Shown here piece by piece: positions 1 through 64,000 of a stretch of DNA of 64,000 nt (positions are counted from its first letter, which is position 1; each line of letters begins with the position of its first letter). The notes beneath the pieces are model-generated. The model saw only the letters and a list, made by a program, of their open reading frames with translations, had not been told where the DNA came from and made no database searches. A program made the position numbers and the translations under genes. The DNA is taken from the NCBI GenBank assembly GCA_038882955.1, contig JAVZNC010000001.1, positions 32,001-96,000 of the forward strand, given 5' to 3'. This stretch comes from Candidatus Bathyarchaeia archaeon (GTDB lineage: Archaea > Thermoproteota > Bathyarchaeia > Bathyarchaeales > Bathycorpusculaceae).

Positions 1-1
1 A

Positions 2-187
2 GGCTTACCAATTTGTAAACGTATTGTGGAAGCGCACGGCGGCAAAATTTCGGTAAAAAGTGCGGTTAATGAAGGAACAACTTTCACGGTGACTGTTCCA
101 ATCAAGCTAAAAAGCGAAAGAGAAGGGGGTGAAAAAGTTTGGTTAGGCGTGCCAGAATACTTGTCGTCGACGATGACGAAAGCATAA
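2..187 (+). CDS. Sensor histidine kinase, C-terminal HATPase_c end (partial, begins before the window)
   Basis: Manual frame-2 translation: GLPICKRIVEAHGGKISVKSAVNEGTTFTVTVP (G2-box/C-terminal strands of HATPase_c). Stop TAA at 185-187; overlaps the response regulator start. Confidence 0.85.
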   Translation, partial: GLPICKRIVEAHGGKISVKSAVNEGTTFTVTVPIKLKSEREGGEKVWLGVPEYLSSTMTKA

Positions 188-597
188 GAAAAGTCCTAAA
201 AACCGTGCTGGAAGACGATGGATACATTGTTGATACTGCCGCAAGCGGAAAGGAAGCCATAAGGAAATCCTATAGAAACTTCTACAATTTGGCTTTGATT
301 GACATTAGGCTGCAAGACATGGAAGGTGTAAAACTTCTGCAAAAGTTGAAAGATACCGTGCCAAAAATGCGCAAAGTAATGGTTACGGGGTATCCAACGC
401 TTCGAAGCGCAATCGAAGCCTTAAACAAAGGCGCAGACGGTTACGTTGTAAAGCCATTTGATATGAAAGAGCTTTTGGCGACTATAAAGGAGCAACTGAT
501 AAAGCAAGAGGAAGAGAAAAAGTACAGTCAAGAGAAAGTTAAAGAGTTTATTGAAACACGAGTAAGAGAGCTTGAGGAGAAAAAAGTGTCAAATTAA
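139..597 (+). CDS. Response regulator (CheY-like receiver domain plus short C-terminal helix)
   Basis: ILVVDDD, LIDIRL (phospho-Asp), VTGY and GADGYVVKPF motifs; directly follows the kinase. Confidence 0.92.
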   Translation: MVRRARILVVDDDESIRKVLKTVLEDDGYIVDTAASGKEAIRKSYRNFYNLALIDIRLQDMEGVKLLQKLKDTVPKMRKVMVTGYPTLRSAIEALNKGADGYVVKPFDMKELLATIKEQLIKQEEEKKYSQEKVKEFIETRVRELEEKKVSN

Positions 598-672
598 ACT
601 TTTAGTTTCAAACTTTCGTGAAAATTCCACAAGTTATAAAAGGAATTGGCCATAAATCATAACCGATGCGCC

Positions 673-2318
673 ATGAAAAGAAAATTTTTGTTAACTCTAA
701 GCATTTTTGTTTTGCTCTTTACAACGCTATCTTTTAGGCTTAACATCGCTGAAGTGAAAGCTATGGATGGAATAGACCCTTCAAAAATTTATGGAATAAT
801 TATGCTTTGGAACAATTCTATGAGCGTGTATGACGTGAAAGTGTCAGACGATGGCAAATACATAGCAGCTGTGAATGAGACTGGCTTATACTATTTTGCA
901 TGGAACGATTCAACTCCCAAATGGTGGTATTCTGGAACAACATTCCTTTCAGTCGCAATATCTGGCGATGGCGAATACGTGGTTGCAGGCGACAACAGCG
1001 GACGCTTAAGCTACTTTAACAATTCCCGTGCAATAACTGGCGAACGCTCAACCCCAACATGGACAAGCAGAGATCTTTGGGGTCAAGTTGAAAGAGGCAC
1101 TTTGGACATGTCTTATGATGGCGAGTATGTAGTTGTTGGCGGAACTGGCATAACATTATATTACTTTGCTGGATGCACAACTAGGTCGGGCACTGATGAA
1201 AGCGAAACTTGGTTGACAGGTTTTGGCGTATATGATTTTCGCGCTGTAAAAATATCACCGAATGGCGAATATGTTGCTGCAGGCGGGAGCGGCTATACTA
1301 ATGGCTTTGTTGTTTTTTATAAAGATGCAACTACCGCCAGTGGAACTTGTACTCCACAGTGGGTTTCTTATTCAATAAGTGCTCCAGTGGTAGATTTGGC
1401 ATTGTCAGATGATGGTTACTCTGTTGCTGCGGTAGACGTAGGAATAGAAGTTCTTGAGGAACCAACAACCCTTTGCTATTGGGCAAATGCCACAAACCTT
1501 TCTGGAGAACCAGACCCTACGTGGACTAGAAATGTAGCGTTCCTTTGTGTGGATATGAGCTATAATGGCGCCGAAGTTATAGCCGGCACTTCCCCTGTGG
1601 GTCCATGCGGCTTGCACTTTTGGGCTATGACCAAATTGAAAACTGGACTAGACGTGAAGGTGAAATTGTATGGGATGTTGCTATCAGCAGCAATGGCGGT
1701 CTAATCGCTGCAGCTGCTCAAGCCCCAGATGAGTCCAATAATACGGCTTACTTCTTTAAATCTGATGGCACCATGATTGCCAACTTTGACTTACCTCAAT
1801 TTAGTCCATTAATTTCCATGTCTGGAGACGGCATGATAACTGCCGTGGCGGGTCCGGGCTATGACAGCCTTTATGTTTTTCAAACAGTGGTGGATATAAC
1901 TCCGCCTTCAATAGAAAACGTGTATCAGCAACCAGCCAACGACAGCGTTTACCCAGAAGATGATGTTATTGTTTACGCCGAGGTCACCGATGACCTTAGT
2001 GGAGTAAAGCAGGTTATTCTAAACTACACTTACACTAATAGCACGGGAACATGGAATGAAACGGCTATTATGGAAAAGTTTGAAGGAAACCTCTACAGCG
2101 GCACGATTCGAGCCCTACCGTTCTGCACAAACGTGACATACGTGATAATAGCAGAAGACAACTTCAACAACATAATTACAACCGCAGAAATGGGACAAGA
2201 ATACAAATACCATGTAATTCCAGAATTTTCAACGCAGTTGATTCTTCCATTATTCACCGCAGCAACGATACTAGCAGCGGCAATCAGCAAGAAAAAACTC
2301 TTCAAAAAGCAAAATTGA
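673..2318 (+). pseudogene. Secreted beta-propeller (WD40-like) plus Ig-like surface protein with PEF-CTERM-like tail, split by a frameshift near 1620-1630
   Basis: ORFs 646-1704 and 1605-2318 continue the same V(A/K)IS.DG.Y+AA repeat across a frame change. Signal peptide at the N-terminus; VIPEF + TM helix + basic tail at the C-terminus. Confidence 0.7.
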
Positions 2319-2421
2319 ACAGCAATTTACACCTCCCTTCATTTTTCAATTAAAAGCAAACGCCACATCCCACTCTGTTGGAAAAGTTTATTTCACTGAT
2401 AAGTGTGTTATGAACAAACGT

Positions 2422-2468
2422 TGGCGGATAGGCATCCGCTGGGATGTAACCCTAAAGAAAAGGGGTTG
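2422..2468 (+). promoter_or_regulatory. Putative structured 5' leader of the rpl15e operon (two hairpins)
   Basis: TGGCGGAT-aggc-ATCCGCTG stem-loop followed by AACCCT...GGGGTT stem-loop, upstream of SD AGGAGG and ATG 2502. Confidence 0.45.
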
Positions 2469-2501
2469 AACCATAAACTAGAAAGGAGGAATGCATTGGA
2501 A

Positions 2502-3077
2502 ATGGCGTACAAGTACATTGCAGAGGCTTGGTCAAAACCAGAAAAATCCTTCGTAGACGAGCTTATGCGCCAGAGGCTAATCGAATGGCGCAGGCAACCA
2601 GCCATAACCCGCGTGGAAAAGCCCACAAGACTGGATAGGGCGAGAAGGCTTGGTTACAAGGCGAAACAAGGCTTCATAATAGTCCGTGTGCGCGTTAGAA
2701 GAGGAGGCTTACGGAAACAGCGTCCAAGGTCTGGAAGAAGACCGAAGCGCATGGGTGTCAAAAAGTTCAAGCCCGCCAAAAGTTTGAGGCTTATAGCCGA
2801 AGAACGCGCTGCAAGGAAGTTCCCAAACCTTGAGGTTCTAAACTCGTATTGGGTGGGCGAGGATGGACGCTCAAAATGGTTTGAAGTCATAATGGTGGAT
2901 CCGCATCACCCAGCAATAAAGGCGGATAAGGACGTGAGCTGGATAACCCAGAAACAGCACAAAAGAAGAGTTTTCAGAGGCTTGACAAGCGCAGGCAAGA
3001 AAGTTAGGGGATTAAGGCTAAAGGGAAAAGGCGCGGAAAAGTTTAGACCAAGCAAGAAGTCGGGCATGGGAGAATAG
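2502..3077 (+). CDS. rpl15e: 50S ribosomal protein L15e
   Basis: [47 protein letters not shown]. True start is likely ATG 2502 after AGGAGG. Confidence 0.97.
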
Positions 3078-3082
3078 CACCC

Positions 3083-3316
3083 ATGATAGCTTTAAAGCCA
3101 AAGATCTTTAAAAAAGACGGAAAGCAACGTTTAGGAAAGGGTTTCAGCCAAGAAGAATTGAAGAAGGCTGAGTTAAGCCTGAAAGAAGCCTTGAAGCTTG
3201 GAATTCCAGTAGACCCTAGGCGTAGAACAGCGCATCAAGAAAATGTTGAGGCGATTAAAGGTTTTCTGGAAAGCGTAAAGGAGAAGCCGCGTCGCAAAGC
3301 AAAGTCTAAAAGTTAA
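3083..3316 (+). CDS. rpl13e: 50S ribosomal protein L13e
   Basis: RLGKGFS.EELKKA...LGIPVDPRRRT.HQENVE motif. Confidence 0.9.
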   Translation: MIALKPKIFKKDGKQRLGKGFSQEELKKAELSLKEALKLGIPVDPRRRTAHQENVEAIKGFLESVKEKPRRKAKSKS

Positions 3317-3337
3317 AGGGCGTCTAATCTAGAAGCA

Positions 3338-3796
3338 GTGATAGCGACTTTGCCTTCTAAAAATCCGATAGGATACATTGACATAAGGGTGTTTGCACAC
3401 GCCACAGAAGACCCAGAAAAAGTTCTCACGGCAGTGCGCAACATGCTCCCACCAGAAACGCTGGATGCGGGCACATTTAAAAAGTCAAATTTAGCTGGGC
3501 ATCATGGAAACCCAATAATACTGTTTGAAGCGCGAGTTAAAGACAAGAGCGCAGTTCAAGCGATTTTTGATAGGATTGCTGCGAGGCTAGGCATTATGGA
3601 TAAGGAGATGCTGAACAGCGAAATTGAAAGCCATTTGGAGAGGGGAAACCTCTATCTTAGGCTTGATAAGCAATCCGCTTATCTGAACGAGGCGCGAATT
3701 GCGAAAGCTGATGCGATTCACTTTAAGATACACTTCAAAAAGGAGAAGCCGGAGGAAGTAGTTGAAATTTGCAGAAAGTTTGGGTTGCTTCCATGA
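3338..3796 (+). CDS. DUF54 family RNA-binding protein (exosome superoperon)
   Basis: HATEDPEKV, GHHGNPI and LYLRLDKQ motifs; typical position between rpl15e and rnp3. Confidence 0.88.
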   Translation: MIATLPSKNPIGYIDIRVFAHATEDPEKVLTAVRNMLPPETLDAGTFKKSNLAGHHGNPIILFEARVKDKSAVQAIFDRIAARLGIMDKEMLNSEIESHLERGNLYLRLDKQSAYLNEARIAKADAIHFKIHFKKEKPEEVVEICRKFGLLP

Positions 3797-4527
3797 AAAA
3801 GGCGTATGCGGACTTGCATTTGCTTCCAAACCCTAGGGATTTAAAACTGGTTTCGCGCATTGTGAGTAAGGCATCTGCACTTGGATACAAGGTTATAGGC
3901 ATATCATTGCCACAAAATTTTGGACAAGAAGAAATTCAAAAATTGAAAAATTTGTGCGCAGAAAACAAAATTGACTTTGTTTCTCGTGTGGATTTGAAGC
4001 TGCGAAGCCCAAAAGAGCTAATCAGAGACCTGAGAAAAATGCGGAGAAAATTCGAGTTAATAGCCGTACTATGCGAGTCAAAAAGCGTTGCAAGACAAGC
4101 AGCGAAAGATAGGCGCGTAGACCTTCTAAACTTTCCGTCAACAGACTTTCGCAAAAGATTCTTTGATAGGGCAGAGGCAGAATTAGCTTCGAACGCGTTG
4201 GCATCGCTAGAAATAGACGTTAAGCCTCTACTCACGCTTGAGGGACTCGCAAGAGTAAGGCTCATACACAACATTAGAAGAGAAGCCGCAACCGCCACCA
4301 AGTACGGTGTTCCCATAGTGATTTCGAGCGGCGTAGCAGACGAACGGCTAATGCGAAAACCGATGGAGCAAGCCTCTTTGGCTTTTCTCTTCGACTTGGA
4401 CGAGGCAGCAGCCTTAAAGGCGGTTTCAAAAAACCCAATAGCAATAGTAAAAAAGAATAGGGAGAAACTTAGTCCAAAGTTTGTTGCGCCTGGAATAAGG
4501 GTCATTCGGAAGGGGAAAGATTGCTGA
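3793..4527 (+). CDS. rnp3: Ribonuclease P protein component 3 (Rpp30)
   Basis: YADLH, ARQAAKDRRVDLL, VPIVISSG, LMRKP; PHP-like TIM barrel; operon context. Confidence 0.9.
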   Translation: MKKAYADLHLLPNPRDLKLVSRIVSKASALGYKVIGISLPQNFGQEEIQKLKNLCAENKIDFVSRVDLKLRSPKELIRDLRKMRRKFELIAVLCESKSVARQAAKDRRVDLLNFPSTDFRKRFFDRAEAELASNALASLEIDVKPLLTLEGLARVRLIHNIRREAATATKYGVPIVISSGVADERLMRKPMEQASLAFLFDLDEAAALKAVSKNPIAIVKKNREKLSPKFVAPGIRVIRKGKDC

Positions 4528-4841
4528 AGAAGGTGAAGAGGCGCTATTTGGCGCTTAAAATAGATTCTACGGAAAAAATCGGCTCAAAAGAGTTTATCGA
4601 CAGCGTCTGGAACGCAGTGTTGAAGCTTTATGGAGAGTATGGCGCAAGCCATACAGGCTTGACGTTAATAAGCTATGATGATGAGCAGCAATTAGCGGTT
4701 ATACGCGTAGCGCATGCTGCCCTAAAAATGGTTAGAGCAGCAATAGCAACAATAACAAGAATAGGCGAGAAACCAGCAACCATCCACATCCTAACAGTTT
4801 CAGGAACAATAAAAACACTAAACAAAAAAATAGGAACATAA
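4521..4841 (+). CDS. rnp2: Ribonuclease P protein component 2 (Pop5/Rpp14)
   Basis: KRRYLAL, LYGEYG and VSGTIK motifs. Confidence 0.9.
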   Translation: MLKKVKRRYLALKIDSTEKIGSKEFIDSVWNAVLKLYGEYGASHTGLTLISYDDEQQLAVIRVAHAALKMVRAAIATITRIGEKPATIHILTVSGTIKTLNKKIGT

Positions 4842-4867
4842 GCTGAATAATAGCTTACTTTTGCTCA

Positions 4868-5030
4868 TCAATTGGAACCTTTCCACCAGTATAAAACTTT
4901 CCTTCCTTGCTTTGAAGAGTCAACAAGGCCTTCTCTCACTAGCTTTTCTAACGCAAGTCTCACTCTCGTGTATTGACTTGGGGCTCCTTTTGGCCAATCT
5001 TATATGCTCTGCTAGGTGTATTATCACCAT
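4868..5030 (-). pseudogene. Degraded winged-helix (ArsR-like) regulator fragment
   Basis: Manual translation gives ...SQYTRVRLALEKLVREGLVDSSKQGRKVLYW*. The upstream ATG (5030, MVIIHLAEHI) is one base out of frame. Confidence 0.4.
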
Positions 5031-5235
5031 ATTATCTCCTATATTATCACTATTTGTTTACTATTAAAAGAGAAATAGAGGTAGCTAATGGGCGGTTTAG
5101 TGAAAGGGGGCTCTAAATAATTCGGAATTAGTGTGGGAATGGGATACTGGAATGGATAAAATGGTGGTTTAGGGTCGGAGCTTGAGCGAACATCTTATAT
5201 TTTGATAATTTAATGCTAATATTTGTGGTTATACT

Positions 5236-5622
5236 GTGGAACTTACCGAGAAAGAAAGGCTAATGCTGGTTGAAAAGAAAGAGGAAATTAGAAGATTAAC
5301 AACTGAAATTTTGGGAATGGCGTCTAATCCAAAAAACGAGTTGGAAATCAAAAAAGGATTTACTAGCATTTTAGCACATTTGAATACTATCGCGTCTTAT
5401 TCTGACTGTCAGAATTACGATTTAGATAGATTAACGTCTGCTATAAACGCTTTATTTATCACCATGCGTCGTGAAGAAAGAGCGAATGTCTGGGTTGTCT
5501 CCCCATTGTATATCGAGGTAACTTGCAATCACATAAATTCCATTAGATTCAATTTCACAAAAAGAGACGTAAAGATACATCTGCCTAAAATAGACATTTC
5601 GATATTCAGAACTAATAAATAG
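5236..5622 (+). CDS. Hypothetical protein (island cargo, helical)
   Basis: 128-aa ORF with a TATA-like element upstream; no recognisable motif. Confidence 0.65.
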   Translation: MELTEKERLMLVEKKEEIRRLTTEILGMASNPKNELEIKKGFTSILAHLNTIASYSDCQNYDLDRLTSAINALFITMRREERANVWVVSPLYIEVTCNHINSIRFNFTKRDVKIHLPKIDISIFRTNK

Positions 5623-5712
5623 GTAGAGCATTAAAATCTTTATTTGTAAATAGCTGATGCTTGTTACGATACGAAAGGTGGGAAACGTAAGAAATTATGA
5701 AAAGTGATAATC

Positions 5713-6117
5713 ATGGAAAAACCGCTAGGTAAAGAAGAACAAAAGGCGTATTTGCATAGTAAAATAGGAGAATCAGTCAATTTTAAGTACCCAGAACCCC
5801 CGTACCTTTTGAAAGGTAAGTTACTGGACAGATATGCAATTTCTTTGGGATATGGAGACGAATGGGTAGATTATTAGATGATTGTAGACATTATTAAGTT
5901 TGAAGGTGAGACTGAGGACTGGCTAAGGATAACTTACTATAGGTACAAGAAGAAAGAAATGAGATGGGTTTTTGCGGGTCAAACAGCATTGGCGATGCCA
6001 ATAAGTGGTTTCCGTGAATTATTCATCAAGGTAATAAAAGAGAAAGAATGGATTAGACCGCTTTTCAAAGAAATCTACAAACAATGTTTAAACGAGTTAA
6101 ATATAGAAAACTTATAG
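5713..6117 (+). pseudogene. Hypothetical protein interrupted by an in-frame TAG (5875-5877)
   Basis: ATG 5713 opens 54 codons (MEKPLGK...EWVDY), then TAG, then continues in the same frame as ORF 5878-6117. Confidence 0.65.
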
Positions 6118-6230
6118 CTGAACCAAAAGAACTAATCAGAATCAGAGAATTGCATAGGCTCTTTTTGAGAACAGAGCAAAAGTTTAAAATTTTATATAGA
6201 AAACTGCCTATTAACTGGATGAGAATTAAA

Positions 6231-6524
6231 ATGAGTAAAGAACTTGAACTTAAACCATTGCTAAAGAAACTAGACGACCTAGCCAATAAAATAGACACGT
6301 TAATCATGGTCACAGCAGTTACACATCAGAGTCAAAAACTTTTAGAAGGCAAATCGCAGAAAGAGCAGATTAAAATTCTTGCTGAAAGAAAGCTTCCGAG
6401 AGACGTAATCGCGTTGATAGTCGGCACCAAACCAGAAGTTGTAAGTGTTAGGTTAAGCGAATTAAAGAGTAAGTCTGGTAAACCAAAGGAAAAACCACAA
6501 AAACAAGTAGAAGAGGCTCAATAA
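6231..6524 (+). CDS. Small coiled-coil plus HTH protein
   Basis: KLDDLANKIDTLI...EQIKILAERKLPRDVIALIVGTKPEVVSVRLSELK (HTH pattern); likely start ATG 6231. Confidence 0.7.
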   Translation: MSKELELKPLLKKLDDLANKIDTLIMVTAVTHQSQKLLEGKSQKEQIKILAERKLPRDVIALIVGTKPEVVSVRLSELKSKSGKPKEKPQKQVEEAQ

Positions 6525-6541
6525 ATAAGAGGATCATTTAA

Positions 6542-6745
6542 ATGAAAACGAAAAAATCCGTTGGAAATAGTGGTTTAAATAAGAAAATTGAAAAGGTAAA
6601 CAAGAAACTGGACATGATAATAGTTATCCTTTTAGCTAAATCTGGTTTTACAAGAAAAGAAGTAGCCGACGTTTTGAAGGTAAGCGAGAAAACCATAGAA
6701 CGAATGCTTCCATTTGAGAAGCTCAAAAAACGGCGTGAAGAATGA
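6542..6745 (+). CDS. Small HTH protein
   Basis: KLDMIIVILLAKSGFTRKEVADVLKVSEKTIERML; ATGA overlap with the next gene. Confidence 0.75.
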   Translation: MKTKKSVGNSGLNKKIEKVNKKLDMIIVILLAKSGFTRKEVADVLKVSEKTIERMLPFEKLKKRREE

Positions 6746-7449
6746 AAAAGCCTGAATTAGACCCACGGATTGTTCAAAAAATAAAAAGAAAGGGAAAAAT
6801 TTCTGAAAAAACAATAAGACCAGCTATTTCTAAAATTAGAGGAGACAATCCCTCACTTACACTGAATGCTGCAGCAGAAATATTCGCTAAGAAACATGGT
6901 TTCAGCGTTTCAAGATATCTAAATGACAAGGATAGGGACGCCTTAAAGAGTCTGCAAATAGAAAAAATAAAAGTGCCAGTAGGCAAACCAAAATCAAGAA
7001 AGAAAATTGCAATAATCGCCAATTATGACACTACTGACCCATTACTAAAAGCTCATATTGATGAAATAAACAAAACATATACCTACGGATGTTACACAGC
7101 TACTTTTATTCTCTGTAGGAAAGTTTTAGAAAATTTGATAGTTCATCATATTCTTAGAAAAAAATATCCAGAAAACTCAGAACAGCATAGAAGTAAATAT
7201 TTTGATTTTAATAGAAACAGAAATTTAGATTTCAATAAATTATTGACAAATTTGAGGGAATCATCTAAGGACTTCGGACCAGAGAAAAGTCTTGTTGAAA
7301 GAATCTGTCAGTTGGCGGAGAGATTCAAAGAAGAAGCAAATGAAATGACGCACTCTTTGTATCATATAGCAACAAAGAAAGAGATAGATGAAATACGATT
7401 TCAGTATATACTGGATTTAATTAAAAAACTTGAAAGGACTTTGTCCTAA
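6742..7449 (+). CDS. Helical N-terminal domain plus DUF4145/HEPN-like C-terminal domain protein
   Basis: YTATFILCRKVLENLI and KEEANEMTH resemble the DUF4145 A...+R..+E and R..GN..AH motifs. Confidence 0.6.
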   Translation: MKKPELDPRIVQKIKRKGKISEKTIRPAISKIRGDNPSLTLNAAAEIFAKKHGFSVSRYLNDKDRDALKSLQIEKIKVPVGKPKSRKKIAIIANYDTTDPLLKAHIDEINKTYTYGCYTATFILCRKVLENLIVHHILRKKYPENSEQHRSKYFDFNRNRNLDFNKLLTNLRESSKDFGPEKSLVERICQLAERFKEEANEMTHSLYHIATKKEIDEIRFQYILDLIKKLERTLS

Positions 7450-7537
7450 ATTTTCTGAGACTTATTTTTATATTATCATCTTAGGCTTTCGTAGGCAGTA
7501 TCCCCATTCAGTTTTAGTTAGTAGTGCATTTGTATAG

Positions 7538-8500
7538 CTATTTACGTTTACGGAATAGCTTAGCACCATCTATATCAGTTACATAGTCAAAGCCTTGCTC
7601 TAGCAGAGTCTTAGCCTCATCAAGGGTTCTAGCCACAGCAACATGGTACTCTTCAGATGGAAAGGCTACTAGGTGAGTGTAACGGAGAGTGGCTCTAAGG
7701 TCTCTATGACCCATTATAGATTTAACATATAGCAAATCTTTAGTTTTATAATATTCTAAGGAAGCCTTAAGGTGTCTAAGGTCGTAGAGGCGTATAGACT
7801 TAATGGAAGGGTCACCGAGCTTATTAGCAACCTTGTTACGTACACGTCTAAAGGTTTCAGATAGGGATTCAGACCTTATAGGAAAGAGCCTATCATTTAA
7901 AGATAGTTTTTTAATGGCTACGTAGGCTTTTAGCATAGCTAGTGTTTGAGGTGTAAGTTTAAGGGTTCTACCAGAGCAGTGTTTAGCACTTGTAACAGTC
8001 ACCATACCAGACTCTAAATCTACATCTTTAAGCCTTAACCATGTAAGCTCTATAGGTCTAAGACCTAGGTCTCTAATTATACTAAAGGCTAACGCATACC
8101 TTTTAGAAGCATTAGATATTATCAGATTAACCTTTTCCATAGTAGGTAGCTTTGGCAGTCTATCATAGCGTTTATAGAAGGGTTTAGACCATGCTAGACC
8201 GTTAGCCTTGCAATAGAGGTCGTAGGCTTCCACTAGAGTCTCTTTAAAAGCCATGCTACAACCTTTTAAAGCTATAAAGCCCTTTACAGTCTCTGGATTG
8301 GATAGGTCACAGTTTCTAGATAGGTGTCTAAGCCTTTTAGCAGTAGCCTTGATATAGCTTTCAGAGTAGGCGTTCTTTTTCATATACCATAGAGTATTAA
8401 AAAGTTTATCAGTTGGGGATGCTGTTATAGCTTTGGGGGATGATGTTGCCGTCCCAGACTGATTTATGCGGATGAGGAACTCATGACGGACAGACCCCAA
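7538..8500 (-). CDS. Tyrosine recombinase/integrase (start uncertain; ATG 8383 or further upstream)
   Basis: Catalytic set GLRPIEL (R), SAKH (K), YDLRH (xxR), MGH (H) and LRYTHL (Y). Confidence 0.92.
   Translation of the reverse strand: MGSVRHEFLIRINQSGTATSSPKAITASPTDKLFNTLWYMKKNAYSESYIKATAKRLRHLSRNCDLSNPETVKGFIALKGCSMAFKETLVEAYDLYCKANGLAWSKPFYKRYDRLPKLPTMEKVNLIISNASKRYALAFSIIRDLGLRPIELTWLRLKDVDLESGMVTVTSAKHCSGRTLKLTPQTLAMLKAYVAIKKLSLNDRLFPIRSESLSETFRRVRNKVANKLGDPSIKSIRLYDLRHLKASLEYYKTKDLLYVKSIMGHRDLRATLRYTHLVAFPSEEYHVAVARTLDEAKTLLEQGFDYVTDIDGAKLFRKRK
8399..8411 (+). promoter_or_regulatory. Putative BRE/TATA promoter of the C/D sRNA, inside the integrase reading frame
   Basis: AAAAAGTTTATCA lies about 25 nt upstream of the sRNA 5' stem. 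Confidence 0.45.
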
Positions 8501-8501
8501 A
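8432..8501 (+). ncRNA. C/D-box methylation guide sRNA (predicted 23S Gm2251 and Um2593, E. coli numbering)
   Basis: Terminal stem TTTGGGG/CCCCAAA; C box ATGATGT; guide TGCCGTCCCAGA; D' CTGA; C' GGATGA; guide GGAACTCATGACGGA; D CAGA. Both guides pair with conserved 23S PTC sequences recalled from memory. Confidence 0.85.
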
Positions 8502-8521
8502 CAAACGCCCTTTATTACAAA

Positions 8522-9250
8522 CTACAAGCGAAAACGTTCTTGTAACTTCTTTTTGCGCTTAAGCCCAAAAGCCAATGCCAAAACCAACCCTGCAACAAAA
8601 CCGCCTATGTGTGCAAAGTAGGCTACGCCTCCAGAAAGGTCAAAGTACACGTAAAACCATTGTAGCAGGAACCATATGCCTAGGAAAATGAAAGCTGGAA
8701 CTGGCAGGATCGCATAGATAAACAGCGTTAAAATTATTGCTTTTGGGTAAAGTATGAAGTAGGCGCCTAAAACGCCTGATATGGCTCCAGAAGCCCCAAC
8801 AACACCGTCAGCCAAACTCGAAGTTATGGGCAAACCCACAAGCTGATAAAGCAAAGGTGCATACAACGTTACAAGAATGTGGGTGAAATCCGCGGCTAAC
8901 CCGCAGATAAGATAGAAGATTAGGTATCCTGCATGTCCAAAAACGTCTTCTACATTATCGCCGAAAACGAAGAGGAAAAGCATGTTTCCAAAAAGGTGAA
9001 ACCAGCTGGCATGCATAAACATCGAAGTAAACAATGTATATAGGCGTTCACCGTGGAGAATTTCGTTTGGCACCATCACAAAAGCGCCGCTTTGGCTTTC
9101 TGTTCCAGCCATGTAAACCGCGATTTTCTCGTCCAAAACCCCTATGCTTGAAAGCCAAAAAACAACAAAAATTGCTATGTTCAAAATTATTAGTAGGCGG
9201 TTTACGTGCGGCGTTGTTTTAGACCTATTAACGTCTCTAATGGGAAACAA
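8522..9250 (-). CDS. Rhomboid family intramembrane serine protease
   Basis: FMHASWFHLFGNM, GASGAISG (Ser) and AHIGGF (His). Confidence 0.95.
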   Translation of the reverse strand: MFPIRDVNRSKTTPHVNRLLIILNIAIFVVFWLSSIGVLDEKIAVYMAGTESQSGAFVMVPNEILHGERLYTLFTSMFMHASWFHLFGNMLFLFVFGDNVEDVFGHAGYLIFYLICGLAADFTHILVTLYAPLLYQLVGLPITSSLADGVVGASGAISGVLGAYFILYPKAIILTLFIYAILPVPAFIFLGIWFLLQWFYVYFDLSGGVAYFAHIGGFVAGLVLALAFGLKRKKKLQERFRL

Positions 9251-9314
9251 GCGAAACTCACTGACTGAAAGGTAGACGCCAAAAGGCTATTTAATCCTTT
9301 AACCAGTCACGGGC

Positions 9315-9689
9315 TCAGTAAGCCAAACACTCAATCATCCTTTCGCAAGTTAAACACTCGTCTGGAATAGGCGTGTTCTTTGGACGCTTCCGTAAATACC
9401 CAAGAAAATGCTTACAACCAGCAGCACTCGCATGCTCACCAACCTTTTCAGTCCTCTCAACCTTTTCGACAATTGCTCGGTTCTCTTCTCTCTCCTCGCC
9501 ACGTTTACGCTCTTTAACGTCAACCCTTGAAAGACAACGCGGACAAGCATAATAAACATGAACACACCCACCAGAAGAATCCGTCGCCAAAAGAGGCCTC
9601 TGAAAAGTTTCATGACACCCACTGCAGCGATAACTACCCAAACCCAAATCTTCATAGCCAACACGAATCGCGCTTAAACTCTTTTCCAT
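9315..9689 (-). CDS. Zinc-finger hypothetical protein
   Basis: CSGC...CPRC plus C-terminal CKH.LGYL...ECLTC..MIEC. Confidence 0.7.
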   Translation of the reverse strand: MEKSLSAIRVGYEDLGLGSYRCSGCHETFQRPLLATDSSGGCVHVYYACPRCLSRVDVKERKRGEEREENRAIVEKVERTEKVGEHASAAGCKHFLGYLRKRPKNTPIPDECLTCERMIECLAY

Positions 9690-9788
9690 AGCGTGCACCT
9701 TTCCACAATACATATCGAAAATATTGACATTTAATAAACCTTTTTGCGTACATGTACAACAAAAAGACACAATAACAAACACACAAAA

Positions 9789-9863
9789 TGGGCCCGGCCG
9801 GATTTGAACCGGCGACCAACAGGTTATGAGCCTGTCGCTCTAACCTAGCTGAGCTACGGGCCC
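9789..9863 (-). tRNA. tRNA-Ile2 (CAU anticodon, agmatidine-type)
   Basis: Reverse complement GGGCCCGTAGCTCAG...CAGG-CT-CAT-AA-CCTG...GGTTCAAATCC.GCCGGGCCCA. The GGGCCCG acceptor stem is Ile-type, not Met-type. Confidence 0.9.
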
Positions 9864-10001
9864 TTGTTCGCGTTTGCCGCGTATTTTGCGCTATTTAGTA
9901 TGCTTGTGGGAATTTAATTTAAACGTTTTCCGCGTTTAAGGGTTTGGTGGAAAATTTAAAAGGCTGATATGCAAAGAATTTATGTTTTGGAGAAAGGTCT
10001 T

Positions 10002-10283
10002 ATGGAACTAAAGGTTTTCACCTTGCCCACGTGTCCAGTTTGCCCAGTCGCCAAAACAATTGCTGCAGAGGTTGCGCAGAAGTTCGGCGTCGCCTTTAGA
10101 GAAGTGAACATGGCAACAGAGGAAGGACTAAAAGAAGGATTAGCCTACCAGATTATGAGCACGCCAAGCATAACCATCGATGATGAGGTCATAGTCAAGG
10201 GGCACCTCATTTCAAAGGAGAAACTTGAGGAAGAAGTCAAAAAGCGAATAGAAAAGTGGAAGGAGAGAGCCACCGCAAAATAA
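10002..10283 (+). CDS. Thioredoxin/glutaredoxin-like protein
   Basis: CPVC active site and STP cis-Pro loop. Confidence 0.88.
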   Translation: MELKVFTLPTCPVCPVAKTIAAEVAQKFGVAFREVNMATEEGLKEGLAYQIMSTPSITIDDEVIVKGHLISKEKLEEEVKKRIEKWKERATAK

Positions 10284-10672
10284 CGGCGTTTATACCTTTA
10301 AAGTGGAGAAAAATCTTGGAAGTAAAAAAAGCCCTAACAGTTTTCCATTACGCCGAGAAGATAAAGTCAAACCTAATTCTAGCAGCAAAACTTCTAGAAG
10401 CATTAGAGAACATGAAACAAGAGGAAGTTGCTGGCGCAGAGAAAATCTTCATTGCCTATCTGAACTCATTCATTTCTGAAGCTCACATTGCAGCTAACGC
10501 CTCTGGAGTTAAGCAATTCATGGACGTAGGCGCAAAACTTGACGAAGCTATTGAACAAACGTTAAGGCATGACTATTATGCGACAATGAAGCTAATTTCA
10601 GAGGCTATATCAATCATAACTACAAGTGGCAGTGCCGCCGCAGAAATTTTGAAAGAGAAAAATCTAATCTAG
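10256..10672 (+). CDS. Hypothetical helical protein
   Basis: ORF with host-like composition, co-oriented with the thioredoxin; true start probably near TTG 10316. Confidence 0.65.
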   Translation: MEGESHRKITAFIPLKWRKILEVKKALTVFHYAEKIKSNLILAAKLLEALENMKQEEVAGAEKIFIAYLNSFISEAHIAANASGVKQFMDVGAKLDEAIEQTLRHDYYATMKLISEAISIITTSGSAAAEILKEKNLI

Positions 10673-11541
10673 ACTTGAGTTTTCACGTAGTGGTAAAGGT
10701 ATTCTTGCGCGTAGCCCGCATAATCGCCGAAGTATTTTCTCCCAAAAAGGTTAAGCTCTTTATATATGGAAGGCGTTAAAGACTCTTTTCTGGACAACCT
10801 CGCCAAAAAATCCTCTGGAAAGTGATGTGCATAAAATTTTAGGATAGCACGCCTTATCCAAACGTCCACCGGAAAAGCCTCAAACTTTTCCAAGCTAAAC
10901 AGCAACACACAATCAGCAACTTTACAGCCCACACCTGGAAAGCGCAGCAACTCACCCTTAGCCCTTTCATAACTAATTTTTTTTAATCGCTTAAAACCGA
11001 AGCTGGCTTCGCATATGGCTTTCGCTGTTTCATGTACGTATTTTGCTCTATATCCAAGACCGCATCCCTCTAACTCCTTAACTGTTGCCCCTGCAACTTT
11101 TTCCGCTGTTGGAAAAGTGTAGAACTCCATCCCATCGAAGCATGTTTTTTCGCCAAATCTTCTTGACAGCGCCTCAAGCATCTTCCGTATTGCTGGAATG
11201 TTTTTGTATGTTGCGCAGATGTAGGAGATGAGGCATTCCCATGGTTCTTGGCGGATGATGCGCAAGCCCTTTGAAGCTTCAATGGCGTTTTTAATGTGTT
11301 CGTCCTTGCAGATTTTTCCGTAAATCCACGGCAAATCATCATTCAACCCAAAATAGTTCCTCACAAACTTTTCGTCAACATTCTCAAACTCAAGCTTTTC
11401 GCGGTTTTGACGTATTTTAAACGCCTTTCCTCCCACAACACCATACCACCATTCACCGTGCCTAATCCACCTAAAGGCTTGACCACAACAAAGCGTAACA
11501 TCTAAATCGAACAGGGTTGCTGACTTTAGCGTTATCTTCAT
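10669..11541 (-). CDS. ogg: 8-oxoguanine DNA glycosylase (OGG1-like, HhH-GPD)
   Basis: CGQAFRW N-domain, RQEPWECLISYI, PGVGCKVADC (catalytic K) and FPVDVW (catalytic D). Confidence 0.9.
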   Translation of the reverse strand: MKITLKSATLFDLDVTLCCGQAFRWIRHGEWWYGVVGGKAFKIRQNREKLEFENVDEKFVRNYFGLNDDLPWIYGKICKDEHIKNAIEASKGLRIIRQEPWECLISYICATYKNIPAIRKMLEALSRRFGEKTCFDGMEFYTFPTAEKVAGATVKELEGCGLGYRAKYVHETAKAICEASFGFKRLKKISYERAKGELLRFPGVGCKVADCVLLFSLEKFEAFPVDVWIRRAILKFYAHHFPEDFLARLSRKESLTPSIYKELNLFGRKYFGDYAGYAQEYLYHYVKTQV

Positions 11542-11543
11542 CT

Positions 11544-12446
11544 TTATGTGGGCTCCCGCTGGATGTTTTTCCGCATAAACTTCCAATTGTGTGCAACTTG
11601 AAAGCCTAGCTTTTGCAGGAGAGTTACTGATGGAATGTTCTGTTCAGCAGTATATAATGCAACAGAATCGTATCCACGCGTGTATAGAAAGTTCATTGCA
11701 CGACATGTTAATGCGCATGCAAGCCCTTTCCCGCGGTATTGCGGGATGGTTGCCGCTGGACCCATATAACCCCTTTTTCCCCCATAATATTCGTTGTATT
11801 CCGTGTCCGGACGTGAAACAACCACGGAAACAATTTTGCAACCAGCGTCAGCAACGTGTATCCATTCTTCGTTGAAGGGTGGATGCTCATCTTTCCAACG
11901 TTGGATTGCGCCCACACTGATTCTTTCCCAGCCGAATCCAGCATTAACAGCCTCGACAAACGCTTTCTCCTCTTCTGGTTTTAGGCTGCGGAGGATTATG
12001 CCCTCTGGAACCTTTGGAATAGGCTTTAACCCTTTAAGCTTGGCAATCATGTGGTATAATCCGCCTTCAGCTTTGTATCCTCGTTCAACCCATTCGGCGA
12101 TTTTTGGGCTTTCAACATCAACAGCTGTGAAAACTGCAGAGCCCTTAACGCGCTTCTCAATCGCTTTAACTAACGCGTCTTCAATAGCCCTTTTGTCCAC
12201 AACATCCTTTGTGGCGAGCCACTCAATTTCCTCACCCCAATGCCCATCCCTATACAAGGCAACACCCAAAATTTCGCCTTTCACCTCTGCAACAAAAATC
12301 TCGGCGTTTCCACGTTGGAGCCAAAAGCGAACATCGTCTTCGCGGTAAGGAGTAAACTCGTAAACTCCTCGATAAGCTTGATTAAGTAAATTGACGATTG
12401 CAGGCAAATCTTTCTCTTCGAAGTTTCTGATTTTAAAGTTGCTCAT
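11544..12446 (-). CDS. Tandem GNAT N-acetyltransferase
   Basis: PQYRGKGLA acetyl-CoA motif, N.PS..L.QKLGF; two GNAT-sized halves. Confidence 0.85.
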   Translation of the reverse strand: MSNFKIRNFEEKDLPAIVNLLNQAYRGVYEFTPYREDDVRFWLQRGNAEIFVAEVKGEILGVALYRDGHWGEEIEWLATKDVVDKRAIEDALVKAIEKRVKGSAVFTAVDVESPKIAEWVERGYKAEGGLYHMIAKLKGLKPIPKVPEGIILRSLKPEEEKAFVEAVNAGFGWERISVGAIQRWKDEHPPFNEEWIHVADAGCKIVSVVVSRPDTEYNEYYGGKRGYMGPAATIPQYRGKGLACALTCRAMNFLYTRGYDSVALYTAEQNIPSVTLLQKLGFQVAHNWKFMRKNIQREPT

Positions 12447-12661
12447 TTTCTCTATTGCACAAGGCTGGAAAGGTGTAATAAACCTTTACTTTAAATGGAA
12501 AATTTTAAGCTTTAATGAATTTTTTGAAATTGAACGCTTTTTCCAAAAAGGCTTGTTTTCGGGTTTTTTGTTTTCCGCGATTATGTATACAAATACGTTC
12601 GCTTCTGGAATGTCTTTTGCGGCAGTTTCAAAGTTGTTGTGGAAAGGGTTTAAATAACAAA

Positions 12662-12711
12662 GCCCTACATTTAGCGTCTACTTTGGTTATAAAAGCACTA
12701 AATTTCAGCGT
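12662..12711 (+). promoter_or_regulatory. Tandem NrdR-box-like operators downstream of TATA
   Basis: GCCCTACATTTAGCGT (12662) and GCACTAAATTTCAGCGT (12695), 33 bp apart, just after TTTAAATA (12649). Confidence 0.6.
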
Positions 12712-12717
12712 GAAAAA

Positions 12718-13164
12718 ATGAAATGTCCATATTGCGGCTCCGAGAACATCAAAACCCTTGAAACAAGAGACTCGCCAGACAATACTGTTAGGAGGCGCAA
12801 GGAATGCGCAGACTGTGAAAAGCGCTTCACAACTTACGAATATGTGGAGACAATTGAGCTTATGGTTAAGAAGAAGGATGGAAGACTCGAAAGGTTCGAC
12901 CTAAACAAGATTGTCCGCGGTCTCCAGAAGGCATGTGAAAAAAGACCAGTAACAATGGAGCAAATTCGCGAGTTAGCAGAACGTGTAAGGCAGGATTTGG
13001 CGAGGCTTGGAAGGGAAGAGGTTAGCTCGCAGGAGATTGGCGATTTAGTTATGAAGTACTTGAAGAATCTTGACCGTGTCGCGTACATTAGGTTTGCTTC
13101 AGTTTATAGACGATTTGAAGAACCAGAAGATTTCCGCAAAGTGCTTTTAGAGGTGAAAAAATGA
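12718..13164 (+). CDS. nrdR: Transcriptional repressor NrdR
   Basis: MKCPYC...RRRKEC..C.KRFTTYE zinc ribbon plus ATP-cone; VAYIRFASVY. Confidence 0.95.
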   Translation: MKCPYCGSENIKTLETRDSPDNTVRRRKECADCEKRFTTYEYVETIELMVKKKDGRLERFDLNKIVRGLQKACEKRPVTMEQIRELAERVRQDLARLGREEVSSQEIGDLVMKYLKNLDRVAYIRFASVYRRFEEPEDFRKVLLEVKK

Positions 13165-15284
13165 AATTTGTTAGAAAACGTGATGGTAGGTTAGAGGCGT
13201 TTGACCAGGAGCGTATAACAAACGCCATTTGGAAAGCCGCCAAGGCAGTTGGCGGAAAAGACCGTGAACTAGCCAAGAAATTAAGCGATAGAGTTGTTGA
13301 AATACTCAAGCAGCGGTTCGGGGAGGAAGGAGTCCCAACAGTAGAGGAAATCCAAGACATAGTCGAAAAAGTGCTGATTGAAAATGGACATGCACGAACA
13401 GCTAAAGCCTACATACTCTACCGCAAGCAACACCAAGATTTAAGGGAGTTAGCAGCCCTCCTAAGCTCAGCAGACCTCGTAGACCAATACCTAGAAATTG
13501 AGGACTGGCGCGTAAAAGAAAACTCAAACATGAGTTATTCGCTGCAGGGCTTGAACAATTACCTCTCATCCACAGTCATAGCAAAGTACTGGATTACAAG
13601 GATTTACCCGCCGAAAATCGCGGATGCACACTTCTCTGGAGACATGCACATCCACGACCTAGGCGTTCTGGGACCATACTGCGTAGGATGGGACATCAAA
13701 GACTTGCTTCTTTCAGGCTTCGGAGGAGTTGCTGGAAAAATTGAAAGCAAACCAGCAAAACACTTCAGAACAGCCCTAGGACAAATAGTCAACTTCTTCT
13801 ACACGCTTCAAGGCGAAGCAGCAGGAGCGCAAGCCTTCAGCAGTTTCGACACGTACCTGGCGCCATTCATATACTATGATAAGCTAAGCCAGAAGGAAGT
13901 TGAACAAGCGCTTCAAGAGTTCTTCTTCAATATGAACGTGCCGACGCGTGTTGGTTTTCAGACGCCCTTCACAAATGTTACTTTAGATTTGAGCGTCCCA
14001 GAGTTCATGAAGGATGAGCCCGTAATTGTAGGCGGACAGGTTATGGAGAAAACTTATGGCGAAATGGGAGAGGAAATGCGAATTTTTAACACGGCGTTCG
14101 CTGAGGTCATGAGTCAAGGCGACGCGAAAGGCAGAGTTTTCACATTTCCGATACCAACATACAACATAACCAAGGATTTTGATTGGGAATCGCTCATATC
14201 CCAAAAAATCTTTGAAGTAACAGCGAAATATGGCGTGCCATACTTCTCAAACTTCATAAACAGTGACATGAAACCAGAAGACGTTAGGAGCATGTGCTGT
14301 CGCCTAAGAATAGACAACCGCGAACTCCGCAAGAGAGGTGGCGGATTCTTCGGCGCCAACCCATTAACGGGTTCAATAGGCGTCGTGACGCTTAACATGC
14401 CGCGGATTGGTTATCTGGCGAAGAATGAGGATGAGTTTTTTGAGCGTTTGGAGGCGCTTATGGAAATAGCAAAGGACAGCCTAGAAATAAAGCGCAAAGC
14501 CCTAGAAAACTTCACAGAAAACGGCTTATACCCATATTCTAGGCGCTATCTGCGCAATGTTAAAGAAACTTTCGGCAAATACTGGAAGAACCACTTCTCG
14601 ACAATTGGACTTGTAGGTATGAACGAGGCGATAATGAACCTCTTCGGCTTCAGCATAGCCTCTCCGGAAGGTTTGGAATTCGCAGTTAAAGTGCTCAATT
14701 TTATGCGAGAAAAACTTGCAGACTTCCAAGAAGAGACTGAAAACATTTACAATTTGGAGGCAACACCAGCTGAAGGCACAAGTTATAGGCTTGCTCGCAT
14801 AGACAAGCGGAAATATCCAGACATAATTGTGGCAAATGAGCGCCACCTCTCGAAAGGCGCGGAGCCCTTCTACACGAATTCTTCGCAGTTGCCAGTTGAC
14901 TTTGAAGGCGACTTGTTTGAGGCTTTGGAACATCAAGAAAGGCTGCAGACGCTTTATACTGGCGGAACAGTCTTCCACATATACTTGGGCGAAAGGCTTT
15001 ACTCGTGGAGGTCCGCTGCCGAGTTAATCCGCAAAGTGACATGGAGCACACACTTGCCATATTTCACCTTAACGCCGACGTTTAGCATATGCCCAACACA
15101 CGGCTACACAAACGGCGAACACAAACAATGCCCAATCTGCGGAGCAAAATGTGAAGTCTATTCGCGTGTGGTTGGTTACCTACGCCCAGTAGACCAGTGG
15201 AACGATGGAAAACAGGCGGAATTCGCCATACGCAGAACATTTGACAAATCCGTTGTTGTGGCTGTTCCAGCGATTCCAGCGTGA
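13161..15284 (+). CDS. nrdD: Anaerobic (class III) ribonucleoside-triphosphate reductase with N-terminal ATP-cone
   Basis: HIHDL, SMCCRL finger loop, C-terminal Zn site and SRVVGYLRP glycyl-radical motif. Confidence 0.96.
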   Translation: MKFVRKRDGRLEAFDQERITNAIWKAAKAVGGKDRELAKKLSDRVVEILKQRFGEEGVPTVEEIQDIVEKVLIENGHARTAKAYILYRKQHQDLRELAALLSSADLVDQYLEIEDWRVKENSNMSYSLQGLNNYLSSTVIAKYWITRIYPPKIADAHFSGDMHIHDLGVLGPYCVGWDIKDLLLSGFGGVAGKIESKPAKHFRTALGQIVNFFYTLQGEAAGAQAFSSFDTYLAPFIYYDKLSQKEVEQALQEFFFNMNVPTRVGFQTPFTNVTLDLSVPEFMKDEPVIVGGQVMEKTYGEMGEEMRIFNTAFAEVMSQGDAKGRVFTFPIPTYNITKDFDWESLISQKIFEVTAKYGVPYFSNFINSDMKPEDVRSMCCRLRIDNRELRKRGGGFFGANPLTGSIGVVTLNMPRIGYLAKNEDEFFERLEALMEIAKDSLEIKRKALENFTENGLYPYSRRYLRNVKETFGKYWKNHFSTIGLVGMNEAIMNLFGFSIASPEGLEFAVKVLNFMREKLADFQEETENIYNLEATPAEGTSYRLARIDKRKYPDIIVANERHLSKGAEPFYTNSSQLPVDFEGDLFEALEHQERLQTLYTGGTVFHIYLGERLYSWRSAAELIRKVTWSTHLPYFTLTPTFSICPTHGYTNGEHKQCPICGAKCEVYSRVVGYLRPVDQWNDGKQAEFAIRRTFDKSVVVAVPAIPA

Positions 15285-15300
15285 AAAAGGGAAAAGCCAA

Positions 15301-15978
15301 ATGAAGTTTAGCGGAATCCAGAAAACAAGCCTCATAGACTTCCCAGAAAAAGTAGCAACAGTGCTTTTTACACCAAGCTGCAACCTGCGCTGTCCATACT
15401 GCCACAACTGGCGCATAGTCATAGACCCAAAACCGCCATTTCTACAAGAAGAGACTGTGCTCAAGATTCTGGAAAGCCGCAAGAAATTTGTTGACGCTGT
15501 TGTTGTCACTGGCGGAGAGCCAACAATGCATAAGGAGATGCCGCGATTCCTAAAGAAACTTAAGGAGAGAGATTTCGCGGTTAAACTTGACACTAACGGT
15601 TTTTACCCACAAGTGCTTGAACAGTGCCTCGCCCACGTGGATTATGTTGCCCTAGACGTGAAAACATCACTGGAAAAGTATCCGAAACTGGGCGCAAAAA
15701 ACGTGGATGACTTGCTCCGCACAATAGAGATTTTGAAAACTGGAAAAGTTGCATACGAGTTTAGGACAACTGTTGTTCCAGGATTTGTGGACGCTGAGGA
15801 TGTACAGAAAATAGGCGAAGTTGTTAAAGGCGCGAAAACATTTGCCTTTCAGCAGTTTATTCCAGACAACGCGTTTGACGAAAGTTTTAGGATAATCAAG
15901 CCATACCCGCCCACAACAATCGCCGAGTTTGCAGAGACCATGAAGAAGTATGTGGACAATGTTGTGTTGCGCGTTTGA
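15301..15978 (+). CDS. nrdG: Anaerobic RNR activating radical SAM enzyme
   Basis: CNLRCPYCHN, TGGEPT and KLDTNG; follows nrdD. Confidence 0.93.
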   Translation: MKFSGIQKTSLIDFPEKVATVLFTPSCNLRCPYCHNWRIVIDPKPPFLQEETVLKILESRKKFVDAVVVTGGEPTMHKEMPRFLKKLKERDFAVKLDTNGFYPQVLEQCLAHVDYVALDVKTSLEKYPKLGAKNVDDLLRTIEILKTGKVAYEFRTTVVPGFVDAEDVQKIGEVVKGAKTFAFQQFIPDNAFDESFRIIKPYPPTTIAEFAETMKKYVDNVVLRV

Positions 15979-16003
15979 AGCGTAAAGTTTAAAGGTTTAA
16001 TGG

Positions 16004-16597
16004 TTGGTTAAGGTTTCGATTGCCCTTATAAAAGGTGTTTTAGGTTTGAGTTTGGAAGAAGAAAGTTTAGAGGAAAGAAAGGCGAAGATGCTCATAAAAC
16101 TTAGAGGCTACAAGCTCGTTAAAAGGGAAAAGTATGAGGATGCTGTTGGCTTTCTTGTTGAAATTCCAAAGGAGAAGGAAAAAGCCCTAATATGGTGCAT
16201 CCCAGAAGACAGCGCCGTTGGAATAACATCAATAAACCGCATGCAAAAAGTCATGAAGGAAGAAGGCATTGAAAGGGGAATAGTAATTACTGGCGGCAGA
16301 TACACACACGCCGTCAAGCAAGGCGCAAAGAAGAAGAAAATTGAGCTTTTACCAAAAACTTTTCCAGCATTCGACATTTTCGAACACAAGCTTGTTCCAA
16401 AACACGAGATCCTAACAGAGGAAGAGAAGGAGCAGCTTCTTGCGCAATATAAGGTTAAGCCTTACCAGCTTCCACAGATAAAGGCTTCAGACCCAGCCGT
16501 AAAAGCTATAGGCGCCAAGCCAGGCGACATACTACGCATAATCCGCAGAAGCCCTACAGCAGGCGAGCACATAGCTTATCGCTACGTTGTTGAATAG
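16004..16597 (+). CDS. rpoH: RNA polymerase subunit Rpo5/H with RPB5-like N-terminal jaw domain
   Basis: C-terminal [10 protein letters not shown]...LPQIKASDP...RRSPTAG.HIAYRYV, plus an extra ~110-aa N-terminal domain. Confidence 0.92.
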
Positions 16598-16600
16598 CGC

Positions 16601-17161
16601 CTAATCCTTTGTTATCGTCAATTCTGTTGCCTTTATTACTGCTTCAACTTTGTCTCCGACTTTTATATTCAAGTCTTCAAATGCCTTTCTCGAAATTAGC
16701 ACTGTAAAAACAGTAGGCGTTGCTATTTCTATTTTTACTTTTGCTGCAGTGTCGCCCTTATCAACAGTCTTAACCATCCCCTTCAAACGATTTCTTATGC
16801 CAATTTTTAATCCAAGAGCCTCTAGGCATTCCGCATCAGCTAAAGCTCCACTCAAATAACCCTCAAAATGCCTGTATTCATCTAAAAGCTGTTTTCCGAG
16901 CGCCGTGAGTTTGGCTCCGCCGCCTCCAGATTTTCCGCCCTTAAATGTTTCTATGACGGATGCGCCTAACACGCTTTCGATTTTTTGTAGGTAACTCCAA
17001 ACATAACGGTAAGACATGCCCAGATTTTTAGCCGCTTTAGATATTGACTTTTGCTTTTCTATTTGTTCTAGAATTTGGGCTCCGCCCTTGCCTATAATGG
17101 GCTTTCCTTCGTGTTCTATCCAAATTTTGCATGATGGCTTATGTTTCTTCTGGGTGAACAT
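16601..17161 (-). CDS. ModE-like regulator (wHTH plus single TOBE/Mop domain)
   Basis: SISKAAKNLGMSYRYVW, GGKSGGGAKLT, IRNRLKG and VEAVIKAT. Confidence 0.88.
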   Translation of the reverse strand: MFTQKKHKPSCKIWIEHEGKPIIGKGGAQILEQIEKQKSISKAAKNLGMSYRYVWSYLQKIESVLGASVIETFKGGKSGGGGAKLTALGKQLLDEYRHFEGYLSGALADAECLEALGLKIGIRNRLKGMVKTVDKGDTAAKVKIEIATPTVFTVLISRKAFEDLNIKVGDKVEAVIKATELTITKD

Positions 17162-17204
17162 TATCTTGTGATTTTATAGTTGCGCAATGTTTATAAGCGT
17201 TAGC

Positions 17205-17228
17205 CGATGTGAATAGGAAAACACATCG
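17205..17228 (+). promoter_or_regulatory. ModE-box-like 24-bp palindrome
   Basis: CGATGTG-N10-CACATCG immediately downstream of TTTATAA (17190), between the divergent modE-like and TSUP genes. Confidence 0.65.
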
Positions 17229-17306
17229 TTCACGAGGTGCACCATCATCATCACAGATAACATCGCCAACAGTATAGACATATCGATTGGCAAAGCGTCG
17301 ACCGCT

Positions 17307-18062
17307 TTGTTTTTCGGCCTTTTAATGGGAATAGCCGCTGGTTTGATAGGCGTGGGTGGAGGAGAATTCCGAATTCCCATATTGCTTTACGTGATTGGAC
17401 TTCCAGTAATCGCAGCAGTCGCCGTAAATCTCCTCGTAGGGCTCCTAACAGTCATAGTCTCGTTCATTATACGTTTCCAGTTGGGGCTATTAGATGCACA
17501 AGCAATTAACGTAGCTCTAACGATGTCTTTTGCGTCTATTATTGGAAGTTATCTTGGCGCAGCCTTAACTGGAAAGGTTAAGGAAGGAAATTTGAAAAAG
17601 GTTCTAGCGGCTCTCCTGGTCATAATTGGGTTAAAAATTGGGTTTGAACCATTCATTCATACGCCACCGCTTTTTGAGCTTACTTTAGGCTTTGCAGAAG
17701 AAACCTTTTTGGCGGCGCTTGTCGGCATAGTTATAGGCATAATTTCTGGAATGCTCGGCGTCGCTGGAGGCGAGTTCCGAATCCCAGCGTTAATCTACAT
17801 TTTTGGCTTTGACATAAAAGTTGCTGGAACGGCAAGCCTCCTCGTTTCCATACCTACTGTTGCCACTGGCTTCGTAAAACACCGCATGATGGGGCACACC
17901 AACAGAAACGCGACCTTAATAGCAGTTATAATGAGTATAGGCTCCATCATCGGCGCCTTTATTGGGGCGTCGCAAGCAGCTGTTGTGGAAAAGGATGTCC
18001 TAAAAGTGCTTTTAGGTGCAATCCTAATCTTGGCGACTGTAAGAATGGTTACTAAACCATGA
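17307..18062 (+). CDS. TSUP/TauE-SafE family anion transporter
   Basis: Duplicated G.GGGEFRIP motifs and ~8 TM helices. The frame is open upstream to an SD GAGGTG at 17234. Confidence 0.9.
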   Translation: MFFGLLMGIAAGLIGVGGGEFRIPILLYVIGLPVIAAVAVNLLVGLLTVIVSFIIRFQLGLLDAQAINVALTMSFASIIGSYLGAALTGKVKEGNLKKVLAALLVIIGLKIGFEPFIHTPPLFELTLGFAEETFLAALVGIVIGIISGMLGVAGGEFRIPALIYIFGFDIKVAGTASLLVSIPTVATGFVKHRMMGHTNRNATLIAVIMSIGSIIGAFIGASQAAVVEKDVLKVLLGAILILATVRMVTKP

Positions 18063-18064
18063 AG

Positions 18065-18289
18065 CTAGGCGGTTGCCTTTTTCTCATTCGCCAATTCATA
18101 GAGGATTACAATGGCTTCGCCAAGTGGTATGCCCAATCTTGCCGCCAACTCTTGAGGAGTTATATCTGGTTTCTCGTGGAGTATAACTTCCCGCGTGTAA
18201 GCCTTATGAGTTGGGTATAAAACCAAAGCGTGAACGGTTTCCACAAGTACTGGCCACAAATTCTCTTTAGCATATTCTTCTAGGCTCAT
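18065..18289 (-). CDS. Small conserved hypothetical protein, HTH-like
   Basis: ITPQELAARLGIPLGEA. Confidence 0.65.
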   Translation of the reverse strand: MSLEEYAKENLWPVLVETVHALVLYPTHKAYTREVILHEKPDITPQELAARLGIPLGEAIVILYELANEKKATA

Positions 18290-18413
18290 AGCTCATCAAA
18301 ATGTATTGCGTGCTGGTTAAATATGCGGTTTGCCCCTTCCACCGTAAAGTATATTTCTCTAGAAACATGATTAATGCCTTCAAGTTCGGAAAAGCAAAAG
18401 CGAGAATTAAACC

Positions 18414-19115
18414 ATGAAGGTTAAGGCTGTCATCTTCGACCTGGACGGAACAATCGCAAAATTTAACATAGACTACAGGGCGGTTAGGGCTGAAGTTCGA
18501 AGTTTACTAATAAGGGCGGGAATGCCAGCATCAACGCTTTCCACAAACGAAAGCATATTCGAAATGTTGAAGAAAACCGAAATCTTCATGAAAAACAATG
18601 GACAGAATGAAAAGGCTATTGCCCAAATCCGCAGTGAAGCACTAGAAATAGCGGAAAAACACGAGTTGGAAGCCGCCAAATACACAACTCCATTTCCAGG
18701 AGTAAAAGAAACATTGAAAGCGTTAAAGGATATGAGCTTAAAGCTTGGATTATGCACAATAAACAGCGAAAAATCCACAGAGTACATACTAAAAAGGTTT
18801 AGAATAAGCGAATTTTTCGATGCATTAACTCCGAGGGACAAAGTGAAAAATGTTAAGCCAAACACGGAGCACCTCGAAGCTACATTAAAAACGTTAGGCG
18901 TTAAGCCTCAAGAAACTGTAGTTGTCGGCGACGGCGCAAACGACATGAAATGTGCAAGAGATTTAGGCGCCATAGCCGTGGGCATACCGACTGGCGTTTC
19001 AAGTCCAAAAGAACTGATAAGCTCTGGAGCGAACTACATGATAACCTCAATAACGGACTTGCCCACGTTAATAGGATACATAAACAAAAGCATGGAAGAA
19101 AAAAGCGAAAATTAG
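18414..19115 (+). CDS. HAD-superfamily hydrolase (phosphoglycolate phosphatase-like)
   Basis: FDLDGT, KP and VGDGAND motifs. Confidence 0.9.
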   Translation: MKVKAVIFDLDGTIAKFNIDYRAVRAEVRSLLIRAGMPASTLSTNESIFEMLKKTEIFMKNNGQNEKAIAQIRSEALEIAEKHELEAAKYTTPFPGVKETLKALKDMSLKLGLCTINSEKSTEYILKRFRISEFFDALTPRDKVKNVKPNTEHLEATLKTLGVKPQETVVVGDGANDMKCARDLGAIAVGIPTGVSSPKELISSGANYMITSITDLPTLIGYINKSMEEKSEN

Positions 19116-19516
19116 GCTGGTTTAAAGAAGTATCTGGGCCATTGGGGCCATTCTTGTGTTGCTGCGCATGTGCCAAAATCTATCGTTAATGGCATTCCGA
19201 TCTTTATCTGTTCTATGGCGACTCCTCTAATCATTCCTGGAATTTTCACGCCGTTTTCCAGCTCAACTATGCCAACAGCGTATGGAGCCATCCCCTGAAA
19301 CTGTGTCGGAGCCACGTAAATAACCGTATATGTTAAGAGTTTGCCTTTCTGTGGAAGTTCAACCCACTCGAAATCTTTTGAGTAGCATTTGTCGCATAGG
19401 GGTCTTGGCGGTAGATGAATTTTTCCGCATTGTTTGCATTTGCCGCCCATAAGCTTTCCTTGTAGAACATGCCTATAGAACTGTTCGATTGTGAACTGTG
19501 AGGTTTGCTCGCTCAT
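19112..19516 (-). CDS. DUF35 Zn-ribbon/OB-fold protein (thiolase partner)
   Basis: CKQCG..HLPPRPLCDKC, GKLLTYTVI and PYAVGIVEL. Confidence 0.92.
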   Translation of the reverse strand: MSEQTSQFTIEQFYRHVLQGKLMGGKCKQCGKIHLPPRPLCDKCYSKDFEWVELPQKGKLLTYTVIYVAPTQFQGMAPYAVGIVELENGVKIPGMIRGVAIEQIKIGMPLTIDFGTCAATQEWPQWPRYFFKPA

Positions 19517-19520
19517 CTTT

Positions 19521-20693
19521 TTAACCTCTCCTATAAATGTGAACTGCCGCTGTGGCGCCCGAACCTCCCACATTATGCGTTAGCCCTATCTCCGCATCTT
19601 TAACCTGCCTCTTCCCCGCTTGCCCAGTCAACTGCAAATAAACCTCATACGCTTGGGCTGTTCCAGTTGCGCCTACTGGATGTCCCTTCGCTTTTAATCC
19701 GCCGCTTGTGTTTACTGGAATTTTTCCGCCGAGTTTGGTTTCTCCACTTTCAGCTAGGGCGCCGCCTTCGCCTGGACTGCAGAATCCAAGGTCTTCGTAG
19801 GCTATTATTTCGGCTATTGTGAAGCAGTCGTGGATTTCAGCCACATCCATGTCTTCTGGCTTCAAGCCAGCCATTTCGTAGGCTTGTTTTGCCGCAAATT
19901 TGGCTGCTCTAAGCGACGTGAATTCTTCTCTTTCATACATGCCTATCGTTTCACTTGCTTGTCCACTCCCAATAATGTGAACTGGCGTGTCCGTGTATTT
20001 TTTGGCAAGCTCTGGCTTTGTTAGGATTAAACAGCTTGCGCCGTCGGTAATTAGGGAACAGTCGTAAAGTTTTAGGGGCCAAGCGATGACGCGCGAAGAC
20101 AAGGCAGTTTCAAGAGTTATTTCCTTCCGCATATGCGCTTTCGGGTTTAGACTCCCATGATAATGGTTTTTTACGGCCACATGTGCCAACTGCTCTTCTG
20201 TTGTGCCATATTTGTGCATGTGCGCCGTAGCCATCAAAGCAAACAAACCTGGAAAAGTTATGCCATGCCACTGCTCAAAGGGAAAATCAGAAGCCATAGC
20301 CAAATATTCCGTAACTTCAGGCGTTGTGCGGTGAGTCATCTTTTCAACGCCGCCAACCATTACGATGTCGCATAAACCAGAAAGAACAGCGTATATGGCT
20401 GCTCTTAATGCGGCTCCAGAAGAGGCGCATGCCGCTTCGGTTCTTGTTGCTGGTATATGCAGCAGTCCAGCCCAGTCCGCGGCCGTGGCGCCAGTATGCC
20501 CCTGATGCTCGTAGGATTCGCCCATGTGGCCAACGAAAAGGGCTTGAATATCCTTTTTGGGGTCTAGGTTTGGGCAGCGTTCAAACGCCTCTTTTGCTGC
20601 TTCCGCGAAGAGTTCTCTGGCGTATAAGCCTTCGCGTTTTCCAAATTTCGATAATCCAGCAGAAACAATTGAAACTAGGGGTTCGCCCTTCAA
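19521..20693 (-). CDS. Thiolase (archaeal acetyl-CoA C-acyltransferase, SCP2-type)
   Basis: EAACASSG (Cys), EIHDCF, KGHPVGATG and THNVGG; likely TTG start after AAGGAG. Confidence 0.93.
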   Translation of the reverse strand: MKGEPLVSIVSAGLSKFGKREGLYARELFAEAAKEAFERCPNLDPKKDIQALFVGHMGESYEHQGHTGATAADWAGLLHIPATRTEAACASSGAALRAAIYAVLSGLCDIVMVGGVEKMTHRTTPEVTEYLAMASDFPFEQWHGITFPGLFALMATAHMHKYGTTEEQLAHVAVKNHYHGSLNPKAHMRKEITLETALSSRVIAWPLKLYDCSLITDGASCLILTKPELAKKYTDTPVHIIGSGQASETIGMYEREEFTSLRAAKFAAKQAYEMAGLKPEDMDVAEIHDCFTIAEIIAYEDLGFCSPGEGGALAESGETKLGGKIPVNTSGGLKAKGHPVGATGTAQAYEVYLQLTGQAGKRQVKDAEIGLTHNVGGSGATAAVHIYRRG

Positions 20694-20834
20694 TGGGGTT
20701 TTCTCCTTCATTGGCATGTTAATGTAGAAAACTAAATATTGTTGGTACAAATATTTAAATGTGTTAACCAGTCTTCAGCCGTTTTCACGAGGAAAATTAA
20801 AAATAGGGGTTTGATCTGGAATTAAACCTTCAAA

Positions 20835-21521
20835 CTATTTTTGTCCGAAGGTTTTTCTAACCCAAGCCAATGTTTTTTCCATGTCTTCCCTGAAACGTTT
20901 AAGTTCTTCTGGAGTTCTTTTTGGCGGTTTAGGCTCTTCTGCTGGAGTTGCATAAACGTCGAGGAGGTCGCCTTTAGGCTGCTTCTCGATGTGTATGTTC
21001 ACTTTTAGGCCTATGTTCACTTTTTCCGGGTCAATGTTCCGCATTGTCATAGGCAAGCACGTGTTTGTTCCCTCTATGCGAACCATAGCGCCAACAAGCG
21101 GCTGCAGATGCGCCATTGAAGGCCAAGCAATAGCCATAACAGTGTACGAGTAAACTTCGCCTCTCTTTGGAAGCTCAATCCAAACCGTTTCCTGAAGCTT
21201 GCACTTTGGGTTGTAACAGTGAGCCCTTGGTGGACAATAGACTAAGCCGCATTTTGGACATTTTGTTCCATAAAGTTTGCCTTCTAAAAGGCCAGTAAAG
21301 AACTTTGAAACTTTGCCGTAGCTGTGATGGTAAAAGACCGCGTGTGGCCTATGCACAATCATAAACTGTTCAGGCTTCAAATCATTAAGCGTAGGCCCAT
21401 CATTCATCTCAACGATTTTCCAGCCTACAGGTCGCCATCCGCCTTCGCGTTCCCACTTCTCCCAGTACTTCTCGTCGATCTTCTGTTCTTTCAACACCTT
21501 TTCTGGTCCAGGCTGCTTCAT
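20835..21521 (-). CDS. Extended DUF35 Zn-ribbon/OB-fold protein
   Basis: CPKCG.VYCPPRAHC...C core with long N- and C-terminal extensions. Confidence 0.88.
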   Translation of the reverse strand: MKQPGPEKVLKEQKIDEKYWEKWEREGGWRPVGWKIVEMNDGPTLNDLKPEQFMIVHRPHAVFYHHSYGKVSKFFTGLLEGKLYGTKCPKCGLVYCPPRAHCYNPKCKLQETVWIELPKRGEVYSYTVMAIAWPSMAHLQPLVGAMVRIEGTNTCLPMTMRNIDPEKVNIGLKVNIHIEKQPKGDLLDVYATPAEEPKPPKRTPEELKRFREDMEKTLAWVRKTFGQK

Positions 21522-21524
21522 GGT

Positions 21525-22835
21525 CTATACCTCCAAAACCACGGCGCCTGCTTGGCACCCAGTGCCACCATGGCCATGCACAAAGCCCCGTTTGGGTTTG
21601 CTTAATTGCCTTCCAGGCGCGCCCCACTTTTTACCGATTTGGTTGCTTAATTGCCAATAGACATCAACAACTTGAGCGATTGATGTTGAGCCCACAGCAT
21701 GACCTTGAGCGGTTAAGGCGCCGCTGAGTTGACATGGAAGCTCACCGTCTGGAGCGATTACTCCTTCGCGAAGCAGTTTCTTTCCTTCTCCTCTTTTGCA
21801 GAAGTCGAAGTCTTCGAGAGCGGCTAAAACCACGCCAGCGTACGGGTCGAAGATTTCAACTAGGCTTATTTCTTTTCTCGGATTTTTTATTCCAGCATCT
21901 TTGTAGGCCATTCTTGCAGCTACACGAAGCGAGCCAAAGTTTGTTAAATCGGGATAAGGCGATAGTGGACGCGGAACCTCTTTAGGCCATATCTTCTCAT
22001 CTTCAGGATACAATCCTTTCCACGCAGGGTTGTCTGGGCGGTCTCCAGGCCTCATGGTATCTGTTCCAAAGCCTACGCCAGTTATCCAGACGGGATTGTC
22101 TGTTAATTTCTTTGTCATCTCTTCATTTGCCAAGAGCATGGCGGATGCTCCCTCGCTTGTCATGGCGCATTCAAGGAGTCTGTAGGGCCAAGAGATTAAC
22201 CGTGATTTGTAGACGTCTTCCACTGTTATTTTGCTGAAGCCGTGCTGAGCTGGCCATTGGGCGTATGGGTTGTCGAGTGAGTTGTTGTGGCAGAGAACGG
22301 CGACTTCAGCTAAATCTTCTTCTGTTTCTCCATATACGTGCATTCGCCTAGTTTCGAGCGTGGCGTAAAAAGCGTTGTATGTAAAACCTGAAACGAAGTC
22401 CCAGTCAGTATCACCTGCGATGGCTATTGCCTCGTTGACTTTTTGGATGGGCAGCTCGTTCATTTTTTCCCATCCAACAACAAGAACCACGGGGAACATG
22501 CCCGATCGAATCCACAGAGTTGCATTTACTATTGCGTCGATTGGTGTTGCTCCGCCGGATTCAACGCGGAAGGCGGGTACTCCGCTTAAGCCTAAGTAAT
22601 CGTGGATTATCCAGTGCATGCATTGTTGCTGTTCAAGGATGTCGCTGAAGTAAGAGTAGCAGCACGCGTATCCTTTCTTTATGAAATCTCCAATTTCGAG
22701 GTCTGGTACATCGTCCAGTACCATTTTAACTGCTTCAGCGCACATTTCTTCTTGCAGCGTATGCCTCGGGTTGTCGAATCTTGATATGCCTCCTGCAACT
22801 ATCCCAACTTTTTTCGACAAGTTTCTCCACCTCAT
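21525..22835 (-). CDS. Thiolase-fold protein lacking the nucleophilic Cys
   Basis: RVESGGAT in place of EAAC, EIFDPY in place of EIHDCF; GHAVGST retained. Confidence 0.88.
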   Translation of the reverse strand: MRWRNLSKKVGIVAGGISRFDNPRHTLQEEMCAEAVKMVLDDVPDLEIGDFIKKGYACCYSYFSDILEQQQCMHWIIHDYLGLSGVPAFRVESGGATPIDAIVNATLWIRSGMFPVVLVVGWEKMNELPIQKVNEAIAIAGDTDWDFVSGFTYNAFYATLETRRMHVYGETEEDLAEVAVLCHNNSLDNPYAQWPAQHGFSKITVEDVYKSRLISWPYRLLECAMTSEGASAMLLANEEMTKKLTDNPVWITGVGFGTDTMRPGDRPDNPAWKGLYPEDEKIWPKEVPRPLSPYPDLTNFGSLRVAARMAYKDAGIKNPRKEISLVEIFDPYAGVVLAALEDFDFCKRGEGKKLLREGVIAPDGELPCQLSGALTAQGHAVGSTSIAQVVDVYWQLSNQIGKKWGAPGRQLSKPKRGFVHGHGGTGCQAGAVVLEV

Positions 22836-22947
22836 TTATGAAGGGTAGCTATTGATTAAGTGGGTATAAGATTTTTGTGGAAAAATGATCCCAAAATTAT
22901 GGACACTTTAAGAATCTTTTTATAACGTCTAACACCAATTTCAATGC

Positions 22948-24042
22948 ATGCAAATACTGAAATTAGCCACAGCTTTACCGAAAAATGCACATTCGACGGA
23001 AAAGCTTTTAGAAGCATTTCCGTGTCAGCTTCCCGAAGGCGTAAGACAAAACGTGCTTAACTTAGGAGTTCTAAGGCGCTACCTTATCAACAATGCCAAT
23101 TCGGAAACTGAATTGATTGAACTTTGCGTGGAAGCATGCCATAAAGCTATCCAAAAGGTTGGCATACCGACTAGAAAAATTGGATTTATCATCGCGGCTT
23201 ATGATGCAAATCCATTTTTAAGTCCAGGTTTAAGTCAACTTCTCATTCGCAGCATAGGCTTTAACCCTTACATTAGGCATGTTAACGTTCAAGGAATAGC
23301 CAGCACAGCGTTTCCAAAAACACTAGAGGTTGCGGAAAACTATCTTGCTGTTCACCCCAAAGATTGTGTCTTAATATGTGTTTCTGGAGTGAGCTCCTAC
23401 TGGTTCCAAAATCAGATTCGCGGCATAAAAGATGTTATGGACATCAGCCAAATACGCCAAATAAAAGATAAAGTCAAACAGCAAATGGAACTGCAAAAAT
23501 GGATTGCAGTTATGGAGTATTTCCTTTTCGGAGACGGCGTAGCCGCCGCAGTTGTGGCGAATTATGATGAAGGCTTAGCTTTTAAGAAAAGTGTTGAAGT
23601 CACAAACTTGGGTAAAAGGGATTACTTGGCTGGCTACGCTAGAATTTTGGCATCGAACGAGCCTTTCAAGTTTGGCTTTTGCTCGTATTTAGACAAGGAA
23701 ATCCCGCAGCTTGGAGTCAAATACACTGGTTTAGCCCTCAAAAAACTTCTCGGAAAGAACATGAAAGAAACGATTAAAGCTGCAAAGAAATTGGCAATTC
23801 ACACTGGAAGCGAAAAAATCCTAAAGGCTATGGCAGAACATCATGAAATTGAACATGAAAAACTAAGGGAATCATATGAAGTGCTTAGGGAATACGGTAA
23901 CTTGGCGGGCGCAAGCTTGCCCTTTATTCTTGAAAGGATAATTTCACACAACAAATTAGGTGATGGCGACATAATTCTGATGCTAGGGTACGGGTGGGGC
24001 TTTTCAGCTTCTGCCGCCCTATTAGAATTCAAAACAATGTAG
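22948..24042 (+). CDS. Type III PKS/KAS III-like condensing-fold enzyme with Ser at the catalytic Cys position
   Basis: LFGDGVAAAV, AIHTGS (His), YGNLAGAS (Asn) and LGYGWGF; QGIAST where G.GC is expected. Confidence 0.8.
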   Translation: MQILKLATALPKNAHSTEKLLEAFPCQLPEGVRQNVLNLGVLRRYLINNANSETELIELCVEACHKAIQKVGIPTRKIGFIIAAYDANPFLSPGLSQLLIRSIGFNPYIRHVNVQGIASTAFPKTLEVAENYLAVHPKDCVLICVSGVSSYWFQNQIRGIKDVMDISQIRQIKDKVKQQMELQKWIAVMEYFLFGDGVAAAVVANYDEGLAFKKSVEVTNLGKRDYLAGYARILASNEPFKFGFCSYLDKEIPQLGVKYTGLALKKLLGKNMKETIKAAKKLAIHTGSEKILKAMAEHHEIEHEKLRESYEVLREYGNLAGASLPFILERIISHNKLGDGDIILMLGYGWGFSASAALLEFKTM

Positions 24043-24281
24043 GAAAAAATTTCACTTGTATGGCAACGTCAATTTTACAAGTTGAAACTGCGCAAAATTG
24101 GATACCCCCCTCTAGATTTTTCTCCGCCATGAACAGCCTTCGTTAAAAAATCGCCATCCTCCAAACTCATTTTGAATGCACTCTTTCAAATGATTGTTTC
24201 ATGGCTTGTTTGAGAAATAACTTTTTAGGTTTGACGCCGATATTTAGTTCAAAACCAGCCTACAATAGGGGTTGATGCAGC

Positions 24282-25961
24282 ATGTTTGACAAGCAGAAAA
24301 TCGATGAAATAGTCAAAGAAAGGGAACGTTGGGAAAGGACTACTTTGCCAAACTGGATTAGGCAGTGTCCAGAAAGGCAGAAGGAATTTCGCAATCATTC
24401 TGGTATCGAGATAAAGCGCCTTTACACTCCAGAAGACGTTAAGGAAATGGATTATATGCGTGACCTTGGCTTTCCAGGCGAATACCCGTTCACGAGGGGA
24501 TTACACGCAACAATGTATCGTGGGCGATTGTGGACTATGCGCATGTTTGCTGGTTATGGCACAGCCGCGGACACAAACAAGCGCTTCAAATACTTGCTAA
24601 GCGAAGGCGAAACGGGCTTAAGCACGGCTTTCGACTATCCAACGATTATGGGTTATGATTCCGACCACCCCATGGCGAAGGGCGAAGTCGGCGTCTGCGG
24701 AGTAGCCATCTCATCACTGCAGGACATGGAAGTTCTGTTCGACGGCATACCGTTGGACAAGGTTACAACTTCAATGACTATAAATGGTCCAGCGACGGTG
24801 CTGCTTGCGATGTACGTTGCCGTAGGCGACAAGCAAGGAGTTCCTAGGGAAAAGCTTGGCGGGACAACTCAAAACGACAACTTGAAAGAGTTTTTCGCCC
24901 AGAAATTGTGCATTTTTCCGCCGGAGCCTTCGCTTAAGCTTTCAACAGACATAATCGAATACTGCGCTAGGCACCTGCCAAAATGGAACCCAATAAGCAT
25001 AAGTGGCTACCACATACGCGAGGCAGGCGCCACAGCGCTTCAAGAGTTGGCTTTCACGCTTTATGATGGAATAGCCTACGTCGAATCCACATTAAAGAGA
25101 AGCTTAAAAGTCGACGACTTCGCCCCGAGACTATCATTCTTCTTCGCTTCACACAATGACTTTTTCGAGGAAATAGCCAAGTTCCGCGCAGCACGACGGT
25201 TATGGGCTAGGATAATGAAGGAGCGCTTCCACGCGAAAAATCCGAGGTCTATGTGGATGCGCATGCATGTGCAAACTTCAGGCTGCACATTAACAGCCCA
25301 GCAGCCACTAAACAATATTGTACGCACCACAATTCAGGCGCTTGCCGCGGTTCTTGGCGGAACCCAATCCCTACACACAAACTCTTTTGACGAAGCCTTA
25401 TGTTTGCCAACAGAGGAGTCCGTAAGAGTTGCCTTGCGAACACAGCAGATAATCGCCTACGAAAGCGGGGTGACAAACACCGTTGACCCGCTTGCAGGCT
25501 CCTATTACGTTGAAGCCTTAACAAACGAGATGGAGGAGAAAGCCATGGAGTACATCCAAAAAATAGACGACATGGGCGGCGTCATACCCGCGATAGAGAA
25601 GGGCTTTTTCCAGAGGGAAATTGCTGACAGCGCGTATAGGTACCAGCGCGAAATTGAGGAGAAAAAGCGCATAATAGTCGGCTTAAACGAGTACACAATT
25701 GAAGAGGAATGTCCAATAGAACTTTTGAGGGTGGACCCGAAGGTTGAGGAAGAGCAAGTTGAAAGGCTGCAAAAGCTAAAAAGGGAAAGGGATAACAGAA
25801 AAGTTAAGGAAGTCCTTGAAAAACTTCATTACGCGGCACAGAAGGATGAAAACCTCATGCCGACAATAATTGAGGCTGTGAAAGCCTACGCCACCTTAGG
25901 CGAAATAACGGATGTGCTGCGCAAAGTTTACGGAGAATATAAAGAATTAATACTAATCTAA
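24282..25961 (+). CDS. B12-dependent acyl-CoA mutase large subunit, isobutyryl-CoA mutase-like
   Basis: [17 protein letters not shown] (Phe at the MCM Tyr89 position), KEFFAQK (Gln at the MCM Arg207 position), SISGYHIRE. Confidence 0.93.
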
Positions 25962-25965
25962 ATGG

Positions 25966-26379
25966 TTGGTGAAAGCCATGCGAAAGAAAATTAGAGTATT
26001 AGTCGCAAAGCCTGGTTTGGACAGCCACGACAGAGGAGCAAAAGTTGTGGCAAGAGCCTTAAGGGACGCTGGGATGGAAGTAATATACACTGGTTTGAGG
26101 CAGACTCCAGAACAAATAGTTGAGGCAGCACTGCAAGAGGACGTTGACGTGATAGGTTTGAGTATACTCTCTGGAGCGCATAAGGCGCTTTTCCCAAAAA
26201 TAATGCAACTGCTAAAAGAGAAGGGCTTAACAGACGTCCTTGTTTTCGCGGGCGGAATAATTCCAGAAGAGGACATACCGGAGCTGAAGAAGATAGGGAT
26301 TAAGGAGGTTTTTGGTCCAGGAACTCCAACGGAAAAGATAATTCAGTGCATTTTGGATTACTGTTCAAAAAGAGCCTAA
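25966..26379 (+). CDS. Cobalamin-binding small subunit of the acyl-CoA mutase
   Basis: [10 protein letters not shown] (DxHxxG), GLSILSG and GGII. Confidence 0.95.
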
Positions 26380-26392
26380 AGATGTGTAGCAA

Positions 26393-27346
26393 TTGATAAG
26401 AACAGAAGAGATAGTCAAGGGCGTCCTATCTGGCGACAGAAGAAGCATAGCAAAGGCAATAACAATAATTGAAAACAACGAGCCACAGGCAAAAGAAATA
26501 ATTGCCACTATTTATCCGCACACTGGGAAAGCCCACGTGATAGGATTAACGGGTCCAGGTGGTTCTGGCAAAAGCACACTGATAGAAAAGATTGTTTGCG
26601 AGTATAGGCGGATGGGTAGGAAAGTTGGCGTCGTCGCCGTTGACCCTACAAGCCCGTTCACTGGCGGAGCGTTTCTAGGCGACAGAATTAGGATGCAAGA
26701 GTTAAGCACCGACCCGGAAGTCTTCATTAGAAGCATGGCTACACGCAACTATTCTGGCGGAATCGCGAAGGCGACAAGCGACGCCGTGAAAGTCTTGGAT
26801 GCCGCTGGAAAAGACGTGGTTATCGTGGAAACAGTCGGCGCTGGACAATCTGAAGTTGAAATTGTGAAGGTAGCACAAACCATAGTGGTCATACATGCTC
26901 CTGGACTTGGAGACGAGATACAGGCGATAAAGGCTGGTTTGATGGAGATAGCCGACATATTCGTTGTTAACAAGGCTGATAGAGAGAATGCCGACAAAGC
27001 CGTCATCGACATTCAAGCAATGTTACAGTTAAACAATAAGGAAAAAGCTTGGCGAATCCCAATAGTGAAAACAGTTGCGCTCACTGGAGAAGGTGTCCCA
27101 GAGCTAATTGAAAAACTTGAAGAGCACAAAAAATTTTTGGAAACGGAGAAACAGCGCGAAAAAGCCCTGTTAAAGGCTGAAGCGGAACTTGTAGAGGCGA
27201 TTAAGGATAAAGTTGCCCAGTCAATAGTTGAAGAGCTGAAAAAAGAAGGAAAATTTGAGGAACTGCTTGAAAAAATCGTTAAGAAGGAAATAGACCCAGC
27301 ATCAGCCGCTGAAAAGTTTCTTCGAGAAAAGCTGAGGAAGGCGTAA
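26393..27346 (+). CDS. meaB: MeaB/ArgK mutase-associated GTPase chaperone
   Basis: GPGGSGKST, AVDPTSP.TGGAFLGDRIRM, ETVGAGQSE and NKAD. Confidence 0.95.
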   Translation: MIRTEEIVKGVLSGDRRSIAKAITIIENNEPQAKEIIATIYPHTGKAHVIGLTGPGGSGKSTLIEKIVCEYRRMGRKVGVVAVDPTSPFTGGAFLGDRIRMQELSTDPEVFIRSMATRNYSGGIAKATSDAVKVLDAAGKDVVIVETVGAGQSEVEIVKVAQTIVVIHAPGLGDEIQAIKAGLMEIADIFVVNKADRENADKAVIDIQAMLQLNNKEKAWRIPIVKTVALTGEGVPELIEKLEEHKKFLETEKQREKALLKAEAELVEAIKDKVAQSIVEELKKEGKFEELLEKIVKKEIDPASAAEKFLREKLRKA

Positions 27347-27353
27347 ACCAGAA

Positions 27354-27881
27354 ATGGGCAAGCTTGAGAAGGGACTTGTTCAAGTTTACACTGGGAATGG
27401 GAAGGGCAAAACAACAGCGGCTTTCGGCTTAGCCCTAAGAGCCATAGGAAGAGGCTTAAAAGTTTACGTTATACAGTTCATTAAGGGCGGATTCGATTAT
27501 GGCGAGCTCTACATTGCTGATAAACTGCCAAACCTCACATTGAAAGCCTTTGGGATGGGCAAGTTTATAATGGAAAAGCCTTCCGCGGAGGACATTAAAA
27601 GCGCCGAGGAAGCCTTGTCGCTGGCTGAAGCAGTTGTGAAAAGCGGGGAATACGACATAGTGATTTTGGACGAGATAAATGTTGCATTAAAATTGAAGCT
27701 GATAAGCCTTGAAAGGGTTCTAAAGCTGATAAAAGGCAAGCCGAAACACGTTGAACTGGTGTTGACTGGAAGATACTCTCCAAACGAGATAATAGAAGCA
27801 GCGGACTTGGTCACAGAAATGAGGGAGGTCAAGCACCCATACAATAAGGGGTACCAAGCCAGAAAAGGAATAGAATTTTAA
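27354..27881 (+). CDS. cobO: Cob(I)alamin adenosyltransferase (CobA/BtuR type)
   Basis: YTGNGKGKTTAA, QFIKG, LDEI, LTGR and ADLVTEM..KHP. Confidence 0.95.
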   Translation: MGKLEKGLVQVYTGNGKGKTTAAFGLALRAIGRGLKVYVIQFIKGGFDYGELYIADKLPNLTLKAFGMGKFIMEKPSAEDIKSAEEALSLAEAVVKSGEYDIVILDEINVALKLKLISLERVLKLIKGKPKHVELVLTGRYSPNEIIEAADLVTEMREVKHPYNKGYQARKGIEF

Positions 27882-27890
27882 ATATAAGCG

Positions 27891-28523
27891 TTAAAAGCGC
27901 TTTCTCAAAAGTTTTCTAAAAAGGTTAATTCTCTTTTTTGATGTTAGAGCTTGTTGAAATTCTGGCTTGTACGGGTGCATTTCGCTTTCTAGAAGTTCCG
28001 CCAGCCTCGCGTAGTAAGCTTCAAACTCTTTCATATTGTTGCTTTTAAATTTGAATATTGGAACGCCCACTGGTGGCGTCTCCCACCGTTCATCCCAAGT
28101 AGCGACTGGCGTGGCGTCTCCGAAAAGCGCTATATTTCTTTCAATTATGACTTCCCTATCAACGTTGAAGAGAACAACCAAGCGGTTCACATTTTTGACA
28201 TTCGTCATCAGCAAAAAAGCGCGGGTCACGTTATCTGGCGCTGTTGAATCTATGACGACGCTGTAGCCCTTCTTCAACAAGTAATCGCGTAACTGAGCAA
28301 TTATCGAGTAAACGAGAAACTCGTCTCTGCATGGAGGCGCCTCGTTAAAAAGCATTGTTCTTAATTCGTCCACGCCTATCCGCGCAAACTTCTTGTTTTC
28401 CGCAACCAAACGGTTGGCAAGCATGGTCTTTCCAGACTTTGGATAACCACTAAGCACGATGTTCCACAAACCCTTGACAGCGCTCATACGTATCACCACT
28501 TCAAGTTTACCACTTACATGCAA
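27891..28523 (-). CDS. P-loop kinase-like protein (AAA_33 type)
   Basis: GYPKSGKT, D.LR and VVIDST. Confidence 0.8.
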   Translation of the reverse strand: MHVSGKLEVVIRMSAVKGLWNIVLSGYPKSGKTMLANRLVAENKKFARIGVDELRTMLFNEAPPCRDEFLVYSIIAQLRDYLLKKGYSVVIDSTAPDNVTRAFLLMTNVKNVNRLVVLFNVDREVIIERNIALFGDATPVATWDERWETPPVGVPIFKFKSNNMKEFEAYYARLAELLESEMHPYKPEFQQALTSKKRINLFRKLLRKRF

Positions 28524-28567
28524 ATAAGAATAACATCATCAGCAAGGTTTTTCTCAAACAAAAACAT

Positions 28568-28903
28568 ATGATTAAATTGGGAAACGAAGTGGCAAACTAC
28601 AGTGTCGGCGAGGCTTTCTCTGCTGGTTTAGGCTTAGCAATGGGCTTAATGATTTCGCAGTCCATGTTCCAAATTATGCAATCATCACAAAGAATCGCCA
28701 AACAAGTCATTATTTGCCTAAAATGCGGCGGAAAAAACCCAGTTGAAAACAAGTTTTGTGGACACTGTGGAAAAGCATTGTATCCGCCAGCGCCAATAAC
28801 TTGTCCATCATGTGGTGCGTTGATGCCGCCGCACATGAATTTTTGTGGAAAATGTGGTTCTCCATTAAAAGAAAAGGTCAAAACAAGAAAAAGGAGAAGC
28901 TAA
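28568..28903 (+). CDS. Double zinc-ribbon protein resembling the C-terminal tail of the neighbouring SPFH protein
   Basis: AGLGLAMGL helix plus C..CG.KNP...KFCG.CG repeats. Confidence 0.8.
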   Translation: MIKLGNEVANYSVGEAFSAGLGLAMGLMISQSMFQIMQSSQRIAKQVIICLKCGGKNPVENKFCGHCGKALYPPAPITCPSCGALMPPHMNFCGKCGSPLKEKVKTRKRRS

Positions 28904-28910
28904 AAGGGTT

Positions 28911-29981
28911 TTAGGCTAGTTTTTCGCCGCAGTTTCCGCAGAACTTCGTTCCAGCAGGATTCTTCGTGCCACACTTCGGACACGTAACTTCACCAGCTGG
29001 CTGAGTCAGCGGCGAACCGCAGTTCCCACAGAACTTCATTCCAGCTGGATTTTCAGCCTTGCATTTTGGACAAATAACCTTTGCTTGTGGAGCCAAGCTT
29101 GCGCCGCAGTTTCCACAGAACTTCGTTCCAACAGGGTTTTTCGCACCGCAGCTTGGGCATATAACCAACTGTTGCGCTTGAGTTTGCTGCATCTGCTGCG
29201 CCATAATGTATGGCATTGTTAAGCCCATTCCCGCGCCTAATCCCGCTGCGGCTGCGCCTCCGCCTTCGCTTCCCTTGAGTTCCGTGGCTGTTTCTTTCAT
29301 GTACTGCATCACCATAGCTTGGGCGCCCAATCCAGACGCGAAGCGCCTGGCTTCTTCTGGAATCTTTACGCCTTCGAAGACGCAGTCTATCACTTTCAAG
29401 CCTACTCTTGCTGCTTCGTCGCTTATTTTCAGCGTAACCTTATCGGTGGTTGCGTCAACGTTTCGCACAAGGGTGAATATGTCGTAGTTTGCGAACTCGT
29501 TTATTATACGCTCGTTTATGAAGCCCCTAATGTAGTTTTCAACATCCCTAGATGTACTTGCATTTCGGTTTCCAAAGAACTCCATCACGAAAAGCTTCGG
29601 GTCTTCAACCTTGTAGAGCATGTAACCGTAAAATCCAAGCTCCGCTTGATATTTTATGTCTCCGCTTGGAGCGGAATAGGCTGTTCCGCCGAAGTTTGCC
29701 CTAAACTGGCTGTTACTTACAAAAACAACTTCACAATCGAATATGTCGCCTATAATACGAAGCGCCTTCAAGGCGCCAGTCAAAAGCGGAATATTATTAC
29801 TCGTTATTGTGTGTCTTCCAGGACCAAAAACATCATAGGCTTTTCCGTCACGGAAGAAAACTGCCCACTGATTTTCTTTAACTATGACTTGGCTTCCATA
29901 CTTTAAAGTGAGTTTTGGAAACCTGTAGGCTATGTCTTCTGGTCCAGCATAATCCCATGAAACCCTTTCAATAACTGGCAT
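28911..29981 (-). CDS. SPFH/Band-7 (YdjI-like) protein with three C-terminal double zinc ribbons
   Basis: GSQVIVKENQWAVFFRDGK.YDVFGPGRHT...NIP; AGLGAGMG; three CPxC...FCGNCG repeats. Confidence 0.9.
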   Translation of the reverse strand: MPVIERVSWDYAGPEDIAYRFPKLTLKYGSQVIVKENQWAVFFRDGKAYDVFGPGRHTITSNNIPLLTGALKALRIIGDIFDCEVVFVSNSQFRANFGGTAYSAPSGDIKYQAELGFYGYMLYKVEDPKLFVMEFFGNRNASTSRDVENYIRGFINERIINEFANYDIFTLVRNVDATTDKVTLKISDEAARVGLKVIDCVFEGVKIPEEARRFASGLGAQAMVMQYMKETATELKGSEGGGAAAAGLGAGMGLTMPYIMAQQMQQTQAQQLVICPSCGAKNPVGTKFCGNCGASLAPQAKVICPKCKAENPAGMKFCGNCGSPLTQPAGEVTCPKCGTKNPAGTKFCGNCGEKLA

Positions 29982-29986
29982 CTAAC

Positions 29987-30514
29987 TTACACCTCCATTG
30001 GTCTAAACTGTTTTTCTCTTTCATCCCATTTAGACTCAAAACCGAGTATTAAGGATTTAATGTTCCTCGCTTTAGATGCGGCTTCAGACCAGTTTTCCGC
30101 TTGGCTATCCTTGTACAGGTCGTTTACAGCGTCAATTATTTTCTGAATTTCGTCGCTTAACGCCTTATCATAATTGAAGACGCGGGCTAGCTCTGTTTCT
30201 CTTATGTGCCCCTTGCGGTCCATAAGCCCAGCATAACCATAGTCAGCGCGGTTGACTTTCTCTGCAACACGATCCATTATCTGTATAACCTTCTTGAAGT
30301 CGTCTGTGGCTTTCCCAGCGTTCAAAGCTGCTAAGTAGATTTCTTCCCATCTGTGGCGCAAACTCCTAAAGTCAGCATAGTAGAAGTCCCGCAGTTTCTT
30401 GTCCAACTCCCTTACGTCTTCTTTAGTCGCGTAGCCCAATCCAAAAATGTTTTGGATTTTCGCGAGCAGCCCCTGCCTATCCTTTACTTTTTCTATGGTT
30501 TCTTTTTCCGACAT
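29987..30514 (-). CDS. Conserved helical protein of SPFH operons
   Basis: GY..KE..RE.DK.LR and A.YGYAG..D...I.E.EL.R...YD pattern; co-oriented with the SPFH gene. Confidence 0.7.
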   Translation of the reverse strand: MSEKETIEKVKDRQGLLAKIQNIFGLGYATKEDVRELDKKLRDFYYADFRSLRHRWEEIYLAALNAGKATDDFKKVIQIMDRVAEKVNRADYGYAGLMDRKGHIRETELARVFNYDKALSDEIQKIIDAVNDLYKDSQAENWSEAASKARNIKSLILGFESKWDEREKQFRPMEV

Positions 30515-30531
30515 TTTCTAACTTCCTTATC

Positions 30532-31887
30532 CTATTTGATTTTAAATAGCGGTCTTCCCCCACCTAAAACTTTCCCTTCGCAACCGTCGATGGCAACTAC
30601 GTAGTTTTCGCCGCCCAAAGTGTAATGCACAAACCAGACTGGGGCGTGAACAAGCTCCATTTCGCCCATAACAACATTTGTGTTGCACGCCTCAAGCGTG
30701 TCCACTTTCCCAGAAGCGATCAGCCGCTCTTTTGCTTCGACTTCCGCTTTAATCTTCATTTTGGCTTCCTCCTCATTCAACTCTATGTTTAGGAATTCCG
30801 CATCTGACGGTATCTTTCCAACGTCAAAGGGAATCTTTCGTGCAGCTGGCACATCATAATAGTTTATTTCGCTTATCATTGTCCGCCTAGCCAAAGTCGG
30901 CCAAATATAAGTGTTGGAGAAGGAATACGCCACTGTTTGTGGTCGCCTATCCTTCTGCTGGGTTTCAGCATAGGCTTTTGCTCCAGCAAGAACGAGTTTT
31001 CCAAATTTTGCCAGTCCACTTGAACGTTTATCTGTGACTGCCTCTTGCGCTTGATGAATCTCGCCCATAATTCCAGTTCCAGTAACGCCCCTAAAATAGG
31101 TGTTTGTGGTCGCTTGGCAAACCCAGAATGGCACATAACGCAGCTTCACATCTGTTATGACGGCTTCCTTTGAAACGCCAACCCTGAAAATGCCCTTATC
31201 CATGTACTTCCGCGCTGCTTCAACGGCTTGTTGAGCGAATAGACGGTTCTCCAGCATGCTGTGCCGTTTTATTTCTTCCCTAGTCGCCACAGTCATGGTA
31301 AAGCCACAGTATCTACAAGTCACGACCAAATCCTCATGCGACACACTTAACGGGGCGCCACATCTGCCGCAGTTTGTTGGCAATGGCAGACTTGGCTTGG
31401 GCATTGGTGGCGGTGGCGGCTGAATTTGCTGCGGCTCAGCTACCTCGATTTCTAGGGTTTTGCTTGTTGCGTCCGGTCTACCTTTGACCTCTATAACGCC
31501 TTTAATACTCCATGTAAGTTTGCGGTCAGCCCCCTTATAGGTTAGCCACGCACTTGTTGGAAGCTTAATGCTAATAGGGAAAGCTTGTGTCGATCCCTTT
31601 GCAATGTGGATAGGGCCGCAAACGGTTGGCTTTTCTGCGAAGTGCGTGGTTCTATTCACAACGTCCCTTGTGACCATGCGTTTGCTTGATGAATCGTATT
31701 CGCTTACTCTGGTTCTAATTTCTTCGACGCATTCTATTTCGCATCGTATTCCATCAGCGTCAAAATCTTCTTCCGAATTGACTATGACTTTGCCTTCGAG
31801 GGGTTCGCCTGGGCTGAAACGCCATTTTGCGAGTTCCAGAGAAATTGAGGCTTTTGGCGGGGTTAACTTTTTCTTTAAAAAGGACAA
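30532..31887 (-). CDS. Arrestin/SpoOM-like N-domain, Pro-rich linker, Zn finger and YdjG-like C-domain
   Basis: FSPGEPLEGKV, AFPISIKLP...TY.G....LTWSIKG.I...GRPD; QPPPPPMP; CGRCGAP...CRYCG; YVPFW. Confidence 0.7.
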   Translation of the reverse strand: MSFLKKKLTPPKASISLELAKWRFSPGEPLEGKVIVNSEEDFDADGIRCEIECVEEIRTRVSEYDSSSKRMVTRDVVNRTTHFAEKPTVCGPIHIAKGSTQAFPISIKLPTSAWLTYKGADRKLTWSIKGVIEVKGRPDATSKTLEIEVAEPQQIQPPPPPMPKPSLPLPTNCGRCGAPLSVSHEDLVVTCRYCGFTMTVATREEIKRHSMLENRLFAQQAVEAARKYMDKGIFRVGVSKEAVITDVKLRYVPFWVCQATTNTYFRGVTGTGIMGEIHQAQEAVTDKRSSGLAKFGKLVLAGAKAYAETQQKDRRPQTVAYSFSNTYIWPTLARRTMISEINYYDVPAARKIPFDVGKIPSDAEFLNIELNEEEAKMKIKAEVEAKERLIASGKVDTLEACNTNVVMGEMELVHAPVWFVHYTLGGENYVVAIDGCEGKVLGGGRPLFKIK

Positions 31888-31944
31888 CAGTGGTCCTCCA
31901 TTCTGTTTATGAAACGTTAATCTAGCGTAAAAGTTTTCCCTTTC

Positions 31945-32631
31945 CTATTTAGTTATTAGCGGGTAAACTTCCTTCTGCACATACTTCAAATAGCGTTCCT
32001 TGTCTGTTAGGTTGAATATTGTGACTGACGCGTCACGGGTTATGCCAACCACATAGCCGTATTCTCTAGCCCTTGCAACAACGTACCAAAGGTCGCCGTG
32101 TTTGCAGTAATCTTCGAAAAGCGAAGTGTTGATAAGGTCTGGTCCATAAAGCGAAAGCTTGTTCACGTTTGGAATGTCAACGTTATCGAAAAACGTTATT
32201 TTCGTATCTTCAGGATTCTTCAAGTGGAAATCTCTTAAGGTTTCGGGTGGAATCCGCGCCTCAACTATCCCGCCAACCTTTTCGAATAGGATTTCACTGA
32301 GCTTGTTGGCTATGAAGTTGGCTAGACGCTTCTTCTCTACAACGGTCAAAAATGTGGCTTCGCCATGTTCTGCAAAACTGAACAGCGCTTCAACAGTGCG
32401 CGGCAAAGGCGCCATCTTGCCTCTATGGAAAACATGAATGACGTAATCATGCGAGTAAATGCCTCGAAGACCACCTTCTTTTGAGAGAAGGTCAACAACC
32501 TCGCTAACGAGCGTAAATTTGTAATCGCCCTCCTCGTATGGTTCCTCAACATGGTATCCCTCCAGTCTAGAAGCAATTTCAGCCAACGGAAGCGGCTCCG
32601 AAAGCTTGAACACTTTGCCAGCAACAACCAT
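31945..32631 (-). CDS. Conserved archaeal hypothetical protein
   Basis: 228-aa ORF with host-like composition; no function recognised. Confidence 0.75.
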   Translation of the reverse strand: MVVAGKVFKLSEPLPLAEIASRLEGYHVEEPYEEGDYKFTLVSEVVDLLSKEGGLRGIYSHDYVIHVFHRGKMAPLPRTVEALFSFAEHGEATFLTVVEKKRLANFIANKLSEILFEKVGGIVEARIPPETLRDFHLKNPEDTKITFFDNVDIPNVNKLSLYGPDLINTSLFEDYCKHGDLWYVVARAREYGYVVGITRDASVTIFNLTDKERYLKYVQKEVYPLITK

Positions 32632-32732
32632 CAAACATCGCCAACGAGTAAATTGTGAAAATGAACAATAAAGTTTTGTGTTTCTCATCTTGCCTTAGCG
32701 GGTTAAGTTTGCATCACCGCTTAACACATGAG

Positions 32733-33011
32733 TTAATTTTTATTGGGAAAGTTTGCTTGCTTAGACAACGAGACATTTTCTTCTATTTTCAACTCGTTAG
32801 TGTATTGGATATCACCGCTTATTTGGCAATCAGATTCGATTATTACGTTTTCTCCATAAATGTTGTCCGCGTGCGCGCCGCTTTTTAGAATTATTTTTAT
32901 AATGTCAGCGTAGATATCGTATTTTGTTCTTCTTCGTTCGGGCAATTGGCTCTCCACTGATAGGTGGTATAAATTTAACAAAAGCTTTCCTAGCATTTCC
33001 AATTTACTCAC
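32733..33011 (-). pseudogene. Probable deletion chimera: archaeal wHTH start plus bactofilin-like beta-helix end
   Basis: RRRTKYDIYADII joined abruptly to AHADNIYGENVIIESDCQISGDIQYT. Confidence 0.4.
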
Positions 33012-33140
33012 AATTGAATAGCCTATCCCACGCGTTGAGTCGTCATCGTTAATTTAAAACATTAGTCCGCAACTCACGTTGAAAGCAATTTCAGAACTTA
33101 ACTTAATATTTTGGCAGCAGCTATTGGGAAAGCAGGTAAA

Positions 33141-33533
33141 CTATGCAATGTAGGCTGTTTGTGTTGCTTCTGGATACTCTTTCGGTTTGCCAAAAACTAT
33201 CATCCAATTGTTAGTTGCGGGTTCTCTGAACACTATGATGCTTGAACAGCCCGCTTCCTTTGCGATTATAGAGCTTTCGATGAGGTTCTGTAGAAGCTCT
33301 GGGCTCCAGTTGCAGATTATGGAAGTTTCTTCTTGTCCATTTTTGTCCACAGCAACCATGTGGAGGAAGTAGTCGCCGACGGGTATTTCTTTCACAATGC
33401 AGGTTTCGTCTATTTTTTGCATGATTTCTATCGTGTGTATGAGGTAACTGTTGTCTTGTTCTTTTATTATTAGGTGGATGCCGTTTCCCACAAATGAGCG
33501 CATGAATTGTTCCATGATTTCAAGTTTGTTCAT
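33141..33533 (-). CDS. Hypothetical protein
   Basis: 130-aa ORF divergent from ftsZ. Confidence 0.7.
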   Translation of the reverse strand: MNKLEIMEQFMRSFVGNGIHLIIKEQDNSYLIHTIEIMQKIDETCIVKEIPVGDYFLHMVAVDKNGQEETSIICNWSPELLQNLIESSIIAKEAGCSSIIVFREPATNNWMIVFGKPKEYPEATQTAYIA

Positions 33534-33669
33534 GTTTTTCCCAGAAGTTGAGTGGGAGGTTGATTGTTATAAGAGGTGTTCTGAAAAAAAGAATATATCA
33601 TGATTCGTAAGACGTAATATTTATTAGTTTGTGCGTCGCACTCATATACAGACAGAGGTGAAAAAAGAA

Positions 33670-34737
33670 ATGGCGGTTACTCCACAAATAGAACCCCCAA
33701 CCCCCGCTTACGCAAAAGAAGAAGACATTGAACAATTCGCAAAGCTGGCTCAACCCACCATCATGGCAATAGGCCTCGGTGGAGCAGGCTCCAACATAAT
33801 ATCGTGGATCAAAGAAAAGGGCATCGTCGGAGCCAAACTCGTAGCAGTAAACACGGACGCAAACCACTTGAGAATAACCAAAGCCGACAGAAGAATCCTA
33901 ATAGGCGCAAACCTCACGAAGGGACTGGGCTGCGGCGGATACCCCGAAGTAGGAGCCAAAGCCCTACTGGAGAGTACAGACAAAGTCATTCAAGAAGTTG
34001 CAGACGCCAACATCATATTTCTAGTTGCAGGATTAGGCGGAGGCACAGGAACAGGCGGAATAGTCGCATTATCAGAAGAGCTACGCAAAAGATTTGCAGA
34101 TTCGCCAATCCCACGCTTAATCATAGGAGTAGTCACGCTTCCTTTCGAAGTTAAAACTGCCAGAATGGAATTTGCCAAGAAAGAACTGGACAACCTTAAA
34201 AGAACATGCGACACTGTCGTAGTGATCGACAACAACAGGCTTGTCAAGATTGCTGGAAACTTGCCATTCAAAGAAGCCTTAGGCGTTGCAAACACCACCA
34301 TTGGAAAATTCATTAAGGGCATAACCGAGACAATAACAACAGCCAGCCTAATCAACCTAGACTACGCAGACCTAAGAGCTATAATGCAAGGAGCAGGACT
34401 CGCCTCCATAGGCGTAGGCGAAGGCACAGGAGAAGGAAGAGTAGAAGAAGCCGTCGAAAAAGCGATAAACGGACGCCTCCTAGACATAGAAGACGTAACA
34501 AGAGCACGCGGCTTGCTTATACACGTTTCAGGCGGCGAAGATCTAACTCTCTTTGAAGTCAGCCACGCAGCCGAAATAGTGAAGCGTTCTCTGCCGCCTA
34601 AGGCAAAAGTGATCTGGGGCGCAAGAGTTGATGAAGAAAATCGCGGAAGAGTTGCTGTCATGGCCGTCGTAACCGGCGTGGAGAGCGCGTTCTTGAAACG
34701 AAGCGAAAAACGCTTAGGACCAATTAAACTACATTAA
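33670..34737 (+). CDS. ftsZ: Cell division protein FtsZ
   Basis: GLGGAGSN, NTDA, GLGGGTGTG signature, NLDYADL T7 loop and WGA. Confidence 0.95.
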   Translation: MAVTPQIEPPTPAYAKEEDIEQFAKLAQPTIMAIGLGGAGSNIISWIKEKGIVGAKLVAVNTDANHLRITKADRRILIGANLTKGLGCGGYPEVGAKALLESTDKVIQEVADANIIFLVAGLGGGTGTGGIVALSEELRKRFADSPIPRLIIGVVTLPFEVKTARMEFAKKELDNLKRTCDTVVVIDNNRLVKIAGNLPFKEALGVANTTIGKFIKGITETITTASLINLDYADLRAIMQGAGLASIGVGEGTGEGRVEEAVEKAINGRLLDIEDVTRARGLLIHVSGGEDLTLFEVSHAAEIVKRSLPPKAKVIWGARVDEENRGRVAVMAVVTGVESAFLKRSEKRLGPIKLH

Positions 34738-35001
34738 TTCGACGATTCCACTTCTCTTTTCTCTATAATCTCATATCCCATATCGTAGTAATGATACCCT
34801 TCAACTTTAATCTCTGCACTCTCTTATTGTCACGTTCCGGTTTCGTTTATTCACTTTCGAGGGATGATGCTCTCATCTTATCTGTAACCTGTAAAATATA
34901 GGTTAGCCTTTCACCGTTGTTTGCCTAATTGTTTTAATAAGAGTTTTTATCCTCTATTTTATACTGCATAAAGGCAAAGCGCTAGAGGAAAAGAAGGGCA
35001 A

Positions 35002-36945
35002 ATGCTCATCAGCGAGGTAATCCTTGAGAACTTCATGAGCTACGAGTACGCTAGGGTACCCCTTAAACCAGGCGTGAACGTCATTTGCGGTCCGAACGGT
35101 TCTGGAAAATCCTCGCTTTTGTTGGCAATTTCTGTAGCCCTTGGGCAGTCTTATACTGAACGTTCAAGGAAATTGAGCGACTTGATTCGTTGGGGTGGAA
35201 ACCAAGCCCGCGTCACGTTAATTTTGGACAACTCCAAGAAAGGCGGAAGGCGCCCAGTTCCAAAGTTTAATAAGGACCAGCTTTTTCTTACGCGTGTTTT
35301 GCGTAGTGATGGGCAGTACTGGTTTGAGTTGGAGAATCGGGCTGTTACAAAGGCTGAGGTTGACAGATTCCTCTCAAAACTTGGTGTTGACCCAAACAAC
35401 ATGCTCATAATCATGCATCAAAACATGGTTGAACAGTTCACCGTGCTTTCACAACAACAAAAGCTACGCATGGTAGAAGCAGCCGTCGGTCTTGAGCCTT
35501 TCCGCGCCAACGTTTTGGAAGCCCAGAAAAAGTTAACGCGAATCTTAAGCCAAGAAGAATCCATAAGTAAGCTTTTGGAATCCGCCGAACAGACGCTTAA
35601 TTATTGGCGGGAACAGTATGAGCGGTACCAAGAGAAGAAGCAGTTAATTACGAAGAGGCGGTTTTTGGAGAGGGAACTGGCGTGGGCAGAGGTTGCCAGA
35701 AGAGAAGAAGCGATGAGCGAGTTGGAAGCTGAAAAGAGAAGGCGGCTAGACACTTTAAGCCAAATCGAAAAAGAAACAGGCGAAGTGGAAGAACGCCTAA
35801 AAGCGCATCAAAATGAACTGGAAAAGCTTAGAAGCGAATGGAAAGCGTTGTTTGAGGAGCGCTTAAGCCTTGAACGTGAAAAGGCTGGAAATGAAGCCAC
35901 CGTTGCCATTTACGAGCAGCTTCTAAAGGAAACTTCAACGTTTGAAAGATTTTCAAAAGGAAGCCTAAACCCATCCGCACAAGAAAATCCGCAGTTTAAA
36001 CTCTTAAGAACTGAAAACCTTAAGGAGCTTATACAAAGCTCTAGCCAAAACCTTTCAAAGTTGAAGGGCAAGATAGATGAAAACCAGTTGAAAACTAAAA
36101 GCCTAGACGAAAATATTGAAAAAGTTGGAAACCATGTTTTAGAAAATCACGTTAAGCTGGCTTTGCTTCAGTTCCGTCGCGAAAATGTCAAGGCTGATTT
36201 GGAAGAAATTGAGCAGCAACTAAAAAGCGCAAGCGCGCAGTTAAACGAAGCCGTAAGCCGCGCGGAGCAAACTGGACCAAGAATCGCGGTTGTTAAAAGT
36301 TTAGGCGAAATTTTGGATGAATTAAGGGTTACGGATGGACATTTGGCGGCGCTTTCAAATGTTTCCGAGGACATAGAGCGCATGTACGAGTCCTACTCGA
36401 AATTGTATTTGGAGCTTAAGGAAAAGGCTAGGCTTGTTGCGGAAAACAGGGAAAAAGCATTAGAAGAGGTTAAGACGAGGATGCAAGCTTGGCGAACAGT
36501 TATTCAAAGTCTCCTTGACCGTGTAAGCTTGGAATATCAGAAAATCCTAAGCCAGTCTCAAGCTGTTGGCGAGGTTAGGCTTGTTAATGGGCATGATATA
36601 GAGGCTGCGGGGTTGGAGATTCTGGTGGGCTTTAAGGGTGGAAAACCAGTTCCATTAGACGCTTACACGCAAAGCGGCGGCGAAAGAACAACAGCCACTA
36701 TGAGCTTTCTTTTAGCCTTGCAACAGCATGTCCGCTCGCCGTTTAGAGCGGTTGACGAGTACGACATTCACATGGACCCGAAGAACCGCGAGTTAATCGC
36801 TAAAATGTTGATATCGATGGTTAAGGATGCAAACGCTCAATACATTATAATCACGCCAAGCCAGGTGACGTTTGCAGAAGAGGACGTGAACATAATCACT
36901 GTGCAAAATGTTGAGGGTAAATCGATAATACGCGAGGTTGTCTAA
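35002..36945 (+). CDS. Short hinge-less SMC-family ATPase with SMC5/6-like head
   Basis: GPNGSGKS, MHQN Q-loop, QSGGER, SPFRAVDEYDIHMD and ITP; coiled coils; only 647 aa. Confidence 0.9.
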   Translation: MLISEVILENFMSYEYARVPLKPGVNVICGPNGSGKSSLLLAISVALGQSYTERSRKLSDLIRWGGNQARVTLILDNSKKGGRRPVPKFNKDQLFLTRVLRSDGQYWFELENRAVTKAEVDRFLSKLGVDPNNMLIIMHQNMVEQFTVLSQQQKLRMVEAAVGLEPFRANVLEAQKKLTRILSQEESISKLLESAEQTLNYWREQYERYQEKKQLITKRRFLERELAWAEVARREEAMSELEAEKRRRLDTLSQIEKETGEVEERLKAHQNELEKLRSEWKALFEERLSLEREKAGNEATVAIYEQLLKETSTFERFSKGSLNPSAQENPQFKLLRTENLKELIQSSSQNLSKLKGKIDENQLKTKSLDENIEKVGNHVLENHVKLALLQFRRENVKADLEEIEQQLKSASAQLNEAVSRAEQTGPRIAVVKSLGEILDELRVTDGHLAALSNVSEDIERMYESYSKLYLELKEKARLVAENREKALEEVKTRMQAWRTVIQSLLDRVSLEYQKILSQSQAVGEVRLVNGHDIEAAGLEILVGFKGGKPVPLDAYTQSGGERTTATMSFLLALQQHVRSPFRAVDEYDIHMDPKNRELIAKMLISMVKDANAQYIIITPSQVTFAEEDVNIITVQNVEGKSIIREVV

Positions 36946-37772
36946 TGCAGTCAAAGAGGGAGCGGATGAAGGCTGGTAGGGAAAGGCTCCAGCGAATAAT
37001 TGAAATGTGCAAGTCCGTGGAGGAGCGCTCCCTAGACCCGTTCCTGATAGATGTTGACGATGTCATAGCGACTGTTAAGGAGTATTTTCCAGAATGGGAA
37101 ATTCCAGAAGACTTATGTCTAGATGCTGAAACCATACATCACATAGCCTCGGTCATAAAATTACAGAGCGAATGGCTTAAACACCGCTCAACATCGCTTT
37201 ACACAGATCCATTCTTGCTAGAGGAGAAGATAAGGCGTATTGAAAAAGAGGAAATTGTGGAAAGTTTCCTTCAAGCTTGGCACCCAACAGTTGAATTGGA
37301 GCAAATTTCGCTCCACAGCCTAGCAGAAGCAATGCGATACTGGGAAAGCCTACTGCCACTAAAAGAAAGGTGGAAGGAACTTCTACCCCTAGAAGTCGAA
37401 GCAGGCAAGACAACGCGCAAAGAGCTTGTAGAAGAGCAAATCTTGCTGGACAAAGCCTTCTCCGAAGAACTGGAAAACTTTTGGCGAGAACTCAGAAACA
37501 AAACAGCCGAAAAGGGCGAAGATGGAAAGATACGCTATTGGGATTTCATAATGGCTGAAACATATGAGAAAACAGTTCACAGAGCTTTCATGACAAGTTT
37601 CCTAATCACATATGGCTACGCAACACTAGAAATCCGCCCGCTAGAAGAGGAAATATTCATAAAACCCTACGAGAAGCCTCCAGCAAAACTCGGCAAGAAA
37701 CAACTCGTTTCCGTGCCCATAGCAATCTCGCCAGAAGAATGGCTTAAACGCAAGGGAGAACGCCAAGAATGA
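36945..37772 (+). CDS. Putative kleisin (ScpA-like)
   Basis: LDPFLIDV N-terminal motif resembles ScpA DPW.ID+; C-terminal wHTH-like region; TAATG coupling to the SMC gene. Confidence 0.65.
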   Translation: MQSKRERMKAGRERLQRIIEMCKSVEERSLDPFLIDVDDVIATVKEYFPEWEIPEDLCLDAETIHHIASVIKLQSEWLKHRSTSLYTDPFLLEEKIRRIEKEEIVESFLQAWHPTVELEQISLHSLAEAMRYWESLLPLKERWKELLPLEVEAGKTTRKELVEEQILLDKAFSEELENFWRELRNKTAEKGEDGKIRYWDFIMAETYEKTVHRAFMTSFLITYGYATLEIRPLEEEIFIKPYEKPPAKLGKKQLVSVPIAISPEEWLKRKGERQE

Positions 37773-38323
37773 GCAAACGCAAAGCCCTCTACGCGAACAA
37801 AATGAAGAGGGCAGTCCACATGCTATTCTACAGAAGACACAAAAAACCAGGCGTAAAGGGGTGGGAACTGCGAAAAGCCCTAGGAGCAGACTACCCGAAA
37901 GTTCTCAAGCTTTTGGACGATTACTTGAAAATTTTGGACTTGCAAGTTAAAACAGTCTTTGAAGAGGAAAAACCAAAGGAAAATCCGACATTAGAGGAGC
38001 TTGACAGGGCAAGGTTCTACATAACATTGCGGGGCGAACTAACGCCTAAAGAGGCGAAGATGATTGGGTGGAGAATAGACGACTTGGCTGGACTAGCAAT
38101 AGCCATAGCCTACATAATATCAAAAAAGGGAAAAGCTCCAAGAAAGGAAGTTGAAGAACTTTTACACGAAAAGCTTCCAGGATGGAAGGTTAACGTCAAC
38201 ATTGACCGCTACATTAGGTACGGTTATCTAACGCAAGACGAAAACGAACAGCTTTACTTGGACTGGCGGACACGCGCAGAAGTAGACCAGAAAGCACTCA
38301 TAGAAATGCTCTTGTCAAAGTAG
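37769..38323 (+). CDS. Putative KITE subunit (tandem wHTH; ScpB/Nse1/Nse3-like)
   Basis: Two wHTH-sized halves, C-terminal GYL...LYLDWRTRAE; ATGA overlap with the kleisin-like gene. Confidence 0.6.
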   Translation: MSKRKALYANKMKRAVHMLFYRRHKKPGVKGWELRKALGADYPKVLKLLDDYLKILDLQVKTVFEEEKPKENPTLEELDRARFYITLRGELTPKEAKMIGWRIDDLAGLAIAIAYIISKKGKAPRKEVEELLHEKLPGWKVNVNIDRYIRYGYLTQDENEQLYLDWRTRAEVDQKALIEMLLSK

Positions 38324-38336
38324 AATGTCCTATAGC

Positions 38337-38516
38337 TTACTTTCTTATTTTGTGGTAGATGAAGGCTATCACGTCGATTACGATTAGGATTGTTAAAATG
38401 AGCAATGGAGTTTCCAGAAATTGGGTGAAAATAAAATCGTCTTCAGCCCTAGCAACGCCAATTAAGATAGAAAGTAGGAAAAACGCGAATAGTGCTAACG
38501 ATGTTCGCCTTTTCAT
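38337..38516 (-). CDS. Small membrane protein (signal peptide plus one TM helix), 59 aa
   Basis: Manual translation MKRRTSLALFAFFLLSILIGVARAEDDFIFTQFLETPLLILTILIVIDVIAFIYHKIRK; directly downstream of nusA. Confidence 0.65.
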   Translation of the reverse strand: MKRRTSLALFAFFLLSILIGVARAEDDFIFTQFLETPLLILTILIVIDVIAFIYHKIRK

Positions 38517-38534
38517 TCTCGGGATTCCCCAAGC

Positions 38535-38972
38535 CTATGTTATGCTCACGTTTTGTATGTCAAAGTAGCGTTTTGCCAGAAAGCGCAGTCTTTCAGCGTT
38601 TCTTCCGTTCTTTCCGATCGCTACGCCTTTGTCTCGAGGGTTAACCGCAACAACGGCTATTTTCTTTCCGTCAGTTCTTTCTGTGAGGCGAACCTCCTTC
38701 ACTATGGCTGGTTTTAGGGCGTTTTTTATGAATTGCACCGGGTCTTCGGAATACTCGATTATTTCGTGTTTCTTTCCAGTCATCGACTCTAAAGTGCGGA
38801 TGTTTCTTCCGCCTTTTCCAATGGCTACGCCTATTTGTCCCTCGTTTACAACGAAGATTACGCGTCCCTGTTCCTCGTCGACTATGCAGTCTTTGACGCT
38901 TGCCCCTGTTATACTTTCAAAAAGCGCGATATAACGCATTTCAGTACTCGTGATTTTTATTCCGCTTGTCAT
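38535..38972 (-). CDS. nusA: Archaeal NusA (KH-domain transcription factor)
   Basis: AIGKGG.NI and GVAIGKNGRN KH motifs; follows rpl30e. Confidence 0.95.
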   Translation of the reverse strand: MTSGIKITSTEMRYIALFESITGASVKDCIVDEEQGRVIFVVNEGQIGVAIGKGGRNIRTLESMTGKKHEIIEYSEDPVQFIKNALKPAIVKEVRLTERTDGKKIAVVAVNPRDKGVAIGKNGRNAERLRFLAKRYFDIQNVSIT

Positions 38973-39304
38973 TCGCTGCCTCCAGCGGTTTCCTCTGTTT
39001 CGCCTTTTTCAGCTAACTCGAGTATTTCCGAGTCGCCTGGTTCTCTTATACTTAACGCTGAAACAACATAAGGTTTTCCACAGACGGCAGCCAAATCCAT
39101 TGATGAACCCTTATAGACGATTAGCGGTACTTTTGAAAGTTTGCAGTAGTATTCGATGTCCTCGCGTATGTTTTTTGGACAATTCGAAGCCAAAATTATC
39201 ATTTTCGCCCTTCCAGTTTTGGCGCTGTGTATGGCTGTGTTCGCACCGAAAAATACTTTGCCCGTTTTTACGGCTGTGGCTATTGCCTTGTCTATGTCAA
39301 TCAT
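38969..39304 (-). CDS. rpl30e: 50S ribosomal protein L30e
   Basis: AVKTGKVFFG, ASNCP and CGKPY.VS...I..PGDS.I. Confidence 0.96.
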   Translation of the reverse strand: MIDIDKAIATAVKTGKVFFGANTAIHSAKTGRAKMIILASNCPKNIREDIEYYCKLSKVPLIVYKGSSMDLAAVCGKPYVVSALSIREPGDSEILELAEKGETEETAGGSE

Positions 39305-42300
39305 TTCTCGTTTTTCCTCCCCATCTCGAACGTGGACATGTATAATTCAACTAACCCAGTGCCTATTGGTATTGACTGCCCAACTATAACGTTTTCAGTT
39401 ACGCCCTCAAGCGGGTCACTTTCGCCCTTAACCGCGGCATCAACAATGTTTGGAACAGTTATCTCAAACGCCGCCCTAGCCAAAACACTTGATTTCTTCC
39501 CACTTATGCCGTGCCTTCCTATCTGCTGCACTTCGCCGGTGGAAGTCATCATGTCAGCAACAAGCATAACGTGGCGGACATCAACGTCCAGCCCTTGCTC
39601 TTCTAGAACACCTCTAGACTCGTTTATTAGGGCGTTTCTGGCTGCTTCTATGCCCAAAGTTTTGGCTATTTCATGAATGTTGTTTGTTGTTGTCCGCGAG
39701 GTGTCCACTCCACAAATTTCAAGAACCTTGGGTAAGTTTGAACCGTCCGTTCTTATAATCCATTCTCCCTTTTCTTCGGTGACGAGAACACGCTTTATGC
39801 CCTGGATGCCCTTAATGTAGAACGCGGAGATTTTATCAAGCAGCTTTTTGAGGTTTTCCTCCTTTTTGGGTTTCACGCGTATCGTGTTGCCCTTCATTTT
39901 TATCGTGCAGTTTTGGATTTGCAGCTTTTCTTTAAGTTCTTCAAGTGTTACGCCTCGGTCTTCCATCATAACCTTGTTGAGTTCCACAACAATCTCGCCG
40001 CGGACAGCATCCTCGTATATGGCTCGCGCCAAATTCTCCAATGCTGTGTAAACTATGTTTCTGGCAATTTTAACAGCTGCCTCTCTGCTCTTCCTATGCT
40101 TTTCAGTTAAGTAAATAGTCATTATTGGCGTTGATGGAATACGCCTAGCATCAACAATCTCTATCAGCCTCGGCAACCCCAATGTTACGTTTTGTTCCCT
40201 AACACCAGCATAGTGGAATGTCCTAAGCGTCATCTGTGTGCCGGGCTCTCCTATTGATTGGGCTGCGATTATGCCGACTGCTTCGCCCGGTTCCATCAAA
40301 GAGCGCTTATAATGTTCGACTGTTAGTTTTACGGCTTTGTCCACTCCTTCCTTGCTTATTTTTGCTTTTGAGAGGCTTTGTTTGAGTTCGTCTATAAGCA
40401 GGGGCGTAAGCTGGTCTTCAACTTCCTTAATCTTCTTTTTAATGTATTCGGCTTCTGCGGGTTTGCCGCGTCCAGTTGCGATTCTTATTTGGTCGACGAG
40501 TCTGCTGACGTTCACGGCTTTTCCATGGTCGCTTTTCGCTGGGTCAACCCCGTCCTCGCCATATTTGAATTGGATTATGTCTCCAGCAGAGTTCCTAACC
40601 GTTCCATCGTATTCTAGGCGTATGTGCTCGAGCGCATTGATTAGCCGTCTCTGCATGTAACCGCTTTGCTGCGTCCTAACGGCGGTGTCAACAAGCCCCT
40701 CGCGCCCGCCCATGGCATGGAAGAAGAATTCAATGGAGTCAAGTCCTTTCTGATAGGATGAGTAGACGAACCCCCTAGCCCTTGGACTTGGGTCACCAGT
40801 TTTAAAGTGCGGAAGAGCGCGTCCGATGTATCCACGCAATATTCTTTTGCCTCGCACCGACTGCTGCCCGACACAGGCGCTCATTTGCCCGATGTTTAGG
40901 CTTGAACCCCGCGCACCTGTTCGCGTCATCACTATGCCAGCGTTTTCAAGCGTGAAATCCCGGTCTGCTATTTTGCCAGCTTCATCTCTTGCCGTGGCAA
41001 GTTCGTTCATAACGTAAATTTCAAAGGACTCTTCAAGCGTCTGTCCTGGAAGCCCCTGCAGTGTGCCGTTTCGATAGCTTTCTATTAGTTCTTCAACTTT
41101 TTTCTGAACCCTTTCCATGGTCTTCTTTATCTTGTTTTCAGCTTCTGGCGAGAGGACAAGCTCTTTATATGAGTATGTGAAGCCCCTCATTGAAATGAAG
41201 AGCTTCAGAAGTCTTGTTATTTTGTTTAGAAATTCCCGTCCAGCCTTTGTTCCATAATCCTTTATTATTCTGTGGAGGAGGCTTTCAGATTGTTCAGCGC
41301 CTATTGAACGCCTATCTATAACGCCGCTTATTAACTCGCCATTTTTCACAACAACATACGCGTCATGCGGACAGTTCTCCTCTTGGCACTTGACGCATCC
41401 TTGGCAAATCGTCGCTTTCAGAACGTAGTTAAAATCTTTTGGTAGAAAGAGGCTAAAAATCTGTTTACCAGTCCAAAGCGGCTGCGGCTCCTTTATTTTC
41501 GGCTCTGGAAGTGGCCCATCATACCCTGCTGCTGCGAGTAGTCTACCAACTTCACTTCCCGTCAAATAATTGTTTTTTCTTGTGAATAAATAAGCTGCTG
41601 TTATGAAATCGCGTATCGCCCCAATTATTGGACCGCCAAACCTCGGCGAAAGTATCTGGTCTTGAACCTGCATTAGCATCAGCGCCTCTGTACGTGCTTC
41701 TTCGCTTTGCGGTATGTGAAGGTTCATTTCGTCTCCGTCGAAGTCCGCGTTGTATGGTGGACAGACGCAGAGATGCAAACGGAAGGTTTTGTATGGCAAA
41801 ACGCGAACGTAATGCGCCATAATAGACATTCTGTGAAGCGATGGCTGACGATTAAAGATGGCTATGTCCCCGTTTTTAAGGTGCCTCTCAACAATGTAGC
41901 CTGGCTCCACCGCCTCAGCAATCTTCGTCCTATCAGTCACAAACTCAAGCCTTATACGTTTACCGTCAGGTCTAATAATGTAAAGCGCTCCTGGATATTT
42001 TTCAGGTCCATTTATGACTAATTTCCGCATTTCCTCAATATTCCATTCTGTAACTTTTTCTGGCACGGATAGGCGCATGGCAACTTCCTGTGGTACGCCA
42101 ACTTCGCTTATATCAAGGTTCGGGTCTGGCGATATGACTGTTCTCGCCGAGAAGTCAACACGCTTTCCAGAGAGATTGCTTCTGAATCTTCCCTCTTTGC
42201 CCTTCAGTCTTTGCGAGAGCGTTTTTAAAGCTCTTCCTGAGCGGTGTCTTGCTGGCGGTATGCCAGACGCCTCATTGTTGAAGTATGTGGTCACATGGTA

Positions 42301-43131
42301 CTGTAGGAGTTCTGAAAGGTCTTGAATTATGAGGGTTGGGGCTCCAGCATCCATGTTCTCTTTTAATCTCTGGTTTATGCGTATTATGTCCACAAGTTTG
42401 TGGGTTAAGTCGTCTTCCGAGCGTATGCCCGACTCAAGTGTGATTGATGGGCGAACGTAAACTGGCGGAACCGGAAGAACTTGTAGAACCATCCATTCTG
42501 GACGAGCAGCTTTGGAATTAAAACCTAAAATTTCAAGGTCGTCGTCCGGGATGCGTTCAAGTCTCTCGCGAACCATGCTCGGCGTTAGCGGTTCTGAACC
42601 GCTTTCTGGAATCTGCTCGCTAAATTTTGTTGGTTTCTCAAAAGTTATTTTGTACTGGACCGCGCCGCAGTGTGGACACTGTTTGGTTTTCGCCTCTTGT
42701 ACGACTCCCTTGCTAACCTCGTCTGGAACAACGCCAAGAAGCTGTTTAGTTTTTCCAATTTTTGCCTTCACACGCTTTATGGTTTCGTCTGGCAGCAGTA
42801 TGCGTCCGCAGTTCCTGCATGTTGCCCTCAAAAGGTCATAGATTAACTTTGTAAATTCTATGTGTATAATGGGAACGGCAAGTTCAATATGCCCGAAATG
42901 CCCTGGACACCTAACCGCAGTGTTTCCGCACGTCTTGCATCTTTGCCTCGGCTCTAAAGTCCCAAGCCTGCCATCCATAAGCCCAGCGGTTATTGGCGCG
43001 CCATCCTCGTCATAAGTGTCTGGCGTTTGAATCTCCACAACGGACAACTTGCGAATCTCTTGTGGCGAGAACAATCCGAATCGGATTTCATCTACAACTT
43101 TATGCACTATTTCTTCTACAGCCATAATCAT
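39301..43131 (-). CDS. rpoA: RNA polymerase largest subunit, fused A'/A''
   Basis: NADFDGDEMN, GKRVDFSAR and QSIGEPGTQMTLRTFH all in one 1276-aa ORF. Confidence 0.98.
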   Translation of the reverse strand: MIMAVEEIVHKVVDEIRFGLFSPQEIRKLSVVEIQTPDTYDEDGAPITAGLMDGRLGTLEPRQRCKTCGNTAVRCPGHFGHIELAVPIIHIEFTKLIYDLLRATCRNCGRILLPDETIKRVKAKIGKTKQLLGVVPDEVSKGVVQEAKTKQCPHCGAVQYKITFEKPTKFSEQIPESGSEPLTPSMVRERLERIPDDDLEILGFNSKAARPEWMVLQVLPVPPVYVRPSITLESGIRSEDDLTHKLVDIIRINQRLKENMDAGAPTLIIQDLSELLQYHVTTYFNNEASGIPPARHRSGRALKTLSQRLKGKEGRFRSNLSGKRVDFSARTVISPDPNLDISEVGVPQEVAMRLSVPEKVTEWNIEEMRKLVINGPEKYPGALYIIRPDGKRIRLEFVTDRTKIAEAVEPGYIVERHLKNGDIAIFNRQPSLHRMSIMAHYVRVLPYKTFRLHLCVCPPYNADFDGDEMNLHIPQSEEARTEALMLMQVQDQILSPRFGGPIIGAIRDFITAAYLFTRKNNYLTGSEVGRLLAAAGYDGPLPEPKIKEPQPLWTGKQIFSLFLPKDFNYVLKATICQGCVKCQEENCPHDAYVVVKNGELISGVIDRRSIGAEQSESLLHRIIKDYGTKAGREFLNKITRLLKLFISMRGFTYSYKELVLSPEAENKIKKTMERVQKKVEELIESYRNGTLQGLPGQTLEESFEIYVMNELATARDEAGKIADRDFTLENAGIVMTRTGARGSSLNIGQMSACVGQQSVRGKRILRGYIGRALPHFKTGDPSPRARGFVYSSYQKGLDSIEFFFHAMGGREGLVDTAVRTQQSGYMQRRLINALEHIRLEYDGTVRNSAGDIIQFKYGEDGVDPAKSDHGKAVNVSRLVDQIRIATGRGKPAEAEYIKKKIKEVEDQLTPLLIDELKQSLSKAKISKEGVDKAVKLTVEHYKRSLMEPGEAVGIIAAQSIGEPGTQMTLRTFHYAGVREQNVTLGLPRLIEIVDARRIPSTPIMTIYLTEKHRKSREAAVKIARNIVYTALENLARAIYEDAVRGEIVVELNKVMMEDRGVTLEELKEKLQIQNCTIKMKGNTIRVKPKKEENLKKLLDKISAFYIKGIQGIKRVLVTEEKGEWIIRTDGSNLPKVLEICGVDTSRTTTNNIHEIAKTLGIEAARNALINESRGVLEEQGLDVDVRHVMLVADMMTSTGEVQQIGRHGISGKKSSVLARAAFEITVPNIVDAAVKGESDPLEGVTENVIVGQSIPIGTGLVELYMSTFEMGRKNEK

Positions 43132-46100
43132 GCCTTCTCCTTAAGCTTTAATCTAGGCGCAATACAAAGGCTCATTAACTCTTGTAGAAGCAGTTTAAAA
43201 GCGTATGAAACCACGACGGGAGAGATTTTCGCCTTGTCCTCGCAGACCTTGCATACGTACTTGCGTTGTTTCATGTCGTAATAGGCGATGTAGCCGCAGT
43301 TTTCGCAAACATAAAGAGTGTATTTGTCAGATTCCTCGAGCAGCCTATCGCGGAGAAGCATCGCCGCGCCATGACCTATCAAGCAGTCGCGCTCCATCTC
43401 GCCGAACCTCAAGCCTCCGCCTCTGGCTCTCCCCTCTGTAGGTTGCCTCGTCAACATTTGCACTTGTCCTCTCGCCCTAGCATGTATCTTGTCTGCAACC
43501 ATGTGGTGAAGTTTCTGGTAATAGACGATTCCAACGAAAACGTCTGCAACGAATTTTTCTCCAGTTATCCCATTGTAGAACACTTCTGTTCCAGTGTGGC
43601 TGAATCCAAGTTTTATCAACGCTTTTCGCAGTTCATCAGATCTTTCGCTTGTGAATGGTGTTCCGTCAACTGGTTTTCCACGGACAGCAGCAACCTTTCC
43701 AGCGATTGACTCTATAAACTGTCCAATAGTCATTCTCGACGGAATCGCATGTGGATTAATTATTATGTCTGGAACTACGCCGTCCTCAGTGAAGGGCAAA
43801 TCTTCTTGTGGAACAATCAAGCCTATAACGCCCTTTTGCCCATGCCGCGAAGCAAACTTGTCGCCTAACTCGGGTACACGCTGGTCGCGCACCCTAACCT
43901 TCACGAGTTTGCTTCCCTCGCCAGACTCTGTCAAGAACACGGCATCCACTATGCCAGTTTCCGATGGACGCATATCCACGGAAGTGTCACGCATCGAGGG
44001 ACCCTTCACTTCGAACTCCTTGTACTCCTCAATAAACCTCGGCGGGCTAATTCTGCCTATGAGGACATCTCCACCAGCAACGGCAGACTCCAAACTTATT
44101 ATCCCGTCTGGCTCAAGCAGCCTATAGTACTGTTCGCCCCTGTACCCGCGGGTTCCAGGCTCTGGCAACGTGAACTTGTCCTTTAAACCGCCAAGGTATT
44201 GGCGGCATTCAGCCTCATATATCCTATAAAATGTTGAGCGGGCTAAGCCCCTTTCTATCGAGGCTTTGTTAAATATTAGGGCGTCTTCCATGTTATAGCC
44301 TTCATAAGAGAGAACAGCAACCACACAGTTTTGTCCCGATGGACGAAGCTTATAGCCCATAACATCCATCAAGGCGGTTTCAACAAGCGGCACTTGCGGA
44401 TAATGAAGTATATGCGACCTTGAGTCTACTCTTTGATGGAAGTTTGTAGCGTAAACGCCTAAGGCTTGCTTCGCCATTGCCGCCTGGTAGGAGTTGCGTG
44501 GCGACTGGTTGTGTTCTGCGTACGGTATTGTTGACGCGCATATTCCAAGAATTGTATAGGTTGCAATTTCCAGGTGCGTGTGTTCTGGCGTTAGCTCTTC
44601 TTGGCTAACGGCGACGTAGGCGTTTTCCTCTTCTTCGGCGTCGAGGTATTCGATTAAACCGTTCTTGACAAGGTCCTCCCAAGACCATTCTCCAGAAGCT
44701 ACCTTCTCGACGTGTTCGCGTTGAAGCCTCGGCACGCCATTATCAACTATTATGAGTGGACGCCGCACCCTTCCCTCATCACAGTTAACGTAAACCTCTT
44801 CCTTTTCAGTTTGAAGTTTTGGATAATAGGCTATGTTGACTTCGGTTGAGATTTCACCTCTTCTCCGCCTCTCCCTAAATTCCCGTGTCAACTCTTCTGG
44901 AGAAACACAATATCCAATTATGTTTCCATCAACAAAGACCTTGGCTCCAGAAAGCTTGAGAGTTTCATTCGCCTCCTCTATGGGGACAACACCCATATCA
45001 AAAAGCACCTGCTTTATCTTTTCGGGGTTCACGCCAACAGAAATGCATGCGGACAAAGCCAAATTTTTGACAAGCCCGCAGTTTGAACCTTCAGGCGTCT
45101 CGTTTGGGCATAGGCGTCCCCAGTGTGTTGGATGCAAGTCTCGCGCTTCAAAGTTTGGTTGGCTTCTGCTCAATGGAGACTGCAACCTTCGCAAGTGGCT
45201 TAAGGTTGAAAGGTGGTTTGTTCTGTCCAAAAGCTGTGTTACGCCGACCCTTCCCCTTCCCCAATTTCCAGTTGCAAGCGCATGCTGAAGTCTCTCGCTT
45301 ATTATTCCTGGACGAACAGCCGCAGAAACAGTTATTATTGGACCTTTAACGCCTATGCGTTCAAGCTGATACTTTATGTCTCTGACAAGGTTTCTGAACG
45401 CCACTCGAAAGAGGTCTGCAAGCAGCGGTCCCGCAAGCCTTAGCCTCTTGTTTTTGAAGTGGTCTTTGTCATCTGGCTGTCTCCTTCCAAGTTTTAATTC
45501 AATTACGCGGCACGCCATCTCACCTAGAAAGATTGCCTTTGCCCTTCTGCTTTGACTTGTTCTCCCAATGTGTGGCAAAAAGTTCTTGTCAAGTATTGTT
45601 TCAGCCTTTTGGATGCGGTACTCCTCAACTTGACCATGCGCAACACGATTGCCAATAAACAATATTGCGTCTTTCACAGTATCAACGCCAAGGGACTTTT
45701 CAAACGTCGTTTCAAGCTCCGCTTGAATGTCCCTATCCAAAGAAACGGCTTCGGCTATTTCCTTGTCTGACTCCAAGCCTAGGGCGCGCATCACCACAAC
45801 AAGCGGAATTTCCGAAGGCACGCCTGGCATTGAAACGTATATTGCCTCATCGGATTTCAGTTTAAGCTCAATTCTCGCCCTAAAACCAACAGTAGTTGAA
45901 AACATCTTCGCTTGGTAAACTGGCGTTGCACCTTTCTCGTCTATGTCAACTATAATGCGATTAGGAGCCAAATCTTCCATCGCAACAATGACGCGCTCCG
46001 AACCGTTAACAATAAAGTAGCCTCCAGGGTCATCTGGGTCTTCTCCACAAGCTATTAGTTCTTCCCTCGAAAGCTGCGATAAAAAGCACAGCTTTGATTT

Positions 46101-46493
46101 GAGCATCACTGGAATGTTTCCGATGAATACAAGTTCTGTGTCTTGTTCCCTGCCGTCAATCACCGGCGTCATTTCAAGCGCTACTGGCGCAGCGTAAGTT
46201 AAGTTGCGGAGCCTTGCCTCCATCGGGTAAATTTCATGCTTTGTCCCGTCAACCTCGGTCGCGTAAGGTCCAGTTATTCTAGTCTGGGGGTCTATTATCC
46301 AAACCTGTCCAAGCTTGACCTTGTAGGGGCTTTCTGGAACCTCTATTGGGATTTCGCCAACTTCGTCTATGACCTCTTGAAGCCCGTGGTCGATAAACTC
46401 GTTGAAAGAGTCCAGATGCTGACGCACAAGGCCCTTTTCTATAAAGAATGCCTTCAACAGCTGATTTCTATCCTCTTTTGAAAATTCAGTCAA
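43128..46493 (-). CDS. rpoB: RNA polymerase subunit B (unsplit)
   Basis: GDKFASRHGQKG, GGLRFGEMERD and ETPEG.NCGLVKN. Confidence 0.98.
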   Translation of the reverse strand: MTEFSKEDRNQLLKAFFIEKGLVRQHLDSFNEFIDHGLQEVIDEVGEIPIEVPESPYKVKLGQVWIIDPQTRITGPYATEVDGTKHEIYPMEARLRNLTYAAPVALEMTPVIDGREQDTELVFIGNIPVMLKSKLCFLSQLSREELIACGEDPDDPGGYFIVNGSERVIVAMEDLAPNRIIVDIDEKGATPVYQAKMFSTTVGFRARIELKLKSDEAIYVSMPGVPSEIPLVVVMRALGLESDKEIAEAVSLDRDIQAELETTFEKSLGVDTVKDAILFIGNRVAHGQVEEYRIQKAETILDKNFLPHIGRTSQSRRAKAIFLGEMACRVIELKLGRRQPDDKDHFKNKRLRLAGPLLADLFRVAFRNLVRDIKYQLERIGVKGPIITVSAAVRPGIISERLQHALATGNWGRGRVGVTQLLDRTNHLSTLSHLRRLQSPLSRSQPNFEARDLHPTHWGRLCPNETPEGSNCGLVKNLALSACISVGVNPEKIKQVLFDMGVVPIEEANETLKLSGAKVFVDGNIIGYCVSPEELTREFRERRRRGEISTEVNIAYYPKLQTEKEEVYVNCDEGRVRRPLIIVDNGVPRLQREHVEKVASGEWSWEDLVKNGLIEYLDAEEEENAYVAVSQEELTPEHTHLEIATYTILGICASTIPYAEHNQSPRNSYQAAMAKQALGVYATNFHQRVDSRSHILHYPQVPLVETALMDVMGYKLRPSGQNCVVAVLSYEGYNMEDALIFNKASIERGLARSTFYRIYEAECRQYLGGLKDKFTLPEPGTRGYRGEQYYRLLEPDGIISLESAVAGGDVLIGRISPPRFIEEYKEFEVKGPSMRDTSVDMRPSETGIVDAVFLTESGEGSKLVKVRVRDQRVPELGDKFASRHGQKGVIGLIVPQEDLPFTEDGVVPDIIINPHAIPSRMTIGQFIESIAGKVAAVRGKPVDGTPFTSERSDELRKALIKLGFSHTGTEVFYNGITGEKFVADVFVGIVYYQKLHHMVADKIHARARGQVQMLTRQPTEGRARGGGLRFGEMERDCLIGHGAAMLLRDRLLEESDKYTLYVCENCGYIAYYDMKQRKYVCKVCEDKAKISPVVVSYAFKLLLQELMSLCIAPRLKLKEKA

Positions 46494-46721
46494 TCAGAAT
46501 CCTCCATTCAATATTAAACATAAATGTATGGGGAACATTCGACGCGTATCTTTTCAAACTTTCAATTTCCTCCAATGCGAGGGTCATCCAACTAAAAAGT
46601 CTCCAATTTTAAAGAGCTAAAAACGTAAACCACACACCCCATTAATAAACTTTTTTGTGCAAAAAGTCATCTTCGCACTCGGGAAATAATTAATAAGAAA
46701 GAAAACCAGAAAAACTTGTAG

Positions 46722-46839
46722 GCGGCGGTAGCCAAGCCAGGTCAAAGGCGGAGGACTCAAGATCGGCGTTTAAGGGCTAGACCCCCTATGAGCCATCCTC
46801 TCCCGTAGGGGTTCGCCGGTTCAAATCCGGCCCGCCGCA
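46722..46839 (+). tRNA. tRNA-Leu(CAA) with a 33-nt intron at 37/38 (46762-46794)
   Basis: GCGGCGG/CCGCCGC acceptor, GAGGA-CT-CAA-G^A-TCCTC, long variable arm; BHB helix CTCA/TGAG with AGA and CCA bulges. Confidence 0.95.
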
Positions 46840-46956
46840 TCAAGCCTCGTTTTGTTGAACGTATCGCTTTGTGCTTTTTAGTTAGGTTTTGTGTTTCAGA
46901 TTTTGGGTTAATAAGGCATATATTCGCGTGGTCTTTCTATTAAATAACTACCTTGG

Positions 46957-47808
46957 GTGGTCATATTGTGCACCTACCAAATTATACAAGAAGGTGTACG
47001 ATGGAATCCCGAGGGATATTTTAAGCCTTTAAATATTGGAAGAATCATGCTTTCTGACAAAAACAGAAAAATTTACGGGTTTGTCATAGAATCAAAGGTG
47101 GAGAAGAATGCGCTTAGGGATTTGTCTGCACTGGCATATGATTCGGGCGTTGTTGTTCGTTATATTCAATTTTCAATGGAGGAAATAGACAAACCAGTTT
47201 TAACTGCCATCACTTTCCTAGACTTTTCAGGAGCAAAAATTTCACCAGAACAAGTTCTAAATCTTATCAGAAGCCAAAGTTTTGTGGTTAATGCCCAGCT
47301 TATAAAACCTAGTAGGAATGGCATTTTTTATGATAATCACTTTTTCCCTTTGGTGACTGACGAAAACCAGAGGGTGGTGATATTCAGAAAATCAATTTAC
47401 AAAGCTTTGTTCAACGGTATTAGGAAGAAGTTCGGCTCCGCTGGCGACGCGATGTTGTACTATCAAGGTTTCACCATTGGATTTGAGGCGTATGATGAGT
47501 ATATTAGGGCTGCTGGTTCAGAAGAGCCAGAAGATTTGATAGAGGTTGCCAAGGCAGTTAATATGACTTTGGGTTGGGGAATAATTGACGATGTACGGGT
47601 TGACGTTAAAAGGAGAAAGGCGCGGTTGCGAATATACGGAAGCTTTGAGTGTGAACTTAGCGAAGGCTCTGAAAAGCCCTACAGCCAATTCTATAGGGGC
47701 GCCATCGCTGGAATCTTTGCGCGGTTTTTTGGAAAAGATGTTAAAGTTGATGAAGTTAAATGCATCGCAAAGGGAAACCCATACTGTGAATTCGTGGTTA
47801 AAGGATGA
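46957..47808 (+). CDS. V4R domain protein with ACT-like N-terminal region
   Basis: GWG, SFEC, RGAIAG and EVKCIAKGNPYCEF. Confidence 0.85.
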   Translation: MVILCTYQIIQEGVRWNPEGYFKPLNIGRIMLSDKNRKIYGFVIESKVEKNALRDLSALAYDSGVVVRYIQFSMEEIDKPVLTAITFLDFSGAKISPEQVLNLIRSQSFVVNAQLIKPSRNGIFYDNHFFPLVTDENQRVVIFRKSIYKALFNGIRKKFGSAGDAMLYYQGFTIGFEAYDEYIRAAGSEEPEDLIEVAKAVNMTLGWGIIDDVRVDVKRRKARLRIYGSFECELSEGSEKPYSQFYRGAIAGIFARFFGKDVKVDEVKCIAKGNPYCEFVVKG

Positions 47809-47890
47809 ATTTAAACTCTTGAAATCTTAAAATTTTTATATCCCATGAATCAGAATTATTTGATTGCTTCGTTGGGGCGCATGTGCGCCT

Positions 47891-48064
47891 ATGACAGGCG
47901 AAGGAAAAGGAAAAATCGTAGATAGAGGGAAGAAATACAGCAAAATTTTCATTTACATACCCAAGGAGGTTTCTACAGATACGAGTTTTCCATTTAAGGT
48001 CGGCGAAGATGTAAACGTAAAAATTGACGGAAAAAAATTAATTATCGAGAAAAGAAAGCAGTAA
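47891..48064 (+). CDS. AbrB/MazE-like swapped-hairpin DNA-binding protein
   Basis: IYIPKEV...FPFKVGEDV.VKIDGKKLIIEK. Confidence 0.75.
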   Translation: MTGEGKGKIVDRGKKYSKIFIYIPKEVSTDTSFPFKVGEDVNVKIDGKKLIIEKRKQ

Positions 48065-48103
48065 GCAACGTGTGCCTAAAGCAAGTAAAGTAAGTGGCGG
48101 AAC

Positions 48104-48667
48104 TTGGAAGATAAACAGTTGCCTCCTGGACAAAGAAAAGCAAGGAGCATCCCTTTACGCCACATAGGTGAAATTCCGCGGGTCAGCGCTGAAACATGGC
48201 GTTTGGAAGTTTATGGTGAAGTTGAAGCGCTAAAAGTGTTCAGTTTTGAGGATTTGAGGCGCATGCCAAGCGTCGTGGTTGTTTCTGATTTTCATTGCGT
48301 GGAAGGTTGGAGCTTACTGGATAACAAGTGGGAGGGTGCACCTTTTAAGGCGATTATGGATGCGGTTAAGCCGAAGGCTACAGCGAAATATGTAAGTTTT
48401 GAGTGTTATGATGGTTATACAACTTCGCTTCCACTTTCAGAACTGCTTAAAGAAAACGTTATTTTGGCTTACAAATTGAATGATGAGCCTCTGCCCCTTG
48501 AGAGAGGAGGTCCAGTTAGGCTTATTGTTCCGCATAAATACGCCTATAAGAGTCCGATGTGGCTGAGAAAGGCGAAGTTTACTTCTGTCCGTGAGTTGGG
48601 CTATTGGGAAATGCGTGGCTACAGCGATACTGCCGACCCGTGGAAAGAGGATAGACGCGCTGAATAG
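48104..48667 (+). CDS. Molybdopterin-dependent oxidoreductase (sulfite oxidase/MsrP-like)
   Basis: LPPGQ, DFHCVEGWS (Mo-ligand Cys), GGPVRL.VP..YAYKS and GYWE.RGY. Confidence 0.9.
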   Translation: MEDKQLPPGQRKARSIPLRHIGEIPRVSAETWRLEVYGEVEALKVFSFEDLRRMPSVVVVSDFHCVEGWSLLDNKWEGAPFKAIMDAVKPKATAKYVSFECYDGYTTSLPLSELLKENVILAYKLNDEPLPLERGGPVRLIVPHKYAYKSPMWLRKAKFTSVRELGYWEMRGYSDTADPWKEDRRAE

Positions 48668-48962
48668 CAGTGCGTGTTTTGGAGTTTGTTTTGTATTTTT
48701 GTTGCACTTTTATACCATAATGTTTATTAAGACTTGCGATACCATAGGCTGAAACTCGGTGGATGAAAGAATGAGAAAAAGACCAGACACAAACATAACC
48801 CAGAGAATTGAAGAAATGAAATCTGAAACGTTAACAGTTGAATTTCTGATATACGAAGCTTTAATTCGTAACAAAACACTCTAAAAAACATAAAACGCGC
48901 AAAACAGCAACTCAAGCTTTTAAAGCAGCTTTCTCGTCTAACAATACAAAAGTGGAAGAAGA

Positions 48963-49433
48963 ATGGTTAACAAAAATCTCGTAGGTAGATGCGGACTGTA
49001 TTGCGGTGCCTGCGGAATCTATAGAGCCTACAGAGACAAGGGCGAATTCCTAAAAAAAATCGCAAAGAACTTCAAATGCCCACCAGAAAAAGTGAGATGT
49101 GAAGGCTGTATGGCTTTAACACAAGAATGCTGGGGAAACGACTGCAAAATCGTTCAATGCCTTGAAAACAAAGGATTGAAATTTTGTTATCAATGCAGCG
49201 AATATGAAAAGGATTCTTGCGAAAAGTTCATGAAGCTAGCTCAGCGCTATGCAAAAATCGGAGTGAACGTGAAGGAAAATCTTAAAAGAATCAAAAAAGG
49301 CGAAACAGAAGAATGGCTTCATGAAAGCGCGAATAAATATACATGTCCATTCTGCGGGAAACCCCTGCCAGTTTACGGGACTGAAGGCAAATGTTATCAC
49401 TGTGGAAGTACAATTCCAGAAGTGTTCGCTTAA
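48963..49433 (+). CDS. DUF3795 family Cys-rich protein
   Basis: CGLYCGAC...CEGC...C....C...KG..FC..C, plus C-terminal CPFCG...CYHC. Confidence 0.82.
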   Translation: MVNKNLVGRCGLYCGACGIYRAYRDKGEFLKKIAKNFKCPPEKVRCEGCMALTQECWGNDCKIVQCLENKGLKFCYQCSEYEKDSCEKFMKLAQRYAKIGVNVKENLKRIKKGETEEWLHESANKYTCPFCGKPLPVYGTEGKCYHCGSTIPEVFA

Positions 49434-49507
49434 GGTGCCCTTGCTAGGCAAAGGATATATCCTACTGTTTGGTTTAGAAACCCTACAAATTTGATAATGA
49501 CTGGGCA

Positions 49508-50446
49508 TTGCAAAGGCGAATGCAAGTGGAGTTAAGAGACAAGATACTTAAACTGAAGAAAGAGAAGAAAGCCATAATACTCGCACACAACTACCAGCGA
49601 CCAGAAATTCAAGATATTGCAGACTACATTGGCGACAGCATAGAATTAAGCAAGAAGGCAATGGAGGAAAAAGAGGCTGAAATCATACTTTTCTCTGCAG
49701 TGGATTTTATGGCTGAATCCGCGGCGATACTTAACCCAGAAAAGAAAGTTTTGCTGCCAACCCTTGGCGCACGCTGTCCAATGGCGCAGATGCTTACAGT
49801 TGACGAAATTAAGAGGTGGAAAGTTCTCTATCCACTTGTGCCAGTCGTCCTATACGTTAACACATTGGCATCCGCAAAAGCCTACTGTGACGTCTGCTGC
49901 ACCTCAGCTAACGCGGTTGAGGTCATAGAATCAATCAACGCGGAAACCATCCTCTTTGGACCGGACAGAAACTTGGCTGAGCACGTTCAAGAAAAAACTG
50001 GAAAAACAATTATCCCAATACCAGAATGGGGCTTCTGTCCCACGCATCTGCTTTTCCAGCCAGAAGAGGTGCAAGTTCTCAAAACGCAATATCCAGACGC
50101 CGTGGTCATGGTTCACCCAGAATGCACACAGGAAATGCGCAAAATAGCCGACTTTGTTGGAAGCACATCGCAAATGTGCCGTTACGCAAGGGAAAGCGGC
50201 ACAAAAACGTTCATTGTGGCAACTGAAGAGGGACTTTTGCATCGCCTAAGGAAGGATAACCCGCAAAAACAGTTCATTCTAGCCTACAAGGAAGCCGTAT
50301 GCCCAAACATGAAGTTAAACACTCTTGAAAGGCTTTACGTCGCCTTAAAAGAGGAAAAGTACGTCGTTAATATTCCAGAGCCAATAGCAAAACACGCCAG
50401 AAAAGCCTTAGAGCGAATGTTTGAAATAACAAACAAGAAAAGCTAA
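49508..50446 (+). CDS. nadA: Quinolinate synthase
   Basis: LAHNYQ, FMAE, CPMA, YVN, CTSAN, CPTH, VHPEC and CPNMK. Confidence 0.96.
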   Translation: MQRRMQVELRDKILKLKKEKKAIILAHNYQRPEIQDIADYIGDSIELSKKAMEEKEAEIILFSAVDFMAESAAILNPEKKVLLPTLGARCPMAQMLTVDEIKRWKVLYPLVPVVLYVNTLASAKAYCDVCCTSANAVEVIESINAETILFGPDRNLAEHVQEKTGKTIIPIPEWGFCPTHLLFQPEEVQVLKTQYPDAVVMVHPECTQEMRKIADFVGSTSQMCRYARESGTKTFIVATEEGLLHRLRKDNPQKQFILAYKEAVCPNMKLNTLERLYVALKEEKYVVNIPEPIAKHARKALERMFEITNKKS

Positions 50447-50850
50447 ACATGAACAATAGTCATCTTAAGTATTTTAACACCTCTTTTCGAGGCTAACTCA
50501 TCGCTTAATTTTCTTATTTCCTCAGCTTTTCCCTTAACTGCAATAGCCTCTAGACAGTCACGTTCGCTAAGGTGAATATGCATAGTCGAACAGATTATAT
50601 GCGAATAGCGATGCTGAATATCCGTTAACGTGCTCTCTAACCCCCTAACCTCATGGTCGTAAAGCACAGTCAAAACGCCAGCTTTCTCGCCGTGCTCCTC
50701 ATGAAGCCACTTCTTCTCGGAAACAAACAGTCTCACAGCATCTTGAACAGCCTTTGAGCGATTCTCATAACCCATCTTACGCGTAACCTCGTCAAAATCC
50801 CTAAGCAAATCTGGCGGAAAAGTCACGCCAACACGAACAATCTTCGACAT
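50443..50850 (-). CDS. nikR: Nickel-responsive regulator NikR
   Basis: RVGVTF ribbon, NRS.AV.DAVR, YDH and HIHL...CLE. Confidence 0.95.
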   Translation of the reverse strand: MSKIVRVGVTFPPDLLRDFDEVTRKMGYENRSKAVQDAVRLFVSEKKWLHEEHGEKAGVLTVLYDHEVRGLESTLTDIQHRYSHIICSTMHIHLSERDCLEAIAVKGKAEEIRKLSDELASKRGVKILKMTIVHV

Positions 50851-51024
50851 GAATTTCCCGCTTATTACCTAGAAAGTATTCACAATAAAACTTTTGCTAG
50901 ACTTGCCATCCAACAGCAAATCAAACTTGAAATCTAGAGGGGATAACCATTATCGGCTTGTTTTAGCTCCAAAAGTATGTTTAAAAGCGGTTAATCTATG
51001 ACAGCAAACCTTTTATAAAGAATT

Positions 51025-51054
51025 GGTAATACTAAAATGCACAAAAGTGTTACC
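51025..51054 (+). promoter_or_regulatory. NikR operator
   Basis: GTAATA-N16-TGTTAC (extends to GGTAATAC/GTGTTACC), just downstream of TTTTATAAA and upstream of nikM. Confidence 0.8.
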
Positions 51055-51065
51055 GAGGTTTAAGT

Positions 51066-51737
51066 TTGCACATACCAGACGGACTAATAACGCCAGAAAT
51101 CGCCGCGTTAATGTACATAATATCACTCACTTTCCTCGCATGGTGTTGGAGAAAGGCAAAAACCACATATGAAAGGTCTCTCGCCTCACTTTTGGCAGTT
51201 TCAAGCGCATTCATATTCGTAGCGCAGATGATAAACTTCCCAATAGCATACGGGACAAGCGGGCACCTGGTTGGAGGAACATTCCTCGCCGTGCTCCTTG
51301 GACCTTACGCTGCAGCTTTAGGCATGACCATTGTACTGCTCATGCAAGCGTTATTCTTCGCGGACGGTGGTATAATGGCGCTTGGAGCAAACATTTTCAA
51401 CATGGCAGTGATAGGCGCACTAAGTTTCTTCATAATAAAATACCTCGCAAAAAACGCCGGCAGCAGAAAAGGCTTGTTTTTCACAAGTGTCTTTGTCGCC
51501 TCTTGGCTTTCGGTGGTTTTAGGCGCATTGGCATGCGCTTTGGAAATTTCTCCAGCGTTCTCAAACGTTGGAGGCATAACATCTACAATCCCAGCCATGC
51601 TCTTTTGGCATGTCCTAATAAGCTTATTCGAAGCAACAATAACAACAACCTTAACGACTCAGCTTTGGAGGCTACAGCCAACAGCGCTAAGCGGACTAAA
51701 CATTTTAATGAGGGGGGAACATGCGAGGCTACCTTAA
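51066..51737 (+). CDS. nikM: Ni/Co ECF transporter S component CbiM/NikM
   Basis: N-terminal MHIPDG, GTSGH..G, QA..FADGG..ALGAN. Confidence 0.92.
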   Translation: MHIPDGLITPEIAALMYIISLTFLAWCWRKAKTTYERSLASLLAVSSAFIFVAQMINFPIAYGTSGHLVGGTFLAVLLGPYAAALGMTIVLLMQALFFADGGIMALGANIFNMAVIGALSFFIIKYLAKNAGSRKGLFFTSVFVASWLSVVLGALACALEISPAFSNVGGITSTIPAMLFWHVLISLFEATITTTLTTQLWRLQPTALSGLNILMRGEHARLP

Positions 51738-52011
51738 AGCCCTAATCATAATATTGGTTTGTTTGGCAGTTTTGATACCATTCGCCTCGGAATTCCCAGA
51801 TGGTCTAGAAACAGTTGTTGAAAACTTCCAAATAAAAGAAAACGAGCCTTACTGGAAGGGTTTAATGCCAGACTACACGCTTCCAACAATAGAGAACCAA
51901 TATGCCTCAACGTTGTTGGCTGGAATCTGCGGATTCTTCCTTGTGTTAGCCGCAGCTTACACGGTAGGTTTAGCAGCAACAAAGCCAAAAGGTGAAAAAA
52001 GTGCACGATGA
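51721..52011 (+). CDS. nikN: NikN-like PDGLE-domain protein
   Basis: ASEFPDGLE and MPDY; two TM helices. Confidence 0.88.
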   Translation: MRGYLKALIIILVCLAVLIPFASEFPDGLETVVENFQIKENEPYWKGLMPDYTLPTIENQYASTLLAGICGFFLVLAAAYTVGLAATKPKGEKSAR

Positions 52012-52555
52012 AAGACGCCTTACAGCGCAAGACATAGCGTTAATAGGCTTTTTCTGCGCGTTATGGGCGGTCCTTAACATAAACGTTGGTCCACTGGGCT
52101 TCCAATTGTGGGGACTTCCCATACTATGCGATTTCTCGGTTTTCTTCACACTTTTATTGACGACATGGGCTACTGGCAAGTTTGGAACAGCATCCATGGT
52201 CGGCGTAATAGGCACAATCATAGTGCTGATGATTAGACCTTCACCCCACATGATGGGCTTCGCACTCTCAGCAATACTGTTCGACACGCTCATGTTCGCA
52301 AGCAAACATAAAATCCATTCAAAACCAAAACCTATAGCCGCAACGATTTCTGCAACAATAATATCAGCCTACTTCGCTGGAGTAGTCATCGGCATCTTCT
52401 TTAGCAACAAAACTTTAGAGTGGACAACAATGGAGTGGGCGCTCACCTTTTGGGGAATACTCCACCTGTTAGGCGGAATACTAAGCTTGGCGATAACATT
52501 GCCAGTTATAGGCGCCTTAGAAAAAGCGAACGTAAGGAGAATCATAAGTGCCTAA
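51992..52555 (+). CDS. Membrane protein, ECF S-component-like
   Basis: About 6 TM helices with an N-terminal LTAQDIALIG pattern. Confidence 0.65.
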   Translation: MKKVHDERRLTAQDIALIGFFCALWAVLNINVGPLGFQLWGLPILCDFSVFFTLLLTTWATGKFGTASMVGVIGTIIVLMIRPSPHMMGFALSAILFDTLMFASKHKIHSKPKPIAATISATIISAYFAGVVIGIFFSNKTLEWTTMEWALTFWGILHLLGGILSLAITLPVIGALEKANVRRIISA

Positions 52556-52973
52556 AAGAAGCGAAAAACTCGATTCCATCATAAAAAGGGCGCGGGAGCT
52601 TCATGGACATTTAGGTCCATTCCTCGTTATTGGCGTTAGAATAGGTGAATATGCGAAGAAGACGTTAAAAGGCGAAATGAAAGTGCTTGTTAGAGTTCCT
52701 ATGACAACGCCTCTTTCATGCATCATCGACGGAATCCAAGCATCAACTCAATGCACAGTTGGAAACAGAAAACTGTCAATAGAGGAATCTGAAAATGAAA
52801 TAGTAGTACATTTTAAGTCGCAGAAAACCGGAAAATCCATAAAAGTTTATGTGAAACCCCAACTGGTAGAAGAGCTCAAACAAAAACTCTCGCAGGGAAT
52901 AGCGAGCGAAGAGTTAGCGCAGAAAGTGGCAAGTGCCCTTGAAGGCGAAATATTTACCGTAGAAAAGCAATAA
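52548..52973 (+). CDS. FmdE family metal-binding protein
   Basis: HGHLGPF..IG.R and SC..DG.Q..T.CT.GN. Confidence 0.85.
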   Translation: MPKRSEKLDSIIKRARELHGHLGPFLVIGVRIGEYAKKTLKGEMKVLVRVPMTTPLSCIIDGIQASTQCTVGNRKLSIEESENEIVVHFKSQKTGKSIKVYVKPQLVEELKQKLSQGIASEELAQKVASALEGEIFTVEKQ

Positions 52974-53001
52974 ATAGTTTGGAATAACCCTTAAACCTAA
53001 A

Positions 53002-53451
53002 ATGAAAAACAATGATTTGGAGATAGCTAAAAGAAGGCTGAAGCAGAAGGGTTTAACGCTTTCTATAGTGAAGAACGGCGAAGTCGTCTTTGAAACAGCC
53101 TCTCGTGGAATTTCTGGTTTCCTAGAAGCCGTGGAAAAGTTTGGAGAAACGCTTAATGGAAGTTCTGTTGCGGACAAGGTCGTTGGGAAGGCAATAGCAC
53201 TATTATGCGTTGACGCAAAGGTTAAGGCTGTTTATGCAGTTGTATTAAGCGAAAAGGCTAGAGAGATTCTGTGGAAGTACACAGTTCAGCACGAGTGGGA
53301 AAGGCTTGTTGAAAAAATTTTGGCTCCAAACAAGGCTGAAATTTGTCCATTCGAAAAGCTTGCAGATGAACTGGAAAATCCAGCAGAAGCTTACGCAAGG
53401 TTTAAGGCTCTTCAAAACAAGTTAAAAGGAGCAGCAGATGAAAAGGCATGA
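53002..53451 (+). CDS. DUF1893 (TM1506-like) protein
   Basis: SRGI, VADKVVGKA.A and CPFE. Confidence 0.82.
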   Translation: MKNNDLEIAKRRLKQKGLTLSIVKNGEVVFETASRGISGFLEAVEKFGETLNGSSVADKVVGKAIALLCVDAKVKAVYAVVLSEKAREILWKYTVQHEWERLVEKILAPNKAEICPFEKLADELENPAEAYARFKALQNKLKGAADEKA

Positions 53452-53882
53452 GTGGAAAACGCGAACAATTTATATCAGACGAAGACAAAGAACTTGAACA
53501 CATACGCGCGAAGAAACTTCAAGAGTTGATGAAAGCTCAAAAGGAGAGAGTGCAAATGCCAACGGAACCAGCGCATTTGACAGATTCAAACTTTGACAGT
53601 GTAATTAGCAAGAATGCTTTAGCCCTAATAGATTTTTGGGCTCCATGGTGCGGTCCATGCCGAGCGCTTGCTCCAACAATTGATGAGTTATGCAAGGAGT
53701 ATGCTGGAAAAATTTTTATTGGAAAGCTAAACGTTGACGAAAACCCGCAGACGGCAGAGCGCTTCCAAGTTTTCAGCATTCCAACGCTGGTGCTCATGAA
53801 GAATGGGAAAGAGGTTGACAGGATAGTTGGGCTTGTCCCAAAAAACCGCATTGAAGCCATTTTAGACAAGCACTTGAGGTAA
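53448..53882 (+). CDS. trxA: Thioredoxin with N-terminal helical extension
   Basis: DFWAPWCGPC and SIPT. Confidence 0.93.
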   Translation: MSGKREQFISDEDKELEHIRAKKLQELMKAQKERVQMPTEPAHLTDSNFDSVISKNALALIDFWAPWCGPCRALAPTIDELCKEYAGKIFIGKLNVDENPQTAERFQVFSIPTLVLMKNGKEVDRIVGLVPKNRIEAILDKHLR

Positions 53883-53888
53883 AGCCAC

Positions 53889-54023
53889 ATGGACATTCAA
53901 GAGAAGCGAATAATAGGCGCGCTGCTTTTACTGTTGGGATTTTCTTTTCTCGCAATAGGCATCTACACTGGGCAAGTGAATAGAGTAATCGACCTTTTAA
54001 AAAGCATGTTTAAGCCATTCTAG
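53889..54023 (+). CDS. Small single-TM protein (44 aa)
   Basis: Manual translation MDIQEKRIIGALLLLLGFSFLAIGIYTGQVNRVIDLLKSMFKPF. Confidence 0.55.
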   Translation: MDIQEKRIIGALLLLLGFSFLAIGIYTGQVNRVIDLLKSMFKPF

Positions 54024-54091
54024 AAAAAGGGTTTTAAACCAAACCAGTCAGACTTAAACGCATAATCCATTAACAAGCGTGTGATGCCATA

Positions 54092-54652
54092 ATGTGTCCA
54101 ACAGTTGAAAGCATTAAAGGCGAACGTGAAGGGCTTCTTGAGGCAGCTAGGCTAATGCTGGTAGCCGCAAGAACAGCCCCAAAAACAGCGGGATTAGACG
54201 ACATATTAACATGCATAGTTTATGACGAAGAAAAGGAAGCCATAGCTGAAATGATGGAGAGGATAGCTGAAGAAAGAAAAATTGAAGGCTTCAAAAGAGA
54301 CGCCAAAAACGTCAGAGACTCGGAAGCAGTCGTTTTGATTGGCATTAGAGGAAACAAAAGCGTGGGACTAAACTGCAGCGCATGTGGCAGCAAAAACTGC
54401 AAAGAATTCGAAGAAAAAGAGAAAAAGCTCGGACAAGACTTCTATGGACCAAACTGTATCTTTAAGGCACTAGACCTCGGAATAGCCCTAGGCTCAGCAG
54501 TCAAAATTGCAGGCATGTTAAACGTTGACAACCGCATAATGTACCGTGTGGGCACAGCCGCCATAAGATTAAAATTACTTCCAGAAGCAACAGTCATCAT
54601 GGGAATACCCATATCAGCAAAAGGCAAAAACATATACTTTGACAGGCGTTAA
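54092..54652 (+). CDS. DUF2148 ferredoxin-like domain protein
   Basis: AARTAPK..G.D, NC.ACG..NC, DLGIALGSA and DNRIMY. Confidence 0.88.
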   Translation: MCPTVESIKGEREGLLEAARLMLVAARTAPKTAGLDDILTCIVYDEEKEAIAEMMERIAEERKIEGFKRDAKNVRDSEAVVLIGIRGNKSVGLNCSACGSKNCKEFEEKEKKLGQDFYGPNCIFKALDLGIALGSAVKIAGMLNVDNRIMYRVGTAAIRLKLLPEATVIMGIPISAKGKNIYFDRR

Positions 54653-54657
54653 ACGGG

Positions 54658-55230
54658 CTAGCTTTGTCCCCTCATTTTTTCATACATTTTCTCCAAAGTC
54701 CAACGAATACTAGATTTAAGCTCCCTCAAACGCTCCTCATCAGCATTCTTCACCAAAATTTCGCGGAAAACATCGCCATCCTTAACAATGTTGTATGAAA
54801 AAACCTTTTCTGGCGGCAATTGCCCAGTCCTTGCCAATTCTAAATCCTTCTCCTGCATCTTCATCAAAACCCTTTCAACAAGAAAGGAAGTAAACGGCGG
54901 CGTGTTAACATTGAAGTTTTTATCTTCAGCAGGCACAACACGCAAAAAATTGTCGCCCACATAAAGCGTGGCAAGCAACTCGCCAGACATAGCCTTCAAC
55001 TGCACTACACTTTCATATTCCACTGCTGGCGCGGGCGGTGCCGCTGCTGCCTCGGCTTCTGTTTTTACGGCGATTTCTGCACGCTTAAACCCTTTCTCCA
55101 ACAAAATTGATTTTACAAGCTCAAGCGTTGACTGTAACTCCTCAAGTTCAGACTTAAGCTGCTCAATACGCTTTTCAAGTTTCTCCTTAAACTCAACAAG
55201 CCTCTTTATCCTCTCAGTATCCTGCGACAT
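54658..55230 (-). CDS. Conserved hypothetical protein with N-terminal coiled coil
   Basis: Heptad-rich N-terminus; TPPF.SFLV.RVL..M and WTLEKM. Confidence 0.75.
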   Translation of the reverse strand: MSQDTERIKRLVEFKEKLEKRIEQLKSELEELQSTLELVKSILLEKGFKRAEIAVKTEAEAAAAPPAPAVEYESVVQLKAMSGELLATLYVGDNFLRVVPAEDKNFNVNTPPFTSFLVERVLMKMQEKDLELARTGQLPPEKVFSYNIVKDGDVFREILVKNADEERLRELKSSIRWTLEKMYEKMRGQS

Positions 55231-55298
55231 CTTGGCTTCACAGAATATATTTTAAATGTCCACCCTTATCAAACCTTTGAAACTACGCGATTATGCAT

Positions 55299-55787
55299 TT
55301 AACTTTCAACGGCAACATCATTTAGCAACATGCGACTACCCGAAAGCGTAATAACCCCAAACTTGACATTCAACTCCCTTTTAAGAAAATTTTCAAACTC
55401 TTGAAAGACGGGACTTTCTGTTTCATTTATTTTTGCGCAAAAGTTTTTCCCCTCCAACAACGGGCTTAAGTCATAAACCGCTATGCGCTCAGCAAATTCT
55501 GGATTTTCAAGAATGTCCCTTAAAAGCAACTTTGAAGGGGGCTCCAGAAAAAGCCAAGCCGTATAAGCAGCTTCAACAATCCTGTAAGACAAGCCTTCCT
55601 TGACTGCACATTTCCTGTTTGAAGCAATCTTCTTAAACGACGATGGGTGAATGTCCCTTGCATACAAGAAATTGTGGTATTCATCACCAATCCTAATCAA
55701 ATCCTCATTTTCAGAAGCCTTCCAACCGCGAAGCCTACATAAACCCTTAAACTTTTCCAGAATCTCCCAAACCTTAGGCATCTTCAT
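55299..55787 (-). CDS. Hypothetical protein
   Basis: 162-aa ORF with host-like composition. Confidence 0.7.
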   Translation of the reverse strand: MKMPKVWEILEKFKGLCRLRGWKASENEDLIRIGDEYHNFLYARDIHPSSFKKIASNRKCAVKEGLSYRIVEAAYTAWLFLEPPSKLLLRDILENPEFAERIAVYDLSPLLEGKNFCAKINETESPVFQEFENFLKRELNVKFGVITLSGSRMLLNDVAVES

Positions 55788-55874
55788 TTCAAATCACAAC
55801 CTTTATGTTAGAATCTTCTAGAACAATATTCTATTAATCAAACACAAATTTAAACTTATTTATCTATTTACTTT

Positions 55875-55981
55875 GAAAAAATGAAGGAAAAAAGTGTTAA
55901 AAATTGAAATTTTGTATATAATAATCTATGGAGGCTACAAATTTTCGGAAAATTGCAAAGGCGAAAAAATGAAGGAAAAAA
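55875..55981. repeat. 19-bp direct repeat pair upstream of the Lrp gene
   Basis: GAAAAAATGAAGGAAAAAA at 55875 and 55963. Confidence 0.7.
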
Positions 55982-56062
55982 AGCGCATTTTCTACATTTT
56001 TACGGCAACAAACCATAAATCCTCACCAAACATAATTCTGTCACAGAAAGGGGAAGACCCTT

Positions 56063-56584
56063 TTGAAACAAAAAAGCAACAACTCCTCATTCACACTGGA
56101 TACCACAGACTTAAAAATTTTGCAAGCCTTACAAGAAGATGCAAGGCACACCTACACGGAAATTGGCAAACTCCTAGGGGTAGCACACTCCACGGTCTAT
56201 GATAGAATTAAGAAAATGGAAAACTTCGGGATAATAAAGAGATATACGACCATAATAGACCCGGAGAAAATTGGAAACAAAAATGTTACAGCATTAATGA
56301 CCATCTATACAGACCCAAAGGAAAGCGAAAAAGTTGCTGAAAAACTCTGCCAGTCACCACAAGTCCTAGAAGTCTACTCCTCCCTTTCAGAAGAACTACA
56401 AATAATTGCAAAGGTAATCGCTGAAAACCAAGAAAACCTCCACGAATTTATTGCACGCTTGGTTGCGCCGCTGCCAGGAGTTTTAAGAATTCGCACTTTA
56501 ATAGTGACCAAAAAGTTTAAGGAAACCCCTTTTTCAATGGTCAATGACCCCACAAAGGTTAACACTTATAAAAAGAACACATAA
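56063..56584 (+). CDS. Lrp/AsnC family regulator
   Basis: LD.TD.KIL..LQ.DAR..YTEIG..LGV..STV..RIKK....GII, plus RAM domain. Confidence 0.92.
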   Translation: MKQKSNNSSFTLDTTDLKILQALQEDARHTYTEIGKLLGVAHSTVYDRIKKMENFGIIKRYTTIIDPEKIGNKNVTALMTIYTDPKESEKVAEKLCQSPQVLEVYSSLSEELQIIAKVIAENQENLHEFIARLVAPLPGVLRIRTLIVTKKFKETPFSMVNDPTKVNTYKKNT

Positions 56585-56603
56585 TAATAATGGAGAAAAA
56601 CAA

Positions 56604-56924
56604 ATGAAAACAGAAGCATCAAAAATCTTAAGAACGGTTCCGAGAGAGAAAGCCTTCTATTTCTTCACATCAATTGGAAACTACACGGGCGTAAGCGCAT
56701 GCTCCCTCAAAGAATTTTTAGAAAAAATAAACGAAGTCAACGTGAAATCGTTAGAGTTTCACCTTCACCGAGGAGATTTCGAAAAATGGATAAACGAAGT
56801 CCTAGAAGATAAGGAACTGGCAGAAGAAATAGGAAAAATACAAAAGATGAATCTTGCAGGTGAAAATCTTCGAAACCAGTTATATATGGTCATATCAAAA
56901 GAGTTTAAGCGGTTAACAATCTAA
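56604..56924 (+). CDS. DUF5752 family protein
   Basis: KAFYF...IG..TG..A.SL.EF, SLEFHL.RGDFEKW and D.ELA. Confidence 0.8.
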   Translation: MKTEASKILRTVPREKAFYFFTSIGNYTGVSACSLKEFLEKINEVNVKSLEFHLHRGDFEKWINEVLEDKELAEEIGKIQKMNLAGENLRNQLYMVISKEFKRLTI

Positions 56925-57855
56925 GGTTTACTACGCATTTTTTAGCGTTTTTTGGTCTATCAACGATTATAAATTGAATATTGTGATAATTAATCAGCGA
57001 AAAACTTGCAGAAGCACTTTGAACCTTCGCCTCTTCAATTAAAGCATGCAACGTCAAATTTTCCGCAGATGACGGAAAATAACTCATAAAGCTACCTCCC
57101 GTTTCCATATCCTTTCTTGCTTCAGAAACAGCTTTAGCCAATGTTTTATTTTCGAAGAGAAGCCGCCATATTAACTTCGCAGTTTCATTGTCTGTATGCG
57201 ACACTGTAACCATGCTGGACCATCCAACATAAGCTATTGCACCTTTTTCATGAAATTCTTGTGCCATTTGCATTAAACTCGAATTTAAGCTCCAACATCC
57301 CATGGCAAAAACTACGCTTTTAGGAAACACGCCCTCCAACTCTCTCACAAAATCAGGAGTAAACGCGAAATATTCCTTAACTTCAGAAAAGTTTAGTATA
57401 CCTTCAACTAAAAGACCCTGATCACAATCTCTGGAATATTCTCCGTAACGCTTTTGTTCGCTATAATGTTCAGAAGTGAAAAAGTCGACTATTGGCTGGT
57501 CTTCTCTTAAGGCTGAGTGAACCCGCAATATTATTATTCCGTAATTGCCTTTTGCGAGCCCCTTAAAGAATGTAACATTTGCTTGCGTATAATCGTAATA
57601 TTTAACATTAAAGCCATAGCTTTCCAAAGTTGAACTGACGTTTTCGATAAACGTCGGATTGGGAAAATCTTCGCCAAGTTGATCAATTATAGCAGCGTTT
57701 AAGGAAAATATTACTGACGATTGTTGCCACAGAAAAAGGAAAAATATGGAACCAACAGTTATGGATAATGCACAAAGCAAAGATAAAACTGCAAGCTGTC
57801 TCCTTGAAATAGACCATGAACTTTTTTGCGGAGTCTTCTTCCCCTTCTTAACCAT
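56905..57855 (-). CDS. Membrane-anchored protein with caspase/gingipain-like (clan CD) fold
   Basis: N-terminal TM helix; ILRVHS and FAMGCWS candidate His/Cys; GA.AYVGW. Confidence 0.55.
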   Translation of the reverse strand: MVKKGKKTPQKSSWSISRRQLAVLSLLCALSITVGSIFFLFLWQQSSVIFSLNAAIIDQLGEDFPNPTFIENVSSTLESYGFNVKYYDYTQANVTFFKGLAKGNYGIIILRVHSALREDQPIVDFFTSEHYSEQKRYGEYSRDCDQGLLVEGILNFSEVKEYFAFTPDFVRELEGVFPKSVVFAMGCWSLNSSLMQMAQEFHEKGAIAYVGWSSMVTVSHTDNETAKLIWRLLFENKTLAKAVSEARKDMETGGSFMSYFPSSAENLTLHALIEEAKVQSASASFSLINYHNIQFIIVDRPKNAKKCVVNLRLLTA

Positions 57856-57911
57856 GGAAGACTAACCTTTAACAACTGTAAATTCTTCTAAAATAGAATT
57901 GGAAAGGTGAA

Positions 57912-60890
57912 TTATTTTCTTTTGCGCTTTGTTAGGCTTAAAATTATTCCGAATAGGCATAAAACTAACGCGTATGCTGCCACTGGCGTTGTTTGAGGCG
58001 CGCCAATCAGCGAGACCGAGTAGCCGCCAACAGAAACTGTCCCAACCGTTATTTTTGCGACGCTTGACTGCGCTATGTTGCTCCCAGCGTCCACCACCTT
58101 CAGATACACATAGTATATGCCTGTTGTTGTGGGCTTAAAGGTCCAGCTTGTTCCATTGGCGCCTGAAACTGCTGCATCGTTCAAATACCACTGGTAGGTG
58201 TAGGGCGTTGCTCCACCCGTAACGCTTGATGTGAACGTTACTTGTTGACCGACAAATATCGATTCGGACATTGGATTTATAGATATTGAAAGCGGTGACA
58301 GAGCAGATTTAAAGAACGCTTTCAAAACATAATTGCTGTTCATTGTTACAGTGTATGTTGTTGATGTGCCAACGTTTGTGCCGTTAAGCTCCCAATGGTC
58401 AAAGACATAGCCACCACTTGGAATCGCAATTACCTGAACTTGTGAACCGGATGCATAAGTGTAAGTGCCCGGCGCTGGGTTTGTTGTGCCGCCCGCGGTT
58501 GTCTCAATTTTAAGCGTGTAAGTTATTACTTGGGCTGCGTAGTGGGCGGTGGCTGTGTGTGGAGCATTCATGACCACTGTTATTGGGTTTACACCGCTTC
58601 CTTGCGATGCACCGTCAACATCCCAGTATTGGAACGTGTAACCCGACACTGTTGGCGCGGTGAGCTGAACGCTTTGTGAAGCATCGTACCAGCCTTCTCC
58701 TGGAATTGTTACAATGCCAGGCGGATCAGTGCGCACAGTCAAATAATATTGAACTTTATAGGAGGCGCTCACTGTGAAGGGTTCATTCACGGTTTGTGGC
58801 GACGCTGGAGCGACGCTTGTTAAAATATAACGTATACCTGGAGCAGCTCCTAGTACAGTGTCCTGGTAGGCGTACGTAATTTGGGAGCCGGCTAATACCC
58901 AAACTGTGAAGGGCACGGTTTCTGTTGGATCCGTGTCTGCTGTGTAGGTGACTGTTGGCGCCACACCAGAGCCAATCTGAGCGAAGGTTACAGCATACTG
59001 GGTCTTCCAGTTTGCCATTGCAGTTTTTGGACTGTCCATAACTATTGGGTTGCTTTGGGCGTAGTTTGTTCCAGAAGCATCTCCGCCCCAGCTTGTGAAA
59101 ACTCTTCGCGTTCCATTTCCATGGTCAACAATTCCCGTGTTTAGTGTCGCGTAGGCTGTTGCTCCGCTTTGATACCAGCCTTCCCCGCCCACAGTGCCGA
59201 AGGGGGAGGAAACTGTTAAGTAATATTCAGTTACGTAGTGGGCGGTGGCTGTGTGGTTAGCATTCATCAAAACGGTTATTGGGTTGCTCGTCTTTGGTGC
59301 GCCATCGACATCCCAATAGCTAAACTTGTAGCGTGCGCCAGTCGCAATTGGCACTGTTTCTGGAGCTGTTAACGTGACTTCTGCTCCTTCATTATACCAG
59401 TTTTCTCCCGGAATGGTCGTAATGCCCTCGGGGTCTGTCTTAACTTTCAAGTAATACCTGATCGGAACGACTGTTATCGTCTTTGTTTCTGTATCCCATC
59501 TGCCTTCGCTGTCAGTAACATTTAACGTGACTAGGTAATCGCCTGCTGACGCATACACATGTGTTATTACTGGGTCAGACTCCTCAACTATTGGTGAACC
59601 ATCGCCAAAATCCCAAGCGTAGCTTATTATTACGCCTCCGTCGGGAGAGGATATCGAAGCGTCGAAAGTGACTGTTTCGCCTCTCTGTGGACAGTATGGG
59701 TCCCAAGTGAAGTCTGCTACTGGTGCGTTTTCAACGGTTATTTGTTTGGATTCCGTGTCCCATTTTCCTTCGCTATCCGTAACATTCAACGTAACCGTGT
59801 AAGTTCCCCAAGTTTCATAAGCATGCGTAATTATGGGTCCTGAAACAGTTGTGACATTGCCGTCGCCAAAGTTCCACGTGTAGCTTATTATTACGCCTCC
59901 GTCTGGACTGGAGGCTGACGCATCAAAAGTTACAATTTCATGCATTAACGGGTCCAAAGGTGAAAATGCAAATGCAGCAACTGGATGTTGGCTGACATGA
60001 ATTGTCGCTGTCTCGTCGTCTGTTAAACCATTGTTGTCTGTAACAGTTAACTTGACAACATAATCTCCAAAGGATGTATAAATGTGCGTTATTATCGGGT
60101 TTGATGTTGACGTGATGTTACCGTCGCCAAAATTCCAGGTATAACTTACAATATAGCCGTCTGGGTCATAACTACTAGAAGCATTAAAAGTCGCAATTTG
60201 GTTAACTTCGGGATATGTTGGCGCAAACGTGAAGCTGGCAATAGGTGGCTGTTGAGGGGGAGGACCAGCTTGGAACAGAACAGTAGAATCTTCCGAAAGC
60301 GAGTTATGGACTATCTGACCCTCCGAAGTCACGCTTCCAGAAGTTGATTTTCCATAAGCGTCGAAATGCATCTTCACGCCGCTGGCATCATAAAAACTGG
60401 CAAAAACAATCAAGTTCACATCACTCTTTTTCCCAATCGTACCAACATTGACAAGCGTGTCGTTAAACCATGCTGGATAAACGTCACCAGAAGGCCAAGT
60501 CCACTTGTTATAAGGCTTAGGCGTGCCCCACTTAAAGGCAGATTTAGGCACACTCGTACCATTCACAACAAGCGAAACAAGATTATTATAACCAGCATCA
60601 TTAAGTGCAATAACCAAACGCGTATCATAAGACCTCAACGACGCACTCGTGTTATTAATTCTAACAACAAAAGTCTGAACAACACCAGTAAGATTCAAAA
60701 CATAACTCTCGCTTAACCAAGGATCAACATCATACCCGTGATAAACGCCTTCAGGCAAAGAAACCTTAAGAACAGCACAAGGCGTAGCCCCAACAGGAAC
60801 AACGAGGCACGAAGACACTATTGAAAAAACAAAGATCAATAGCAATAGCAATAACTGCCTTTTCAACACGTGTTCCTCTCCCCTCGGCAC
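57912..60890 (-). CDS. Large surface protein with three PKD domains, repeated beta-sandwich modules and a C-terminal TM anchor
   Basis: Signal peptide; three F.AS.S..DG..I.SY.W.FGDG repeats; F.YWDVDG...NPITV.MNA.HTATAHY repeats; TM + KRKRK. Confidence 0.88.
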   Translation of the reverse strand: MPRGEEHVLKRQLLLLLLIFVFSIVSSCLVVPVGATPCAVLKVSLPEGVYHGYDVDPWLSESYVLNLTGVVQTFVVRINNTSASLRSYDTRLVIALNDAGYNNLVSLVVNGTSVPKSAFKWGTPKPYNKWTWPSGDVYPAWFNDTLVNVGTIGKKSDVNLIVFASFYDASGVKMHFDAYGKSTSGSVTSEGQIVHNSLSEDSTVLFQAGPPPQQPPIASFTFAPTYPEVNQIATFNASSSYDPDGYIVSYTWNFGDGNITSTSNPIITHIYTSFGDYVVKLTVTDNNGLTDDETATIHVSQHPVAAFAFSPLDPLMHEIVTFDASASSPDGGVIISYTWNFGDGNVTTVSGPIITHAYETWGTYTVTLNVTDSEGKWDTESKQITVENAPVADFTWDPYCPQRGETVTFDASISSPDGGVIISYAWDFGDGSPIVEESDPVITHVYASAGDYLVTLNVTDSEGRWDTETKTITVVPIRYYLKVKTDPEGITTIPGENWYNEGAEVTLTAPETVPIATGARYKFSYWDVDGAPKTSNPITVLMNANHTATAHYVTEYYLTVSSPFGTVGGEGWYQSGATAYATLNTGIVDHGNGTRRVFTSWGGDASGTNYAQSNPIVMDSPKTAMANWKTQYAVTFAQIGSGVAPTVTYTADTDPTETVPFTVWVLAGSQITYAYQDTVLGAAPGIRYILTSVAPASPQTVNEPFTVSASYKVQYYLTVRTDPPGIVTIPGEGWYDASQSVQLTAPTVSGYTFQYWDVDGASQGSGVNPITVVMNAPHTATAHYAAQVITYTLKIETTAGGTTNPAPGTYTYASGSQVQVIAIPSGGYVFDHWELNGTNVGTSTTYTVTMNSNYVLKAFFKSALSPLSISINPMSESIFVGQQVTFTSSVTGGATPYTYQWYLNDAAVSGANGTSWTFKPTTTGIYYVYLKVVDAGSNIAQSSVAKITVGTVSVGGYSVSLIGAPQTTPVAAYALVLCLFGIILSLTKRKRK

Positions 60891-61060
60891 TAATATTTAA
60901 ATCACCAGTTAAAATTTAAATATTATGGAACTATCTTCTAACTATTCATAACTTGCAAATAATAACGGACGCGCACCAAATCAACATCTAAAGTACTCTT
61001 TTTCCTATGGCGACATAAAATTACGCAATCAAACATTTAAAACTTTTATAATTAATTACT

Positions 61061-61786
61061 TTATAGTATATCTTCAAGTTCTTCATCAGCACTTTTTTTA
61101 TGCACTCTTTTAGGTCTCCTCTTCAGAACAATTATACTAAGAGGTACAAGTGGTGCAACAGTTTCAACAGCTAAAACAATGATTCTAAACTCAAATCCTG
61201 TCCAAATAGGAGGCGGATCTCTGTCTGTTACCAAACCATAAACTTCTTTATGTTCAACAGATATTGTTGGGTTTATTAGCGTTTCAACCCATGCACGTCC
61301 CGATGAAGGTCCGACTATCTCGATGGTCGTCGTCCCAGGGTTTACACAGACAAAGTTGATGGTGGCCAAAACACCAGAACCATTGGCAGAAAATCCTGCC
61401 TTAAAAATAAGTAAACCTAGGCCAGCTATCTTTCCTGCTAAATTGTCTACACTATTAACCACAAGCTTTGATGTATTGCTAACGTCTCTAAAGAAAGGCC
61501 CAAGGTAAATACTATAATTAACACCCCTAAGCAGATATCCGTTGGGATCATCAACTGCAACTTGCAATACATATGGGTCCCATGCCAGATCTAATACGAC
61601 GGCGGTAAGCAGTTCTGCATCATAAACGGAGACGTTGATTGTCACAATTTGACCCGATTGTAATTTTAGGCCATATAACCGTGTCAATTCAATTGTCGGT
61701 CCATGTGCGGGAAGAAAATAATAATATAGTACAGATGAAACTATCAACACTAAAATAATCAAGGCAAGAAGCGATTTCTTTCTCAA
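61061..61786 (-). CDS. Cohesin-like domain membrane protein
   Basis: GQIVTINVSV, L.WDP.VL and G.GVLATI.F...PG.T.I; TM helices at both ends. Confidence 0.7.
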   Translation of the reverse strand: MRKKSLLALIILVLIVSSVLYYYFLPAHGPTIELTRLYGLKLQSGQIVTINVSVYDAELLTAVVLDLAWDPYVLQVAVDDPNGYLLRGVNYSIYLGPFFRDVSNTSKLVVNSVDNLAGKIAGLGLLIFKAGFSANGSGVLATINFVCVNPGTTTIEIVGPSSGRAWVETLINPTISVEHKEVYGLVTDRDPPPIWTGFEFRIIVLAVETVAPLVPLSIIVLKRRPKRVHKKSADEELEDIL

Positions 61787-61910
61787 TATTCCACCATCCT
61801 CGCTGTTATTCTTTTTTGTTTTATATCCTTTGCTCTAACCTTTTTAAGTTTTTGGTGCAAAAACAGTCGGTTTGACAATAACATGACATTAAAAGAAAAA
61901 GTAGTGAGGA

Positions 61911-62957
61911 TTAATTTTTCTGAGGCGCAGATATTCTTAGTTTCGTTCGAAATCTCAGTAGAAGCGCTGCAGATATGAGAATTAACGGCAGCATTAGAAT
62001 TGGAAACTCGGGTACAACACTTGTTCCCATGATTTGAATGGGTCGTTGACTTGTGGTGAAGGTAAAGTATAGCCATGTATGCGTAGTATTCCCTCCGACT
62101 TGAGGGGTGACGAGTTCCCCGCCTACAAAAACCAGCCAGTTATCGGATGGTAGTTCAAGCCACAAGAGATCTTTTGGAATGGTAACATTAACGAAACATG
62201 TAGCACCGTCAGCTCCGGTTGCATTGAAATAAAGCATTCTATATCGCGTGTAAAGCATAATTGGAGATATTGTTGCATTACTTTCAGTAACTACGGTGAA
62301 GTTTTGGCTGTCAATAGTAATAATATGATAAAGCGTTTCTCTTTCAAATTTTAATTCATAATAACCGTGTTGTACTGTATGCGCTATTGGCTTGCCAGAT
62401 GTATCACCTGGTTTGCTTACTGTAATGTTAAGTACACAAGACAAGGATGTGCCTAGAACTGCTGGCTTGTCCAATATCTTTAGTGTTATTATTGCTGCTG
62501 CTAGTTTTCCTTCTGGGTAGCCTTCAGCCAGAGTTATATTTATGGGCGCATAGCCTCTTTCTAATGCTCTTGTTAAGTTTTGATAAGTATAGGCGTACCA
62601 GACGTGGTCTGCTGCCACTTCATTCATTAGCTGCCATATGTTTCCTGTCTCACCGGACGGTGTAACTGTTTTGAAGAGGTTTTCAGTCATATTGACCCCT
62701 TCGAGTATCGAAGAATTCCAGTATAACTTGAACTCGAAACCAGCAAGGCCTGTTATATTTGCGAGAGTTAAACTCACAGTAAAAGTATCGTTAACTGTTT
62801 TCTGCGTAATATCAAAGATGTTGTTGGGTGGATCCACAAATACTTTAGCACCGTCTGTAGCATATGCTGGAGACACCTTTGGCAACATTAGAAATGAAAA
62901 AATCATCGCAAACATCAGAGTCCACAGGAAACTTTTCACTTTTGACAAATGTTCCAT
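61911..62957 (-). CDS. Cohesin-like surface protein with PEF-CTERM-like tail
   Basis: Signal peptide, V.DTFTV...NIT.L.GFEFKL.WN..IL, and C-terminal VVPEF + TM + basic residues. Confidence 0.8.
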   Translation of the reverse strand: MEHLSKVKSFLWTLMFAMIFSFLMLPKVSPAYATDGAKVFVDPPNNIFDITQKTVNDTFTVSLTLANITGLAGFEFKLYWNSSILEGVNMTENLFKTVTPSGETGNIWQLMNEVAADHVWYAYTYQNLTRALERGYAPINITLAEGYPEGKLAAAIITLKILDKPAVLGTSLSCVLNITVSKPGDTSGKPIAHTVQHGYYELKFERETLYHIITIDSQNFTVVTESNATISPIMLYTRYRMLYFNATGADGATCFVNVTIPKDLLWLELPSDNWLVFVGGELVTPQVGGNTTHTWLYFTFTTSQRPIQIMGTSVVPEFPILMLPLILISAALLLRFRTKLRISAPQKN

Positions 62958-63054
62958 TTTTAAGCCCCGACACTTATGATTAGCTATCTGGTATATAATA
63001 TTTTTCGCTAAATTCGTTTAAAAGGTGGCGCCCTAATGGATTTTTATCATTCAC

Positions 63055-63999
63055 TTATTTTTTGAACTTCTTTTTCAGAAGATAAACGAATACACCAGCC
63101 CATACTAGAGGTATCAGAATGATAGTTATTATCCACCAATCGACGCTTAATGGTTCTGGCGGTTCTGCTAACGTGATCACCTTTGTTGTAGTACTAGTGT
63201 GATTTGCCTGATCTTTTACTGTTAGTGTAACATTGTATGTTCCGGGATTTCGATATAAGTGCGTCACAATAGTGCCTTTTCCGGTAAATCCATCACCGAA
63301 ATCCCAGTAATAATCAACGATTTCTGTAGTTACATCATAACTTGCAGAAGCATTAAATGTAACATTCCATTTATACGTTCCAAAGATAATTCCAGCATTA
63401 ATAACATTTTCAAACGAAGCTATAGGGGGAGTTGTGTCTACAGTAAAGTATATAGGACTTGAGGATCCTATTTGGCCTACCGTGTCGTTGGCATATACTA
63501 TTATATAATGCGATCCGTCTGGTGGGCTTATGGTTGTATTTCCATCTATTGTTACGTTTGCTTGCCCGTCCAGAACGTAACTAATCCAAACTGTTTCTTT
63601 ACTCAACGTGAATATCAGGTTGATAGGAACATTATTATAAATTATGTTTGTAGGCGATAAGATCACTATTGTTGGGGGTGGGTTACCTACAGTCACCGTA
63701 CTTTCAATCAAATTGTAATTTGCGGGTAAGGGTTTCTTTGGGTAGTCCACCACATAAACCGTCTTTTTCTGAATCGGGTCCCAGCTGCCAATTTTCAATA
63801 ATGAAAATGTTAAAGTCGCGTATCCCGTTGCTGTTGCATTTAATGTCACTACCGCTATGGTTTGGTTTCCTGATATTGGAGCATAACCCTTTTCTAAAGC
63901 TCTTGTAAGGTTCATCCACGTATAGGCATACTCTACATATCCATCAGTTACTGTATGTGATAACGCCCATATGTTAGATTGTTCACTTTCAGGAGTGCA
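63055..63999 (-). CDS. Cohesin-like, Ig-like and PKD surface protein (5' end beyond the window)
   Basis: Frame open to the window edge; YAYTWMNLTRALEKGYAPI shared with the neighbour; YYWDFGDG PKD; C-terminal TM + KKKFKK. Confidence 0.82.
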   Translation of the reverse strand, partial: CTPESEQSNIWALSHTVTDGYVEYAYTWMNLTRALEKGYAPISGNQTIAVVTLNATATGYATLTFSLLKIGSWDPIQKKTVYVVDYPKKPLPANYNLIESTVTVGNPPPTIVILSPTNIIYNNVPINLIFTLSKETVWISYVLDGQANVTIDGNTTISPPDGSHYIIVYANDTVGQIGSSSPIYFTVDTTPPIASFENVINAGIIFGTYKWNVTFNASASYDVTTEIVDYYWDFGDGFTGKGTIVTHLYRNPGTYNVTLTVKDQANHTSTTTKVITLAEPPEPLSVDWWIITIILIPLVWAGVFVYLLKKKFKK

Positions 64000-64000
64000 T

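Follow-up and report, generated by a model that had tools for sequence, protein, structure and literature searches.

A probable integrative element remnant at the 5' end of a C/D box sRNA gene in Bathyarchaeia

Genomic islands of bacteria occur at tmRNA genes. Bacterial integrases at the 5' end of dusA have been described (PMC4482086). For archaeal tyrosine integrases, the types described in PMC8371274 include the SSV1-type, with the signature R..KxxR..Y and the 3' part of tRNA genes as target, and the pNOB8-type, with the signature R..YxxR..Y and genes that stay intact on integration. The same source describes the pTN3-like 'suicidal' integrases of Thermococcales, in which the 5' half of a tRNA gene serves as attB and the integrase promoter drives the rebuilt tRNA; PF16795 is given there as a domain of the known suicidal families SSV, pTN3 and pT26-2.

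The locus described here lies in a window of 64,000 nucleotides, the whole stretch of DNA analysed, from a Candidatus Bathyarchaeia archaeon (genome G000). We consider it likely, with a probability of about 0.8, that the locus is the immobilised remnant of a small Bathyarchaeia integrative element whose integrase clade recombines at the 5' end of a C/D box sRNA gene; as parts of this reading we infer an integrase gene split by integration and an sRNA promoter carried by the element.

The island and the empty site in relatives

The island, its borders and its cargo comprise the following features (coordinates in the window, strand in parentheses).

4521..4841 (+): rnp2, RNase P subunit Pop5/Rpp14 (PF01900, E 2.4e-22), preceded by Rpp30
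4842..4854 (no strand): remnant of the native rnp2-sRNA spacer; same-genus homology stops at ATAGC
4855..8433 (no strand): integrated element remnant, ∼3.58 kb, AT-rich, without attL; absent from 12 empty-site relatives
4866..5030 (-): frameshifted remnant of a winged-helix-like gene in two frames (...HLAEHIRLAK... and ...SQYTRVRLALEKLVREGLVDSSKQGRKVLYWWKG), at the island's left end
5236..6524 (+): four small ORFs (5236-5622, 5704-5877, 5878-6117, 6231-6524) without family matches
6542..6745 (+): small helix-turn-helix protein, repressor- or excisionase-like (phrog_4583 transcriptional repressor, E 1.3e-5)
6742..7449 (+): 235-aa ORF with only a weak match to a DNA-binding protein (phrog_1305, E 7.3e-4)
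8522..9250 (-): rhomboid protease gene (PF01694, E 3.5e-30), the right-hand neighbour of the sRNA, as in relatives

The AT-rich island of the original prediction was recovered in a GC profile, with values of 0.31–0.40 in 400-nt windows from 4801 to 8200 for an island of approximately 4855-8433, versus 0.42–0.48 on both flanks. As had been claimed, rnp2 and a tyrosine integrase antisense across a C/D-box-like RNA are all present, rnp2 being the final gene of the row L15e-L13e-PF01877-Rpp30-Pop5. The border of the native spacer was placed by eye, by aligning the window with the attL of G001 and the empty sites of G003 and G002. The winged-helix likeness of the remnant at 4866..5030 is likewise a by-eye judgement. 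Searches of Pfam, PHROG and NCBIfam left the four small ORFs without a match at the thresholds applied, and other elements at the sRNA site had no homologues of them; the matches of the 6542..6745 protein to HTH_23, excisionase and sigma region 4 were weak, all under the Pfam cut-offs.

The sRNA DNA was conserved in 29 of the 41 related genomes searched. Pop5 is followed directly by the sRNA in 12 of these 29, and at the sRNA 5' end lies a full-length homologous integrase in five and an integrase remnant in three; these occupancy classes thus cover 20 of the 29 genomes. The empty site, predicted as rnp2 directly before the sRNA, was therefore seen in 12 Bathyarchaeia relatives, where it consists of rnp2, ∼45 nt and the sRNA, and it is spread over four families of the order. 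These comparisons show an ancestral arrangement with the sRNA ∼45 nt downstream of rnp2. The predicted position of the element, at the 5' end of a C/D box sRNA, is borne out by the eight relatives with a homologous integrase or remnant there. In many further genomes and contigs, too, this sRNA has a homologous integrase beside it, and the proposed tally of non-coding RNAs at the 5' ends of homologous integrases returned this sRNA repeatedly, with tRNA and RNase P RNA for other clades.

Alternatively, the island might be no site-specific insertion at all, and instead either a chimera of the assembly or ancestral DNA that the relatives have lost. The source assembly has 31 contigs and 6% contamination, and attL is missing in this genome, as such an origin would allow. 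However, contigs of run X1, possibly from the source sample but assembled separately, are identical to the window over 4622-5574 and 5551-8460 and span the left junction. Given also the occurrence of the empty site in four families, the attL/attR repeats at related occupied sites (see below) and the foreign composition of the island, we regard this explanation as exceedingly improbable.

The sRNA, the attachment core and the ATAGCTT repeat

The features at the right border of the island include the following.

8413..8422 (+): left arm of the core, directly repeated (TTGGGGATGC) within the P arm, a possible extra integrase binding site
8434..8457 (+): att core TGGGGGATGATGTTGCCGTCCCAG (= TGGGGGATGATGnnGCCGTCCCAG), attR copy, covering the sRNA 5' stem, the C box and 11 of the 12 nt of the D' guide
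8435..8498 (+): C/D box sRNA (GGGGG, C box AUGAUGU, guide UGCCGUCCCAGA, D' box CUGA, loop, C' box AUGAGGA, guide ACUCAUGACGGA, D box CAGA, CCCC)

The sRNA has the layout of an archaeal C/D box RNA, with AUGAUGU, 12 nt, CUGA, 9 nt, AUGAGGA, 12 nt and CAGA between GGGG/CCCC flanks that form a terminal stem (boxes and 12-nt spacers read by eye). The D box consensus is CUGA; here the D box reads CAGA. All sRNA homologues aligned retain CAGACCCC. In Rfam the sRNA scored under every gathering threshold, the best family being sR60 (RF01309) at 18.7 bits versus 50 (E 0.55). The guides were scanned for pairing against the LSU rRNA of G011. For the D' guide, GCUGGGGCGGCA (approximately position 2373) offers pairing at 11 of 12 positions, one of them G-U, a result equalled by 11 of 300 shuffled guides, while the best LSU site of the D guide was equalled by 91 of 300 shuffles. 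An exact 10-mer target of the guides was absent in five genomes.

Six related elements carry a second copy of the same 24–31 nt, which correspond to the sRNA 5' end, at their far end. The partial second copy of the sRNA is located on another contig in G001, ∼8.9 kb off in G009, in a tandem array in G021, and at 2.4 kb, 3.6 kb and 5.7 kb in G024, L056 and L058, respectively (L056 is the same element as L124 and was counted once among the six). This clade of integrases thus recombines at a core of 24–31 bp that exactly matches the start of a conserved C/D box sRNA gene. Integration leaves a truncated sRNA behind the native promoter on the rnp2 side (attL) and rebuilds the full sRNA beside the 5' end of the integrase (attR); the native promoter is retained in the attL of G001.

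Direct repeats of this kind were found in the six related elements, and in this genome attR only; because those elements have attL and attR, the copy here is classed as a degraded integrative element. No second copy of the core was present in the window or the assembly with up to 5 mismatches allowed in 24. Here attR is intact, and attL, the native promoter and some of the left end of the element have been deleted. With the native promoter and a core copy gone, the element is locked in place, and the sole sRNA copy in this genome is preceded by element DNA. The original prediction that excision at the core would join rnp2 to the sRNA does not hold for this copy, as a second core is absent and the element cannot excise at any core. 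A scan of viral_contigs for the core gave 0 matches, neither a circular contig nor a free attP form was found, and none of 70 metagenome loci had an integrase-adjacent core without the sRNA. Motifs resembling TGGGGGATG or CTGGGAYG occur in other P arms at the place equivalent to the repeat at 8413..8422.

In its exact form, the original model was of an intact, excisable element with ATAGCTT as crossover core, whose excision fuses rnp2 to the sRNA. The 7-mer is found at both island ends (4850-4856 and 8427-8433), in each case with GCTG upstream as reported (by 4 nt and 2 nt, respectively), and the catalytic residues of the integrase are intact. The right copy, however, does not overlap the sRNA stem as had been stated; it ends 1 nt ahead of the true core. 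The left copy belongs to the native spacer common to island-free genomes; three genomes of the same genus as G000 (G001, G002 and G003) have AATAGC at the corresponding position. Nor is the 7-mer rarer than chance would have it: the window holds 19 copies versus 11.1 ± 3.4 expected (2 of 100 shuffles reach 19), and 1602 of 20000 random pairs of 40-nt segments from the window share a 7-mer. The caution that it recurs inside the integrase was well founded, with three copies there. Related elements duplicate the first 24–31 nt of the sRNA and not ATAGCTT, and the P arms of other elements lack ATAGCTT at that place. We therefore take ATAGCTT to be a chance 7-mer and the model built on it to be very improbable.

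The integrase, its reading frame and a candidate sRNA promoter

Two features overlap at the right end of the island.

7538..8433 (-): tyrosine integrase, with the catalytic body beginning at the ATG at 8383, preceded by 17 more in-frame codons (KAITASPTDKLFNTLWY) that extend to the att core
8397..8411 (+): A/T-rich BRE/TATA-like box ATTAAAAAGTTTATC, coinciding with integrase codons DKLFN, a candidate sRNA promoter

The minus-strand frame is open from 7538 to 8500, antisense across the sRNA. Its product matches PF00589 (54.5 bits versus a cut-off of 27.1, E 1.5e-14), the sole Pfam family at E ≤ 0.01, as well as the integrase family phrog_216 (E 2.7e-24); PF16795 (Phage_integr_3) was not found, and the score against the XerA equivalog NF040815 was 75.3 bits versus a cut-off of 220. 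Alignment to XerA (5hxy) located all catalytic residues (R109, K134, Y200-D-L-R203, H226 and Y235), with R, K, R, H and Y retained in 42–44 of 44 homologues. The box reads Y-D-L-R, so that the signature is the R..YxxR..Y of the pNOB8-type (Y200xxR203) and not the R..KxxR..Y of the SSV1-type. This genome has 7 matches to the gene, which is multi-copy and of patchy occurrence. In a tree of 44 homologues, all 16 sRNA-adjacent integrases form one split (support 100/99) with two tRNA-type integrases as sisters. The wider family mostly adjoins tRNA 3' ends, and a sister group adjoins RNase P RNA.

Probably, the integrase ORF crossed the att core in the free element, in a 'suicidal'-like layout. Just 5' of the ATG, homologues of all three types (sRNA, tRNA and RNase P RNA) share a conserved motif [KR]-[ILV]-F-x-[TV]-L-W-[EY], whose W is present in 34 of 44, and the motif is kept at the amino-acid level despite synonymous codon changes across the family. 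At the position of the ATG, at least 10 of the 44 homologues have a non-start codon. No ATG, GTG or TTG lies between core and motif in this genome, and no start codon lies there in G001 or L025 either. In four of five elements the far arm supplies an in-frame ATG 8–16 codons before the core, and leaders of that kind occur in 3 of 34 longer database proteins inspected. The codons DKLFN are thus true integrase coding sequence, as had been proposed. The integrase, which had been described as intact, is probably not intact as a gene, having an N-terminal motif without a start codon before the core. In the free element, the integrase ORF would start in the other arm and then read through the core; integration would consequently sever a short leader peptide and the integrase promoter.

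Integration at the same site by a non-split integrase, starting at the ATG at 8383 or in the spacer, with attP only adjoining the 5' end of the gene and the open frame incidental, is an explanation we consider unlikely. The ATG is present in 14 of 16 sRNA-clade rows, gene callers mostly start there and give 281 aa for most relatives, and start codons occur inside the spacer in some homologues (P0011, P0021, P0113). The antisense strand of the core is stop-free in all three frames, and PF00589 together with YxxR resembles the non-split pNOB8 type as described in PMC8371274. Among 20 sites, the spacer from core to ATG was 0 mod 3 in 11 (including L057, with a mis-mapped position-1 codon), 2 mod 3 in 7 and 1 mod 3 in 2 (L028 and L059, both mis-mapped in the same way), so the core is read in different frames across elements. 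L047 has a stop 4 codons upstream and a truncated integrase. Against this explanation, a start at 8383 would give a 281-aa protein without the conserved upstream motif, and the non-start codons, the start-free interval from core to motif and the far-arm leaders described above favour an ORF that crossed the core.

The A/T-rich box, antisense in codons D-K-L-F and ∼25 nt upstream of the sRNA, may now serve as the sRNA promoter. That it does so is plausible on sequence grounds: 14 of the 16 P arms of sRNA type have an A/T-rich 8-mer 20–27 nt upstream of the core, at a spacing equal to that of the native promoters. In a control, however, similar 8-mers were found upstream of position 1 in 22 of 28 homologues of non-sRNA type, so the box may merely reflect the K-I-F codons. 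It is conceivable, if somewhat doubtful, that the element supplies no promoter, the box being a by-product of the K-L-F codons and the sRNA being matured from longer transcripts, as some Pyrobaculum sRNAs are suspected of being co-transcribed with mRNAs (10.1101/121921). In favour of this, the cargo genes of the island are oriented towards the sRNA, but ∼900 nt of antisense integrase separate the last plus-strand ORF from it. The constant spacing of the box also speaks for an element-borne promoter, as does the retention of the integrase 5' segment: in all three decayed elements, the surviving part of the integrase is its 5' end beside the sRNA.

Comparison with known systems

Within the same Bathyarchaeia family, the sister clades (42–55% identity) share the upstream motif and the open frame into the target gene. 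Their targets, co-oriented with the integrase, are the 3' ends of tRNA genes (7, ARAGORN) or of RNase P RNA (5 loci, RF00373, 194–213 bits); the sRNA clade alone in the family faces the 5' end of its target. Tentatively, and with less confidence than the reading of the locus itself, we suggest a second, sequence-unrelated lineage of self-splitting ('suicidal'-like) integrases in Bathyarchaeia, with a pNOB8-type active site. One of its clades would have exchanged tRNA 3' ends for the 5' end of a conserved gene for a predicted rRNA-methylation guide, and a second would have moved to RNase P RNA. Within the sRNA clade, the coding sequence of the integrase would double as an antisense promoter, and the only guide copy of the host would then depend on element DNA, stabilising decayed elements, so that the 5' stub of the integrase survives.

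The element resembles pNOB8-type integrases in its R..YxxR..Y signature and Pfam Phage_integrase domain, and differs from them in the conserved N-terminal motif that has no start codon on the integrated side here. With the SSV1-type (Fuselloviridae) it shares an archaeal tyrosine recombinase, an attP that would lie in its own ORF and an integrated copy that reads into the target RNA gene; it differs in YxxR, a much shorter leader and the sRNA 5' end as target. As in bacterial tmRNA and dusA islands, an integrase clade is specialised on one conserved non-tRNA target and, as in those that target a 5' end (dusA), the element must restore the start of the gene; those islands, however, are bacterial, with other integrase lineages and protein-coding or tmRNA targets. 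As in pTN3, the 5' part of an RNA gene serves as attB, the att site would lie in the integrase ORF so that integration splits the gene, and the rebuilt RNA gene would exchange its native promoter for an element-borne one, here a candidate. Unlike the tRNA target of pTN3, the target here is a C/D box sRNA antisense to the integrase, for which reason any promoter must sit antisense in the integrase coding sequence; the host belongs to Bathyarchaeia, a match to PF16795 is absent, and only ∼8–31 leader codons would be cut off.

The island and its target RNA

The island (~4855-8433 of the window) lies between a ribosome/RNase P gene row and a C/D box sRNA, and has a GC content of 0.31–0.40 as compared to 0.42–0.48 in both flanks.

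Features of the locus (window coordinates)
2403-3077, plus strand: L15e, ribosome/RNase P gene row
3083-3316, plus strand: L13e, same gene row
3338-3796, plus strand: PF01877 protein, same gene row
3769-4527, plus strand: Rpp30, same gene row
4521-4841, plus strand: Pop5 (rnp2), same gene row
4866-5030, minus strand: frameshifted remnant, winged-helix-like as judged by eye
6542-6745, plus strand: helix-turn-helix protein (phrog_4583, E 1.3e-5)
Within the island, adjoining the sRNA, minus strand: tyrosine recombinase (integrase; PF00589, 54.5 bits)
8435-8498, plus strand: C/D-box RNA of 64 nt, recognized by its box layout
8522-9250, minus strand: rhomboid gene, next after the sRNA
9789-9863: tRNA-Met, beyond the rhomboid gene

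All six plus-strand ORFs of the island are small and, the helix-turn-helix ORF aside, have weak family matches or none. A search of the window for direct repeats around the island returned only short families at chance level. Two further RNA features were recorded. The eL15-Euryarchaeota leader (RF03144) was matched above its gathering score (45.2 bits) at 2424-2477, at the start of the L15e gene, in a Bathyarchaeia genome outside the group that names the family. A 118-nt Rfam tRNA at 46722-46839 (45 bits), absent from the ARAGORN output, probably contains an intron.

The sRNA reads, in order, GGGGG, AUGAUGU, 12 nt, CUGA, 9 nt, AUGAGGA, 12 nt, CAGA and CCCC. Its DNA is conserved in 29 of 41 related genomes, and no Rfam family matched it at gathering score (best sR60, 18.7 bits vs. 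50). Exact 10-mer guide complements, sought in five genomes, were confined to the sRNA gene itself, with none in LSU rRNA. In the LSU rRNA of one relative (G011), 11 of the 12 positions of the D' guide pair (one as G-U) with GCUGGGGCGGCA at about position 2373, a weak match that 11 of 300 shuffled guides equalled; the best site of the D guide in the same rRNA is at chance level (equalled by 91 of 300 shuffles). The GCUGGGGCGGCA site may resemble the P-loop near E. coli G2251 (Gm2251); placing the candidate site on E. coli 23S numbering gave no match.

Empty sites, occupied sites and the attachment core

The context of the sRNA was examined in all 29 genomes that hold it. The site is empty in 12 of these (G002, G003, G008, G010, G011, G014, G017, G022, G025, G030, G035 and G036), where Pop5 is followed by a spacer of ~45–70 nt, the sRNA and, in seven, the rhomboid gene further on; the empty arrangement anticipated by the original prediction, rnp2 directly followed by the sRNA, is thus present among relatives. 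Since the 12 genomes cover four families of the order, we regard Pop5-spacer-sRNA as ancestral. A full-length integrase homologue (45–100% identity), placed head to head with the sRNA (5' end to 5' end), is found in five genomes (G000, the genome under study, G001, G004, G009 and G021), and an integrase N-terminal stub alone in three (40 aa in G006, 41 aa in G020 and 84 aa in G024). The other nine were left unclassified on account of short contigs or different synteny. In one of these nine (G012:C150 1195-4664, locus L144), the rhomboid gene and sRNA are as usual, but the Rpp30-Pop5 row lies on the other strand 1.6 kb away, as a result of an inversion or rearrangement that ends, on one side, at the 5' side of the sRNA.

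Partial extra copies of the sRNA, comprising its first 24–31 nt, were found at the far end of elements. These duplicated bases are the attachment core, TGGGGGATGATGnnGCCGTCCCAG (8434-8457), which comprises the 5' stem, C box and 11 of the 12 nt of the D' guide. Homologous integrases and core copies at this position bear out the proposal of an integrative element at the 5' end of a C/D sRNA gene.

Far-end core copies in related elements (attR, full sRNA beside the integrase; attL, far-end copy; G, genomes; L, extracted loci)
G001: attL immediately downstream of Pop5 and the native promoter, on a separate contig
G009: ~8.9 kb from attR, at a contig end
G024: 2.4 kb
L056 (same element as L124): 3.6 kb
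L058: 5.7 kb
G021 (L015, G021:C5 1-6225): tandem array of full sRNA, integrase, 3.0-kb element, middle core, 2.9 kb, Pop5

The upstream side of the middle core in G021, 3.0 kb from attR, resembles a P arm (the element DNA on the integrase side of the core), and at sites of this kind a full-length but chimeric integrase gene would be re-formed. The 2.9-kb segment between this core and Pop5 holds a DNA methylase (PF01555). The left arm of the core recurs as a direct repeat (TGGGGGATG- or CTGGGAYG-like) ~22 nt upstream of the core in the 15 of 16 sRNA-type P arms that align (the spacer of L137 is long and different) and at 8413-8422 in the window; this repeat is possibly an additional integrase binding site. 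With respect to free or circular elements, viral contigs gave no core matches, metagenome and genome-collection scans gave integrated forms only, and the contig of locus L054, which ends at the core, has no terminal overlap. The elements at this site share their target and not their cargo. The six island ORFs all lack homologues in the other elements, whose genes are unrelated to the island's and include no recognizable replication or virion genes. One of them (L058 7842-11342, minus strand) encodes a protein of 1166 aa in which AAA_16, TPR repeats and a KaiC-like ATPase domain make up a STAND-like architecture; it is possibly defence or signalling cargo.

The heptamer ATAGCTT, previously put forward as the crossover core, does occur at 4850-4856 and 8427-8433. 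However, the window holds 19 copies (11.1 expected), three of them within the integrase, and 8.0% of random pairs of its 40-nt stretches have a 7-mer in common. AATAGC is found at an equal distance past the Pop5 stop in three other genomes of the genus, at the empty sites of G003 and G002 and at the occupied site (attL) of G001, and the P arms of related elements lack ATAGCTT. Given its chance-level frequency, a left copy that is native DNA and its absence from related P arms, the repeat carries no weight and was rejected.

While attR is intact in G000, homology to the native spacer ends at ATAGC (4854), and both the native promoter (AATTCATTTAAGG...GTAAACTT in G001 and G003) and a core copy are absent from the left end. 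No second core was found in the window at ≤3 mismatches, or in the 1.54-Mb assembly at ≤5 mismatches in 24. Contigs from X1, a sequencing run that may represent the source sample, are identical to the window over 4622-5574 and 5551-8460. The left junction cannot be put down to misassembly of G000 alone, since the first of these separately assembled contigs spans it without a difference. The simplest account is a deletion that took attL, the native promoter and part of the element, and the copy is therefore locked in place; the frameshifted gene at the left end fits such decay.

Contigs of four DNA runs were compared with the window. Joints from 4827-4833 to 8431, a candidate signal of excision, were seen in two X1 contigs and two from a second run, X2. 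Their shorter sides measure 23–24 nt at 85% likeness, and joints with such short sides often stem from other organisms; we read them instead as empty-site relatives. Over 4300-9400 in X1 and X2, the sRNA (bin 8404-8574) and the flanking host genes have a summed contig depth several times that of the island, and the source-sample contigs break within the sRNA (8460/8472), which fits several related strains that have the sRNA and lack the island.

Integrase targets, gene start and sRNA promoter

Of 301 genomes of the order, 234 carry homologues of the integrase (E ≤ 1e-20), often more than one per genome. The ncRNAs abutting homologous integrases, a comparison proposed at the outset, were sorted for the 30 best loci: ten adjoin this sRNA (L023-L030, L047 and L052), five the 3' end of the RNase P RNA gene, co-oriented with the integrase (RF00373, 194–213 bits), and seven a tRNA gene (ARAGORN), co-oriented in all except L046 (tRNA-Pro), where the tRNA is on the other strand. 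Three more carry a T-arm-like motif, three have a longer N-terminal coding region and two are cut by contig ends. In L038, L039, L043, L048 and L049 the integrase lies 60–90 nt downstream of the RNase P RNA 3' end in the same orientation (e.g. RNase P RNA at 1137-1439 and integrase from 1501 in L039), which suggests that this RNA is another non-tRNA integration target in Bathyarchaeia.

A maximum-likelihood tree was built from 44 integrases of the best, metagenome and genome-collection loci, after removal of L040, L047, L056, L057 and L126 (<240 aa or 5'-cut). A branch with support 100/99 separates the 16 sRNA-adjacent integrases from the rest, two tRNA-type integrases being their sister, and the five RNase P RNA integrases group together (89/80); target labels came partly from a motif regular expression, and the 'tRNA' label of L041 is probably wrong. 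Because the sRNA and RNase P RNA types group in the tree, target choice is a property of clades, and the sRNA type seems to have arisen by a single switch away from tRNA genes. G000 has six further integrase paralogues at 31–39% identity (C12:10499-11332, C23:2229-3065, C20:4850-5686, C4:118137-118988, C3:478-1317 and C13:7894-8736); their open frames extend further upstream, with Cys-rich, zinc-ribbon-like segments in two cases, and tRNAs are absent within 300 nt. It also has two C-terminal integrase fragments, one beside tRNA-Glu (C5:5-238).

The integrase had been described as intact. Its catalytic body is complete (R109, K134, Y200xxR203, H226 and Y235), with R, K, R, H and Y kept in 42–44 of 44 homologues, but, on sequence comparison, the ancestral start was probably not the ATG at 8383. 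In frame and immediately upstream of it is a motif, [KR]-[ILV]-F-x-[TV]-L-W-[EY], that is common to sRNA-, tRNA- and RNase P RNA-type homologues with synonymous codon differences, retains its W in 34 of 44, and recurs in the longer G000 paralogues behind ~100–200 residues. The 'ATG' position itself is CTN, TTA or ATA in at least 10 of the 44. At 8384-8396, and in relatives, the W two codons ahead of the ATG, with the DNA CCA(N)AG, is kept even alongside a conserved ATG, which might be an internal restart site in the integrated half of the gene.

As had been claimed, the integrase frame runs antisense into the sRNA, and it stays open through it to 8500; the 17 codons from core to ATG (KAITASPTDKLFNTLWY) include no ATG, GTG or TTG. 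The equivalent frame of tRNA-type relatives runs through the tRNA T arm. The far arm (element DNA adjoining attL) extends the frame, with an ATG 8–16 codons before the core in four of five cases (G009, G021, G024 and L058), the exception being L056/L124, whose integrase is broken. Three of the 34 database proteins longer than 281 aa among the 120 best matches (P0073, P0078 and P0082) have 12–31 leader residues unlike the sRNA antisense, followed by core-encoded GTAxSxP. Against an ORF through the core, the core-to-ATG spacer is 0 mod 3 in 11 of 20 sites, 2 mod 3 in seven and 1 mod 3 in two, so that the core is translated differently between elements; some homologues have starts within the spacer; and free attP was absent among the scanned viral contigs, metagenomes and genome collections. 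Weighing these, we think it fairly likely that the ORF of the free element crosses the core and that integration severs a short leader and promoter; the 281-aa integrase gene calls may be truncated.

Because the target is the sRNA 5' end, the rebuilt sRNA is always preceded by element DNA, and the native promoter is wholly gone in G000. The box proposed as its replacement, ATTAAAAAGTTTATC, is indeed located at 8397-8411, in codons D-K-L-F-N, ~25 nt upstream of the sRNA. Fourteen of 16 sRNA-type P arms (exceptions L026 and L137) have an 8-mer with at least seven A/T ending 20–27 nt before the core, a spacing equal to that of native promoters (GAAAGCTTATTTG type). The case is weakened by a control: of 28 homologues not directed at the sRNA, 22 also carry an 8-mer of this kind within the 51 nt preceding position 1, and K-[ILV]-F codons are A/T-rich regardless. 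Indirectly in favour of a promoter role, the surviving part in all three decayed elements is the integrase 5' stub beside the sRNA. No RNA run turned up for 7400-9300. Alternatively, the sRNA may be matured out of longer transcripts, an origin that the consulted portion of a Pyrobaculum sRNA study suspects for some sRNAs (10.1101/121921). We give even odds to the A/T-rich box in the integrase codons being the sRNA promoter.

Comparison with known systems

The G000 island is a degraded member of an undescribed, clade-wide variant of archaeal site-specific integration. The original observation was real apart from the heptamer, and its interpretation stands in substance, if not in its details. 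Two structured non-tRNA RNA genes, the C/D sRNA and, as suggested here, RNase P RNA, are added as recurrent archaeal att sites, and target choice varies by clade within one abundant family of Bathyarchaeia integrases. An element that inserts at the 5' end of a host gene has to replace that gene's promoter, and in the sRNA clade the replacement would need to lie antisense inside the integrase coding sequence. These elements offer a compact system in which to examine dual-use sequence, integrase specificity switching and the possible fixation of dead elements by host dependence. Integrase stubs beside the sRNA are markers of old insertion sites; the interest is mainly for specialists in archaeal mobile elements.

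According to the portion consulted of a review (PMC8371274), archaeal integrases target tRNA genes, a few protein-coding genes and intergenic sites; its section 19 lists only protein-coding genes and intergenic regions as non-tRNA targets, and the same portion, supplementary tables aside, mentions neither sRNA, RNase P nor non-coding. Searches of openly readable articles, main text only, turned up no paper describing C/D sRNA or RNase P RNA genes as integration sites. A Bathyarchaeia virus survey mentions integrases and, in the portion consulted, no att sites (PMC10848311). The 'suicidal' integrases, as the review portion presents them, are similar in the proposed cut of leader and promoter by integration; by sequence the G000 integrase belongs to none of these families, lacking a PF16795 match, and its YxxR signature is, per the same portion, of pNOB8 type rather than KxxR. 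[quoted passage not shown] The sRNA clade differs in targeting a C/D box sRNA rather than a tRNA 5' half, in a target that lies antisense to the integrase gene, and in integrase lineage and host. Clade-wide integration at an sRNA site is previously undescribed, yet not categorically new.

Follow-up and report, generated by a model that had tools for sequence, protein, structure and literature searches.

What is the 70-nt block that sits immediately beside a tyrosine integrase gene in a Bathyarchaeia genome, and why does an integrase adjoin it? The window analysed here (the whole 64,000-nt stretch of DNA, C1:32001-96000 of a host MAG of 31 contigs and 43% G+C) had received an initial annotation in which positions 8432-8501 encode a dual-guide box C/D sRNA directed at two sites of the peptidyl-transferase centre (PTC). 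The observation of a C/D sRNA at this position is confirmed. We consider it highly probable (roughly 87%) that the plus strand of 8432-8501 is a dual-guide C/D sRNA for 23S rRNA positions G2251 and U2593, and that its 5′ ~23 nt also serve as the att core of tyrosine-integrase elements.

The gene reads, in full order on the plus strand, TTTGGGG-G-ATGATGT-TGCCGTCCCAGA-CTGA-TTTATGCGG-ATGAGGA-ACTCATGACGGA-CAGA-CCCCAAA, and its parts are as follows.

8432..8501 (+): box C/D sRNA gene, 70 nt including the terminal stem (from the sequence; covariance model R1, 89.8 bits)
8432..8438 (+): 5′ arm of the terminal stem, TTTGGGG, pairing with 8495-8501
8439 (+): unpaired G between the 5′ stem arm and the C box
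8440..8446 (+): C box AUGAUGU, a variant at position 7 (sequence and homologs)
8447..8458 (+): D′ guide (guide 1), DNA TGCCGTCCCAGA, core GCCGUCCCAG, pairing with the 23S P-loop CUGGGGCGGC
8459..8462 (+): D′ box CUGA, CNGA in homologs
8463..8471 (+): D′-C′ spacer TTTATGCGG, 9 nt, differing in sequence and length among homologs
8472..8478 (+): C′ box AUGAGGA (sequence and homologs)
8479..8490 (+): D guide (guide 2), DNA ACTCATGACGGA, core CUCAUGACGG, pairing with 23S CCGUCGUGAG
8491..8494 (+): D box CAGA, a family-wide variant of CUGA (homolog alignment)
8495..8501 (+): 3′ arm of the terminal stem, CCCCAAA, pairing with 8432-8438

The 7-bp terminal stem described in the initial annotation is present in the window genome, though relatives keep only its inner part: among 59 related sequences GGGG/CCCC is invariant or nearly so, and the outer three pairs can form in ~40-55%, with neither their frequency nor their covariation above that of shuffles. 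The C/D′/C′/D layout that it reported was likewise found whole, and a loose four-box regular expression has 8432-8501 as its sole match in the 1,537,843-base genome and gives 0 matches in each of three shuffled genomes. Both guide spacers are exactly 12 nt, as the box C/D class requires (~12 nt), and the internal D′ and C′ boxes are present with the short 9-nt spacer expected of a k-loop. The proposal that the variant C and D boxes are mutually compatible also holds in relatives, with C-box U5 and D-box A2 pairable in 54 of the 59 sequences and C-box U7 and the base preceding the D box pairable in 51; both variant boxes, AUGAUGU and CAGA, keep the GA dinucleotides that would supply the tandem G-A/A-G pairs of a k-turn. 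The folding energy is ordinary (z = -1.59), which is normal for this RNA class. The C box ending in GU and the D box CAGA are non-canonical, and we counted this against a C/D reading.

The locus is far from private to this genome. A BLAST search with a 96-nt query (E ≤ 1e-8) found full-length copies, 77-98% identical, in 26 of 41 relatives, the host counted. In an alignment of 28 BLAST-selected copies the GGGG/CCCC stem, the boxes and both guide cores are kept, the flanks are unrelated, and the D′-C′ spacer is free in sequence and length. Of these 28 copies, 27 share one guide 1 core, GCCGTCCCAG, and 26 have a U2593-type guide 2 (YATGACG, and CACGACG once); the D box is CAGA in 26 of the 27 uncut homologs. 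Covariance model R1, built on the 59 sequences with 6 base pairs, detected exactly one copy in each of 61 of 151 class genomes, in a search with stricter filters under which an unmatched genome does not signify absence of the sRNA; the positive genomes include 43 of the 94 of high quality and 14 of the 15 in family f1. A further set of loci (L040-L159) was picked by a pattern that contains the guide, and these therefore carry no information on the invariance of guide 1. Nearly all named records carrying the sRNA are MAGs labelled 'Candidatus Bathyarchaeia/Bathyarchaeota', and among the public runs with the locus the best DNA run is a hot-spring metagenome and no RNA run is listed.

Position is conserved as well as sequence, the sRNA nearly always lying directly after the gene for the RNase P subunit Pop5, even where Pop5 itself is only 26-42% identical, with a conserved gene on the other side.

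4521..4841 (+): RNase P subunit Pop5, next to the sRNA on its upstream side in the ancestral arrangement (Pfam PF01900; synteny)
8522..9250 (-): rhomboid protease gene, the conserved downstream neighbour of the sRNA (Pfam PF01694; synteny)

Judged from these comparisons, the assignment of the sRNA to a new, class-wide family of a well-known RNA kind appears well supported.

Which nucleotides would such an RNA address? Contig C11 runs out at model position 1422 of the host's own 23S, and the PTC region is absent from the assembly; pairing was therefore examined on the 23S of relatives, with the complete 23S of a same-family genome (G005, locus L002) as reference. Guide 1 pairs there with the site GCUGGGGCGGCA through 10 Watson-Crick pairs and one G-U, with a mismatch beside D′, and guide 2 pairs with ACCGUCGUGAGA through 9 Watson-Crick pairs and one G-U, with a mismatch at each end. 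The paired positions thus number 11 and 10, against the 9-10 bp or more expected of a guide, and at N+5 guide 1 forms a C-G pair and guide 2 an A-U pair. For numbering we counted columns in the 23S alignment of supplementary file 2 of Dennis et al. 2015 (PMC4644070), in which, in the part available to us, alignment G2520 is E. coli G2251 and alignment C2880 is C2606. The N+5 nucleotide of guide 1 is E. coli G2251, the second G of the GGGG in the P-loop, and that of guide 2 is E. coli U2593, alignment U2867. The predictions of the initial annotation agree with these results: both targets occur as it wrote them, each duplex contains the single G-U pair that it proposed, the N+5 rule selects G2251 and U2593, and the two sites, which it placed about 340 nt apart, are separated by 345 nt, the guide 2 site being downstream.

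Each guide has only one site in the reference 23S with 10 paired positions and at most one G-U. When the guides were shuffled and searched against this 23S together with the entire contig C11, sites of equal quality were reached in 254 of 5000 trials for guide 1 and 277 of 5000 for guide 2, a joint chance of ~0.3% if independence is assumed. Of 23 class genomes with the P-loop within reach, 22 have GGCUGGGGCGGCA there, and the second target is GUCGUGAG in all seven same-family genomes containing the region. A genome-wide scan of the host MAG with the guides gave sites at chance level only, and the host's own 16S rRNA, located with Rfam, has no site comparable to the guide targets. One perfect 11-nt match to guide 1, on the minus strand of contig C3 near 127412, was set aside; it lies antisense within a long ORF and coincides with no Rfam RNA. 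Activity could be reduced by a U-G wobble, present in both rRNA duplexes at a distance of 2 nt from the nucleotide targeted.

The second guide also varies in step with its target. Position 2596 of the 23S, within the second target, is either U or C in the class. All four C2596 genomes with the sRNA (G179, G162 and G138 from one family and G049 from another) have G at guide position 8, and the 13 U2596 genomes have A in nine cases and G, forming a wobble, in four. Guide position 8 is therefore pairable with 2596 in 17 of 17 genomes, with zero mismatches, in a sample of few independent lineages whose four C2596 genomes come from two families. Such an exchange of A-U for G-C is the behaviour that would be predicted for a working guide. 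In Baldrarchaeum (locus L157, with the 23S in L165) the guide fits its target with G-C at position 8 and the D box is unclear; this case was left out of the count.

These data bear on the most serious alternative, to which we assign a small chance, namely that the C/D sRNA is real but only the P-loop guide directs methylation, the D guide acting as a tether or chaperone at most, or simply drifting. Guide 1 is fixed across the class, whereas guide 2 has been replaced by unrelated, often AT-rich sequence in two of the 28 BLAST-selected copies and in many other Bathyarchaeia, which suggests that it is dispensable in some lineages; its duplex is moreover mismatched at both ends, with the U-G wobble at position 7. 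However, within the order to which the host belongs the two guides are equally conserved, guide 2 retains a 10-bp duplex with A-U at N+5, it changes together with 23S position 2596 across families, and alignment U2867 is among the targets predicted in other archaea in the available part of Dennis et al. (PMC4644070). We thus favor the dual-guide reading, in which both spacers would direct methylation, over one in which the D guide directs none.

Both targets have precedents. In the parts of Dennis et al. 2015 available to us (PMC4644070), C/D guides to G2251 are predicted in three of seven archaea, which from the flattened tables we read as Pyrobaculum calidifontis sR36, Thermoproteus tenax sR7, and Methanopyrus kandleri sR13. 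As in the window sRNA, the N+5 rule leads them to alignment G2520, the second G in the P-loop CUGGGGCGG; they differ in that their partner guide addresses U2544 or G2490 instead of U2593, and their hosts are Thermoproteales and Methanopyrus instead of Bathyarchaeia, the comparison being one of target and not of homology. Guides to alignment U2867, the same nucleotide as that of the window D guide, are predicted for sR17, with partner U2765 (T. tenax, again by our reading of the tables), and for another sRNA with partner G2920. In that collection the U2867 guides are separate from the G2251 guides, whereas the window sRNA carries both, and no RNA combining G2251 with U2593 is present among the entries of its supplementary file 1 that we matched. 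As C/D targets, G2251 and U2593 had already been predicted in other archaea and are not new.

An Rfam search at gathering thresholds gave no C/D match in the window, the best sub-threshold scores being 19.6, 18.7, and 14 bits against gathering values of 70, 50, and 55, respectively. The Pyrococcus family sR60 (RF01309) shares the boxes and the UGACGGA preceding box D and scores 18.7 against 50; the yeast family snR67 (RF01177) scores 14 against 55. Membership of either family is ruled out by these scores. We take snR67 to be the yeast guide for the P-loop G, guiding Gm2619 and Um2724. In bacteria and mitochondria, G2251 is methylated by stand-alone protein enzymes that use no guide RNA, RlmB and Mrm1/Pet56, respectively, and the Gm2251 that they form in the P-loop is the nucleotide also targeted by the window D′ guide. 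With no Rfam threshold reached, and with the two predicted targets assigned to separate sRNAs in that collection, we regard the sRNA as a new family of a known kind.

The host genome encodes the proteins that a C/D ribonucleoprotein (RNP) would need, with fibrillarin (321.6 bits), an adjacent Nop5 (Nop domain, 256 bits), and two L7Ae-family genes. Upstream of the sRNA lies a candidate promoter.

8400..8410 (+): TATA-like box AAAAGTTTATC, ~27 nt upstream of the sRNA 5′ end and within element-derived DNA (TTTA(T/A)-type motif)

A TTTA(T/A)-type motif recurs ~27 nt upstream of the sRNA in nearly all loci examined, and we infer that it acts as the promoter. Conservation, guide-target covariation, and the C/D RNP genes together support the dual-guide interpretation given in the initial annotation, and a course of events can be proposed from them. 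Transcription would begin from the TATA-like promoter; L7Ae would bind the C/D k-turn and the C′/D′ k-loop, and Nop5 and fibrillarin would complete the RNP. In nascent 23S rRNA the D′ guide would then pair with helix 80, the P-loop, and direct 2′-O-methylation of G2251, and the D guide would do the same at U2593, 345 nt downstream. One RNP could in this way bridge two 23S segments, and by gripping both strands simultaneously it might aid folding of the peptidyl-transferase centre.

The constant neighborhood of Pop5 raises a different prospect, which we judge very unlikely: that the block is a k-turn acting in cis on the mRNA of the RNase P subunit Pop5, as part of its 3′ UTR and for instance as a regulatory site bound by L7Ae, with no guide activity in trans. 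The order Pop5 then sRNA is indeed class-wide, persisting at the low Pop5 identities given above, and L7Ae is, in the part of the source available to us, common to RNase P and C/D RNPs (PMC4919917). Against this, the TATA-like motif at about -27 argues for a separate transcript, insertions separate the sRNA from Pop5 by 2-6 kb and yet leave it intact, and two 12-nt spacers with conserved complementarity to rRNA would have no role in a cis-acting k-turn.

The insertions themselves bear on the second part of our question. Between Pop5 (4521-4841) and the sRNA the window contains ~3.6 kb, with the following features.

4856..8431 (strand not applicable): integrated element, ~3.6 kb, left end approximate (comparison with the empty sites of G003 and G002)
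5236-5622, 5878-6117, 6084-6524, 6542-6745, and 6742-7449 (strand not given): small ORFs of the element, in addition to the integrase
7538..8383 (-): tyrosine integrase, 281 aa, divergent from the sRNA (PF00589, E 1.4e-14, 54.7 bits; PHROG integrase families)
8413..8426 (+): TTGGGGATGCTGTT, repeating the sRNA 5′ end imperfectly in direct orientation, found upstream of the sRNA in many element-occupied loci
8435..8457 (+): att core common to attL-like and attR copies, GGGGGATGATGNNGCCGTCCCAG (repeat pairs in relatives)

The integrase starts 48 nt from the sRNA 5′ end. A 320-aa ORF on the minus strand (7538-8500, TTG start) covers the sRNA, and the initial annotation rightly saw the sRNA as hidden beneath an over-extended integrase ORF: seven homologous integrases, 46-72% identical, align over residues 1-281 from the ATG at 8383, and the stretch beyond 8383 is therefore an ORF-calling artefact. 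Residues R109, K134, R203, H226, and Y235 are invariant in these seven homologs and are presumably the catalytic residues of a tyrosine recombinase. The genome holds 11 PF00589 genes, so this is not a lone Xer recombinase, and comparison with phage and plasmid records returned only generic tyrosine recombinases at <33% identity. The other element ORFs match no informative family in Pfam or PHROG.

Comparison of occupied and unoccupied loci shows what is inserted and where. At the empty sites of G003 and G002 the order is Pop5, ~95 nt containing the TATA-like box, the sRNA, and the rhomboid gene. In G001, by comparison, foreign DNA begins on the Pop5 side after the native promoter and 27 nt of sRNA sequence, and another contig carries the integrase, 50 nt, and then the complete sRNA; G013 (9 kb) and G028 (2.4 kb, where the integrase is truncated) repeat this layout. 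In 11 of the 38 relatives whose upstream flank measures at least 900 nt, a divergent gene of this kind lies directly upstream, the integrase itself in seven and an N-terminal remnant of it in four. The repeated segment, the 5′ 23 nt of the sRNA gene, comprises stem, C box, and P-loop guide.

The association extends to metagenomes, where a search with the integrase alignment returned 289 relatives. Among the best 80 of these, 75 have at least 100 nt of upstream sequence and could be assessed, and in all 75 the sRNA core lies ≤170 nt from the integrase start. At 18 loci a full copy of the sRNA and a partial 5′ copy form direct repeats 2.25-6.3 kb apart, with identical blocks of 16-40 nt (median 24) that are essentially GGGGGATGATGNNGCCGTCCCAG, and Pop5 adjoins the partial copy wherever the contig extends far enough. 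On one contig two elements follow each other in tandem across a hybrid junction, and this is the only attP-like junction found; a search of viral contigs with the core gave 0 loci, and we found no free (attP) form of the element. From these repeat structures we propose a previously undescribed family of tyrosine-integrase elements, 2-6 kb in length, that would use the 5′ ~23 nt of the sRNA gene as att core. Integration would rebuild the sRNA gene at attR, behind a promoter carried by the element, and would leave a 5′ sRNA fragment at attL beside Pop5. The attachment-site role of the sRNA gene had been missed by the initial annotation.

The window copy itself shows no attL, whether searched by a pattern allowing three mismatches or by local alignment, and seven metagenomic loci likewise lack an attL copy; the window element is probably locked in place. 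In related contigs a junction joins ~4827-4833 to 8431 (four DNA runs, with 23-24 nt on the shorter side and 85% likeness), a weak hint of empty-site relatives. The TTGGGGATGCTGTT-type repeat, which might be an arm-type or core-type site of the integrase, also precedes the sRNA in several loci where no integrase was detected.

It is hardly credible that the block is kept purely as DNA, as an attachment site or arm of integrase elements with no functional RNA: although the 5′ 23 nt of the gene are the att core and this integrase clade always adjoins the block (in all the assessable metagenomic cases above), the full 70-nt unit is kept at empty sites without an integrase, its 3′ half is conserved too even though it lies outside most repeats, the conserved columns are precisely the boxes and the rRNA-complementary cores, guide 2 covaries with the 23S, and the genome has the C/D RNP genes.

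The targets listed for archaeal tyrosine recombinases in a 2021 review are tRNA genes, protein genes, and intergenic sites (PMC8371274), and the part of it available to us makes no mention of an sRNA or snoRNA. The same pages describe the pTN3-like integrases of Thermococcales as unique in archaea in targeting the 5′ half of a tRNA gene (PMC8371274). These are the closest analogue of the sRNA-targeting element, a comparison that rests on layout: in both element types attB would be the 5′ half of an RNA gene that is rebuilt by integration, transcription would come from the element side, and an intact integrase gene would stand beside attR, the target being a tRNA gene in one case and a C/D sRNA gene in the other (PMC8371274). 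Phage phiEf11, in the available part of its description, integrates into ffs, the 4.5S RNA gene, and so has as its attB a structural RNA gene other than a tRNA gene, the core being ~27 nt; it differs in being bacterial and in targeting another RNA class than the window C/D sRNA (PMC12540744). In the literature searched we found no report of a C/D sRNA gene as attB.

Why should an element choose such a gene? Besides box C, the core contains the antisense of the universally conserved P-loop, and a landing pad of this kind would therefore be unable to drift. We would give even odds to the idea that the elements exploit this undriftable, P-loop-antisense site and, by swapping the promoter of the sRNA on integration, make Gm2251 depend on signals of the element. 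If true, the elements would gain a target identical across a whole archaeal class, and could practise hitch-hiking or addiction by way of an rRNA-modification guide.

For the Bathyarchaeia, an uncultured and abundant archaeal class whose C/D sRNAs we found nowhere described in the literature searched, this would be the first well-supported guide RNA. No ribose methylation in the large subunit is more widely conserved than Gm2251, and the locus suggests that in Bathyarchaeia Gm2251 may be made by a guide RNP. Single-copy, Pop5-syntenic, and the sole clear four-box locus of the genome, the family looks like a core C/D sRNA of the class. That elements should integrate at its gene is more surprising than the sRNA itself: it would extend the list of RNA genes serving as integration sites to a methylation-guide gene, and the sharply defined 23-nt att core, together with hundreds of natural integrase variants, makes these elements a candidate recombination system from thermophiles.

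At position 7, counted from the box, both guide-target duplexes of the dual-guide box C/D sRNA (window positions 8432-8501, + strand) contain a U-G wobble (window positions 8453 and 8484), which in guide 1 lies opposite the P-loop G that would correspond to G2253. The wobble U is kept in almost all of the inspected homologs selected by BLAST or with the covariance model of the sRNA family, the variants GCCAGTCCCAG and GTCGTCCCAG included, and it is shifted by one position in two copies, at the homologous locus L027 and in the relative's genome G122. There is also variation in the D guide, which is swapped out in many Bathyarchaeia (homologous loci L031, L045, L054, L069, L086, L102, and others), with the P-loop guide and all of the boxes retained. 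The substitutes are either AT-rich, such as AATTAAAGTTGA or ACAAAATATTGA, or of a third type, CTACAAGGCTGG; the pattern resembles a turnover of guides while the scaffold stays fixed.

Elsewhere in the same genome (G000), we identified two further C/D-like loci, each with a guide that makes nine perfect pairs with a relative's 23S rRNA in the PTC region:

Contig C2, ~184909-184990, + strand: C/D-like locus
Contig C3, ~106340-106420, - strand: C/D-like locus

For one of the two, our own count places the N+5 position at the equivalent of C2498. Overall, real guide matches barely exceed decoy matches (eight versus five). Stem-closed canonical C...D pairs number two in the genome against 0, 0, and 4 in shuffled sequences, which is no excess; these counts suggest that the C/D repertoire of this genome is very small.

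The rRNA genes themselves were located as follows:

Contig C3, 94123-95617: 16S gene, inside a 191-kb contig
Contig C11, 10447-11867: 5′ half of the 23S gene, 10 kb into the contig

Given these positions on separate contigs, the 16S and 23S genes appear to be unlinked in this MAG. Searches with Rfam models identified two other RNA features in the window:

2424-2477, + strand: eL15-Euryarchaeota ribosomal-protein leader (45.2 bits, above the gathering score)
46722-46839, + strand: tRNA of 118 nt (45 bits)

The leader match falls either immediately ahead of the eL15 gene (window positions 2403-3077) or inside the beginning of that gene, and its occurrence in a Bathyarchaeia genome is outside the taxon for which the family is named. 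The tRNA was not called by ARAGORN and probably bears an intron.

The 5′ end of the sRNA is imperfectly repeated in direct orientation at window positions 8413-8426 (TTGGGGATGCTGTT versus TTGGGGGATGATGTT). Such a repeat precedes the sRNA by ~20 nt in many loci occupied by integrase elements, as well as in a few loci with no detected integrase, such as that of the relative's genome G040. The integrase may bind there, or the repeat may be a scar left by an earlier integration. In the metagenome contig L262 (positions 445-11958), a tandem pair of related integrase elements, ~5 kb each, lies between the RNase P subunit gene Pop5 and the sRNA, and the junction of the two holds a partial sRNA copy. 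The whole 1.5-Mb G000 genome codes for 11 tyrosine recombinases (PF00589), several of them on short contigs, a sign that this organism is heavily loaded with integrative elements.

Follow-up and report, generated by a model that had tools for sequence, protein, structure and literature searches.

The window analysed here is a stretch of 64,000 nt from Candidatus Bathyarchaeia archaeon, a hot-spring archaeon (assembly GCA_038882955.1, contig JAVZNC010000001.1, here C1, positions 32001-96000). Pfam and NCBIfam searches recovered all nine genes of the divergent cluster in the original prediction, as ORFs filling 19112-27881, four on the minus strand followed by five on the plus strand. The features are:

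18414-19115, plus strand: HAD-family hydrolase, convergent on DUF35a (PF13419, 9e-31)
19112-19573, minus strand: DUF35a, zinc ribbon and OB-fold (PF01796, 8.7e-20; PF12172, 2.3e-11)
19521-20750, minus strand: ThlA, SCP2-type/archaeal thiolase with complete catalytic residues (NF004720, 517 bits, cut-off 420)
20835-21521, minus strand: DUF35b, 228 aa (PF01796, 1e-9; PF12172, 1.1e-9)
21525-22835, minus strand: ThlB, thiolase fold without the thiolase catalytic residues
22836-22947, no strand: divergent intergenic region between thlB and the KS3Ser gene (sequence inspection)
22948-24042, plus strand: KS3Ser, FabH/type III PKS/KAS III-like (Pfam ACP_syn_III_C and Chal_sti_synt_C)
24282-25961, plus strand: MutL, MM_CoA_mutase large (substrate) subunit (PF01642, 785 bits)
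25966-26379, plus strand: MutS, B12-binding small subunit (TIGR00640, 184 bits, cut-off 57)
26393-27346, plus strand: MeaB G-protein chaperone (TIGR00750, 364 bits, cut-off 241)
27354-27881, plus strand: CobA/BtuR-type ATP:corrinoid adenosyltransferase (PF02572, 1.4e-67; TIGR00708, 205 bits, cut-off 168)

The expected B12 support genes, MeaB and the adenosyltransferase, were thus both identified above their NCBIfam cut-offs. Because the ThlA ORF as drawn opens at an upstream TTG, its true start probably lies about 12 codons further in, and DUF35a probably starts at the Met at residue 20, directly past the ThlA stop. In the divergent region, TTTTTATAA at 22917-22925, 23-31 nt 5' of the KS3Ser ATG, looks like a TATA box. 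Homologues of the HAD hydrolase (55-78% identity) lie on the same strand upstream of DUF35a in 17 of 50 related loci, two more weak matches sit elsewhere in their own loci, and in L082 a HAD_2 protein adjoins the thiolase unit. This frequent neighbour is only a possible accessory.

The nine genes occur in the same order and orientation in 22 of the 50 related Bathyarchaeia loci, and most of the others are broken off by contig ends; the arrangement is therefore not due to chance. Synteny had been put forward as a check on the prediction, and unlinked genes in relatives as its refutation; linkage proved strong instead. Among Ser-type loci, MutL lies downstream in 22/24 of those whose flank spans 7 kb or more, and DUF35a is found 3' of ThlA in 27/28 of those with 4.2 kb or more of upstream flank. 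Together, ThlA-DUF35a and ThlB-DUF35b form a conserved four-gene unit. The cluster had been called contiguous, and its genes do adjoin, but the word overstates how closely KS3Ser is tied to the mutase operon. Their gap is 239 bp in this genome and exceeds 600 nt in 14 relatives, 11 of which have opposite-strand ORFs inside it.

Alignments to PDB sequences place Phe89 and Gln207 of MutL where human MCM has Tyr and Arg, and Ala116 opposite an Asp of HcmA, which we take to be Asp117. The Phe/Gln pair is shared with a PGAP-named IcmF and by 28 of 29 aligned syntenic MutL homologues, whereas the ScpA proteins of E. coli and Rhizobium have Tyr/Arg. The ICM-type assignment is thereby borne out against the methylmalonyl- and 2-hydroxyisobutyryl-CoA forms. 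A fused IcmF was also considered and rejected (NF045497, 399 bits against a cut-off of 1500). MutL/MutS is most likely a B12 enzyme interconverting isobutyryl- and butyryl-CoA. As a signature, Phe/Gln would tell only of a substrate without a carboxylate, and isovaleryl/pivalyl-CoA, 2-methylbutyryl/valeryl-CoA or another pair is possible. Since the reaction is reversible, the mutase could run either way in the cell.

The DSHDRG, SIL and GG motifs are readable in the MutS sequence. MutS and MeaB each gave one tblastn match in the genome, the only copies found. A Tyr/Arg mutase paralogue is encoded on another contig beside transcarboxylase-like genes, with no MutS in the neighbourhood inspected. 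In the loci L075, L076 and L094, Phe/Gln and Tyr/Arg mutase genes stand back to back; L075 and L076 each gave one MutS and one MeaB, and L094 MeaB only. The single MutS and MeaB of our genome are thus likely shared with the Tyr/Arg (methylmalonyl-CoA) mutase.

Among the closest known systems is that of Syntrophothermus lipocalidus, described as isomerising isobutyrate by a route that ends in two acetyl-CoA, with genes for an N-domain, a C-domain, an adenosyltransferase and a MeaB-like protein (PMC5017805). As in Slip_0757-0760 of that account, large and small subunits are split and accompanied by a MeaB-like protein and an adenosyltransferase. Bacterial IcmAB/IcmF share Phe/Gln at both substrate positions, as seen in the named IcmF, but the archaeal MutL is unfused, and across the mutase domain its identity to IcmF is just 38%. 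In contrast to all of these, the bathyarchaeal mutase is linked to a thiolase/DUF35 unit and probably has its B12 subunit and chaperone in common with a Tyr/Arg paralogue. A 2010 review describes ICM as known from bacteria only (PMC2847961).

The link between mutase and thiolase unit extends to the distant families f29 and f26, in which Cys-less ThlB-like and DUF35b-like genes lie beside Phe/Gln mutases. In L077 these genes follow one another on one strand, and a hydroxyacyl-CoA dehydrogenase gene comes after ThlA/DUF35a. Of 201 sampled genomes, 17 have ThlB-like genes, and 13 of these also have a typed Phe/Gln mutase. In other families, the neighbours of the mutase module are mostly housekeeping genes.

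Two thiolase/DUF35 pairs had been predicted, and only one is complete. ThlA matches the acetyl-CoA acetyltransferase 7yvy with 326 bits, and its Cys108, H307-D-C309-F and G-H357 are conserved in 29/30 alignment rows. In ThlB, aligned to the thiolases 7yvy and 6esq, Gly95 replaces the nucleophilic Cys and F329-D-P331-Y replaces H-D-C-F, while G-H379 is retained; the Gly and the Phe each occur in 33/34 rows, the remaining row being a gap. ThlB was therefore rejected as a second active thiolase, its catalytic Cys and the His and Cys of HDCF being gone. It stays below all NCBIfam cut-offs (best 329 bits against 695). Judging by these residues, ThlB-DUF35b cannot work as a thiolase, and we propose that it partners ThlA-DUF35a, either without catalytic activity or with a different one. 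Of all proteins in the cluster, ThlB is conserved best, with 86-99% identity in relatives and many invariant polar residues, which sits poorly with a mere scaffold. Its companion DUF35b is the longer DUF35 protein, carrying N- and C-terminal extensions; it is 80-96% identical in relatives, and all of 28 rows keep its zinc-ribbon cysteines.

Other Cys-less thiolase folds bound to DUF35, the Ltp2/Sal aldolases and TbSLP, are described in PMC12329534, and ThlB resembles them. However, the FDPY of ThlB has Phe where they carry a catalytic Tyr (YDHF, YDCY, YDCF), and Pro takes the place of the motif Cys. The Sulfolobus acidocaldarius KT/DUF35 fatty-acid-synthase complex, as presented in bioRxiv 10.1101/2024.07.05.601840, likewise places a thiolase/DUF35 core in a CoA-dependent short-chain pathway. 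Unlike it, the bathyarchaeal cluster lacks genes for a reductase, a MaoC dehydratase and an enoyl reductase, and one of its two thiolase-type subunits is inactive.

KS3Ser was predicted to be a Ser-type condensing enzyme, and alignments to CylI and Pks18 confirm a Ser119-His285-Asn318 triad, with Ser119 at the position of their catalytic Cys. Position 119 is Ser in 36 and Cys in 14 of 50 rows. The AF2 model (pLDDT 86.9) has type III PKSs as its best Foldseek matches (TM 0.73-0.80). KS3Ser resembles CylI, PKS18 and THNS best in both sequence and fold and retains the His and Asn of their triad, but identity is 15-21%, Ser stands for Cys, and the KS3 family has an 'HTGS' motif in place of 'HPGG'. 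This family is small: matches at E up to 1e-30 number 20 representatives. Among the 121 full-length representatives of the wider family, 120 are Cys-His-Asn, the exception being a 324-aa row with Ser-His-Glu. On this comparison and the tree of the Ser and Cys rows, the Ser state is derived within a Cys-His-Asn family of condensing enzymes, from which KS3Ser would descend. Covalent thioester catalysis has probably been lost and the His/Asn chemistry retained, which could be (methyl)malonyl-CoA decarboxylation or acyl-O-Ser transfer.

KS3Ser probably acts together with ThlB-DUF35b. A rival to the main reading below is a new multi-subunit C-C enzyme of KS3Ser, ThlB and DUF35b, perhaps with ThlA/DUF35a, resembling the HMG-CoA synthase/thiolase/DUF35 complex. 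It would act on the substrate or product of the mutase, either independently of Cys or by means of the ThlA Cys, for example by condensing methylmalonyl-CoA decarboxylatively with butyryl- or isobutyryl-CoA. The Ser rows form a single clade in the tree, in which ThlB adjoins the Ser-type gene upstream in 33/35 loci, against 0/14 Cys-type loci with a ThlB at 80% or more. His285 and Asn318 are each kept in 48/50 rows (the rest being one Gln and gaps), and Ser and Cys types differ at just four positions, two of them Cys-to-Ser (92 and 119). In L039 and L084, Cys-type relatives adjoin a Tyr/Arg mutase and transcarboxylase genes, a source of methylmalonyl-CoA. ThlA and ThlB are nearest in sequence to the thiolase of the archaeal complex and to 7yvy, and DUF35 partners and a third thiolase-superfamily gene adjoin them. 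Yet this third gene is type III PKS-like rather than HMGS-like (NF003274, 21.8 bits against 244), and neither the CxS Cys nor the HDxF His is present in ThlB. KAS-like/thiolase-like/DUF35 trios whose members lost canonical catalytic residues and gained new work are described for PhlACB and the streptococcal SmaATase (PMC12960953). In those trios the HMGS-like subunit is inactive and the thiolase-like one still has its Cys, whereas here ThlB has lost the Cys and the partner, from another family, carries Ser. PhlC is among the PDB matches of ThlB. A 97%-complete genome (G118) has a ThlB of the same type and no KS3 match, which speaks against such an enzyme. To our knowledge, no enzyme of the KS3Ser fold condenses without Cys. 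Overall, we regard this multi-subunit enzyme as unlikely.

Beyond the cluster, HMG-CoA synthase and methylmalonyl-CoA epimerase are missing from the 32 window ORFs scanned (10669-46493), in agreement with the original prediction. Elsewhere in the genome, an epimerase gene lies at C1:145981-146364, and contig C10 carries a DUF35-HMGCS fusion with the genome's real HMGCS/thiolase set. Etf alpha/beta genes lie directly 5' of ACAD-HCDH-ACAD-thiolase-DUF35-acyl-CoA ligase genes, and a fused HCDH/enoyl-CoA hydratase is encoded as well. The 2-oxoacid oxidoreductase alpha subunit and the ADP-forming synthetase type have six matches each. The families of ilvC, ilvD and Iso_dh were not found in this 95.6%-complete genome (contamination 6.1%; ilvB is located on a 6-kb contig), and all 14 control genomes have them.

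These absences bear on an anabolic bypass, in which acetyl-CoA from the Wood-Ljungdahl pathway would be condensed by thiolase/DUF35 and reduced to butyryl-CoA, isomerised to isobutyryl-CoA, and reductively carboxylated by 2-oxoisovalerate:ferredoxin oxidoreductase to the valine precursor, replacing the missing IlvC/IlvD route. CODH/ACS genes and the oxidoreductase subunits are present, and the S. acidocaldarius complexes are reported to favour condensation (bioRxiv 10.1101/2024.07.05.601840). Furthermore, ilvC is missing in 35/43 genomes with a Phe/Gln mutase against 21/158 others, a contrast also seen inside the families f1, f5 and f31, although the compared genomes are kin and simple counts overstate this association; eight Phe/Gln-mutase genomes do have ilvC. 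However, auxotrophs burning surplus valine predict the same anticorrelation equally, and with the Iso_dh family (LeuB) also absent, leucine could not follow. Hou et al. 2023 describe Bathyarchaeia lineages without valine and other amino-acid pathways (PMC10321748); such losses in some orders read as general auxotrophy. Branched-chain amino-acid permease and periplasmic binding-protein genes adjoin another thiolase/DUF35/HCDH set and also count against the bypass, which we consider quite improbable.

The original prediction had also allowed for a branched-starter ketide or lipid, with KS3Ser as a type III PKS extending isobutyryl-CoA with (methyl)malonyl-CoA; despite the matching fold and the adjoining isobutyryl-CoA supplier, this is very unlikely, because the required condensing Cys is a derived Ser, and biotin carboxylase (for malonyl-CoA) was not found in the genome, tailoring or export genes are absent from the cluster, and opposite-strand ORFs separate KS3Ser from the mutase operon in 11 of the 14 relatives with a gap above 600 nt.

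Of the predicted uses of butyryl/isobutyryl-CoA metabolism, to which the ICM signature and linkage point, the catabolic one fits this genome best, since the Etf/ACAD/HCDH, oxidoreductase and synthetase genes are present and ilvC, ilvD and Iso_dh were not found. Isobutyryl-CoA would come from valine via 2-oxoacid:ferredoxin oxidoreductase, or from isobutyrate. MutL/MutS, given adenosylcobalamin by the adenosyltransferase and MeaB, would interconvert it with butyryl-CoA, which Etf, acyl-CoA dehydrogenase, hydroxyacyl-CoA dehydrogenase and hydratase would convert to acetoacetyl-CoA. ThlA-DUF35a would then yield two acetyl-CoA, and ADP-forming acyl-CoA synthetases ATP. The dehydrogenase and hydratase steps are encoded outside the cluster, which counts against this pathway, and it needs neither ThlB nor KS3Ser, the two most unusual proteins of the cluster. 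We give about even chances to the catabolic reading, according to which the cluster would serve short-chain acyl-CoA metabolism in Bathyarchaeia that scavenge amino acids, turning isobutyryl-CoA into butyryl-CoA for oxidation elsewhere and final cleavage by thiolase/DUF35.

The nine ORFs of the cluster fill positions 19112 to 27881 and leave no space for others, in agreement with the original prediction of a contiguous divergent nine-gene cluster with B12 support. In transcription order the genes are:

Minus strand, first: ThlB, a thiolase-fold protein, 436 aa
Minus strand, second: DUF35b, the DUF35 partner of ThlB, 228 aa
Minus strand, third: ThlA, a thiolase-fold protein, 409-aa ORF
Minus strand, fourth: DUF35a, the DUF35 partner of ThlA, 153-aa ORF
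Plus strand, past a 112-bp divergent spacer: KS3Ser, FabH/type III PKS-like with Ser for Cys, 364 aa
Plus strand, 239 bp past KS3Ser: MutL, large (substrate) subunit of the mutase
Plus strand, next: MutS, B12-binding subunit of the mutase
Plus strand, next: MeaB, G-protein chaperone
Plus strand, last: CobA-type adenosyltransferase

The archaeal genome measures 1.54 Mb (95.6% complete, 6.1% contamination), the window being positions 32001-96000 of its contig C1, and its relatives are labelled Bathyarchaeia. Two RNA polymerase genes elsewhere in the window were also noted. Subunit A (39301-43131, minus strand) is not split into A' and A'', since a single 1276-aa ORF carries Rpb1 domains 1-5. At 16004-16597 (plus strand), an N-terminal Mrr-type restriction-endonuclease-like domain is fused to the C-terminal domain of Rpb5 (subunit H).

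MutL has the acyl-CoA mutase large-subunit fold (PF01642, 785 bits; TIGR00641, 854 bits with a cut-off of 304). Aligned with solved structures, its Phe89 and Gln207 stand where human methylmalonyl-CoA mutase (MCM) has Tyr and Arg, and its Ala116 where 2-hydroxyisobutyryl-CoA mutase (HcmA) has Asp, HcmA being Ile/Gln at the first two positions. We take Tyr89 and Arg207 of MCM, Asp117 of HcmA and the Ile at the Tyr89 position to be the residues that set MCM, ICM and HCM specificity; the positions were cross-checked by PDB alignments and named IcmF and ScpA genes. In the alignment of annotated genes, PGAP-named IcmF is Phe/Gln and the ScpA of Escherichia coli and Rhizobium is Tyr/Arg, as are mutase-family genes of Acetoanaerobium and Streptomyces canus, and a Natrinema plasmid gene is Phe/Gln. 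MutL resembles named IcmF at these positions, and its signature residues bear out the predicted ICM-type assignment. HcmA is its top-scoring PDB sequence, but Phe and Ala in comparison with 4r3u speak against a 2-hydroxyisobutyryl-CoA mutase. An MCM does not fit either (Phe/Gln rather than Tyr/Arg; NF006944, 681 bits against 876), and a fused IcmF is dismissed by 399 bits against a cut-off of 1500 (NF045497) and by separate MutL, MutS and MeaB genes. The adjacent MutS, MeaB and adenosyltransferase all score above cut-off (TIGR00640, TIGR00750 and TIGR00708), and MutS displays the DSHDRG, SIL and GG motifs.

A second large subunit of this genome, on contig C3, is 67% identical to MutL and Tyr/Arg, and tblastn found a single MutS and a single MeaB in the genome. 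In a distant family, Phe/Gln and Tyr/Arg large subunits stand back to back at three loci, two of which (L075, L076) yielded one MutS and one MeaB, and the third (L094) MeaB only. Because of these single copies and back-to-back subunits, MutS and MeaB are likely common to both kinds of large subunit. Two large subunits of differing specificity with one B12 subunit and chaperone would make a simple system in which to study cofactor delivery.

The Tyr/Arg gene on C3 (5983-11469, locus L001) has no B12 subunit of its own. It adjoins a transcarboxylase-like group of genes for a biotin carrier and 5S-type and 12S-type carboxyltransferases, and a CODH/ACS operon is about 2 kb away. A third kind of acyl-CoA mutase, 47-49% identical to MutL, occurs at loci L147-L152 (genomes G004, G022, G029, G149, G161 and G173). 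Its two specificity positions are Leu/Gly in five genomes and Leu/Arg in G004, combinations that to our knowledge match no known form.

The Phe/Gln ICM-type mutase is common across Bathyarchaeia, which rank among the lineages most abundant in sediments and hot springs. In a class sample of 201 genomes, 61 contain mutase large subunits. The signature residues were read in 54 of the 60 genomes other than the window's, the remaining six having fragments only, and at least 43 of the 201, the window's genome counted, carry a Phe/Gln copy (G163 typed by Gln alone). An identity threshold for sorting the two types was dropped in favour of reading the residues directly, because a 70%-identical copy (G130) is Tyr/Arg. 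When 53 large subunits were placed on a quick tree, one change sufficed to separate Phe/Gln from Tyr/Arg (SH-aLRT 98), and the main Bathyarchaeal Phe/Gln clade, 37 rows, has a support of 99. A separate origin of the Phe/Gln mutase from Bathyarchaeal MCM is unsupported by this single change; the root falls on a long branch leading to IcmF and is unreliable. The titles, abstracts and passages searched contained no archaeal ICM-type enzyme.

The two thiolase-type proteins differ in their active sites. Archaeal thiolases are characterized by the motifs CxS, HDxF and GHx, according to passages of PMC12960953. ThlA has the SCP2-type/archaeal set complete (C108-A-S, H307-D-C-F, G-H357) and scores 517 bits with NF004720 (cut-off 420). 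Along its whole length ThlB aligns to the solved thiolases that ThlA matches, with Gly95 replacing the nucleophilic Cys and F329-D-P-Y replacing H-D-C-F, and keeps only G-H379. Two thiolase/DUF35 pairs had been predicted; ThlA stands as a thiolase with its three motifs, and ThlB, with Gly95 and F-D-P-Y, does not. An Ltp2/Sal-type aldolase, in which the catalytic Tyr belongs to a YDxF/YDCY motif in the relevant passages of PMC12329534, is contradicted by Phe at that position. An SCP2-type/archaeal thiolase does not fit, with both the CxS Cys and the HDxF His missing and a best NCBIfam score of 329 bits against 695. Among 34 aligned rows of ThlB homologues, 33 have the Gly and 33 have the Phe, the remaining row being a gap. 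ThlB is nevertheless the best-conserved protein of the cluster, at 86-99% identity in relatives (MutL 79-95%, ThlA 79-91%, KS3Ser 59-88%), and many of its polar residues are invariant even against relatives of 48-57% identity. A protein-atlas search with ThlB returned generic thiolase/lipid-transfer clusters only. Both DUF35 proteins (ChsH2-type) combine a rubredoxin-like zinc ribbon with an OB fold, each with both Pfam domains above cut-off.

At the DUF35a end of the cluster lies a further gene:

18414-19115, plus strand: HAD-family hydrolase

Of the 50 loci identified with KS3Ser, 17 have a homologue of it (55-78% identical) in the same place, and a further HAD-family gene (L082:9150-9830) stands beside the thiolase unit in a family with the mutase located elsewhere.

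KS3Ser has the fold of a type III PKS. Foldseek with its AlphaFold model (pLDDT 86.9) gave CylI, PKS18, ADS and THNS as best matches (TM 0.73-0.80, E about 1e-25, 15-21% identity). As predicted, it is a Ser-type condensing enzyme by alignment: Ser119 stands at the catalytic Cys of CylI and Pks18, with His285 and Asn318 kept. A canonical type III PKS fits in fold but not in its triad, Ser119-His285-Asn318 instead of Cys-His-Asn. The acyltransferase DpsC has a Ser-His-Asp triad; in KS3Ser, Ser and His are present and the third residue is Asn, and DpsC was not noticed among the titles of the 60 best PDB rows. HMG-CoA synthase is rejected on the family score (NF003274, 21.8 bits against 244).

The KS3 family is small, with 20 members at E of 1e-30 or lower and 136 at 1e-10 or lower among 1.84 billion representatives; in a word search, the best 120 of 725 matches were all at least 66% identical. 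In the wider family, 120 of 121 representatives of 300-450 aa have Cys-His-Asn, and the other, of 324 aa, has Ser-His-Glu. The window protein and 49 of the 50 related loci divide into 36 with Ser (GIASTAF) and 14 with Cys (GMACxAF). When 33 Ser-type sequences were put on a tree together with 8 of the 14 Cys-type ones, the columns of the trait itself left in, Ser formed one clade (SH-aLRT 100) nested within the Cys forms. Four positions alone set the types apart: 92 (Ser/Cys), 117 (Ile/Met), 119 (Ser/Cys) and 149 (Ser/Asn). That His and Asn persist in a clade whose identity has fallen to 59% speaks for a functional active site.

One Cys-type locus, L085 (7341-10701, arranged as L026), has two extra thiolase-fold genes preceding KS3 in one genus. 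The nucleophile position is Gly in one of them and unaligned in the other; two DUF35 genes accompany them, beside a normal ThlA/DUF35a.

The linkage of the cluster is conserved. The 50 loci found with KS3Ser are labelled Bathyarchaeota/Bathyarchaeia (48) or belong to Acidobacteriota MAGs (two), and in 22 of them all nine genes keep identical order and orientation, so that the proposed synteny across Bathyarchaeia holds. The two Acidobacteriota-labelled contigs (L030, L035) show the full Bathyarchaeal gene order with a 62%-identical KS3, and their label probably reflects a binning error. Of the 35 Ser-type genes, 33 have ThlB upstream, the two without it (L021, L038) being on contigs of about 3 kb. 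Where the upstream flank reaches 4.2 kb or more, as in 28 Ser-type loci, ThlA/DUF35a follow in 27. Among the 24 whose flank is 7 kb or longer, 22 have MutL downstream (L022 and L042 do not), at gaps of 83 to 5064 nt from KS3Ser. A ThlB of 80% identity or more adjoins none of the 14 Cys-type genes. The change from Cys to Ser in this type III PKS-like enzyme coincides exactly with becoming the neighbour of ThlB. Two Cys-type genes (L026, L033) are upstream of a Phe/Gln mutase operon, and others are near acyl-CoA dehydrogenase (ACAD)/Etf genes or near Tyr/Arg mutase and transcarboxylase genes.

The gap between KS3Ser and MutL exceeds 600 nt in 14 relatives, and the 17 scanned of the 23 ORFs found there included no constant additional member: a Cys/Met PLP enzyme occurs in three loci, GrpB in three, and the rest are unrelated or family-less. 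The PLP enzyme, on the opposite strand in L007, L009 and L010, belongs to the methionine gamma-lyase/cystathionine synthase family; a gamma-lyase would provide 2-oxobutyrate, hence propionyl-CoA.

The class sample places this linkage in a wider frame. ThlB-like genes occur in 17 of the 201 genomes and KS3 genes in 9, and the Phe/Gln copy is present in 13 and 8 of these, respectively. ThlB-like proteins of 48-53% identity likewise have Gly in place of Cys. In families f29 and f26, ThlB-like and DUF35b-like genes immediately adjoin the Phe/Gln mutase; at L077, ThlB, DUF35b, MutL, MutS, MeaB and adenosyltransferase are consecutive on one strand, with ThlA, DUF35a and a hydroxyacyl-CoA dehydrogenase (HCDH) divergent. 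The unit ThlB-DUF35b-ThlA-DUF35a recurs at five further loci. Around the mutase or thiolase units of 13 loci of other families, 44 of 86 ORFs were scanned; these neighbours were mainly housekeeping genes, with the exceptions of HCDH (L077), an ACAD (L087) and an oxidoreductase alpha subunit (L088). Genome G118 has a window-type ThlB without any KS3 match. Given this linkage in distant families, the old and wide association is that of the Phe/Gln mutase with the ThlB/ThlA/DUF35 unit, and KS3 is a later, lineage-specific addition.

The genome contains further genes of acyl-CoA metabolism. A methylmalonyl-CoA epimerase lies about 50 kb past the window end, and Etf alpha/beta immediately 5' of a row of ACAD, HCDH, ACAD, thiolase, DUF35 and acyl-CoA ligase. 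Genome matches included six 2-oxoacid oxidoreductase alpha subunits and six ADP-forming synthetase-type proteins; biotin carboxylase was not found. Contig C10 carries the canonical HMGCS (a DUF35 fusion) together with its thiolase. A second, 470-aa HMGS-like/DUF35 fusion (209 bits against the HMGCS cut-off of 244) lies with a thiolase on contig C2 (16345-18946; L004:6345-8946), adjoining a fused HCDH/hydratase and a family III CoA-transferase, and resembles the bacterial ACAT/HMGS-DUF35 sets in passages of PMC12960953.

Branched-chain biosynthesis appears incomplete. Neither ilvC, ilvD nor any member of the Iso_dh family was found in the genome, and all are present in 14 of 14 control genomes; the ilvB gene lies on a contig of 6 kb and an aconitase-family gene on one of 8 kb. 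In the class sample, 145 of 201 genomes have ilvC. It is missing in 35 of 43 Phe/Gln genomes versus 21 of 158 others, among kin that are not independent and with several genomes incomplete; G005, G017, G023, G111, G123, G163, G191 and G200 have both. Within family f5, ilvC is absent from genus g20, which carries the mutase, and present in 5 of 5 genomes of genus g21, which does not carry it; f1 and f31 contain the same contrast. For some Bathyarchaeia orders, the loss of amino-acid pathways, that of valine among them, has been published (PMC10321748), and the listings and passages searched did not tie an ICM-type mutase to such loss. The runs listed included no RNA sequencing run with these sequences: two labelled metatranscriptomic, flagged as probably DNA, contain 6% of words, and one hot-spring DNA run, which may be the source, contains 92%.

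The cluster is read most economically as part of a catabolic funnel that would lead from valine or isobutyrate to acetyl-CoA, its substrate and direction being inferred, and in which ThlA/DUF35a would be the terminal thiolase. This reading draws on the presence of beta-oxidation, oxidoreductase and synthetase genes together with the missing branched-chain biosynthetic genes. The mutase module has the composition of the isobutyryl-CoA mutase cluster of Syntrophothermus lipocalidus, which isomerises isobutyrate on a route via beta-oxidation to two acetyl-CoA, as passages of PMC5017805 describe. An anabolic reading, with the funnel in reverse, is a less likely alternative. ThlB and KS3Ser are unexplained by the catabolic funnel. 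Together with DUF35b, and with or without ThlA/DUF35a, they could make up a thiolase-superfamily machine for C-C chemistry on the C4 acyl-CoA from the mutase, although we consider this rather unlikely. It might, for example, perform a decarboxylation-driven condensation of a branched or straight C4 substrate with methylmalonyl-CoA. Both "new" subunits are without a catalytic Cys. What is seen of a KS3Ser/ThlB/DUF35 complex is gene adjacency, from which we infer protein contacts; a complex prediction of ThlB plus DUF35b residues 30-228 with KS3Ser (own alignments, without controls) gave no answer, with a score of 0.00, and bears on binding in neither direction. KS3Ser is unlikely to have a classical polyketide role.

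If the proposed machine is real, it would be an undescribed, third functional type of the HMGS/thiolase/DUF35 architecture. The thiolase/DUF35 family has already given an HMG-CoA channel, a Friedel-Crafts acylase and steroid aldolases, and ThlB and KS3Ser are good candidates for new chemistry or assembly rules within it. For the Bathyarchaeia themselves, a Phe/Gln mutase that tracks the loss of the valine pathway points to a testable route to a second ATP from valine or isobutyrate, and this mutase may also account for the isomerisation of butyrate and isobutyrate in anoxic habitats.
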